Assembly (NCBI RefSeq): GCF_001194135.2
Contig: NC_068991.1
Span: 2,765,738-2,829,737, forward strand
From: Octopus bimaculoides
Taxonomy: Eukaryota
DNA length: 64,000 bases
Direction of reading: 5' to 3'
The translations under genes were made by a program, and so were the position numbers. Each line of letters begins with the position of its first letter. Position 1 is the stretch's first letter. Positions 1 to 64,000 of the stretch are shown here, piece after piece. The notes under the pieces were generated by a model that made no database searches, had not been told where the DNA came from, and worked only from the letters and a program-made list of their open reading frames with translations.

Positions 1-13431: not shown

Positions 13432-13740
13432 TATATTGCGTTGAGTCAAATGTTTTGCAATATTTCGCTAACTTCTCTGCCTTTTTCGTCAATTCGTAAC
13501 AAAAGCAGCCGAGAATTCAAAGCAGAGGCCACTGTGTGGCATCGTTTGATGTCATCGATCAGTTGGTTATTTAATCCCACGCTGATATCGGTTCTTCTTC
13601 GAGGCGAAGAACTCTTTCACTGAAGCTTCTACCTCCTCTTGGTTTTGAAGCGTCAGGAGTGCAAGAATTGATATCAATGTAAGATGAAAGAATTGGCAGT
13701 AAAGTGGTTTCAGATGGAGCAACACGACGGCCTCTACTTT
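13432..13740 (-). mobile_element. Mariner transposon 3' relic (transposase C-terminus plus terminal inverted repeat)
   Basis: Minus strand translates LQNQEEVEASVKEFFASKKNRYQRGIK*, then HSGLCFEF, typical of the mariner C-terminus. It ends in TIR-like caaaacatttgactcaacgcaata followed by TA. Confidence 0.75.
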
Positions 13741-14068
13741 GAATGCTAGCCCGCTTTTTGTTGTAATTTGACAAAGAAAGCAAAAATAGTTACCAAAATA
13801 TTGCTGAAATTTCTACTCTACGCAATATAAAGTTCCCGCTCGAATATTCTGAACGCTGCTCGAAAAATAAGGGATGTTACCTTAGTTTACTGGTAGTGAA
13901 CAACTGGCACCATAGTACATCTCCGGCGTTAGAAGCTGGGCAAAGGCAATGAAATAATAATAAGGATAATGATAAATAAATACGTAAATAAATAATCAAT
14001 GGATATATAAATATTTAAACACACACCAACAAATATTCTTTCATATTCCTCTACACACCCACATACTT

Positions 14069-14133
<65 letters not shown>

Positions 14134-14139
14134 GTAAAG

Positions 14140-14245
14140 CTGCAAAGACATCACAAAAACCGTTACTTAGAGTTCCCGTTACTCTACCTCCTGTATTCGA
14201 GTACTATTTTTTTCCACCTTGTTTCACATCTTTGTGCTTTCTCTG
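14140..14245. mobile_element. Penelope-like terminal repeat fragment with a deleted hammerhead
   Basis: ttactctacctcc-gtattcgagtactatttt...ccaccttgtttcacat is shared with 53915-53985. The reverse strand has aacgggaac/ctctaagtaac, a deleted version of the 53824 hammerhead. Confidence 0.55.
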
Positions 14246-15107
14246 AAATGTATATATATATATGGAGTTTTCTATTGCTATTGCGTAATAAAATCGGTTC
14301 ATTCTTTTGAATAACTCTGTATATCAATATATATATATGTATGTTTATATTTATATATATATATAATATAATGTAGGATAAAATCTTTATAAGAATTTAT
14401 CAAGTAGTCAGCGTGAAAAAAAACCCATAAGGAAAAAAACCTCATCGTTTTTTTCCCATAAATATATATAATTTATANNNNNNNNNNNNNNNNNNNNNNN
14501 NNNNNNNNNNNNNNNNNNNNNNNNNNNNNNNNNNNNNNNNNNNNNNNNNNNNNNNNNNNNNNNNNNNNNNNNNNNNNNNNNNNNNNNNNNNNNNNNNNNN
14601 NNNNNNNNNNNNNNNNNNNNNNNNNNNNNNNNNNNNNNNNNNNNNNNNNNNNNNNNNNNNNNNNNNNNNNNNNNNNNNNNNNNNNNNNNNNNNNNNNNNN
14701 NNNNNNNNNNNNNNNNNNNNNNNNNNNNNNNNNNNNNNNNNNNNNNNNNNNNNNNNNNNNNNNNNNNNNNNNNNNNNNNNNNNNNNNNNNNNNNNNNNNN
14801 NNNNNNNNNNNNNNNNNNNNNNNNNNNNNNNNNNNNNNNNNNNNNNNNNNNNNNNNNNNNNNNNNNNNNNNNNNNNNNNNNNNNNNNNNNNNNNNNNNNN
14901 NNNNNNNNNNNNNNNNNNNNNNNNNNNNNNNNNNNNNNNNNNNNNNNNNNNNNNNNNNNNNNNNNNNNNNNNNNNNNNNNNNNNNNNNNNNNNNNNNNNN
15001 NNNNNNNNNNNNNNNNNNNNNNNNNNNNNNNNNNNNNNNNNNNNNNNNNNNNNNNNNNNNNNNNNNNNNNNNNNNNNNNNNNNNNNNNNNNNNNNNNNNN
15101 NNNNNNC

Positions 15108-15392
15108 CCAGTACTTCCCTTAAGCCTGGTATTTATTCTGTTGATCGTCTTTACTGAACCGCGAAGTTACGAGGACGTAAACACATCAGCAGCGGTTGTC
15201 AAGCGGTGGTGGTGGAAGGACGAACACAAACACACACATACGATGAACTTCCTTCAGTTTCCGTCTACCAAATCCACTTTCAACACTTTATTTGGCCCAA
15301 GGCTATAGTAGGAGACACTTATCCATGCAGTGGGACTGAACCCGGAGCCATGCGGTTGGGAAGCAAACTTCTTACCACACAACCACACCTGC
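15108..15392 (-). mobile_element. SINE family B
   Basis: Reverse complement: gtggttgtgtggtaagaagtttgcttcccaaccgcatgg...gttcagtccc...ggatttggtagacggaaactgaag...ttgacaaccgctgctgatgtgtttacgtcc. Confidence 0.88.
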
Positions 15393-15964
15393 ACCAATAA
15401 GATTTGGTCAGATCGAAGCAAACAATATTGTGACACTCGTCCTCAAAGCCTAGGCATTTCTGCCTGAGGGCCACTCAAAGGGCCAGTTAATCGGAGTCCA
15501 TCCCATGTAAGTGACCAAAATTACAACATTCCCCTTTGTGTTTCGATTCCCACCTCTTGCGGAAATCGAAACCGCACTCTTGCGATCGTGAGTGCACCAT
15601 CCAAACCACTTGTCAACGCGTCTTCGCTTTCTGTAAACAAGAGACAATGAAATCTTCTGAAGTCAAATTCTAGGCCTCCCAATCTTCAAATATTGTTGTT
15701 GCTGCTGTTGTTGTTGTTGTTGTTTCCACAGCTGCTGTTGTTGTTGTGGTTGTTGTTTGATCGGAGATTAACCCTGACCGAGCTGACGAATAACGAAAGG
15801 CATTCCGGATCTTTTAAAAATTCTTCCCAACCACTCCAAGTTTATTTGAGCCTCGGATTAATCAAAGAGGTCATGGGACGAACACACACAGGGGCAATGC
15901 TCTACTCAACGCTTCAACACACTAATCGACTTATACCTATTAGTCCAAAATATTATTGTTGTTG

Positions 15965-16005
<41 letters not shown>

Positions 16006-16165
16006 GAACTGGCAGAATTGTTAGCACGCTGGACGAAATGCTTAGCGGTATTTCGCCCGTCGCTACGCTCAGAGTTCAAATTCCACCGAGGTCTACTTTG
16101 CCTTTCATCCTTTCGGGCTCGGTAAAATAAGTACCAGTGAAACACTGGGTCGTTCTAACCGACTG
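16006..16165 (+). mobile_element. SINE family A directly after a (TTA)n array
   Basis: gaactggcagaattgttagcacgctggacgaaatgcttagcggtatttcg...gagttcaaattcc...ctttcatcctttcggg. Confidence 0.9.
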
Positions 16166-16389
16166 CAACAACGCACTGTGGAGTTCAGAGAAGAAGATGC
16201 GATGCGTAAGACATTTTGGTCGTCCACTGTATCTGCCTCTGGTCATCTTGGTCTGGTCTTTCCATTCAATTGAAGATGGTCACCGATGAGAGAGTGAGGC
16301 TGACGGTGTGTGTCCTTCACGTTAAAGTCACCTCATAAATCATCAGTCAGCTTTGATGATGATAAGATGCTACTAACATGTAGTATAAA

Positions 16390-16932
16390 CATGTAGGTGG
16401 TCTAATAAAAAGAGTATGGGGTCTATTGTCATGGTAACGTAGCTAAAGTGCGCAAGTGAAGCCGCTTCGCTCAGATTGACCTTGAACTCTGTCGCGCATG
16501 CTCACTAAGTTATAACGTTCTCGCTCACTTCCATTGTTTATAGCAGTGCTTGGAAGTAAAGTGTGTAGAGTGCGGTCGTCTCAAAAAGAAGATCAGGTTT
16601 CATTTGCGCAAGATCTCTTTGATTGTGTTGAGGATGACGAAAAGCTTTTGAAAATCGGACATATCAAGTGATGAATTGTGGGCCCATGGCTATGATCTTG
16701 AAAGCAATGATCAGTCTTCGAAGAGAGAGAGACCCCAGCCACCCAGCCACCCCACACGCTAACAAGATTTCAAGACGTTGAACAAATCCAAGAAAATGCG
16801 ACGAAGCATCTTGAAATCAAAAGTCAATGGAAGGGGACTTCTTCAAAGGAGATTAGATACCAAACTGATATGCATTGTAGTTCTTTTTTTTTTATAGCTT
16901 TCGTCTCAATATGTTTTGATCTGACCTCGTAT
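16390..16932 (+). mobile_element. Internally deleted mariner element (non-autonomous relic)
   Basis: Fragments QVSFAQDLFDCVEDDEKLLK / SSDELWAHGYDLESNDQSS (related to the TGDETWVYGYDPE region), then TRFQDVEQIQENATKHL and GDFFKGD*. The 3' end tgttttgatctgacctcgta-TA is TIR-like. Confidence 0.7.
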
Positions 16933-17950
16933 ATATATACGACTCTGCTTTCGTGCGTGTATATGTGTGTGTGTATATATGTGAGTGTGGGTATGTGTAT
17001 GAGTGTTACGTTGTACAACAGATGTTCTTAAGTGCTTCATACGTTATTCTTTCCGGTTCTTCTCGTTGTTTGATAGGTCAGCCTATTGACCAATCAAATT
17101 ATTTCAATGCAAATTCCTGCTTATCTACCCATCTACCAGATTATTTATATAGTTATCTACCTTTCCACGTATTCAACAGACATCTGTTAACATATCTTTC
17201 AAAAGGTACTCTATGTACACATACGCATGCACTCATACAAACATACATACATACATACATACATACATACATGCGTGTGTCAGTGAACAGGTCGCGGTCT
17301 CAAAGCGACGAAAATATTTTGACAAATTAAATTTAAATGTTGAAGTGAATCTAACGGATTTTGTGTGTTATTTTAAATGGCTTATAAACACCTTCCACGC
17401 TGCAATTGTATATATATACATATATATNNNNNNNNNNNNNNNNNNNNNNNNNNNNNNNNNNNNNNNNNNNNNNNNNNNNNNNNNNNNNNNNNNNNNNNNN
17501 NNNNNNNNNNNNNNNNNNNNNNNNNNNNNNNNNNNNNNNNNNNNNNNNNNNNNNNNNNNNNNNNNNNNNNNNNNNNNNNNNNNNNNNNNNTATATATATA
17601 TTTACACATGCACACATACAGACAGACAGAAGCGTATATGCATACATGCACTAATATGTGTCTGGGTGTGTATGTATGTTTATCCCTCGTGTAAACAGGA
17701 AACTGACTCCACAGCAACAACAACAGCACCAGTAACAACAATAACAGCCACCGGGAAAAAACAAATTGGGCAACATCAACAAAAACAAAATGTGAATGAC
17801 GCATTTGACTGTGAGAAGTGGCGACTGGATTTGCCAAAGTGGACATGAATAAATTGCATCGGGCCATCCAGATCGTATCACGGAAGAATATTCTGTAGAT
17901 CACTAGGTGGGAATAGCATAGGCTAATTATTATTATTATTATTATTATTA

Positions 17951-18420
17951 TATGTTTGACTTTTGCTTTGTATTTGTACAAGTTGACTCCAAGTCTCACC
18001 CAGAGACCTCAAGAGACAAGTTAGAAGTTCCTGTTGGTGTTATGACTAGGATAACATATATTTGGTTTTACACAAAGTATTGTTCTAGAGAATGTTTAAG
18101 AAAACATTAAAATAAATTTACAAGTTTGTTTTAAAATTTGAGATTACTTAGACAGTATTTTACGTAGGATATGGGCAGTTCCCATGAGCACTATCTTTAG
18201 AACTTCAGCCATTTTGGGGTTTCCTGGTGTCCGAGCCAGGTAGTAATCAGGCCCTTTTGTTATCATTCCAAGGGCACCTATGACAATAGGTATTGTTTTA
18301 GTCTTCAGGTTCCACATTTTGCCAATTTCTATTTCAAGATCTTTATACTTGCCTAGTTTTTGGTAGGTCTTGACAGATACATTTATATCGATTGGGACAG
18401 CCATAGCGATGAGAAGGCAT
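17951..18420 (-). mobile_element. 5'-truncated RLE (R4/Dong-like) non-LTR retrotransposon, copy 1
   Basis: ORF 18144-18404 (MAVPIDINVSVKTYQKLGKYKDLEIEI...IPIVIGALG...VLMGTAHILRKIL) is a typical R4-clade RLE C-terminus. A ~190 nt 3' UTR ends in (TAA)n, and (TAA)n also lies upstream. Confidence 0.88.
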
Positions 18421-18534
18421 ATTATTATTGTTATTATTATTATTATTGTTATTATTATTGCTGTTGTTGTTGTTGTTGTTGATGTTGATGTTGTTGCTAT
18501 TATTATTATCGTTATTATTATTATTATTATTCAG

Positions 18535-19057
18535 TAGTTTTATTTTTATAACATACTTTCACTTCACTACCGAGCGCAGCTCTGTGCGCCTNNNNNNNNN
18601 NNNNNNNNNNNNNNNNNNNNNNNNNNNNNNNNNNNNNNNNNNNNNNNNNNNNNNNNNNNNNNNNNNNNNNNNNNNNNNNNNNNNNNNNNNNNNNNNNNNN
18701 NNNNNNNNNNNNNNNNNNNNNNNNNNNNNNNNNNNNNNNNNNNNNNNNNNNNNNNNNNNNNNNNNNNNNNNNNNNNNNNNNNNNNNNNNNNNNNNTTATC
18801 TCTATTTCCAGGTCTTTGTATTTTGAAAGTTTTTCCATTTCTTTTAGAGAAACGTTGTCATCTGCTGGTATTGATACATCAATTAGAAAGCATTTTTTTT
18901 CTTCATGATCTTTGACAACTATATCTGGTCTATTTGCCTTAATTTCTCTATCTGTGTGTATTGGCATATCCCAGAGTATGGTTGCTTTCTCGTTTTCTGT
19001 GACCTTTTCTGGCGTGTGTTTATACCATCTTTTTTCTGTTGTATACCATCTTTTTTC

Positions 19058-19061
<4 letters not shown>
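18535..19061 (-). mobile_element. 5'-truncated RLE (R4/Dong-like) retrotransposon, copy 2 (different subfamily, spans a gap)
   Basis: WYKHTPEKVTENEKATILWDMPIHTDREIKANRPDIVVKDHEEKKCFLIDVSIPADDNVSLKEMEKLSKYKDLEIEI contains the PD...D..P.D...K.EK..KY nuclease motif. The 3' UTR differs from copy 1; both ends abut (TAA)n. Confidence 0.9.
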
Positions 19062-19114
<53 letters not shown>

Positions 19115-19504
19115 AATCCCCACATTTTATGTCTGTCATTGCATTGTTCCCCTCGTCCGCCCGCCGCAACAACAACAGTCATAACAACAATAACAACAAT
19201 AATAACAATAATAGCTGTATTGCGAATGTGTGCAACAGCAGCAGCGGCAGCAGTTGCAATAACATGAACAATAACAATAACAACAATAGCAGGATCGAGA
19301 ACAGAAGCAATAAACGACAACATCAAGAATGAAGACCTCGACAGCAAAATCGACAGGAGCTGATCAATTCTTACAGTGCAGGCCTATTGATCGTTGGTAT
19401 GGCAACCGTGCTTGCTCCATCCATTTTAGGGCTGCCTGGGGTTGTATTGGCCAACGTGTAGAGGCATGAGGAAACAAATGCAACATTGAAGTCATTCGTA
19501 TGTA

Positions 19505-20101
19505 AAGGGTCAGTGGGAGAGGGGGAGGAGGAGAGAGGGGGAAGAGAGGGGGAAGAAGGAAAGAGAGAAAGAAGAACCTGGGAATCAGATCTACACCATC
19601 AACGCCACAAAGGGAGAAAGAGGGGAGGGGGAGAAAGAGGGGAGGAGGGAGAAAGAGAGAGAGAGAGAGGAAGGGAGAGAGTTAGGGAGAAAGATAGAGA
19701 AAGAGGAAGAGAGAGAGAGGAAGGGAGAGAGAGAAAGAGTGAGGGAGAGAGAGAAAGCAAGAGAGAGAGAAAGAGAGAAAGTGATAGAGAGAGGAAGGGA
19801 GAAAGAAAGAGATAAGAGGGAGAGAGAATGGAGAGAGAGAGGGAAAGGGAGACAGAGTGGGAGATAGAAAGAGAGAGAAGGGGAGAGTAAGTGAGGGAAC
19901 GAGGGAGAGAAAGAGGGAGGAAGAGAGAAAGAGAGAGAGGGAGTAAATGAGTGAGACAGACAGACAGAGACAGAAAGAGAAAGAAAGAGAGAAAGAGAGA
20001 GAGACAAAGAAAGAGGTAGACAGGGAAGGAGAGAGGCAGAGAGAAAAGAAGAGAGAGAAGGAGAGAATATTTGAGAAACGAAACTCTCGTATCAATGCTA
20101 T

Positions 20102-20133
<32 letters not shown>

Positions 20134-20245
20134 GGGAGTGAGAGAGAAAAAGAGAAAGAGAAAGAGAGAAAGAAAGAGAGTGGGGAAGAAAGGAAGAGAG
20201 AAAACGAGTATGAAATAAGTGACAATGATGAAGAGAGAGAAAGAG
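19505..20245. repeat. ~740 bp polypurine (GA-rich) low-complexity tract
   Basis: Almost purely A/G on the + strand; source of the spurious S/L-rich and E/R-rich ORFs. Confidence 0.95.
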
Positions 20246-20889
20246 AAGGAAAGACGTGGAAAGGATTTAAGCAGCTTAGTGTTGGGGGAAACAAAGAAAA
20301 GAGAGTCTTAGTTACGATTATGAGAGACAATATTGAACGTTTGTTTATTTGTTTGTTGTGTTAATAGACGAAGCGTGGCTTAGATAATACACTTAAGTAG
20401 GTGAAAGCATCGCTAATGCTCGCAACATCAATACAAAGGCTTAAGTAGGATTAAACAAATGATGAAATAAATAGATTGATTGGCAAGCATTGATTGGCAA
20501 GTAGGTAAGGGAAGCAACTTCGCATAGGTTTCACCCTCGTTATAAATCGTTCGTTGAAACGGCGAACGGTATTTCTAATCGTGCTGCAACTTGTTGAAAG
20601 TTTAGCAAAAGTGGGATCGAATAAGTGACGAGAGAAATATTTGTCAGGTCTCCCACCTCAATTCTTTTTTTCAAATCGGAAAGCATTCGAGGAAATTCTG
20701 GCACATGTTTCACTCTCGTTGGAATTCGTCAACGGAAGAGTTTGCTGTAACATGTTGAAAATCTGACCTAAATTTGGAATGAGATAAGTGGGCGTAGCTG
20801 TTTGGACGCTGATGACGTGGCGCAGCAGACTGTTTGGCGACACTTCGTTCATCCTGTTTGGTGACACTACATTCTGGCGTTGAAGGCAA

Positions 20890-20927
<38 letters not shown>

Positions 20928-20963
20928 GGGGGAGACAAGCACCTCCACTTAACTAAGCCTGCA

Positions 20964-21006
20964 TCCAGAGACATGTTTCTGAGTCTTTGCTCGTCATCAG
21001 TCTGGA
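20964..21006 (-). ncRNA. Minimal type I hammerhead ribozyme with intact catalytic core
   Basis: Minus strand: UCCAGA-CUGAUGA-C GAG CAAAGA CUC A-GAAA-CAUG-UC-UCUGGA. Perfect 6-bp stem I, canonical core, palindromic ACAUGU helix III and GUC cleavage triplet. Confidence 0.75.
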
Positions 21007-21543
21007 GTAGCAATGGCCTGCTAGTTGGAGATGCCTGTCAAGCTCTTGTAAACATATAATGATTCTAGTGAAACACATTCACTGATTTCCCCCTTGTAAA
21101 CATAAGNNNNNNNNNNNNNNNNNNNNNNNNNNNNNNNNNNNNNNNNNNNNNNNNNNNNNNNNNNNNNNNNNNNNNNNNNNNNNNNNNNNNNNNNNNNNNN
21201 NNNNNNNNNNNNNNNNNNNNNNNNNNNNNNNNNNNNNNNNNNNNNNNNNNNNNNNNNNNNNNNNNNNNNNNNNNNNNNNNNNNNNNNNNNNNNNNNNNNN
21301 NNNNNNNNNNNNNNNNNNNNNNNNNNNNNNNNNNNNNNNNNNNNNNNNNNNNNNNNNNNNNNNNNNNNNNNNNNNNNNNNNNNNNNNNNNNNNNNNNNNN
21401 NNNNNNNNNNNNNNNNNNNNNNNNNNNNNNNNNNNNNNNNNNNNNNNNNNNNNNNNNNNNNNNNNNNNNNNNNNNNNNNNNNNNNNNNNNNNNNNNNNNN
21501 NNNNNNNNNNNNNNNNNNNNNNNNNNNNNNNNNNNNNNNNNNN

Positions 21544-21605
<62 letters not shown>

Positions 21606-22169
21606 GTGTATGTATTTATGTGAGTGTGTTTGGTTACGTATGCATTTATTTATATATATAGATATATGACTGTATAGGTGTGGTATAATAACTTATATAC
21701 TCGACTCTTGAGTAGATGTACATTACCTTTGGGGGTTTTTGAGAAATTTTATGATCTCTCTTCTCATTAAAAACTTAAGTATTACACAAACGCGCACATA
21801 TACAAATATAACTATACATACATGCATATATATATATAGATATATATACGTACATGTATGTATAATGTCTGTAGGTGTATATGTAGGGATGTGTTGATGT
21901 ATATGCATTTATGCAAACATATGCATGTTACATTTGCATGTTTTTATGCGTGTCACATGAAACACGCATGAGTGCTCGTATTCCGTAAACGTACGCATAT
22001 GTATGTGTTATACACCAAAAAACGCAAACGCCTTTATGGCGCTTGTTTCCTACGCAGCTTCCCCCCCCCCGCTTCGTTTTCATCATCATCGTCATCATCA
22101 TCCTCACTTCCACGGTGGCACTACCACCGCCGCCACCACCACCACCACCATCGCTACTGTCAACGCCTA

Positions 22170-22242
<73 letters not shown>

Positions 22243-22616
22243 GTTGCTGCTGGTGCTACTGCTACGGCTGCTGCTGCTAAGACCATAGTCTGTAGTACAC
22301 TGTAGTAACAAGTAGCAGACGACAGAAGCACGTGCTTTTACGGATGGCGTGTAGTAGCAAGAGTGATGGTAGGAGGTAGTAAGAGTAAAGGAAGGGTAGG
22401 AGAGAGAAGGAGAGATAGGAAGGAATGAGTGAGTGAGTGAGTAAGGAGAATTGAGAGAGAAAGAGAGAGAGGTGGGCAACGGAGGGAGGCAGATATATTA
22501 AATCGTTTTCTATTTGAGGAACCGGCAGACAACAGGAAAACTCCAGAGTAACATATCGCCTCTTAAGCCGTTCTCTCTCTCTCACGCTCTCTCACTCTCT
22601 CTCACTCTCTCTCTCA

Positions 22617-22648
<32 letters not shown>

Positions 22649-23548
22649 ATATATATATATAGATATACTTTTCTCTCTCTCTCTCCCTCTCTCTTTCCCT
22701 TTCTCTCTTTCACTTTCTCTCTTTCCCTTTCTCTCTTTCCCTTTCTCTCTTTCCCTTTCTCTCTTTCCCTTTCTCTCTTTCCCTTTCTCTCTTTCTCTTT
22801 TTATCTCNNNNNNNNNNNNNNNNNNNNNNNNNNNNNNNNNNNNNNNNNNNNNNNNNNNNNNNNNNNNNNNNNNNNNNNNNNNNNNNNNNNNNNNNNNNNN
22901 NNNNNNNNNNNNNNNNNNNNNNNNNNNNNNNNNNNNNNNNNNNNNNNNNNNNNNNNNNNNNNNNNNNNNNNNNNNNNNNNNNNNNNNNNNNNNNNNNNNN
23001 NNNNNNNNNNNNNNNNNNNNNNNNNNNNNNNNNNNNNNNNNNNNNNNNNNNNNNNNNNNNNNNNNNNNNNNNNNNNNNNNNNNNNNNNNNNNNNNNNNNN
23101 NNNNNNNNNNNNNNNNNNNNNNNNNNNNNNNNNNNNNNNNNNNNNNNNNNNNNNNNNNNNNNNNNNNNNNNNNNNNNNNNNNNNNNNNNNNNNNNNNNNN
23201 NNNNNNNNNNNNNNNNNNNNNNNNNNNNNNNNNNNNNNNNNNNNNNNNNNNNNNNNNNNNNNNNNNNNNNNNNNNNNNNNNNNNNNNNNNNNNNNNNNNN
23301 NNNNNNNNNNNNNNNNNNNNNNNNNNNNNNNNNNNNNNNNNNNNNNNNNNNNNNNNNNNNNNNNNNNNNNNNNNNNNNNNNNNNNNNNNNNNNNNNNNNN
23401 NNNNNNNNNNNNNNNNNNNNNNNNNNNNNNNNNNNNNNNNNNNNNNNNNNNNNNNNNNNNNNNNNNNNNNNNNNNNNNNNNNNNNNNNNNNNNNNNNNNN
23501 NNNNNNNNNNNNNNNNNNNNNNNNNNNNNNNNNNNNNNNNNNNNNNNN

Positions 23549-23602
<54 letters not shown>

Positions 23603-24644
23603 CACACAAACACACACACACACACGCACGCACATGCACATATGTCCGTATTCCGGATCTAAATATTTTAAAATGTCTCAAAATATTTTCCCCTCCCATG
23701 GAATTCTTTATTAAATCCTTTGCACTTACAGCAATTTTTTTTCCTGAAGTATCATATTTCCAGCATCTCTACCCCTCCACACACACACACACACATGCTC
23801 TCTCACATACAGGCGTGTTCGAATACACCCACATGTACACACACATACTGACATGCACACATACTGAGAGCGAAATACCCGAGTATCGTGCCGTAGAGCA
23901 GTGATCTATCATAAGGCTGGCTTCGTAAAATCGCTTCGGGTACAAAATTGTTACGATATTTCGACGATAACTGACGTCGGGAGAGCATGTCCACATCGTG
24001 TGAGCGATTTTCCCGTGTGTTCTTCTGTCGTCCTTCTACATAATTGCTTAACCTTAATATGGTACAAATTAATGCAAGTTAAAAAGTTATGTTCTGAATG
24101 GCGTCTTTAAAATAAATAAAAAACAAACTTTTACTTTATTGTAACTTTTATATCTTAGTTGTTGAAAACCTAGCCACAGTTGTTGGTGACTCTGAAGGAA
24201 CAGGAGCGGTAATCTCAAAAATGGGAATTTATCTCTGAAATGCAAATTACCTCAGCCATAAATGCATGGCTGCAGGAGATAAGGTTGAAGGTTGTGCTAA
24301 TGACGCATATTGAGCCAGAAACACGAGTCCACAACTGTCCTCTTATCTCCAGACGATAAGCTTGTCCTTTTCTTTAATGCTTTTTGGGGATTTTGAGATT
24401 CTCTCCCCTTCTCATATAGAACTGGTCTTAATTGTCATTTGGTAATTAAGAGACATCCTCTAAAGACGGAGATAATTTTAAGAAATCAATTATGTATCTT
24501 CTATTGTATTACTTCTGTATTTGTCTGTGTTGTTCAAATACATGCCACTGGCCATTCTCGGTTATTTTTCTTAACCCATTTTTGTTTAATTTACATACTT
24601 AGGGGTAGAAGCGTCCTGATCTTTGTGTGCAGGGAAAGGACCAA

Positions 24645-24684
24645 CTACAGATATGTTTCGGCGTACGGGACCTCATCAGCATAG
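24645..24684 (-). ncRNA. Minimal type I hammerhead ribozyme-like motif, partly decayed
   Basis: Minus strand: CUAUG-CUGAUGA-GGU CCCGUAC GCC-GAAA-CAUA-UC-UGUAG. Canonical core; stem I has two G.U pairs; helix III ACAUAU is one change from ACAUGU. Confidence 0.55.
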
Positions 24685-24976
24685 ACTGTGAATACAGTCT
24701 TATGATGCCTATCGATCAAACTGACTTACATGTAAATAATATAAATTTACTTTGAGACATTAATTCCTAACATCTTAGAATTATCTCCCTCTATTTTGAG
24801 AACTGCTAACAATAATCGCTGGAAAGAAATTCCAATTAAAAATTCCTTGAGCGATCCAAATTCACGTTATTAACCGGTTTGAGTTATTCCCCTTAGCTCG
24901 TATTATCTTTGATTTTGTAAATAAATATTTTGTCGACTCAATTGTAAAATATAGCCCAAGGTATATATTTAGGCAG

Positions 24977-25064
24977 AGGCATGGCTGTGTGGTAAGAAGT
25001 TTACTTCCCAACCAGATGGTTCTGGGTTCAGTCCCACAGCGTGGCACCTTGGTCAAGTGTCTCC
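24977..25064 (+). mobile_element. SINE family B head only
   Basis: ggcatggctgtgtggtaagaagtttacttcccaaccagatggttctgggttcagtcccacagcgtggcaccttgg. Confidence 0.85.
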
Positions 25065-25149
25065 TACATGAATTAACACAAACTAACATAAATTATCATA
25101 AATTAACATAATATTATGGAAACTGAATTTTGTTGGCATAGCATGAACG

Positions 25150-25495
25150 AACGATTAAGAAGTTCGCTTCGTAACTGCAAAATACCAGGTTCGATCCCAT
25201 TGCAAGCGGGTTTTAGGCAAATGTCATTATCTGTGACGGCGGATCGACATATAGCTTGTGAAAGGAATCGGGTAGGCAGAAACTCAATGAGAATCCCTTC
25301 GGGTGGATTGTACCTGTGATTTAAAAGATACATCCTTGTCACACGGTGTGATACGCCGATTCTGTTTGAGAATTACGTAAAGGGTACATGCGCCTGTGGA
25401 ATGCTCTGCTACGTACGCGTTACTTCCTAAAAAGGAATGTCAATTCAGTTGTTTGAATATCTGAATGCTCGACGCCGAACGACGGAGATCCATCA
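25150..25495 (+). mobile_element. Old SINE with a family B-like 5' half and a family C-like 3' half
   Basis: ggttcgatcccattgc...ggcaaatgtc...cgac...gcttgtga...gggtaggcagaaact (B-like), followed by aagggtacatgcgcctgtggaatgctc...cgttacttc...gacgccgaacgacggag (C-like). Confidence 0.55.
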
Positions 25496-25561
25496 CTAGA
25501 CTGAATTTAAGGAAAAAAAAAAAAACTAAGATTGTGTGTATGTGTGTGTGTGTGTGTGTGT

Positions 25562-25778
25562 TCTTTTATTCTTTTACTTGTTTCAGTCATTTGGTTGCGG
25601 CCATGTTGGAGCACCGCCTTGAAGGTTTTTAGTCGAAGAAATCAACCTCAGAATTTATTTTTTTATGCTTAGTACTTACTCTATCGGTTTCTTTTGCTGA
25701 ACCGCTAAGCTATGGAGACGTAAACACGGCAACACCGGTTGTCAAGCGGTGATGGAGGGGAGCAAACACAGACACAAA

Positions 25779-25825
<47 letters not shown>

Positions 25826-25865
25826 GAGGGGCTTCTTTCCACCTACCAAATTCACTCACAAGGCT
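25562..25865 (-). mobile_element. SINE family B, 3' two-thirds
   Basis: cttttacttgtttcagtcattt...gcggccatgttggagcaccgcc...ctgaaccgctaag...gacgtaaacac...ggttgtcaagcg. Confidence 0.88.
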
Positions 25866-27849
25866 ACAGCCTTCGTTTTAGAGTCAGCCAGGGCTGCATT
25901 TTCTAATGCGTCATTTCCTTCCTTTTGTAAGTTATAGCTGTGATTCGAAGGCAATTTGGCATCTGTTTCTAGCAGGTAGCGCCACCACGTGAAAGTTTCC
26001 CTACTGGAACTGCTTTTGGAGTTGTTAACGTTGTTATCGATTCAGCTGCTACTGCTGTTGTTGCTAGTGTTGCTGCTGCCGCCGCCGCCGCCGCCGTCGA
26101 CACCGTCTCAACTGCTGCTGCTGCTGCTGCAGATGTTTGTTGTCGTTCAAGCCGGCTTTGTTACTACTGGTCATACTATTTCTGCTACTAAATATAGATG
26201 TTGCCGCCGTTGTTGATAATGTTGCGTTTCTGGTTGTTGCTATTTGCTATATTTCATGTGCTATTTATCTGCCTGTTGGTATAATTATAATTATTATAAT
26301 TATAATAATTATTATTATTGCTAATCTTATCGCTGGTGATTAATACTGTTGTTACTTCCTGCAGCTGTTATCAATGTTGCTAAGGCTGCTAAAATGCAGT
26401 TGCTGCAGTGGCTTCTGTTATTGTTATGGTTGTTGCTATTGTCGTTAATATTGCAAATACCGTTGATGTTGTTGTTGTTGCTGCAGCTGCTTGCAATGTC
26501 CTTCGCGTTATTAATACTGCTATGTTGCGAACGCTTCCAGCTGCTAATATCGTTGTTGCTACTGACGCAACATGTTATTATGGATAATGCCGTAGTAGCT
26601 CCAGTTGCTATTTACTTGTAAAATCGTTTAATGTTGCTAACGCCCTGCTGCTGTTGTCGAGGCTGCAGTTGATGCTAACACCGTTTACTGCAATTCACGT
26701 TGCAGCTGTTGTTGCTATGGCTGCCACACACAAACATCTCAATGCTATTGCTCCTGTTGCTATTTCCCCCCGCATAGTTGCTAATGTTAGTACGTTGTGA
26801 ACACGGCAGCTACCATTGCTACACTTTCTGCTATCACCCTTCTTGCATGAGACACCACACCGTAAATACTGCAAATCGCATCATTGCTGCTATGCGCCTT
26901 CAATGTTGTTAACGTTGCTAATGCTGCCCTAGCCGTCGCTATTGTTTCTACTACAGCCACTACTGTCACTGCTGCAGCTGCTGTTGCCGTTGTTATAGCG
27001 GTGGTAGTTTTGCTGCAGCATGACACGCTGATAATTGTTATTGTCATTGTTTTGTTGTTGAAGTTGTTGCTATTGTTTTTTGCGGTTTCTATCTGCAAAT
27101 GCATTGAGTTAATCTGGTAGCTGCAGCAGCTGCAACTGGTGCTGTTTTTCTTACACTTTCTGTCACCTTCGTTGTTGCAGGTGTTATTGGTGTTGTTGTT
27201 GCATTTATCGTTGCAACTGTTTCTGAGGTTGTTGCTGTTGTCTGCATTGTTGCATCTGCCGTTTCTTGTTCTTGTTATCGCTGCCCTTTATCGTGCTGCT
27301 GTTGTCGCTGAGGCGCTGCGAACAACGTTGGTGGCATTGTCCTCCCCGCTGCTGTTTCTCTTGAAGTTGCCGATGCTGCACGGTGGAAAACATTGATAAC
27401 ATTGTTGATGCTCTTGCTACTGCCGCGGCTTCTGCTGCTACCGTTGCTGTTGCAGCTGCTGCTGCTGCTGCTGCTACAGCCATCACTGCTGCTGCTGTTA
27501 CTGTTGCTGTTGTTGTTGCTGATGCACCAAACAAAACAGCGATGCCATTGTTGCTGCAGATGTTATTGTGCTGTTGTAATTCCAGTACCACCACCACCAC
27601 CACCACCACCACCGCTATCGTTGCATTTGTTGCAAAAAAGCAGCTTTAGCTGCAGCAGCAACAACAGCAGCAGCTTCTGTTGCAACAGCAACAGCAGCTG
27701 CACCAACAGCACCACCAACAGCTGCTGCTGCCGCTTTTGTTGTTGTCGTTGCAGTTGCTGTATATGCAGCAACTGCAACAGTTGCTGCTGTTGCTGTTGT
27801 TGCTGATGTTGCTTCTCTTGCCGATGCTGATGCTGCGGTTTTCACTACG

Positions 27850-28060
27850 AAACCACGCCCCTTTACGTTTTTCTGCTATGACGTCACAGTCATAGTAACC
27901 AGCATTAGCAACAGACTACCATATTTGGCGTTGCTAGCCGCGCTATATTTCTAGTCACTTGCCATATTTAGAACCGACAGTCGGCAAAGCCAAAGTTAAA
28001 GAACAGCGAAAAAAAATAAGCACAAACCGGCTTTGGTGACACATTCGCCATCTTGGCTGA
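27850..28060. promoter_or_regulatory. Promoter/enhancer-like motif island
   Basis: ccacgcccc (GC/KLF box, 27853), tgacgtca (CRE, 27879), ccatatttgg (CArG, 27919), inverted tagcaac/gttgcta RFX-like half sites (27906, 27930), ccatatttag (27962), cgccatcttgg (YY1, 28046). Confidence 0.45.
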
Positions 28061-28134
28061 CAGGGTCGCTGCTTGTTTTTTCTTTGTGTGTATGTGTGTT
28101 CCTTGTAGATGTTGTCTGTGGTGGATATTGTTGC

Positions 28135-28168
<34 letters not shown>

Positions 28169-28412
28169 GATGTTGGTGGTGGTGGTGGTGGTGGTGGTGG
28201 TGGTGATGTTTTGTTTATTACTGTCGGCGTTTTTCTGGCGTCTGTTGCACTTGTTGTGCTCGTGGATGTTGTGATGGTATCGGGGGTTATCGCTGTGGCT
28301 GTTCATGATGATGATGGTCGGGGTGGTGGTGGCGGCGGCGGCGGCAGTGGTGCTAATGATGATGATTGCAGCGACAGTAGTGGTGACAATATCCCTCCTC
28401 CTCCTCCTCCGC

Positions 28413-28456
<44 letters not shown>

Positions 28457-29166
28457 GTACACTAGTTGCCTATTGTGGCTTTCGCTGTTGCTGCACATAA
28501 TGATAAGGAAGACAATGACAGCGACAACGACGATGCCCATAATAATGATGACGATGATGATGATGGTGGTGGTGGTGGTGGTGGTAGCCGTAGTGATTGT
28601 AGTGGTGGTGGTGTTGGTTGTGTTGGTGGTTGAGATCATGGAGGAAATTATCATCAAGATCCTCGTTATTATTATTATCATAATTATTTCTACAAGTATT
28701 ACTTGAAGATGGAGACGCTGTCTTGCTGTGTGTTTATTAAAAGATGAACGAGGGGGAAGACTGGTGATACTCCGAGTATGCTTTTCTACGTAGGAGGAAA
28801 GAAATTGGAAGAGAGCACTTCCAAAGCCTTGAAGGCAGCAAACAAAAACCTGGCTCTTTTGTAGGGGGGTTTCCCCCAAATTTCCCTTGATGGACTCTTC
28901 CGTTATTGGCAATTCTATTTATTTTTCTCAATTCTAGTCTTTTGGTTGTCCTTTGTTAAATTCTATTTTGGTCGATGTAACCCCTCCTCCCTACCTTTTT
29001 CCTGTGTTCTACTTCGTCCCTTGGTATTGTCCTTAACGTCTTGGGCTCTTGTGGTCAGAAAAAGAAACCCGCCTTCTCCACCTCCTCATCTCGACATCTC
29101 CATTATCGTTAATATTATTGTTGTTGATGTTGCTGTTGCTACTACTACTACTACTACTACTACTGA

Positions 29167-29387
29167 GGTGGTGAGCTGGCAGAATCGTTAGCACGCCGGG
29201 CGAAATGCTTGGCGGTATTTCGTTCGTCTTTACGTTCTGAGTTCAAATTCCGCCGTGGCCAACTTTACCTTTTTTATCGTTGCTAGGGTCGGGGTCGTTA
29301 AAATAAGTAACAGTTGGTGACTGGGGTCGATGTAATCGACTTAGTCCCTGCCCCCGAAATCACTGGCCTTGTCTCAAAATTTGAAGC

Positions 29388-29441
<54 letters not shown>
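29167..29441 (+). mobile_element. SINE family A, full length with long (ATT)n tail
   Basis: ggtggtgagctggcagaatcgttagcacgccgggcgaaatgc...ctgagttcaaattccgccg...ctggggtcgatgtaatcgact...ggccttgtc; preceded by (ACT)n. Confidence 0.92.
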
Positions 29442-29442
<1 letters not shown>

Positions 29443-29853
29443 GTCATCGTGTGGCTGTTGTTGTGTTGTTGCTTCTGACGATCTCCCTGTTACTACTATG
29501 AATGCAGTGGCGGCTCTCGTTTTTGCCGCGGTCGATGTTGTAGTAGTGGAGGTTTTCGTTGTTGCAAAAATTGACAACAATCTACGATGACGATGGTGAT
29601 GGTCATCATCATCATCATCATCGTGGCAACGACGACGACAACGATGTCAATGGTGGTGGTGATGGTGTCGGTGGCGGTGTTCGTGGTGGTGGTGGAGGTC
29701 GTAGTGGTGGTGATGATGATGATGATGATGATGACGACTACGACGATGATGACGACGAGTCTTATGATGATGGTGATGGTAGTGGTAGTGGTGGTGGTGG
29801 TGGTGGTGGTGAAGAAGAGGTGGAGGAAGGGGAGGATCACAGCAATGATGACA

Positions 29854-29910
<57 letters not shown>

Positions 29911-30824
29911 GCTGGTGTTATTGATGTTGCTTTTGCTGTCTTGCTTCTCGTTTTCGAAGTCATCTTCATCGTCGTGCTGCTGGTGTTGCTGTTGTTGTTG
30001 TTGTTACTGCTGCTGCTGCTGCTGCTACTGCTACTCTTGTTGTTGTTGTTGTTGTTGTCGTTGATACTGTTGTTTGATCCCCCAGATCAACCATCATCGA
30101 ACAGATCCATAATTGGTGACGCTCCAGTCGTGACCAATCGTCAAACTCTGTACAATCACAGTATGACTAAGAACAACGTTATCCAATAGGCTTTACGTTT
30201 CTTCCCCTTTATAAGATGATTGAACCTAGTTTGAGGGAGGGTTTTGACTGATATTTCTTGCACACTGAAGGACCACATAGAGTCACGCTTATCGCTCTTA
30301 CTATTGCTACTTTTGTTATTGCTGCTGTTGTTGTTGTTGGTAGTGGTGGTGGTGGCAATGGTGGTGGTGGTAGTGGTGGTGGTGGTGGTGGTGGNNNNNN
30401 NNNNNNNNNNNNNNNNNNNNNNNNNNNNNNNNNNNNNNNNNNNNNNNNNNNNNNNNNNNNNNNNNNNNNNNNNNNNNNNNNNNNNNNNNNNNNNNNNNNN
30501 NNNNNNNNNNNNNNNNNNNNNNNNNNNNNNNNNNNNNNNNNNNNNNNNNNNNNNNNNNNNNNNNNNNNNNNNNNNNNNNNNNNNNNNNNNNNNNNNNNNN
30601 NNNNNNNNNNNNNNNNNNNNNNNNNNNNNNNNNNNNNNNNNNNNNNNNNNNNNNNNNNNNNNNNNNNNNNNNNNNNNNNNNNNNNNNNNNNNNNNNNNNN
30701 NNNNNNNNNNNNNNNNNNNNNNNNNNNNNNNNNNNNNNTGTCGCTGCTAAACTGTTGCTCCTACTCATTGTCATCGTCATCATCATCATCATCATCATCA
30801 TTATTATTATTATTATTATTATCA

Positions 30825-30892
<68 letters not shown>

Positions 30893-30963
30893 GTTATTAT
30901 TTTTATTGCTATTATTATTATTATCATTATCATTATTATTATTACCATTATCATTATTATTAC

Positions 30964-31011
<48 letters not shown>

Positions 31012-31772
31012 CATTATTATTGTTGTTGTTGTTGTTGTTGTTATAGATGTTGTATTTGATATTGGGGAAATTTTGTGTTTGCTGTTTTTTGTTGTTATTG
31101 TTTATATTTATCGATGTTGATAGTGTTCCCAAAAACTCAAGTCATCGATTCCGGTGTTTCTCGTTTGATTCCGTTGCTGCTGCTGCTGCTGCTATTGTTG
31201 TTGGTATTTTTGTTGTTGTTTTTATACTTGTGGTTGCTGTTGATTTCGATGTTGGTGTTGGTGGTGGTGGTGGTGGTGGTTGTGGTGGTATTGCTGTTGT
31301 TTTATACTGACAAATATGTTCAATTTTTTTAGTCATTGGGTGTTTTTTTTTATGTCTCTTCTACAAAAAGTCTCGTTTATTTACGTTTAATTACGCATTT
31401 ATTTACCTATGGTACTGTTTTCTTTTACACGATAGCATGGAGCAGGTACCCTAAACGACTCAAACACGTGCCCACACACACACACACATGTATATGTATA
31501 TACAATTTTACATTTGGGTATAAACCTTGTAGTGTTTATATATGCATGTGTGTATGTAAATAGGTATGTATGTATGTATACGTGTATATGCACACACACA
31601 CACAACATACATACATACATACATATATATGTATATATATACATATGTATACATATATATGTAGATGAACTCCATAAATCCTGCAAACGACTAATTTCCA
31701 GACTAACTGACATTAATAACAAACAACAAACATCTACATCAAAATCTAATTAAAGATATGAGTCTATATACA

Positions 31773-31816
<44 letters not shown>

Positions 31817-32136
31817 NNNNNNNNNNNNNNNNNNNNNNNNNNNNNNNNNNNNNNNNNNNNNNNNNNNNNNNNNNNNNNNNNNNNNNNNNNNNNNNNNNNN
31901 NNNNNNNNNNNNNNNNNNNNNNNNNNNNNNNNNNNNNNNNNNNNNNNNNNNNNNNNNNNNNNNNNNNNNNNNNNNNNNNNNNNNNNNNNNNNNNNNNNNN
32001 NNNNNNNNNNNNNNNNNNNNNNNNNNNNNNNNNNNNNNNNNNNNNNNNNNNNNNNNNNNNNNNNNNNNNNNNNNNNNNNNNNNNNNNNNNNNNNNNNNNN
32101 NNNNNNNNNNNNNNNNNNNNNNNNNNNNNNNNNNNN

Positions 32137-32176
<40 letters not shown>

Positions 32177-32204
32177 TACATACATACATACATACATACA
32201 TACA

Positions 32205-32533
32205 TACATACAAAAGATAAGACAGGTGGTGTAGACAACAAACAGATGTATTACTTTAACGCTCAGGAAGTGAAAAAGTCTTTAACGTTTCGAGCCTATG
32301 CTCTTCCACCGAAAGGAGCACAGAAAGAAAAAACAGAAAAGAGTAAGAACAACCAGAGTAGGAAGAAACGACAAATGGAAAAGGCCGAAAGTACAAAAAA
32401 AGTTTTAGAAAGTAGAAAAAAGTTAAGAAAAGTTCAAAAAGTTGAAAAGCTTCGAATGCCGTAATGTATTGGAGCGATTTATTATCAACGGAGGAGTCCA
32501 ATTCAGTCCATGGGCAGAAGCGGTGCAGCTGAA

Positions 32534-32540
<7 letters not shown>
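32205..32540 (-). mobile_element. Penelope-like element 3' end with a degenerate hammerhead (32280-32315)
   Basis: Minus strand: a short frame CTASAHGLN (resembles the L.P.GLN end of GIY-YIG domains), then cttt-CGGUGGA-a-GAGC AUAG GCUC-GAAA-CG-UU-aaag. Confidence 0.5.
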
Positions 32541-32567
<27 letters not shown>

Positions 32568-33723
32568 GTGGAAGTATATATAAAATATATCTTTAACTTT
32601 TACTCTTTCTCTTTACACGCATATACAGGCACACACGTAAAGTTATGAACACATCAATGCCTACATATATACATATAAGTATATACACGTATGTGTGAGT
32701 GTGTATACATAAGCGTGTATCTACACACGAATCATATTTGCAATGGTGTATTCCATTTTATTTCTTTCACATATACATCGTTATAGCTCTAATTAATTTT
32801 TAATTACTGGGCATTTTTAGCTTAGAAGTAAAATGTCTTGTGAAACACATGTTTGTCCAACTTTGAAATGCATGCAGACACAAAGACTGGTAGGCAGGTA
32901 GGTAGGTAGGTAGGTAGGTAGAGTGAGAGAGGGAGAAAGAGGGGAGAGATGGATAGATGGATGGATGGATAGATAGATAGATAGAGGAAGAGAGATAGAG
33001 AGATAGAGAGAGAGTGTGAGAGAGAGATGGATAGATAGACTGTCAAGCAGATACACACACAGGTATATAGTAAGGTAAAGAGATGCATACATGCCTAGAT
33101 CTTTCATTATATACATAGAGAATACGAACAAAACCCACAAGCGTGCTCGATGCGCATGCGCAATGCGTGAGAATACCCGGCATTAAACTAATGCTGTTTA
33201 TGTAGGTGTATTACATGTGGATGTATGTATGTGTATGCACGTATGTATGTTAGTATGTATATATGAATGTGTGTGCGTGTACATACATACACATAAATAG
33301 ATGTGTGTATATATATGTATATNNNNNNNNNNNNNNNNNNNNNNNNNNNNNNNNNNNNNNNNNNNNNNNNNNNNNNNNNNNNNNNNNNNNNNNNNNNNNN
33401 NNNNNNNNNNNNNNNNNNNNNNNNNNNNNNNNNNNNNNNNNNNNNNNNNNNNNNNNNNNNNNNNNNNNNNNNNNNNNNNNNNNNNNNNNNNNNNNNNNNN
33501 NNNNNNNNNNNNNNNNNNNNNNNNNNNNNNNNNNNNNNNNNNNNNNNNNNNNNNNNNNNNNNNNNNNNNNNNNNNNNNNNNNNNNNNNNNNNNNNNNNNN
33601 NNNNNNNNNNNNNNNNNNNNNNNNNNNNNNNNNNNNNNNNNNNNNNNNNNNNNNNNNNNNNNNNNNNNNNNNNNNNNNNNNNNNNNNNNNNNNNNNNNNN
33701 NNNNNNNNNNNNNNNNNNNNNNN

Positions 33724-33767
<44 letters not shown>

Positions 33768-34060
33768 CCCACAGTTACACTGAAACATATAGCCATAGAT
33801 ATATACACGTAAATGCATACAGACTGACAGAGGCAGACATCACGTATACATACCGTCATACATTCACAGATGTATACACATCTCTGCATACACCCACATA
33901 AAAGAGCGTTCGTCTTATGCTGTATAGGTCGTATGCATAGATGTATATGTTCGCATACGCACTGATTGTCACGTATTGCGCATGCGCACGCGACACGCAT
34001 TGAGTGACTGTAATTTGGTCGGAAATCGAGTTTGCGTCATATAAATGGACAGACAATTAT

Positions 34061-34101
<41 letters not shown>

Positions 34102-34162
34102 ACATATATAGAGAGAGATAAAGGAAAATTCGCTATGTATATCTTTCTATCTNNNNNNNNNN

Positions 34163-34206
<44 letters not shown>

Positions 34207-34482
34207 AATATAGTGATAGAGATATCGTGATGTAGTAATATTTAAACTGTTCTTGCAACATATAAGCACGTGTGTGTGTATAATTGAGGAGAGATGTGTG
34301 TATACATACATGCATACACACACACACACACTGACGCACGCACACACGTACACACGTACACATCTGCTTATATCTGTGTATATCTACAATTACAAATATC
34401 CTCAGATACTCGAGCACGTGTTAGCGCACGCATATTCACGCCAGATATGTAGCAATGAGTGTGTGTATGTACGCGCGTGCGA

Positions 34483-34533
<51 letters not shown>

Positions 34534-34879
34534 TGCGTGTGTGTGTGTGTACGTGTGTGCTTATGAGCGTGTACCTAGACATGTGTATATATGCGCATGT
34601 GTAGGGGAGACGTGTATCTATCTATCTATCTATCTATCTATATATANNNNNNNNNNNNNNNNNNNNNNNNNNNNNNNNNNNNNNNNNNNNNNNNNNNNNN
34701 NNNNNNNNNNNNNNNNNNNNNNNNNNNNNNNNNNNNNNNNNNNNNNNNNNNNNNNNNNNNNNNNNTATATATATATAAATATATATATATATGTATGTAT
34801 GTATATACATACGCACGTACGCACACACAGACGCGCGCGCGCGCTCGTGTGTGTGTATAGAATCATATAAACTACAACG

Positions 34880-35032
34880 CTGTTGGGGTATCGCCTTGAA
34901 ACCGGTTAGTCGAACAAATTGATCCCTCTACCTTGTTTATTTTGTTTCTCAGCCAATTATGCCGAGCCTCTAAGTTACAGTGACGTAAACAAACCAACGC
35001 CGGTTGTCTAGCGATGGTTGGGGGACGAACAA
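34880..35032 (-). mobile_element. SINE family B, 3' fragment
   Basis: tagtcgaacaaattgatccc...gccgagcctctaagttacagtgacgtaaacaaaccaacgccggttgtctagcgatggttggggg. Confidence 0.75.
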
Positions 35033-35104
35033 ACAAACATAAAGCACAAAGGCCCTTTGGGATGAATATACGTTATGTCATGGGTGTGAATATGCTTGGG
35101 AACT

Positions 35105-35142
<38 letters not shown>

Positions 35143-35629
35143 AAGATTATGCCTGTTTAGTGTATCTAATATATACACGCCTAGATATCTGGTTGCTAAA
35201 GTCACCATATATACTCCCCTACTGCACGACTCGTGGTTTTACGCCTGAAATAAGCCACGCTTAGCTTGATCGAAATAAAGGTATATATTCAAGAGAATTG
35301 CATAAAAGATGAAACAATATTACAATGAAAGGAACATTTAATAGATCAAAACGCAAATCAGTTTTTAAGATCGTCAACTTCCATGAAGCACATTGCCATT
35401 GTCCTGCTAAATCGTCTTATACTTTGCGTGAGATACTTTCAGCCTGATGTATTGTCTCTAAAGTGTGAATTTAATTAGTGTTGCAGCTGAGCAATAGAAA
35501 AATGACTGGAAAAACGATTATCATTCATATACTTTTCTGAAATGATTGGAGGAAATTGAGGTGGACAGGACCTGTAAATTGTATAAATTACTAGTGTATT
35601 GAGCGAGGGGTCAAGGTAGAAAAGTGTTA

Positions 35630-35700
35630 GACAGACCGACAGGCAGGCAGGTAGATAGACAAACAAACAGACAGGTAGATAGACAGACAGATAGACAAGC

Positions 35701-35736
<36 letters not shown>

Positions 35737-35737
35737 G

Positions 35738-35772
<35 letters not shown>

Positions 35773-35773
35773 G

Positions 35774-35825
<52 letters not shown>

Positions 35826-35975
35826 CGTCAGAAGTGGCTTATTAACAGCTTTGAAGGAAAGAATATGAAACTCAATTCTCTGTTAGTCCCATCTGTCTGT
35901 CTGTCTTTCTGTCTGTCTGTCTCTCTCTCACTCTCTCTCGCTCTCTCCACTCTCTCTCTCTCTCTCCCTATCTCA

Positions 35976-36016
<41 letters not shown>

Positions 36017-36030
36017 CTCTCTCTCTCTCC
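35630..36030. repeat. (GACA)n/(GATA)n array followed by a (CT)n array
   Basis: Read directly from sequence. Confidence 0.95.
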
Positions 36031-36072
36031 CTCACTTCTTTTCCCCCGTCTTCCTCTTTGTCTTTCTCTTTA

Positions 36073-36208
36073 TAATCTTTTCTACTCTAGGCACAAGGCC
36101 CGATTTTTTAGGGGAGGGGGCAGTCGATTAGATCGACTCCAGTACGCAACTGGTACTTAATCGACCTCGAAAAGATGAAAGCAAAGTCGACCTCGGTGGA
36201 ATTTGAAT
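36073..36208 (-). mobile_element. SINE family A, 3' part
   Basis: cttttctactctaggcacaaggcccg...gtcgattagatcgactccagtacgcaactggtactt...gcaaagtcgacctcggtggaatttgaa. Confidence 0.88.
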
Positions 36209-37016
36209 ACATGCATACAGAATGCGAAAGAGAGTTGAGAGTTTCAAATCAAACCAAACCGAAAGTTGTGCTTCAGGCAAACAGATTTCACGAAAATTAC
36301 AATGATTGCTCAAAACCGTTCCAAGCTTTTACAGGCGTGCTGTGTTAAAAATGCAACATACATTGGTGGGTAGGGGAGCGAAAAATCGTCCTAGCAGCGG
36401 CTAGGGGCAACGCTAGATGCATTTCGACCTTCTTAGGCTTTGTCAATGACATATACTCGCAACCATATGCTTAGCGGAAATTTGTCACCTGTGATATATG
36501 AAAGCTGTCCTTGAGGCTGGCCGCAGATTAATGCCTAAAAGAAGTAAAAGAGTGAAAGAGATTATGGCCATTCATGTGGATCGAACCTGGAATCTCATGA
36601 TTACAAAAGGAGTTTCTGAACTATTTGGGCATAATTATACCTACCTATGCACTCAGATGTGAGCCAAGGAAGGAGCGAGTTTCTAGTTGATCGTTCGACC
36701 GAGCACCGAAATCTCTCTCAAAGCATGATAAGACCGCCTTTAAGACAGACAGAAGGACACACAGAACAATGTGGTCCTCGGTATACGATGTCAAGAAAAA
36801 AAAAGAAAAGAAAGAAAGAAAAGGAAGAGAAAAGAAAGCATGGAATAATTGCAGTTTTCATCACCGGTTTGTTTGCGCAGCGCTCCTTTATGTGAAACCC
36901 CAGCAGAAGTATCAAATGATACTTGCAACGAGATATCAGGCAATGTATTTCGATATCTAGATATCAGAATAGATAACAGTGTACAGGTCTGAACCTCACA
37001 CGCACACGCGCGCGCG

Positions 37017-37055
<39 letters not shown>

Positions 37056-37190
37056 CCACGCGCACACACGCACGACGCACGCACTCACGCGCGCGCCCAC
37101 CACACATACTCGCAGCGCAGATATCGTGGTGCTGAATTTTCCAGCTGCATACGAAGCCCAAGTAATTTGTGGCTTCTTTGCTTAACTGAA

Positions 37191-38020
37191 ATATTGGGTC
37201 ATCCCATAAATAATGCAGTTATTTCTTTAATACTTCTCTTATTTTACAAAATTAAGATAAGCAAGTTTTTTTTAATTTAAAATATATTCTCCTTCATTTT
37301 CTACAGTGCTCTTCGATCGATCTAGTAGACTTGCAAGGCCCCTTTTCCTAAATTCACTTGTCCCTGACGAAAGATACTCCTCCAGTACTGTTCTGACCTC
37401 GTCTACAGAATTCATAATTTTTCCGTCCAAATGATTTTGAAGTCTGCGGAATAAATGATAATCAGATGGGACAATGTCTGGCGAATATGGTCGTTGGAGT
37501 ATCGTTTCCCATTCAAACTGTTCCAGCCTTTGGAATATCATCCCCGCTGTGTGTGGCCAAGTATTATCCTGATGGAAGAACACCCTTCTTCTAGAAATCA
37601 AAGATAGTCATTTTTCTTCTAACGCCGACTTAAGCCGCACAAGCTGCTCGCAGTAGATCTCCTTTGTTATCGTCTGGTTTAAGTTTAAAAGTTCAAAGTG
37701 GACTAAACCTCTCTTATCCTACCAAAGAGGTAACAACACCTTACGTGGATGAAGACCTTCTTTAGCCTGGGGTACCGGTCTTTCTCCTTTCCCTACCCAC
37801 TATCTTCGGAGCTTGACATTTTTATAGAGAGCTCATTTCTCATCACCAGTCACTATTCTGTCCCCAAAAAGAAGGTTCATTCGTGAGACGTGATAGCTAA
37901 GAAAAGCACACATTCACTCTCTGCGCGCGATTATTCTCGGAAAGTTTGCGACGAAGCCATTGACCCAATTTGCTGACTTTTTTTTATGGCACGCAGGTGT
38001 TGATGAATGGTTGAATGACC
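37191..38020 (-). mobile_element. Mariner transposon relic covering most of the DD34D transposase, with 3' TIR
   Basis: ORF 37272-37601 has FHQDNTWPH, PYSPDIVPSDYHLFRRLQNHL and ENEGEYILN*. Broken upstream frames give LGHSTIHQHLRAI, PQAKEGLHPRKVLL and RGLVHFELLNLNQTITKEIYCEQL. TIR-like atattgggtcatcccataaataatgc at ~37191. The 5' side is cut by a SINE B tail (38030-38105). Confidence 0.92.
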
Positions 38021-38392
38021 AAGCTTCTTTCTAGTTCCGATTTGTTCAACTAAACCCTTCAAGCTGGTGCCCCAGCATGGACGTAATCCAATAACTAAAA
38101 GAAACACGAGAGAATAGAGTTGCACATATTCTTGAATTTCGTTGTTTTACGCAATAAACCGATCCCATTGTAAATATGATACGATTGTTCAGAGATATAT
38201 GCGCTTGAAGAAGAACGGCGAATCAGATCGAGAGAAGCGCGTGGTTTCCGATCGGCCCTCGAGAGAGAAACCGAAGCAGGGCGCTGCTCTCCAGCCTGCG
38301 GGCGCTGCACTGCAACCTGCGGGCGCTACGAGAGAGAGAGAAAGAGAGAGACAGGGCAGCTAACTAGCTACGTACTACTCTTTCTATCTCTT

Positions 38393-38452
<60 letters not shown>

Positions 38453-38961
38453 CAGGTGGTAGTGGTGTTAGTGTTGTTGTTGTTGGTGGTGGTGTGTATG
38501 TATGTTTATGTGCTCATTTGTGGTATCATAAGTTGGCGTGATGTCAACTGCCCCAACTAACTAAATGACATTTAAAGGCATTTTTTTTTTTGTTTTTTTT
38601 TAAGGGTTACACCTTTGTGTTCAGGGGTTGGTAACATTTCGAGAAAGGATGATTTTGCATAGAGACTAGGCGGATGTACGTAAAACAGTAAGACCGAAAT
38701 ACGGTTAGAGGAGGGGGAAGAGGAGGAAAAGGAGGAGGAAGAGGAGGAGGAAGAGGAGGAGGAAGAGGAGGAAAAGGAGGAGGAAGATGATATATTTGAA
38801 ATCGGGGTCTAATGGTCAATTAGTAAAGCCCATCTTTTATAAACACTCAATTTAATCACTGTGTATTTACAACAGAGAATCCATCCTCGTGTATTGCTAT
38901 AAAAGTACGCAGCTGACATTTTCTGGCAGTTTCTACCTAATTAATGGTTTATATCTTCTCC

Positions 38962-39003
<42 letters not shown>

Positions 39004-39911
39004 CCCCAACACTCTCTCNNNNNNNNNNNNNNNNNNNNNNNNNNNNNNNNNNNNNNNNNNNNNNNNNNNNNNNNNNNNNNNNNNNNNNNNNNNNNNNNNN
39101 NNNNNNNNNNNNNNNNNNNNNNNNNNNNNNNNNNNNNNNNNNNNNNNNNNNNNNNNNNNNNNNNNNNNNNNNNNNNNNNNNNNNNNNNNNNNNNNNNNNN
39201 NNNNNNNNNNNNNNNNNNNNNNNNNNNNNNNNNNNNNNNNNNNNNNNNNNNNNNNNNNNNNNNNNNNNNNNNNNNNNNNNNNNNNNNNNNNNNNNNNNNN
39301 NNNNNNNNNNNNNNNNNNNNNNNNNNNNNNNNNNNNNNNNNNNNNNNNNNNNNNNNNNNNNNNNNNNNNNNNNNNNNNNNNNNNNNNNNNNNNNNNNNNN
39401 NNNNNNNNNNNNNNNNNNNNNNNNNNNNNNNNNNNNNNNNNNNNNNNNNNNNNNNNNNNNNNNNNNNNNNNNNNNNNNNNNNNNNNNNNNNNNNNNNNNN
39501 NNNNNNNNNNNNNNNNNNNNNNNNNNNNNNNNNNNNNNNNNNNNATATATAACACTATGATATATTGCAAGCTGATTTTTGGTGTAACGATTTTAAAGTT
39601 TCACCTTCTAGTAAATTATGTCACACTAGTTTTAGTAGCGAGTACTGCTTCTTTCTCATACTTCCACTCCCACCTATACATCTATATATCTTTTTAATTA
39701 TCTACTTATCTCTCTATGGTTGTGTGTTATTGTTTGTGTATTTGTGCGTCTGCGATAGCCATGCTTATGCAACTTTGTGCTGGAGTTGTTTAGAGTCTTA
39801 TGTAATTTCGATAAACGGGCATTGCACGAACAGCGGTTCCGTTCAATCGGTCTTTCGGTCAGCCCCACACATCAGAAGTTTGGAAAGCCTCAGTGTAATT
39901 CTAGGTACTGG

Positions 39912-39985
39912 AATTTGAATTCAGAACGTAAAGACAGACGAAATACTGCTAAGCATTTCGTCCGGCGTGCTAACGTTTCTGCCAG
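39912..39985 (-). mobile_element. SINE family A head
   Basis: ggaatttgaattcagaacgtaaagacagacgaaatactgctaagcatttcgtccggcgtgctaacgtttctgccag. Confidence 0.85.
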
Positions 39986-42295
39986 ATAATAATTTGAAAC
40001 CATTATTATCATTACTATGGCCATCAGCTAGGCATGATCTTTTCTGATTGGCTGCCACTTTTAAATTTCTTCAGTTTCTGTTCCAATTAATTTCAGATTT
40101 GGTGTATTGATGTAGTTTTGTATGCTTATTATTGACATGAAATTCATTTTCGTGTCAATTTATCTGGGGTGACGAGCGAATAAAGTTACATTTACGAATG
40201 GCTTTCTGCCCCCAGTTAACGCAAACTAAGGCAAACATCACAGCCATATCTACACCAACAACATGTAGAAGAGTTGAGGAGATCAAATCCCAAACCAAAA
40301 CAGCGGGGAAGTTTGCTCTCTGCTCCAACGGAAGAGTAATTTCCTTCCAAACTCTCTGCTCCCCAAACAAACAACAACAGCAACCACAACGATACAGATA
40401 GCACAAGTTTCGACCAGACTTCACCATCTCCCATGGATTGCTTGGGGAATAACTTGGAGAAAGAGAAACGGGCTGACACATGGCAAATAATCCCTAAAGG
40501 GAGGTGGAAAGAAAAGTAGAATATAGGGCCCACACTCCGAGGACACAAACACAAAAAGCACAACTGCAGCCCGTTCACAACCATTCCAACAATAACAACA
40601 ATAACATAAATAACAACAGAAACAGCAATAAGAAAACACAAATACAACAACCAAAACTGAATCTACAAAATCAAACAGTTTAAACTGTCCACAGAATGTC
40701 TGCTTCAACTTCATCGTTGTAAATAAAAACAACAGTAAGTCAATGAAATACTGGAATCATAACAAAAATAAAATTGAGACAGAGGGGTTAACAATCTGAG
40801 GATTTCATCCTCAAAGCCTCAAACTGGCCGGTTACACAGATTAAAAATTTGTGATCTGCTCAGTCGATTGAAATAGGACCTGCAGACAGGGGCCCAGATA
40901 CAAGATGAACGTGTCCTTACCAGCACGCAAAGACTACAGGGACCGGATCAGTGAACTAGTAAAGCAGTGAACTAGTTTAATTAGTGGTGAGTCACTCTGA
41001 AAAGGTCGATTAGAGCAGAATCGATAGCTTTTCGCAAAGAACTAGATTAGAGGGAGAACGAGTTAGTAACCCAGAAGAGGCAGTCGGTAAGGGCATCGTG
41101 ACCGATGTGCTTGTGGCGAAATATAAAGGCTGCATTGTCACAGCTAAGGCTCGTGCGCTCAAAAACGAAACAACTAAAGCCATTCAAAGGACCCGAACGA
41201 TGGAGATACGACGTGGCAACAAAACCAGGTTCAGGTCGTTGGCGAACAAAACAGCAGTCAGACTGAATGGTATAGGGGAGAAAGGACAGCTTGGGATAAA
41301 ATTAGAAGGCAGGTTGAAAAGTAGTTGCAGGGTGAGTAGAGAAATATTAAGATAAGTGGTAGCAAAATCAACGGGAAAAACAAGTCGAATTGGGAATGTA
41401 TTGGAGACTACAACAAAAAAAAAAAAAAAAAAAAAAAAAAAACGAAACAAAAGGAGGCGGAGTTACTGACTAAATTAGAAGTTGCATTACTCGAGTGTGT
41501 GCCACCTGAGGTAGCCCTTGGATTTGTCCCGCCACCATCCACTGGGCCTCCAAGACTATATAGGTTTATACAGCAAGGCCAAAAGTGCCATCATCATAAA
41601 AGTGCAACCCGGAGCCAGGAGCAGACTGCTCCTCTTAGATCCCCCCCCCCCTGACTACGCCACTGACATGGTGGAACATGTGACGATGTAGATAAAGATG
41701 GGAAGATGATGAAGCAAAATTTAGGGGCCGGACAGAAATTACCCTTGCGTAAGTGTGTATGGGTAAGCAGAGAAATGTTGAGAGAATTAATGGTGAAAAT
41801 AAGGGCCAGTTTAAAATAAGGTGCGGGTAAGTAACGGAAGGTCTAGAAGATAAGTGGCCGAAATGGGGGTCAGTTTAAAATAATGTACGGGTAGGTGATG
41901 AAAGATTTGAAGGGTTATGGGTAGGTACAAGAATGTATTTAAGAATGACCTGTAAAAAAATTAGGGTCCCAGAATAAAAACATGGAGCAGTAAGCAACAA
42001 CAGAAAGATTGAACTTGTATTATATGCAACAGATGCAATAGTAGCTGCAAGTGTAAACTGCATAACACTACAGTTGTGAGAAATCACGTGGTGTGCAACC
42101 AGTGTTGCGACATCTCCAAATTTGGATAAACCACAATTATTGGAGAGCTGAGTGAATATGTGTGGATGTGTGGATATGTGTAGATGTTTATGTTTGTGCT
42201 TGAATTTGTGCGTATGTGTGTGTGTGTGTGTGTGTACAATCGGGTGTATGTGTGGTTGGGAAGAGACGCAAGTATGCGCTTATGTGTGTGTGTGT

Positions 42296-42333
<38 letters not shown>

Positions 42334-42506
42334 GTGTAAGAGTATATGGAGCTACGCACGTGTAGTTGAATGTATACGTGTTTAGCTGAGCGTAAATGTG
42401 TGTGTACGTGCGTGTGTGGCTACATATGTGTGCATGTATAAGTGTATATGTGTGGGTATAGAAACGGGTATATATTTGCACTCGGGTAGGCGGATGTGCT
42501 GTGCGA

Positions 42507-42539
<33 letters not shown>

Positions 42540-43053
42540 TATGTGTGTATGTGTGTGTATGATATTGGATTACGTGTCCATATACATGTGTGTGTTGTAC
42601 CGAAAGTGTGTCAGATGTGTCTGTATGTGTGTTTCTAAGACTATGAGATATGTGTGCGTTTGCCTCTGCCTGTGTGTATGTGTGTGCATGTGTTTGTGTG
42701 TGTGTCTGTGTGTGTGTGTGTATGTGTGTGCGACTATGAGAGTTTATAAGTGGGTGGCAAGATGATAAATGCGTATGTCTATGTGTTAATGCGTGTACGT
42801 GCGGATGTGTGCGTATGTGTGTGTGTGTGTGTGTGCGTGTGTGTATGTGTGTGTGTGTGTGTGCGTGCGTGTGTGTAATGCTTCCCTGTGGAACGAAATT
42901 CTCGCATACGCGAAATAAAAGTATGTACATATGTATATATACGTGTGTGTGTGTATGTATATATGAATGTGTGTGTGTGTGCGAGTATGAGTGTGTATGC
43001 GTGTGTGCTTATGTGCGTGTGTATGTACACGAATGTGTTTGTATGTTTCTGTT

Positions 43054-43116
<63 letters not shown>

Positions 43117-43686
43117 GTGTGATATTTCCCTGTGGAAAGAAATATCCACATACGTGACTTATATGTGAGTGTACAAGTCTGTGTGTATGTGTGTGTACGT
43201 TATATACGTATGTTATACGTGTGTGTACGGCATTTTATTCTCGTGCATGGCAATGTGAATGCGCGCGAGTGCAGTGCTTCCCAGGAAATACGTGACAAGG
43301 GCGAATCCCGGAAGTGTTCTGCAAGTATGTCTCTATTGATACATAAAGATCTATATTCAAACATTTCTGTGAGCACTCGTGAGGCCGTTTGTGTGTGTGT
43401 GTGCGTGTATACACACACACACACACACACACACACATGAGAAGGATGTGTTATAATACTATTCCACAGCCACACCAACAATCCAATAATACTAATCCAC
43501 AGATACAAAAACAGCCATACCGAGAATCCAACATACCTCCATCATCAACTGCCCCACGAGACCCACAAAACCCCACCAAGTATGTATGTATACACACACT
43601 TACACGCACGCATGCGCACACGCGTACATGTATATATAGATATGTGTGCGTGTGTGTGCGCGTGTCTACATGTATGTCTATACGTA

Positions 43687-44094
43687 TGGCAGAATCGTTA
43701 GAGTGCCAGACAAAATGCTAAGCGGGCCTTACGTTCTGAGTTCAAATTCCGCCGAGGTCGACCTTGACTTTCATTCTTTCGTGGTCGATAAATTAAGTAC
43801 CAGTGAAACACTGGGGTCGATGTAATCGACTAGTAGACTCCCCTTAAATTTCAGGCCTTGTGCTTTTAGTAGAAAGAGCGAGCTCTCAGAATCGTTAGCA
43901 CACTGAACGGCATACTTAGCGGTTATTCGCTTGTCGCTACGTTCTGAGTTCAAATTCCGCCGAAATCGACTTTGCCTTTCATCCATTCGGAGTCGATAAA
44001 TCAAGTGCCATTGAAACACTGGGGTCGATGTTATCGACTAGTCCCTTCCCACAAAATTTCAGGCCTTGTGTCTTCAGTAGAAAGGATTATTATT

Positions 44095-44126
<32 letters not shown>

Positions 44127-44187
44127 TATTATTATTGAGCTGGCAGAAACGTTAACGCGGAGGGCGAAATGCTTAACGATATTTCTT
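43687..44187 (+). mobile_element. Head-to-tail array of three SINE family A units
   Basis: Heads at ~43687, 43878 and 44137. The first two end in ggccttgtg...gtagaaag; the third is a head only. Confidence 0.9.
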
Positions 44188-44212
44188 CTGTCGTGCGTGT
44201 GTGCGTTTCCCA

Positions 44213-44262
<50 letters not shown>

Positions 44263-44819
44263 TTAATTTACATAAAAAAACGGAAGTAGCTTAGCTATAG
44301 TAGAAAACATGGTGTAACAAATTAACTGTAGAAATGAAAATCTTGATAAATCAAGAAATTAAATTTTAAAAAAAGAACCATAAAAATATCATATATGAAA
44401 GCCGAAATATAACATAGTAAGAAGAAAAAAACAAAAAAGCGAAAGCATCTTAGCTATAGCAGAAAACATTTTAGACAAAGCAAGTCTAGTTGAACATGAA
44501 GTAGGAAATCAGAGCGTACATGAATAGAGGAGTAAAATATAGCTGGAGAAAACTAAATCAGCTTAGTTTTTAGCCGAAAGCATCTTATGAGAGAACGAGC
44601 TATGAGAGGGGCCCTTTTTTTTCTTACTTTTTACTGATGGAGAGTAAAACAACGCCAATGATCCTGTATTTTTTCAGGAGTGAGGGAAAGAAGAATCAAA
44701 CCGAGAACCGAGATTCTAAGGCGAATATTTGCAGCAGAATTAATTCTGCTAAAGGTGCTTAAGAACCAGGTGGGTGTTTTAAATTGGGCGATGGATTAAT
44801 CTTATTTACCACCGAAACA

Positions 44820-45260
44820 AAATCATGATAAGATGTTTAGAGAAGCGTCAGTTTTCTGTAACAAAAACTTGTGTTCTTCTTGAAAGCCACTGAAATTCCA
44901 GGATTTTGTTTCCCTTCGAAATTCACGAACGTAACAACTTTGGCAAAAAAAGGGTCTTGACTGAATATTTTTCTCAGATCACGCCACTACAGCTGACCAA
45001 GATAAACATGTTTGTCGGGGGTTGTTATTATAACAAACACGGTGAACTTGGATGACATCACTTCTTGCGTGTCTGTTCGAACTTCTCTACGGTTGTACTC
45101 TTATAACTTTTAGTTCCGCTCTGTTGGTTTCACTGTACGGTTCATTTAACATTAGTTCCACCTCCTGAACACCATATAAGAAGAGGTTTATGTTGTCAGC
45201 AAAGCATAAATGAACGCTGAAAGTGTACCTTGTATGCCATCAGAAACGGTAGTCACGATC
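44820..45260 (-). mobile_element. RTE-type LINE reverse transcriptase relic
   Basis: Minus strand HLCFADNINLFLYGVQEVELMLNE (degenerate HLRFADD) followed by DKHVYLGQ; frameshifts and stops present. Confidence 0.6.
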
Positions 45261-45469
45261 CATTATGTTCTGAGTTCAGTTGGTGGCGGGATCGATGTCC
45301 CTCCTTTCATCTTTGCGGAAGTCAATAAAATAAATAGAATCGAAGAACTGGGTTCCGTTTAATCGACGATATTCCGTTCTTCCCTTCTTCCCTTCTCTCC
45401 CGAACAAAATATGTGACTTTTGTGTCTTTATTTGAAAATCGTTATTATCTTTATTAAAATTTTTTACCA

Positions 45470-45618
45470 CCACCATCGTCATCATTATCATCATCGTCGT
45501 CGTCTTCCTTCTGCTTCCTTCTGTTCCGTCTCCTCCCCTTCTCCTCTGCCTCCTCATCCTCTTCATCGCTATCATCGTCGCCACCACTGTCGTCGTCGCT
45601 GCAACTGTTGTCATCATC

Positions 45619-45665
<47 letters not shown>

Positions 45666-45769
45666 TATTATCACCGTCACCATCATTGTCTCCGCTGCTG
45701 GTGTCGTCAATATAGTCGTCGTCGTCGTCACAGCTATTGCCATCATCATCATCGTCGTCGTCATCATCG

Positions 45770-45823
<54 letters not shown>

Positions 45824-45830
45824 ATGTCAC
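45470..45830. repeat. Degenerate (ATC/GTC)n triplet array
   Basis: Read directly from sequence; source of the poly-H, poly-D and poly-M ORFs. Confidence 0.95.
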
Positions 45831-46002
45831 AGATGACTGGACCCCATCTTGCATCACTCTCTTCTGCCAATAAATCCATTCCACAAGCCTTCAAGTGATG
45901 CTGGTTTTGTCTTTTAATAAAACACGAAGACACTGGAAGTGAACGGAACCAACAAACAACTGAAAACAAAACCATGGTGAATAGAAAAGATGACGAAACA
46001 AA

Positions 46003-46033
<31 letters not shown>

Positions 46034-46923
46034 TTACATAGGTATGTGTGTGTGTATATATATNNNNNNNNNNNNNNNNNNNNNNNNNNNNNNNNNNNNN
46101 NNNNNNNNNNNNNNNNNNNNNNNNNNNNNNNNNNNNNNNNNNNNNNNNNNNNNNNNNNNNNNNNNNNNNNNNNNNNNNNNNNNNNNNNNNNNNNNNNNNN
46201 NNNNNNNNNNNNNNNNNNNNNNNNNNNNNNNNNNNNNNNNNNNNNNNNNNNNNNNNNNNNNNNNNNNNNNNNNNNNNNNNNNNNNNNNNNNNNNNNNNNN
46301 NNNNNNNNNNNNNNNNNNNNNNNNNNNNNNNNNNNNNNNNNNNNNNNNNNNNNNNNNNNNNNNNNNNNNNNNNNNNNNNNNNNNNNNNNNNNNNNNNNNN
46401 NNNNNNNNNNNNNNNNNNNNNNNNNNNNNNNNNNNNNNNNNNNNNNNNNNNNNNNNNNNNNNNNNNNNNNNNNNNNNNNNNNNNNNNNNNNNNNNNNNNN
46501 NNNNNNNNNNNNNNNNNNNNNNNNNNNNNNNNNNNNNNNNNNNNNNNNNNNNNNNNNNNNNNNNNNNNNNNNNNNNNNNNNNNNNNNNNNNNNNNNNNNN
46601 NNNNNNNNNNNNNNNNNNNNNNNNNNNNNNNNNNNNNNNNNNNNNNNNNNNNNNNNNNNNNNNNNNNNNNNNNNNNNNNNNNNNNNNNNNNNNNNNNNNN
46701 NNNNNNNNNNNNNNNNNNNNNNNNNNNNNNNNNNNNNNNNNNNNNNNNNNNNNNNNNNNNNNNNNNNNNNNNNNNNNNNNNNNNNNNNNNNNNNNNNNNN
46801 NNNNNNNNNNNNNNNNNNNNNNNNNNNNNNNNNNNNNNNNNNNNNNNNNNNNNNNNNNNNNNNNNNNNNNNNNNNNNNNNNNNNNNNNNNNNNNNNNNNN
46901 NNNNNNNNNNNNNNNNNNNNNNN

Positions 46924-46965
<42 letters not shown>

Positions 46966-47547
46966 TATATATATATATATGTTTATATATATATATATGC
47001 ATGTATGTTTATATGTAGGTGTATAACATACATACATACATACATACATATGTATGTGCGCGTACGTATGTATGTGTGAGTACGTGTGTGTGTGCGTGCG
47101 TGTGCGTGCCTGCGCGTGCGTGTTCTCTATTCAGCTGTTATCTTTAATAACTTCCTATTATACAAGCTTCATATCTTTTTATCAAGGTAATGTGTCATTA
47201 TTCAAGTTTAGCCAAAGAAAAGCTCACCTCGTATATACATTCGTGTGTGTATCCGTCTCTGTGTGTGTACGTGCGCCTACGTGTGTGTGTGTGTGTGAGT
47301 GTGTGTGACTGTGTGTGTGTGTGTGTATGAGTGTGTATTTAAGAATACATGTGTATTTGTATTTATAAATAGTACACTTGTATAAATAATCGTTGTTTGC
47401 GGCAATGCCATCAAATGGATGACGACAATCTTCTTCTCTGTTGAGTGCTTATGTAATTCCTAAACCAACACAAAGACAGACGACATCTATTGTCACACCG
47501 GCATCACCATCTTTCTCTCTGTCTCTCTGAGTCTCTGAGTCTCTCTG

Positions 47548-47592
<45 letters not shown>

Positions 47593-48956
47593 GTTTCTAG
47601 TTCTACGTAATCAATGACACAAGTAGCACATATGCCTATATACTTATACAAATGTCTGTTCATGTATGTATATATGTATGTTTGTGTCTATATATAGAAA
47701 TATGTGTATATGCACTTATGTGTAGCTATCCATCCGTCTATCTATCGTGTGTGCGCGTGTAGGTGTGTATATGTACGAACTCTTATGTCCAAACGTTCGC
47801 ATAAGCATTCGCAAACGCATACATACACTTTGGGGTGGATATGTGTGTACGTGAGTGCAAAAGAAATGATATACAATAAAATTGATATCATATATGCTAT
47901 GTATCTTAATACATGTATATGTCTATCATATACACACGTACAGACACAAGTACAAAATGTTGATGTTGAAATTCCAATGTAAGAGACTTGGNNNNNNNNN
48001 NNNNNNNNNNNNNNNNNNNNNNNNNNNNNNNNNNNNNNNNNNNNNNNNNNNNNNNNNNNNNNNNNNNNNNNNNNNNNNNNNNNNNNNNNNNNNNNNNNNN
48101 NNNNNNNNNNNNNNNNNNNNNNNNNNNNNNNNNNNNNNNNNNNNNNNNNNNNNNNNNNNNNNNNNNNNNNNNNNNNNNNNNNNNNNNNNNNNNNNNNNNN
48201 NNNNNNNNNNNNNNNNNNNNNNNNNNNNNNNNNNNNNNNNNNNNNNNNNNNNNNNNNNNNNNNNNNNNNNNNNNNNNNNNNNNNNNNNNNNNNNNNNNNN
48301 NNNNNNNNNNNNNNNNNNNNNNNNNNNNNNNNNNNNNNNNNNNNNNNNNNNNNNNNNNNNNNNNNNNNTATATATATATAAATAGATAGATATATATATA
48401 TGCGTACACATGCATTTACATATAAATACGTATACACGTACATGTATACATACATGCAAACATGCATGCATTCACACATAAATCCACATATCCGTATATA
48501 ATATATCTTTAAAGCTTTTACACCCATGTGGTCTTTCAAAAAAGTTTTATATCAGCCAACCTTTTACAGAGAATTAAAACTTCTTGTACTCTGCAACTTT
48601 TATTGTATTCTGCATCGTTTCATTTCATTTTCTTTTCTTTCCTTTCCCTCATTTTATTGTATCTTACTCTTCCTTTTTCCCATTTCATTCTAGTTTTTAC
48701 CATTTCTTCTCGTCTTCCTCCCTACCTATCCTACTAATGGCGTTACCTTGTTATCTTTCTAAAAAGGTATATTAAATATAAATAGTTTAATATTGGTCTA
48801 TATCATATTATATATTGCTTATAAATAACTAATAAATGTCAAAGCGGTCTTTCTGCGATCTCTAAGACCAATCGTAGTCTTCGAATTAAGTGAATATTAA
48901 CCTAAATCCACGCACACACGCACGCACACACATATGGGACTGGGTTATATTACATA

Positions 48957-48992
<36 letters not shown>

Positions 48993-49022
48993 TGTATGTA
49001 TGTATGTATGTATGTATGTATG

Positions 49023-49122
<100 letters not shown>

Positions 49123-50038
49123 TATACATATATATACATATATATATAATATTATATCATATCATATATATGTTAAATATATATATGTATATATATATAT
49201 ACACACACATATATATACATATACATGTATATATATACTATATTATATTTTGTGTTTGTGTGTTTGTGTTTTAACTTAGTCAGGAGAGAAACTTCTGTCC
49301 TCGTGACCTTTTCAAAAGGCCCGTGAGATAAGGGAAAAAGCGCGGGTTAATGGTAAACCGCGCCCCATAATCTGCTTTAGTAAGAGCATTGGACCAAGAT
49401 ATTTAATGTTTTCTGAAATCGGGAAAGATTATTTTCAATCCATTGATTTTCCTTATCCATGCAAGTGTTTGAATTTCTTCTGGATAAAACCTTAGTCCAC
49501 CGGAAATAACATTTGCCAGAAAATATTAGTAAAACAACTGGATGCAAGGGCCAAGAATGGGACATCTCGCTCAATCAGCTAGAAATAGCAGTCAAGTTAC
49601 CTGGACTCACACATCGTTGTCTTTAGAAGGCAGACATTAAAAACTTAAGTCCTGGATATGCAGTCCTGTCAGGACTGATATGGAGTTATTCAACAACAGG
49701 AAGAACTACACAATTAGGTAGATTGGGGGATGTAAATTCGGGTCTTTTGTTCAGCAGGATATGAAGTAATGGTCGAAGAATTGATGACAAATAACTTCGC
49801 TCTACAACTGAAGTTAGTTCTCACTCTCTCCCCTCTCTCTCTTCCTCTCTCACTCTCTTCCTCTATCTCTCTCTCTTCCTCTCTGTCTCTTTCTTCTCTC
49901 TCTCTCTCTCTTCCTCTCTCGTTCTCTTTCTATATCGTTATCTCTACCTCTTAACCTTTCCCCCACCCTTTGTCTCCTTTTCTATCTGTCTGTCTGATGT
50001 CTATGTATGTATGTATGTATGTATGTATGTATGTATGT

Positions 50039-50336
50039 GCAGATTTGTATGTTTTATGGACGTATTCTCATGCATATAGTTGCATATCTAGGCATACTCA
50101 TATATACTTAAATGATAAACTTCTGGAAAGTCTTACAGATTTTTACAGTTCCAGTGATGCATTGGATCTGTAGTCTTCGAATTATCGTTCTCCTTTCTGG
50201 TTTTGAGAAGCCTAATTTCTCAAGATTGGTATTTAGGCAGTGTGTTACATAACCCAAAGCCCCTATAATTACAGGTATAAACCTAAACTTGTTATCTGGA
50301 TAGAGTAACTGTAGATTTCTCAATAGTTCAGCGTAT
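50039..50336 (-). mobile_element. 5'-truncated RLE retrotransposon (R4-like) embedded in (TATG)n
   Basis: ORF end YAELLRNLQLLYPDNKFRFIPVIIGALGYV...LQIQCITGTVKICKTFQKFII* with a ~70 nt 3' UTR. (TATG)n lies at 50002-50038 and degenerate (TATG)n from 50335. Confidence 0.82.
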
Positions 50337-50680
50337 GTATTCATGTATGTATATATTCATGTATGTATATATTTATGTATGTATGTATTTATGTACGTAT
50401 GTTTGCATGCATGTATGTCTGTTTGTATGTATGTATGTATTAATGTATGTATTTATGCATGTATTCATGCATGCATGTATTTATTTATGCATGCAGGTAT
50501 ATATGCATTTATGGATGTATGTATTTATTTATGTATATATATATGTGTGTATGTATATCCAAGCATATTTACAAAGCTTTTAATAACTATAGTACATGCA
50601 TCTTTTTCAATGTGTTCAATACAAACACAATTTTCATAAATGTTTGTCTGCGCATGCGTATTTGTGCGCAGAGGCTTGTG

Positions 50681-50728
<48 letters not shown>

Positions 50729-52702
50729 NNNNNNNNNNNNNNNNNNNNNNNNNNNNNNNNNNNNNNNNNNNNNNNNNNNNNNNNNNNNNNNNNNNNNNNN
50801 NNNNNNNNNNNNNNNNNNNNNNNNNNNNNNNNNNNNNNNNNNNNNNNNNNNNNNNNNNNNNNNNNNNNNNNNNNNNNNNNNNNNNNNNNNNNNNNNNNNN
50901 NNNNNNNNNNNNNNNNNNNNNNNNNNNNNNNNNNNNNNNNNNNNNNNNNNNNNNNNNNNNNNNNNNNNNNNNNNNNNNNNNNNNNNNNNNNNNNNNNNNN
51001 NNNNNNNNNNNNNNNNNNNNNNNNNNNNNNNNNNNNNNNNNNNNNNNNNNNNNNNNNNNNNNNNNNNNNNNNNNNNNNNNNNNNNNNNNNNNNNNNNNNN
51101 NNNNNNNNNNNNNNNNNNNNNNNNNNNNNNNNNNNNNNNNNNNNNNNNNNNNTATATACACATATACATTCATACATACATATATACATACATATATACA
51201 TACATATAAGAAATAATTAAGATTCACTTGAATTAGGTACTTTAATTGAGGCGCCAAGTCAGTCCGGTATTATCCGCACAGCTCGAAGTTAGGTGAATAA
51301 AAAGCAAATAAGTAACAAGGATGTCAAGGTATTAATGCATTACGGCCGTTTCAGGCAGCTCCATTTAATCGAACAATGCAAGCATTACATCAATTTGAAA
51401 TACATCGCCATCTTGGGATACAAAAATATAGGTTTTCAACAGACAGCATACTCCATTATAATTTTTAGCAAATATTTCATCAGAACTAGAGAATGAAAAA
51501 ATTATAGCAGAATAAACTAAAGTTGCTAAAAATTATATTGGAGTATCCTGTCTATTGAAAACTTATATGTTGTCCTTATTTTCATTGTTTTGGATTTCTT
51601 TCGTTTTTCTTATCTCCCGAGGGAATTCGTTGTAAAGCTTTTTACATTTACTTCGTTTCTCTTAAAGTTATTTATGGTAAACCCTCGTATTTTTTCCTCG
51701 TCTGATTTGAAATTTTTCAGTTAACATCTTAACCAAAGTAAATAGATGGTTCATCCATGTAGTTTGATATTAACATGGGGCCCCCTCAACCGCGGAGGCC
51801 CCCTGCGACCGCAAGGCTTGCAGGAGCTTAGCGATGGCCCTGGAATCAGGCTCTATTTGTAGATTATATCCATTACTTATGAACATATCTCAGATTCTGA
51901 TATAACTCTTTGAACCTTTATTAATTTTATTTATTGACTTTTTCCTTTATGTAAGCGATTGACTCACTTCTGTGTGGATTTTCATCTATCCATATTTGTT
52001 ATATAACAAAGGATTAACACGATTAGTCTCTACTCATATCAGTTCATTTACACTTTTATGTATAAGTGATAATATATATGATAAGCCGGATATATTTTCT
52101 TTGCTCTTATTGCATATAAAAATATGTGAACCGGCCGTTATTAACTTGTCCTTATATGTATGATTTTACGTATATGATCTGTTATCCAAATCATAACGGA
52201 CGATTTGTAATAGAATTGTATTCATGTCGCATTGGCTTTTAACGATATCGTTCGAGTGCTAACACGCTATCTCAAACATAAAGCACCAGGATAAAATATC
52301 TTGCGATATTTATTCCAGCTTGACTTCCCTTCTTCATGAGTCGATAAAATTAAGTATCACTCATATGCTGGGGCTGATGTCATTGATTTACCTCACCTCT
52401 TCCAAATTTCTATCTTTTTGCCAAAATTAGAAATCATATAGAATCGCGATTATAATTATTAACGATATCACATACTCATACCTTTATACATACATATATT
52501 CTACCACATCCTCCATTTCACTTGTTTTCACGTCACACTCGAACCCGCTACCATCTCTTCACTTCCACGCTTTTCTTGCACAAAACGATCACACCTACAC
52601 ACCAACTACCCACATCTTCCACTATCCAACACCGCATCTCTGCCACACTTGCGCACTTTTTCACACATACGCACTCTCCAAAAGACACAAACACTCACCT
52701 CA

Positions 52703-53370
52703 TAGCTAAGTTACGGGGACATTAACACACGAACATCGGTTGTCAAGCGATGGTGGGAGGGCAAACACAGACACCCAAACATACACACACATGACGGGTT
52801 TCTTTCAGTTTCCATCTACCAAATCCACCCACAAGGCTTTGGTCATCCCGAGGCTATAGTAGAAGACACTTGCCTAAGGTGCCGTGCAATGGGACTCAAC
52901 CCGGAACCATGTGGTTGGGAAGCAAGCTACTTACCACACAGCCACTCCTATATAGGTGCAGCTGTGGTTGTGTGGTAAGAAGCTTGCTTCCCAACCACAT
53001 GGTTCCGGGTTCAGTTCCCTTGCATGGCGCCTTAGGCAAGTGTCTTCTGCTATAGCCTCAGACTGACCAAAGCCTTGTGAAGGGATTTCGTAAGCGGAAA
53101 CTGAAAGAAGCCCTACGTATAAATATGTGTGTGTGAGTGTGTGCATGTGTGTGCGTGTGTGAGGTGTGTGTGTGCGTGTTTGCCCCCACTGCCGTTTGAC
53201 AAGTGTTGATGTGTTTGCGTCCCTGTAACTAGCGGTTAGACAACGGAGACCGACAGAATAAATATTAGACTTTAAAAGAATGTAAATAATAGGGTCGATA
53301 CATTGAACCAAAAAATGCTTCAAAGTGGTGGCCCAACATTGCCGCTGTCTAATGACTGAAACAAGTAAAA
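52703..53370. mobile_element. Two SINE family B copies head-to-head (- 52703-52949; + 52954-53370)
   Basis: Mirror-image heads around cctatatagg (52947-52956); both copies carry the B core and 3' half. Confidence 0.9.
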
Positions 53371-53823
53371 GATGAAAGACATATAATGTGTGTGTGTGAG
53401 TGTGTGTGTGTGTGTTTGCGTGTGTGTGTACATATAGATATGTATGTATGTATTTAATCTAATCGATATTGTTGGCGATGTTTTGGCCAAATTAGTCCTG
53501 CTCAAGTATACCTATAATAAACAAAATACCATCTGTGACCATCCCATCTGTTTCAGTGTACATCAAGCTCAGGGACACATTATAAAGCCGGAGTATTCAC
53601 TTTATTTTTGAAGTCCAATCTTTATTCTTATTTTTATTTATTTACTGATGTATTTATTTTCATTTTTATTTTTTACAGAAAAATGTAGGCAGTGATTTGG
53701 ATGAATTTCACTGCTATTTATAGCAGATCGAAAGGCGAAATACGCGGCTGTATAGAAGAGGATCGATTCTTAAAATAAATATTTTATTATTACAGCTCCC
53801 GTTCATCGTGCAGTTGTGATCTC

Positions 53824-53865
53824 AGCTGCCCGACGAACGGGAACGTGAAACTCTGAGTAGCAGCT
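53824..53865 (+). ncRNA. Minimal type I hammerhead ribozyme with U4C core variant, in a Penelope-like terminal repeat
   Basis: AGCUGC-CCGACGA-ACG GGAA CGU-GAAA-CUC U GAG-UA-GCAGCU. 6-bp stem I, 3-bp stem II, near-palindromic helix III and GUA triplet. The downstream repeat is shared with 14180-14245. Confidence 0.7.
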
Positions 53866-53981
53866 TTTTCTGATATATTCGTGATGCTTTTGAGGTTTTA
53901 ATAATAAACCATATTACTCTACCTCCGGTATTCGAGTACTATTTTCCCCCCACCTTGTTTCACATTTATGTGCTTACTCTG

Positions 53982-54024
<43 letters not shown>

Positions 54025-54824
54025 CACACACATACAAGCATACTATGTATATATTTAAATGTTTGTTATGGCAAAACAAAATTATGCAACAGAATGTAAA
54101 CCCCAAGAATCCTAATGGCTCGTTATTATAATTAAAAGAAGGAAAAAAACCGAAGATTCTGCCATACAATTTATTAATGATCACCGAATAAACAAACATA
54201 AAGAATTTGAATTCCATTTAAATCCTTTTACTAGATTAGCAGCTCTGCATATGCATACGTGTGTGAATGTGTGTGTTTATATATGTATATATATGCTAAT
54301 GTGAACATGTATTATCTACACATATATATATGTGTGTGTGTGTGAGTCACTCGGTGTCTAACTTCTTAAATACTTCTATGTAAGTAAGTATGTATGTACG
54401 TGTGTGTGTGTTTGTGTGTATGTATGTATGTATGTATGTGTGTATGTGAGTGTATATGTCTGTCAGGGTTTATATAAATATTTTCCGCAACGCATTGTTG
54501 TCAGTGGTCATAACCGTATCCNNNNNNNNNNNNNNNNNNNNNNNNNNNNNNNNNNNNNNNNNNNNNNNNNNNNNNNNNNNNNNNNNNNNNNNNNNNNNNN
54601 NNNNNNNNNNNNNNNNNNNNNNNNNNNNNNNNNNNNNNNNNNNNNNNNNNNNNNNNNNNNNNNNNNNNNNNNNNNNNNNNNNNNNNNNNNNNNNTATATA
54701 TATATATATATATGTATACATGTATATATGTATGGATTTATGTGTACGTATGTGTTTGTATATATACTGTTCTGTGATGGTAAGATTTAATAGATACACA
54801 CGTACACACACATAACTATAGGTA

Positions 54825-54896
<72 letters not shown>

Positions 54897-55260
54897 TATA
54901 TATACATACATATTGTGATATTCAAAAATGCAAACACAATTATGTTATAGAATTAAAAAAACAAAACAATTTTGATAATAATGTCACTTTTCTTTATTGC
55001 GACAAAAAATGTGAGACGAAAATCGTGCTATAGAATATGGAAACGATCCTTGCATAAACCAACATAAAGATTTTGGATAATATTTAATTTCTCTAAAGAC
55101 GATATATATTTCGTGTGTATATAACAATACATACATACATATATATATACATACATACTCACAACTACACACGCACACACATATATATGTATATACATAC
55201 ATATATCATTCATGCTAGATTTTTTATAAAGTATCAAGAATTTCAAAGAAACGTAATAAT

Positions 55261-55340
<80 letters not shown>

Positions 55341-55724
55341 CTGCATACACCCACATTAAAGAACACTTGAACAAAACTTCAGGGAGCGGTTGTGAAATGA
55401 TAAACAGGGGAATGTCTAAAATATAAATACTTGACATGCGAAGGAAGATAAACTTATATATTGAAATTGTAGAACAATGCTTGTGAAATGAAACGTGAAG
55501 AAAATGTCAAAATGTTAAACCTTATGGATTATCGGAGGATATTTTCAGAAGTGTTGGCTCGTGTGTGAAGGAGGGTTCGTCAAGGATGAAAGGATGATGA
55601 TGGTTGTAGAAAGGGCGGTGAGGAAGTGGTTGGAAAGATGCAAGTTGAAGCTGTGCATGGTCGATCGGAAACGGTAACCGACAAAGGATTCTCTCAATTA
55701 GAAAGATATAGAAATACGCATTTC

Positions 55725-56016
55725 AATGACGGGTTACTTCGCAACCGCATGGATCTGGGTTCAATCCTATTGCGTGGAACATTGGGCAAGTGTTTTCTAT
55801 CATAGTCTTGGGCCGACCAAAGCCTTGTGAGAGGAGTTCGTAAACGGAAATTGAAAGAAGCCCGTCGTACACACACACACACTCGACGGGTTTCTTTCAG
55901 TTTCCGTTCACCAAGTCCATTCACAAGGCTTTGGTCGGCCCGTGGCTGTAGGTGACATGCAGCGGAACTGAACACGGAACTATGTGGTTGGGAAGCAAAC
56001 TTCTTACCACACAGCT
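55725..56016. mobile_element. Two SINE family B 5' halves converging as an inverted repeat around (AC)n
   Basis: + copy ends ...gaaagaagcccgtcg (55868), then an AC spacer, then the - copy starts cgacgggtttctttcagtttccg...cttaccacacagc. Confidence 0.88.
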
Positions 56017-56341
56017 ATTCTTTAATATAATTTCTTATATATTAAATTTTCTCTTCTTTTCTTTTTTTCTTTTTGTGTGTCTTTACATTATATGTACTCA
56101 TAGATCCTAGCTTAAGAGTTATTGTCAAGGTTTTAATATTTTGGTCTCCGTATATTTAAGCTAATAGTTTTTTATATTTTCTGCTTATTTAATTATCGCA
56201 ATATAAAGCTTTTTATTCTTTTTTTCTCGACTCATTTTCCGGTTTAAATGAACTGATTTAAAAACCATAGCAAGTATAGATTGTAACAATGTCGCAGCAT
56301 CTGGCTCAGTTCCTTGGGCTGAGAGTAACCGTCTCTTTTAC

Positions 56342-56384
56342 CTCCACCAATAATCACAGACCTGGAAACTGTCTTCGTTGCCAT
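56342..56384 (-). CDS. Candidate first coding exon MATKTVSRSVIIGG(G), possibly the start of an FAD/NAD-binding GxGxxG fold
   Basis: Start context aaacaATGG, phase-1 donor GAG|gtaaaa, and an upstream ETS site (ccggaagt) and GC box (ggcgggg) at ~56450-56480. No downstream exon found. Confidence 0.3.
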
Positions 56385-56498
56385 TGTTTCACCTTTGACG
56401 GAGTCATTAAAAACAGTTGTAAGAACTTTTATCAAATCTGTCTGTAACATAACTTCCGGTTTGGTTCGCACCCCGCCTCCTCTCTTGCTCTCTTCTTC

Positions 56499-56587
<89 letters not shown>

Positions 56588-57439
56588 TTCTCAACACTGT
56601 AAGACATTAAGCGACCACCTTTTTTTTTAGAATGGAAAAAAAGAAAAAATTATGAATCTCCATTTTCGAAAATATGAATAACTGTATTCGTTGTTCTCTG
56701 TTATATTTTAATAAATTACTCTCTTCACAATAAACGGTATGTATGTATGTATGTATGTATGTATGTATGTATCTATCTATCTATCTATCACTATTTTTAC
56801 CCCCAATCTCTCATCCTACAAACACGTTCAGTTTCCGCCTACCAAATCCACTCGCATAAAACAATGGGTCATATGCTAGTAGAGATTAAATAAATCTCAC
56901 GTGAGTGCATAGAGGCTCTTTCATTGATTCAACGATCTCAAGTATCTTCGGAGCAGTGGTTCCTGTTGATTGATGGATAGTTTGGTGCTGGCACGATTCA
57001 ATAAATATTCTAACTGAAACGAAGAGGCAAATGTTTTGAATATGAAATTATTTTTTATAATAGTTTAGTGAATGGTGGAAGAGTAGCACTCGCCGCCCCT
57101 TCCAGGGACTTCCGAGATTCGTGGGAGGAAGGAAAGAGTTTATCTTTACACTGGAGACCCAACCTGAATGTCTGCAACAAAGTCAACTTTGGTAAAGGCA
57201 CCAAACGGTCAGCTGCCGCAGTTGAACCGAGCACGGAAAAGTTCACTAACCAAAAATAGGAACGGTTTTTCCGACCGATTTCTACATAGTTTCCGCCGGC
57301 CATGTTTCACTCACAAAGCTTTGGTTAAAATGAGGTTTTTGCTAAACCCACTTTTACTAAAATGCTGTGCAATGACATCTAGCGGGAAACCATGTAAATG
57401 TCGACAAAAAAACAAAAACAAAAGAAACAAAAAAACTGG

Positions 57440-57545
57440 TACTCCGTCGATTACGACGATGAGTGTTCCAGTCGATCCGATCAACGGAACAGCCTGCTCG
57501 GGAAATTAACGTGCAAATGGATGAGTATTCCACAGACTCGCGAAA
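57440..57545 (-). mobile_element. SINE family C, 3' part
   Basis: actccgtcgattacgacg-tgagtgttccagtcgatccgatcaacggaacagcctgctcgggaaattaacgtgcaa. Confidence 0.85.
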
Positions 57546-57600
57546 GACTTCTAACTCGCTGCCTTCCTGCGCTCATTAATTAATTAATATAATATATAAG

Positions 57601-57990
57601 GTGGCGAGCTTGGCAGAATCGTTAGCACGCCGGATAAAATGCTTAGTGGCATTTTCTTCCGTCTTTACGTTCTGAGATCAAATTCCGCCGAAGTCGACCT
57701 TGCTTTTCATCGCTGTCGGAGGTCGATAAAAAAATAAGTACCAGTTGTGTACTGGGGTCGATGTAATCGACTTATACCTCCCTCCAAAATGTCAGACCTT
57801 GCGCTAAAATTTGAAAGCGTGGCGAGCGGTCAGAATCGTTAAGACGCCGAACAAAATTCTTAGTGACATCTTTTTCTGTCTTTACGTTCTGAGTTCAAAT
57901 TCCGCCGAAGTCGACCTTGCTTTTCATCACTGTCGGAGATCGATAAAATAAGCAACATTTGGACGCTGGAGTCGATATAATCGACTTGCC
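57601..57990 (+). mobile_element. Tandem dimer of SINE family A
   Basis: Heads gtggcgagcttggcagaatcg (57601) and gtggcgagcggtcagaatcg (~57819). Both bodies share gaagtcgaccttgcttttcatc-ctgtcggag. Confidence 0.9.
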
Positions 57991-58475
57991 TTCCATCCCA
58001 TACACAAAGAAAACAAGAAAATACCAGGCCTAGCAGGAAGGACTAATTAATATAATATATCGCCGTAGTGAAATGTTCGTTTATGTTTTCTACTTGGCCA
58101 ATCCCTTATATTCCTCACCGTTAGTAACGAAATACTGACGCATTATCAACTCCCTTTTGACAAACAGCTTCATATCTTCCATTATTGCAATCAGCCAACT
58201 TCCTGTTATTCTATACAGAAAGCATTTTTCGAATTCTGAATAGCAAACGCATACACGCTTACTTACATACATACACACAAATATACATACACGCGTATAC
58301 ACACACACGCACACACGTATACATATATACACGTATGCAGGCTCTCTATTTTGTTGCCAGATAAAGGAAAAACGCGAACATACGTTTATATAGTTACAAT
58401 CACAAATACAAAAAGCAGCACACACACACTTACACACCTACATACATACATACATACATACATACACGAATATAC

Positions 58476-58955
58476 AGGCGTGGCTGTGCAGATAAGAAGC
58501 TGGCTTCCCAACCACATGGTTTCAGGTTCAGTCCCCCTGTGTGGCACCTTGGGCAAGCGTCTTCTACTGTAACCTCGGGTCGATCAAAGTTTTGTGAGTA
58601 GATTTCATAGACGGAAACTGAAAGAAGCCCTCGTGTATGTATTTACCCCTGTATGTGTGTATGCGTGTGCGCATGCGTTTGTCGCTCACTACCGTTTGAC
58701 AGCAGGCAAAAGAGAGATAGAATGGGTGTCAGACTTAAAAATATAAGCACATTATTTACATTATTTACAACTGGCAGAATCGTTAGCACCGGAGAAAATT
58801 TTTCAGCTTTACGTCCTGGGGTCAAATGTCACCGAGGTTAACTTTGCCTTTCATCCTTTCGAGGTCGATAAAATAAAGTACCACTCAAATCATAGGATCG
58901 ATGTAATCGATTTCCTCTCTCCTCTCTAATTGCTGGCTTTATGCCAAAATTTGGA
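58476..58955 (+). mobile_element. SINE family B (58476-58750) followed by SINE family A (58771-58955)
   Basis: ggcgtggctgtgcagataagaagctggcttcccaaccacatgg..., then ctggcagaatcgttagcaccgg...actttgcctttcatcctttcgaggtcgataaaataa. Confidence 0.88.
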
Positions 58956-58964
58956 CGAATATAT

Positions 58965-59525
58965 TACTTGTACGTCTACCGAGGACACACAGTGAATAGG
59001 CCCCGAAATATGCGTGCTGAAATCTCAAAGAAAATAAGGGCAGGATGGAAGGGTTTTCACTCAATAAAGAATGTGATCCAAACCAATCTAGACAATGGTA
59101 TACCGTCCTAGCTGCACTCTTGTAACCACGTGAGATGTGGACTATTACGAAGAGGATAGAACATCGCTTGGCTATAATGCAAAGGGCCATGGAAAGACCC
59201 CTCTGCTAGGAATATCACTAAGAAACCACGTTTGGAATGAAATAATTCGGGAACAGATTCGAGCGAACGAAGTGATCGCAGAGCACGACAAGTTCCAGGA
59301 CGTGTGACAAGGTTCGCAAGGTGGACCTGTGCAGTTGCCGAGTGGTAGGTATCCAAGAGACCGGGAAAAGCTACTTGGAAGGCCTCCTCGACGATGGGAA
59401 GACTTTACTGAAATAACTTGGGTCAAGAGGGAAAATATTGGCGCAATCAAGATAGAATTGGAAGTGCATTGTGACCAGCGGTGTATTACAGAATCTGATG
59501 ATGAGGTCGGAACTGTGATACTGTG
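58965..59525 (+). mobile_element. RTE-clade LINE 3' relic (RT C-terminus and tandem-repeat tail)
   Basis: YVYRGHTVN...EISKKIRAGWKGFHSIKNV / MWTITKRIEHRLAIMQRAMERPLLGISLENH / YPRDREKLLGRPPRRWEDF; ends ctgtgatactgtgata. Confidence 0.8.
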
Positions 59526-60099
59526 ATATTACCTGTATCTATTTTATCGGGCCTGGCCGACATAAAGAAAACAAAAACGACCAGAGAGAAGTTTAAAATT
59601 AGAAGACAGGACCACGTGACTCATTAGCGCAAATAATTTTCTTTCGTGTCCGCCGGTCGGTTACCTAACAATATTGTTATCCACGAACCGTTTAGCGGAT
59701 ATTGTCTCGTACTGACTACAAACTAATTAGACAAGCGTGTCCAATCAAGATAAAACTAAAACTGAAAATTGGAACTTAATTAAGTTCGGAGATTATTCAA
59801 GATAATTAACAACAAAGGTTGAAGGATTAAATGTGTGTGCGCGCGCGTGTGTGTACAGATAAGGGAGTCATGTAAAGGATCCCTTATCTGGATTGCAGTC
59901 ATTGTGTCGTTGATTAACTTCAACTCAGCTCTGTTTCAGTAGACTTACGATGAAAGGCGCTCTAGACATGATCATCCTGTGTTATTTTTAGACCTAGTAT
60001 CTAGAAGTAAATTGTTAAATAGGTTATATGTATGTTTGTGAGTTGTGCGTATATGTACGTAGGATTGAATGTATATGTGTATTTCAATGGACAAACATG

Positions 60100-60296
60100 A
60101 GCACGCCGAGCGAAATGCTTAGCGGTATTTCGTCTGTCTTTACGTTCCGAGTTCAAATTCCGCGAGGTCGACTTTGCCTTTCATCCTTTCGGGGTCGATA
60201 ATTTAAGTACCAATTACGCACTGGGGTCGATGTAATTTACTGGCTCCCTCCCCACCAAAATTTCGGGCCTTGTGCCTAGAGTAGAAAAGAATATTA
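60100..60296 (+). mobile_element. SINE family A
   Basis: gcacgccgagcgaaatgcttagcggtatttcgtctgtctttacgttccgagttcaaattcc...gggccttgtgcctagagtagaaaagaatatt. Confidence 0.92.
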
Positions 60297-60717
60297 CTGT
60301 CTTCGTTAAGTCTTCGGGAAACATCCATCGAAGGCCACTTTTTGGTATGCCGAGCGTTTCACATCCAGGTTTTCTTTGAGGCGTGTTAGTCTGGCTGTTT
60401 TGGAGTTGAGAGAGAGAGAGAGAGAGCTTCCTGAAGAGCTCATTGTCGACACATAGGATATAGTTTTCTTCACTTTTCACCACCACTGTCTGAGAGAGAG
60501 AGAGACTATGGTGTGTCTCCATTGGTCTCAAGCCTCTATTTCCTTTATCTCCTTTTAGGTAGAGCCTATGATTGTCTCTGTCATATCAGTGTTTTGCGGT
60601 TTCTAATGTCTTTGGATTGGATTTCTTCTACAGACGAACCAAGAATCCCAAATGTCGGACCCAGTTACTGCAAATGTTTTGTGAGATATGTATGTATGTA
60701 TATATGTATGTATATAT

Positions 60718-60803
60718 GTGCAGATTTGTGTGTTTTATGTATGCATTCTCATGCATATAGTTGCATATCTAGACATGCTGATATATATTTAAATGATAAA
60801 CTT
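60718..60803 (-). mobile_element. Extreme 3' fragment of the (TATG)n-embedded RLE retrotransposon
   Basis: gtgcagatttgt...tctcatgcatatagttgcatatctag...ttaaatgataaactt matches 50039-50122; flanked on both sides by (TATG)n. Confidence 0.85.
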
Positions 60804-61065
60804 TGTATGCAAGTATGTATGTATGTATGTATGTATGTATGTATGTATGTATACGGGCATCCACCGTGTTACGGCAACCTCAGGTTACTGGATTTCGAGC
60901 TTACGGAAATTCTTACGTATGACCGTTGATTTCGGGTTTGTTATTTCTACACTTACAGAATTTAAAAACTACAGTTTCTTCTTAACCCCAAGTCCGCTTC
61001 TCGGCTTTTTTGCTTAGTTCGAAATATGATTAACAATTTTAAAGACAATAACCATCACACGTCCA

Positions 61066-61103
<38 letters not shown>

Positions 61104-61201
61104 TGTATGTATACGTGCAGTTGTTTGTCATACCCCACTATAAACTCTAACGGGGCGTGTCTTTTTGTGTGTTTGTGTACATTTTCTCAGATTACAATAA
61201 G

Positions 61202-61233
<32 letters not shown>

Positions 61234-61625
61234 CATATATATATGTGAATATCTATATATATNNNNNNNNNNNNNNNNNNNNNNNNNNNNNNNNNNNNNN
61301 NNNNNNNNNNNNNNNNNNNNNNNNNNNNNNNNNNNNNNNNNNNNNNNNNNNNNNNNNNNNNNNNNNNNNNNNNNNNNNNNNNNNNNNNNNNNNNNNNNNN
61401 NNNNNNNNNNNNNNNNNNNNNNNNNNNNNNNNNNNNNNNNNNNNNNNNNNNNNNNNNNNNNNNNNNNNNNNNNNNNNNNNNNNNNNNNNNNNNNNNNNNN
61501 NNNNNNNNNNNNNNNNNNNNNNNNNNNNNNNNNNNNNNNTATATATATGTATACACATATATATAAGAATATATATATGTGAATATATATATACATATAC
61601 ACACTCTCTCACATACACACATTCA

Positions 61626-61678
<53 letters not shown>

Positions 61679-62325
61679 TCACACACGCACACACATCTTT
61701 ACCGCCACTATCTATCATCAACACCGACACAACCAACCCATAGAACCGATGTTATCACCAACCCACCAACCCTTTGATGACCGACAGCAACAATTGTCTA
61801 AACAAGACAAAACAGCTCCACCTTAAATAAAACAATTACACGAGGTAATATGATACACGAGTGTATTTTTAAAGGTCGAACGAAATGTCTTTGATCTAAA
61901 ATCAATGAGAATTGACTTGAGACTAAACATCAACGACAATACAATTTATAATAACAATATGACCACCACCACCACCAACAACAACATGGTACTATCACCA
62001 GAGAATATAGAATTACCATTATCTTTTGAATAATCAACTGCAACAGTAATAATACTATCAGCATCTTATAATTTCAGCCATGTCTGTAGCTACATATGTT
62101 GTATGTCAACACAACAGTGTATGTGTGATACAGTGGGCTGTTTTCAGATGTGTAAGGAGCAAAATGCCCATGAACCTAGTAACCTTCCAACTAACTGTAA
62201 TCGTACAGTACTTCCTCCCATCTCACTCCTCACTCTTTCACCCCTTTATCATCTCATTTCCATTCTTACACAAATAAGAATCAAAACCAATTGCTTATCT
62301 CTCACAAAACTTTCATGGTGCAATC

Positions 62326-62379
<54 letters not shown>

Positions 62380-62899
62380 CTTTTTATGTTTTGATATTAA
62401 GATTGAAAAAAATTTACCTTGTTTGTTAAAACGTTTGGAAGTGGATTTGCATTACTGAGCAAATTTCGTTCCTGCACTTATGGATGCCATAATGTAGACC
62501 TAAATGCTTCTAAAACAATCGCGATGGTCGTGGCTGGGACGCGTTTGGTTATAGTTTTGATTACAAGTCAAGGTCGAGGTCGTTGCTAAACCAAAACAAG
62601 ATAAACAAGAATGACAACAGCAACAACATCTGTAGCAGTAACAACAATAACAACAACAACAACAACAACAACAACAGCAGCAGCAGCAGCAGCAGAAGCA
62701 ACAGGAACGATAACAACAAGAACAAACATTCCAATGAAAAATCAATTCGAAAGAGAAAATGAAAAGAGGAATAAAGCATTCATCACGTGTTTGAAGGAAG
62801 TGAAATGTGATTGGGGTGATAGAAAGAGGAAGGGGAGGAGATGAATCATAAGGGTTCCGGTGAGGTGGGGGCTGCCTTATGTAGTTGACGATAGTAGAG

Positions 62900-63090
62900 G
62901 AGGCAGCGAGCTTAGCGGCGTTTTGTTCATCTTTACGTTCTGAGTTCAAATCCCGCCGAAGTCGACTTTACCTTTTATCCTTTCGGGGTCGATAAATCAA
63001 GCACCAGTTGAGCACTGGCGTCGATATAATTGACTTATCCACTCTCTCGAAATTGCTGGCCTCGTGCCAACATTTCAAACCAATATTACA
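62900..63090 (+). mobile_element. SINE family A
   Basis: gcttagcggcgtttt...tttacgttctgagttcaaatcccgccgaagtcgactttacctttt...ggggtcgataaa...ctggcgtcgatataattgact. Confidence 0.88.
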
Positions 63091-63129
63091 GATCGATGTT
63101 AATGGTGAGAGAATGCAGAGACGGTGGGG

Positions 63130-63430
63130 GTTTAAGAATCCCATATTTCAACCCGTAACACTAGCTGACACCCTTCGAGGCTCTAATGAGGTCCGTATTG
63201 ATGTACTGCTTCCGCATCATAATAAGGGCCGCTCGACAAAATGGTGTTGAATCATTTACGGACACAGTCCAGTCTCTGGTCCTCTACAAGTATGCTGCCT
63301 CCTCTCTCTCTCTCTCTCTCTCTCTCTCCTTCTCTCTCTCTCTCTCTCTCTCTCCCTCTCTCTCTCTTCTATTACGTCTATAATGGTGCCTGTCCCTCGG
63401 AGTTGGCAGGTCTCGCACCTTATCCTCGAT
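63130..63430 (+). mobile_element. CR1/Jockey-like LINE RT C-terminal relic interrupted by (CT)n
   Basis: EALMRSVLMYCFRI...ESFTDTVQSLVLYKYAASSL(SL)n...FYYVYNGACPSELAGLAP resembles the KAQVRP.LEYC...LQSL..RR.VSSLSLFYRYYNG.CS.EL pattern. Confidence 0.5.
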
Positions 63431-64000
63431 CCATTTAGCTTTCAGCCTTAGTCATGTCTTCGCCCCTGGGACTAAAGCAGCAACAATAAAACCGTGGTTT
63501 TTAGGTCTATAACACGAAACGTCAAATTTTGCAACCCCTCTCTGCAACCGAACATCTTCCCTGGAATGACTAGTACCGTTGTTGCGGCTGCTGTTCACCT
63601 TGGTACTAAACAACATTCAAAACTGTTATTGTAGGGCTATAACCCGAACCGTCAAATTTTCCACCCCTGAATGCAACCAAACTTAGCTAACATCCCCCAA
63701 TTCTGGATTTAGTAGAGCAGTTATTGTCGTCAACGTAGACTTTTATTAAATTTTCTCGATTCCGGATTTATTTGTTTATCTTTTATTTCTATCATTATTT
63801 TTGTTTTTCTAGTCTTTACAATAGCAGACTAACAAAAGAATGCATGAATGGAGATAGGAGAATAGGGGTTGTTACAGATACTCCCAGCCCCTTTTTTTCT
63901 GTCACTTTTCTGCCTCATTTGGTGTGCCCTGATAACCTATAAAACTAAACAAAGAACTACGAATGCAGAAGACAGCACTATAAAGGAACCGCTGTCAAGG

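What the first reader, a model, noticed from the sequence alone, without database searches (positions are those of the whole stretch)
50002..50345. RLE retrotransposon apparently specific for (TACA)n/(TATG)n tetranucleotide repeats
Seen: an R4-like RLE C-terminus and short 3' UTR with (TATG)n on both sides; the 5' junction runs into the repeat (atacatac|gctgaa). Established: R4-clade elements can be microsatellite-specific, e.g. (TAA)n. I do not recall a (TACA)n-specific family. Inference: a possibly undescribed site-specific element whose endonuclease recognises a very abundant repeat, which may also help spread (TATG)n arrays.
Basis: partly seen in the sequence, partly recalled or inferred. 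Interest (0 to 1): 0.7.

Follow-up and report, generated by a model that had tools for sequence, protein, structure and literature searches.

The report
Microsatellite-targeting jumping gene in octopus
This is a dead, cut-short copy of a Dong-like jumping gene from a lineage that inserts, always in the same orientation, into (ACAT)n simple repeats; close relatives use (ACTT)n or (TAA)n, so the lineage is a natural system for studying how such elements choose and change targets.

Summary
On the minus strand, window 50039-50332 holds the last 74-77 codons, the stop codon and a 69-nt 3' UTR of a LINE protein. (ACAT)n (sense orientation) lies on both sides. A second 84-bp copy at 60720-60803 is flanked the same way.

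The genome is an octopus: an O. vulgaris copy is 92% identical in protein. Full-length relatives from other assemblies encode one ORF of about 1,150 aa with RT, a CCHC knuckle and a PD-(D/E)xK endonuclease. The endonuclease fold matches R2 (TM 0.72). The RT groups with Dong and R4 at 100% bootstrap.

All nine insertions with a definable 3' end, from at least five families, abut (ACAT)n. Six of seven 5' junctions do too. All are in sense orientation.

One sister family, and one less closely placed family, sit in (ACTT)n. The same window also holds canonical RLE fragments flanked by (TAA)n.

I found no description of it in the searchable literature, where ACAY targeting is reported only for the APE-type Waldo. 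Repbase and Dfam could not be checked. There is little evidence that the element spreads the arrays.

The parts
50002..50038 (.). Downstream target flank: perfect (TATG)9 on the + strand, which reads (ACAT)9 on the element's sense strand and starts directly after the element's last base.
50039..50107 (-). 69-nt 3' UTR of copy 1, ending ...CATAAAACATACAAATCTGC with no poly(A). No significant RNA structure (z = 0.13).
50108..50110 (-). Stop codon (TAA) of the element's ORF.
50111..50341 (-). Last 74-77 codons of the ORF, the region after the RLE catalytic lysine (..IPVIIGALGYV..GTVKICKTF..). The copy is 5'-truncated, with its boundary between 50332 and 50341 (ATAC microhomology).
50333..50556 (.). 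Upstream target flank: degenerate (GTAT)56 on the + strand, which is (ACAT)n-like on the sense strand. It is not preceded by another element copy.
60720..60803 (-). Copy 2: the last 5 codons, the stop and the 3' UTR (84 bp, 90% identical to copy 1), with the same 3' end ..AAATCTGC|ACATA.
60686..60719 (.). Downstream flank of copy 2: imperfect (TATG)n on the + strand, (ACAT)n on the sense strand.
60804..60852 (.). Upstream flank of copy 2: ttgtatgca followed by a perfect (GTAT)10 on the + strand, (ACAT)n on the sense strand.

Best explanation
Window 50039-50341 (minus strand) is a dead, 5'-truncated copy of a non-LTR retrotransposon. It belongs to the R4/Dong clade, which uses a restriction-like endonuclease (RLE). 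Its lineage inserts sequence- and orientation-specifically into (ACAT)n microsatellites.

Shown:
- the protein tail, the stop codon and the 3' UTR
- the repeat on both sides of two window copies and of copies in other genomes
- the clade placement and RLE fold of full-length relatives.

Inferred mechanism is target-primed reverse transcription, as in R2:
- The element's protein binds the repeat. The conserved N-terminal domain is the likely binding module; the literature calls it Myb/SANT-like in R4/Dong elements.
- The RLE nicks the bottom strand, so that the downstream flank starts at |ACAT.
- The freed (ATGT)n 3' end primes cDNA synthesis at the 3' end of the RNA. It is probably helped by base pairing with ACAU-containing sequence at or near that end.
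- Reverse transcription often stops early, giving 5'-truncated copies such as the 294-bp and 84-bp ones here.
- The 5' end is joined through short microhomology with the repeat.

Closely related families sit in (ACTT)n, and canonical Dong-type copies in the same window sit in (TAA)n. So the target has switched repeatedly within the clade.
For: Identity of the fragment:
- Homologues include an O. vulgaris copy at 92% identity.
- The extended RLE region in relatives carries CRLC..H..C, RHD, (K/R)PD, E-x-S-C-P and K..EK..Y motifs.
- An AlphaFold model of the C-terminal 262 aa has pLDDT 94. It matches R2Tg, R2Pm and R2Bm at E = 5e-11 to 1e-5 with TMq 0.64-0.73. The next-best matches are PD-(D/E)xK nucleases.
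- The near full-length element in L005 encodes one ORF of about 1,163 aa with RVT_1 and zf-RVT only. Its best PDB sequence matches are R2 proteins.
- blastp against reference RLE LINEs gives DongAa 6e-105, Dong_Bm 1e-102 and R4 9e-58. All NeSL, Utopia, R2 and HERO references score 1e-34 or worse. In an NJ tree it groups with Dong at 100% and with Dong+R4 at 100%.

Target:
- (ACAT)n lies on both sides of window copies 1 and 2, L001, L005, L007 and L008.
- It lies at the 3' end of L003, L004 and L010.
- In L005, L007 and L008 the only (ACAT)>=3 arrays in 13-15 kb are the ones touching the element.
- Upstream arrays are not preceded by another copy's 3' end.

Target switching:
- L011 has an intact 1,152-aa ORF and, like Tara contigs L012-L019, sits in (ACTT)n.
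- L011 groups with the ACAT families L003 and L007 at 100% bootstrap.
- Canonical RLE fragments flanked by (TAA)n are in the same window.

Pairing hint: the L001 copy ends at an internal ACATAC, 8 nt before the usual 3' end, and runs straight into the array.
Against: - The window copies contain no RT and no catalytic residues. Clade placement therefore rests on relatives only 49-71% identical over 77 aa.
- No full-length octopus copy was recovered.
- One copy (L004) has no repeat at its 5' junction and only 3.5 units downstream.
- In L007, L008 and L011 the downstream repeat is only 3-6 units. A short element-borne tail would explain that as well.
- L006 (Argonauta) and L009 show no clear array.
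- The sample is about a dozen insertions, not a genome-wide census.
- The Myb-like nature of the N-terminal domain could not be confirmed here.
- No biochemical evidence exists.
Confidence: 0.85

Rival explanations
1. The (ACAT)n is not a target but a 3' tail carried or generated by the element, like the simple-repeat tails of many CR1, L2 or I-type LINEs. On this view insertion sites are essentially unspecific.
For: Short downstream repeats of 3-6 units are followed at once by unique DNA in L004, L007, L008 and L011. L004 has no repeat at its 5' junction. The repeat at the 3' end is conserved across divergent families.
Against: Six of seven 5' junctions abut long arrays of the same repeat in the same orientation, with 19-57 units in L005, L007 and L008. 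Those arrays are not the tails of upstream copies. Sister families show the same two-sided pattern with (ACTT)n. Canonical copies show it with (TAA)n, an accepted target. A tail alone cannot put the repeat on the 5' side.
Confidence: 0.07
2. The association is a coincidence in a microsatellite-rich genome: a LINE fragment simply happens to lie between two of the very common (TATG)n arrays.
For: The window holds 29 perfect (ACAT)n/(ATGT)n arrays of at least 12 bp, about one per 2 kb, and most have no element next to them.
Against: Arrays cover only 1.25% of the window. An exact abutment in a given orientation is expected at about 3 in 10,000 positions, yet both window copies abut arrays at both ends. 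The pattern recurs in other genomes where the flanking arrays are the only ones in 13-15 kb. All 15 flanks are in sense orientation.
Confidence: 0.02
3. The repeats arose secondarily by expansion of ACAT-like sequence inside or at the ends of the element, rather than pre-existing as a target.
For: L004 carries an internal (ATGT)n expansion at the ENIY codons, the same place where window copy 1 is truncated. The octopus 3' UTR contains ACATAC near its end.
Against: The internal array in L004 is in the opposite orientation. Beyond the 5' arrays the DNA is unrelated to the element. 5' truncation points differ between copies while the flank is always the same repeat. Families without ACAT-like terminal sequence (L005, L007) show the same flanks.
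Confidence: 0.03

Closest known systems
Dong (R4 clade RLE non-LTR retrotransposon; B. mori, mosquitoes, Biomphalaria, ostracods, cnidarians)
   Same: It is the closest RT (32-33% identity over about 600 aa, E about 1e-102 to 1e-105, 100% bootstrap). It shares the single ORF, the C-terminal CCHC plus RLE, the lack of an APE domain and of N-terminal zinc fingers, the lack of poly(A), and orientation-specific insertion into a microsatellite.
   Different: Dong's reported target is (TAA)n. This lineage uses the tetranucleotide (ACAT)n, and sister families use (ACTT)n. Its C-terminal region is only about 28-37% identical to the (TAA)n-flanked canonical copies in the same window.
R4 (Ascaris and other nematodes; 28S rDNA-specific)
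   Same: Same clade by RT phylogeny and the same domain order.
   Different: R4 targets a unique site in 28S rDNA, not a microsatellite. It is more distant than Dong (E = 9e-58).
Waldo (WaldoAg1/2, WaldoFs1; R1 clade)
   Same: Targets (ACAY)n microsatellites, which include ACAT.
   Different: Waldo is an APE-type element of the R1 clade. The present lineage has an RLE and no APE domain. This is convergence on the same repeat by the other major endonuclease type.
R2 (28S rDNA-specific RLE element, solved structures 8GH6, 9DOU, 9NL2/3)
   Same: The RT and the linker/CCHC/RLE module are structurally alike. R2 is therefore the best mechanistic model for target-primed reverse transcription here.
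   Different: A different clade and a different target. No N-terminal zinc-finger/Myb similarity was detectable, and no HDV-like ribozyme was detected at the 5' end.
Togen (NeSL-related, (TG)n) and microsatellite-specific HERO families
   Same: RLE-type elements reported to be microsatellite-specific.
   Different: They belong to different clades, and the RT similarity is far weaker. Togen's repeat is different; the repeats used by the HERO families were not stated in the text read.

Membership tests
R4/Dong clade of RLE non-LTR retrotransposons | RT domain groups with R4 and Dong in phylogeny | tested here: met
   Tested on the full-length relative L005, because the window fragment has no RT. 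blastp gives DongAa 6e-105, Dong_Bm 1e-102 and R4 9e-58; all others score 1e-34 or worse. NJ bootstrap is 100% with Dong and 100% with Dong+R4. The link to the window fragment is the shared C-terminal domain (49-71% identity).
R4/Dong clade of RLE non-LTR retrotransposons | C-terminal CCHC zinc knuckle followed by a PD-(D/E)xK restriction-like endonuclease | tested here: met
   The motifs CRLC..H..C, RHD, (K/R)PD, E-x-S-C-P and K..EK..Y are present in relatives. The AlphaFold model (pLDDT 94) matches the R2 linker/RLE module at E = 5e-11, TMq 0.72. The window copy keeps only the segment after the catalytic lysine.
R4/Dong clade of RLE non-LTR retrotransposons | Single ORF without an APE domain and without N-terminal zinc fingers | tested here: met
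   Pfam on the 1,163-aa L005 ORF finds only RVT_1 and a weak zf-RVT match. L011 has an intact 1,152-aa ORF with RVT_1 only.
R4/Dong clade of RLE non-LTR retrotransposons | [quoted passage not shown] | tested here: inconclusive
   A conserved N-terminal block exists: SYRRNRDY..HF.WTYEL.RDVY.CY..DPRIGYMKRLK..WDE.HP. AlphaFold predicts three helices there at pLDDT about 75, but the whole model is poor at 58. There was no Pfam hit, no meaningful Foldseek hit and no hhalign match to the R2Bm ZF/Myb region.
R4/Dong clade of RLE non-LTR retrotransposons | Insertion into a specific repeated target in a fixed orientation | tested here: met
   9 of 9 definable 3' ends and 6 of 7 5' junctions lie in (ACAT)n, all in sense orientation.
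Dong in the strict sense | Target is the (TAA)n microsatellite | tested here: not met
   The flanks are (ACAT)n, not (TAA)n. Separate canonical copies in the same window do sit in (TAA)n.
Waldo (R1 clade) | N-terminal apurinic/apyrimidinic-type endonuclease and an R1-clade RT | tested here: not met
   There is no Exo_endo_phos domain in the full-length relatives. The endonuclease is C-terminal and RLE-type.
Waldo (R1 clade) | Insertion into (ACAY)n | tested here: met
   ACAT is ACAY with Y = T. The flanks are as above; Waldo's target is taken from PMC3812793.
R2 | Insertion at the conserved 28S rDNA site; RT in the R2 clade | tested here: not met
   No rDNA lies at any flank. The RT is outside the R2 group in the tree.
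HERO / NeSL-Utopia | RT groups with HERO or NeSL references | tested here: not met
   E-values are 1e-17 to 1e-34, against 1e-102 or better for Dong. They form separate clades in the tree.

The most novel reading that the evidence does not exclude
A Dong sub-lineage widespread in marine invertebrates (octopus; unidentified hosts behind Tara and other ENA metagenome-labelled assemblies) targets tetranucleotide microsatellites. Its specificity would be set largely by pairing between the nicked repeat DNA and a read-through or repeat-like 3' end of its own RNA. That would let a family switch target after a single off-target insertion, from ACAT to ACTT (one base per unit) and more distantly from TAA. 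It would be a naturally RNA-programmable site choice in an RLE retrotransposon.
Probability: 0.2. Interest if true: 0.8.

Novelty: new variant of a known kind. Interest (0 to 1): 0.55.

Why it matters
Microsatellite-specific RLE elements are known for (TAA)n (Dong) and (TG)n (Togen), and some HERO families are also microsatellite-specific. (ACAY)n targeting was known only for the unrelated APE-type Waldo.

This lineage targets (ACAT)n. One (ACTT)n family is its 100%-bootstrap sister, another (ACTT)n family is placed less closely, and (TAA)n-flanked copies lie in the same 64-kb window. That gives closely matched natural variants whose targets differ by a single base per repeat unit.

Such variants form a useful comparison set for asking which part of an R2-like machine reads the target: the N-terminal domain, the endonuclease, or RNA-DNA pairing. 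The question is of current interest because R2-type proteins are being re-aimed for gene insertion.

It also matters for octopus genomics. These elements interrupt a very common repeat class and may explain shared flanks of tetranucleotide markers.

Tried and rejected
- Pfam on the 74-aa fragment found nothing.
- The first protein search with the fragment alone gave only 4 short hits. An alignment query was needed.
- A profile search of PDB sequences with the C-terminal alignment gave only marginal R2 matches, E = 0.03. Fold comparison was decisive instead.
- The N-terminal domain stayed uninformative in Pfam, the AlphaFold/Foldseek run and hhalign against the R2Bm ZF/Myb region.
- Rfam found no HDV-like ribozyme or any other family in L005. 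There were only sub-threshold miRNA hits on the repeats, which are artefacts.
- An exact-pattern scan of JGI metagenome contigs with the octopus 3' end returned 5 chance matches unrelated to the element.
- Cluster look-up gave no organism names for the ENA relatives, so their hosts remain unidentified apart from sample labels such as Tara.
- Literature searches for an (ACAT)n-specific RLE element found none.
- The octopus 3' UTR has no significant fold.
- The weak hit at window 13365-13420 is only low-complexity similarity.
- Rejected: HERO, NeSL and R2 membership; APE-type Waldo.

Full report
**What is in the window**

TRF finds a perfect (TATG)9.2 at 50002-50038 and a degenerate (GTAT)56 array at 50333-50556. 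Between them, on the minus strand, is an open frame ending in ..NTYAELLRNLQLLYPDNKFRFIPVIIGALGYVTHCLNTNLEKLGFSKPERRTIIRRLQIQCITGTVKICKTFQKFII*. The stop is at 50110-50108. A 69-nt 3' UTR follows and ends ..AAATCTGC, directly before ACATACAT....

On the element's sense strand both flanks therefore read (ACAT)n.

A self-search found a second copy at 60720-60803. It is 84 bp, 90% identical, and holds the last five codons plus the UTR. It has the same 3' end and (ACAT)n on both sides.

Perfect (ACAT)n/(ATGT)n arrays of at least 12 bp cover 1.25% of the non-N window, in 29 arrays. Most have no element beside them. So the repeat is common, but two copies with four exact abutments in one orientation are far beyond chance.

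**Whose genome**

The closest database protein is a 'hypothetical' ORF from Octopus vulgaris chromosome OX597824.1, 92% identical. That copy (L001) is at a different locus. It is flanked by (CCAT)n-CATACATACATAC upstream and (CATA)n downstream. The window is therefore from an octopus, and this is a dispersed family.

**What kind of protein**

The 74-aa fragment has no Pfam hit. Short metagenome and Logan contigs (L002-L004) extend it upstream. They show CRLC-x7-H-x4-C, RHD, (K/R)PD, VVEISCP and K..EK..Y, the hallmarks of the CCHC knuckle and PD-(D/E)xK endonuclease of R2-type LINEs.

An alignment query found 369 relatives. An AlphaFold model of the C-terminal 262 residues has pLDDT 94. It matches the linker/RLE module of R2Tg, R2Pm and R2Bm at E = 5e-11 to 1e-5 with TMq 0.64-0.73. 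The next-best matches are cap-snatching and restriction PD-(D/E)xK nucleases.

The window fragment corresponds to the segment after the catalytic lysine, so it is a non-functional remnant.

**Full-length relatives and clade**

L005 (ENA ERZ25878469) holds an element of about 3.95 kb. It has a 228-nt 5' UTR and one ORF of about 1,163 aa, broken by one frameshift, with RVT_1 and a weak zf-RVT hit only. Its best PDB sequence matches are R2 proteins.

As references I used the RLE-LINE alignment published with PMC5678591. blastp gives DongAa 6e-105, Dong_Bm 1e-102 and R4 9e-58. All NeSL, Utopia, R2 and HERO references score 1e-34 or worse.

An NJ tree on 559 columns places the element with Dong at 100% bootstrap, and with Dong+R4 at 100%. 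L011 holds an intact 1,152-aa ORF of a related family.

**Target**

| Insertion | 5' flank | 3' flank |
|---|---|---|
| Window copy 1 | (ACAT)n-like, about 56 degenerate units | 9 perfect units |
| Window copy 2 | (ACAT)n | (ACAT)n, imperfect |
| L001 | (CCAT)n then CATACATACATAC | (CATA)n |
| L005 | about 57 units | 26 units |
| L008 (99.4% identical to L005, 5'-truncated elsewhere) | 19 units | 3 units plus TATATAT |
| L007 | about 48 units | 3 units |
| L003 | not on contig | (ACAT)n, runs to the contig end |
| L010 | not on contig | degenerate (ACAT)n-like, runs to the contig end |
| L004 | no repeat | 3.5 units |

That is 9 of 9 definable 3' ends and 6 of 7 5' junctions, and all 15 flanks are in sense orientation.

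In L005, L007 and L008 the only (ACAT)>=3 arrays in 13-15 kb are those touching the element. The upstream arrays are not preceded by another copy's 3' end, which argues against 'tails of tandem copies'.

L002, L009 and the Argonauta copy L006 are uninformative or lack a clear array.

**Target switching**

L011 is flanked by (ACTT)n: about 40 units upstream, and ACTTACTTACTGACTTACTTATT downstream. Eight Tara metagenome contigs of another family (L012-L019) all end ...ATATTA(A/G)A|(ACTT)n.

In a tree of the C-terminal domain, L011 (ACTT) groups with L003 and L007 (ACAT) at 100% bootstrap, to the exclusion of other ACAT families. The window copy groups with L001 at 100%, and with L002 and L004 at 98%.

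The same window also contains canonical RLE fragments at about 17953-18420 and 18796-19060 (minus strand). They read ..IDVSIPADDNVSLKEMEKLSKYKDL.. and ..IPIVIGALGMITK..GTAHILRKIL* and are flanked by (TAA)n. They are only about 28-37% identical to the tetranucleotide lineage.

So one genome carries two Dong-clade lineages, each sitting in its own microsatellite. That is a strong internal control for true target specificity.

**Mechanism (inferred)**

By analogy with R2, whose RT and RLE modules match structurally, the protein nicks the bottom strand of the repeat and uses it to prime reverse transcription at the RNA 3' end.

The 3' junction is |ACAT in window copies 1 and 2, L005, L007 and L008, and |ACTT in the ACTT families. 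That points to a nick in the shared T|AC context. L003, L004 and L010 are |ATAC or ambiguous.

5' junctions show microhomology: TATAT in L008 and ATAC in window copy 1. The L001 copy ends at an internal ACATAC, 8 nt before the normal end, and merges with the array. This would be expected if the (ATGT)n primer pairs with ACAU in the RNA.

The conserved N-terminal block is the candidate DNA-reading module. The literature calls it Myb/SANT-like in R4/Dong elements, but I could not confirm that. No HDV-like ribozyme was detected.

**What is known**

Reviews list these microsatellite targets: TAA for Dong; ACAY for Waldo (APE, R1 clade); AC for Mino; TC for Kibi; TTC for Koshi. Togen targets (TG)n and some HERO families are microsatellite-specific. 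[quoted passage not shown]

Full-text searches found no (ACAT)n- or (ACTT)n-specific RLE element. Repbase and Dfam were not available, so prior cataloguing cannot be excluded.

**Points not supported or left open**

Evidence that the element spreads (TATG)n arrays is thin. Most arrays lack an element. Only L004, with no 5' repeat and 3.5 units at its 3' end, hints at seeding.

One asymmetry is unexplained. Upstream arrays are long, while downstream repeats are often only 3-6 units.

**Verdict**

It is a new variant of a known kind: Dong/R4-clade microsatellite-specific LINEs with tetranucleotide targets and evident target switching. Interest is moderate (0.55).

Noticed in passing
window 17953-18420 (-) and 18796-19060 (-): Two fragments of a canonical Dong-type RLE element (..IDVSIPADDNVSLKEMEKLSKYKDL.. 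and ..IPIVIGALGMITK..GTAHILRKILSK*). They are flanked by (TAA)n at 17926-17952, about 18421-18530 and 19061-19112. They are only 28-37% identical to the (ACAT)n lineage and serve as an in-window control for microsatellite targeting.
   Followed up: partly
L011 2610-2760 and 7360-7385; L012-L019 contig ends: Related families, one with an intact 1,152-aa ORF, are flanked by (ACTT)n instead of (ACAT)n. L011 groups with the ACAT families L003 and L007 at 100% bootstrap, implying a target switch of one base per repeat unit.
   Followed up: yes
L003 ~812-846, L007 ~7981-8016, L011 ~7300-7335, L012 ~1798-1832, L005 ~8359-8394, L010 ~525-560: A conserved hairpin sits in the 3' UTR, some 40-65 nt before the 3' end, in six families. 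It has 9 pairs, 8 with compensatory changes, and 100% of cells are paired against 56% or less when slid. It is a likely RT-recognition element. The short octopus 3' UTR does not have it.
   Followed up: yes
L005, L007, L008, L011, L004, window 50002-50556: The flanking arrays are asymmetric. Upstream arrays are long (19-57 units). The downstream repeat is often only 3-6 units before unique DNA; L005, with 26 units, is the exception. This is unexplained. It could reflect insertion near the 3' edge of arrays, a short read-through tail, or later one-sided expansion.
   Followed up: partly
L004 225-262: An internal (ATGT)n microsatellite, opposite in orientation to the target repeat, has expanded inside the ORF at the ..EKENIY|.. 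codons. This is the same position where window copy 1 is 5'-truncated.
   Followed up: no
L001 10425-10455: The O. vulgaris copy lacks the last 8 nt of the 3' UTR (AAATCTGC). It runs from an internal ACATAC straight into the array, as expected if the repeat primer paired internally with the RNA. It also has a 13-nt internal deletion in the UTR.
   Followed up: partly
L006 ~5000-5150 and ~8460-8530: In Argonauta hians, a short repeat headed by (CAT)n and followed by CCATTTAACGTCCGCTTTCCA.. occurs twice near a Dong-like copy. It is probably a SINE-like element. The Dong-like copy there shows no (ACAT)n at its 3' side.
   Followed up: no
window, whole: The window has 21 runs of N (7,445 bases). 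Many lie directly next to microsatellites, for example 50729-51152 after (TC)n and 18592-18795 inside a Dong copy. The assembly breaks at simple repeats, so copies and arrays are probably under-represented.
   Followed up: no
L005 4216-4474, 8466-8534: Rfam gives sub-threshold mir-297 and mir-1277 hits on the (ACAT)n and (TA)n arrays. These are low-complexity artefacts, not genes.
   Followed up: yes
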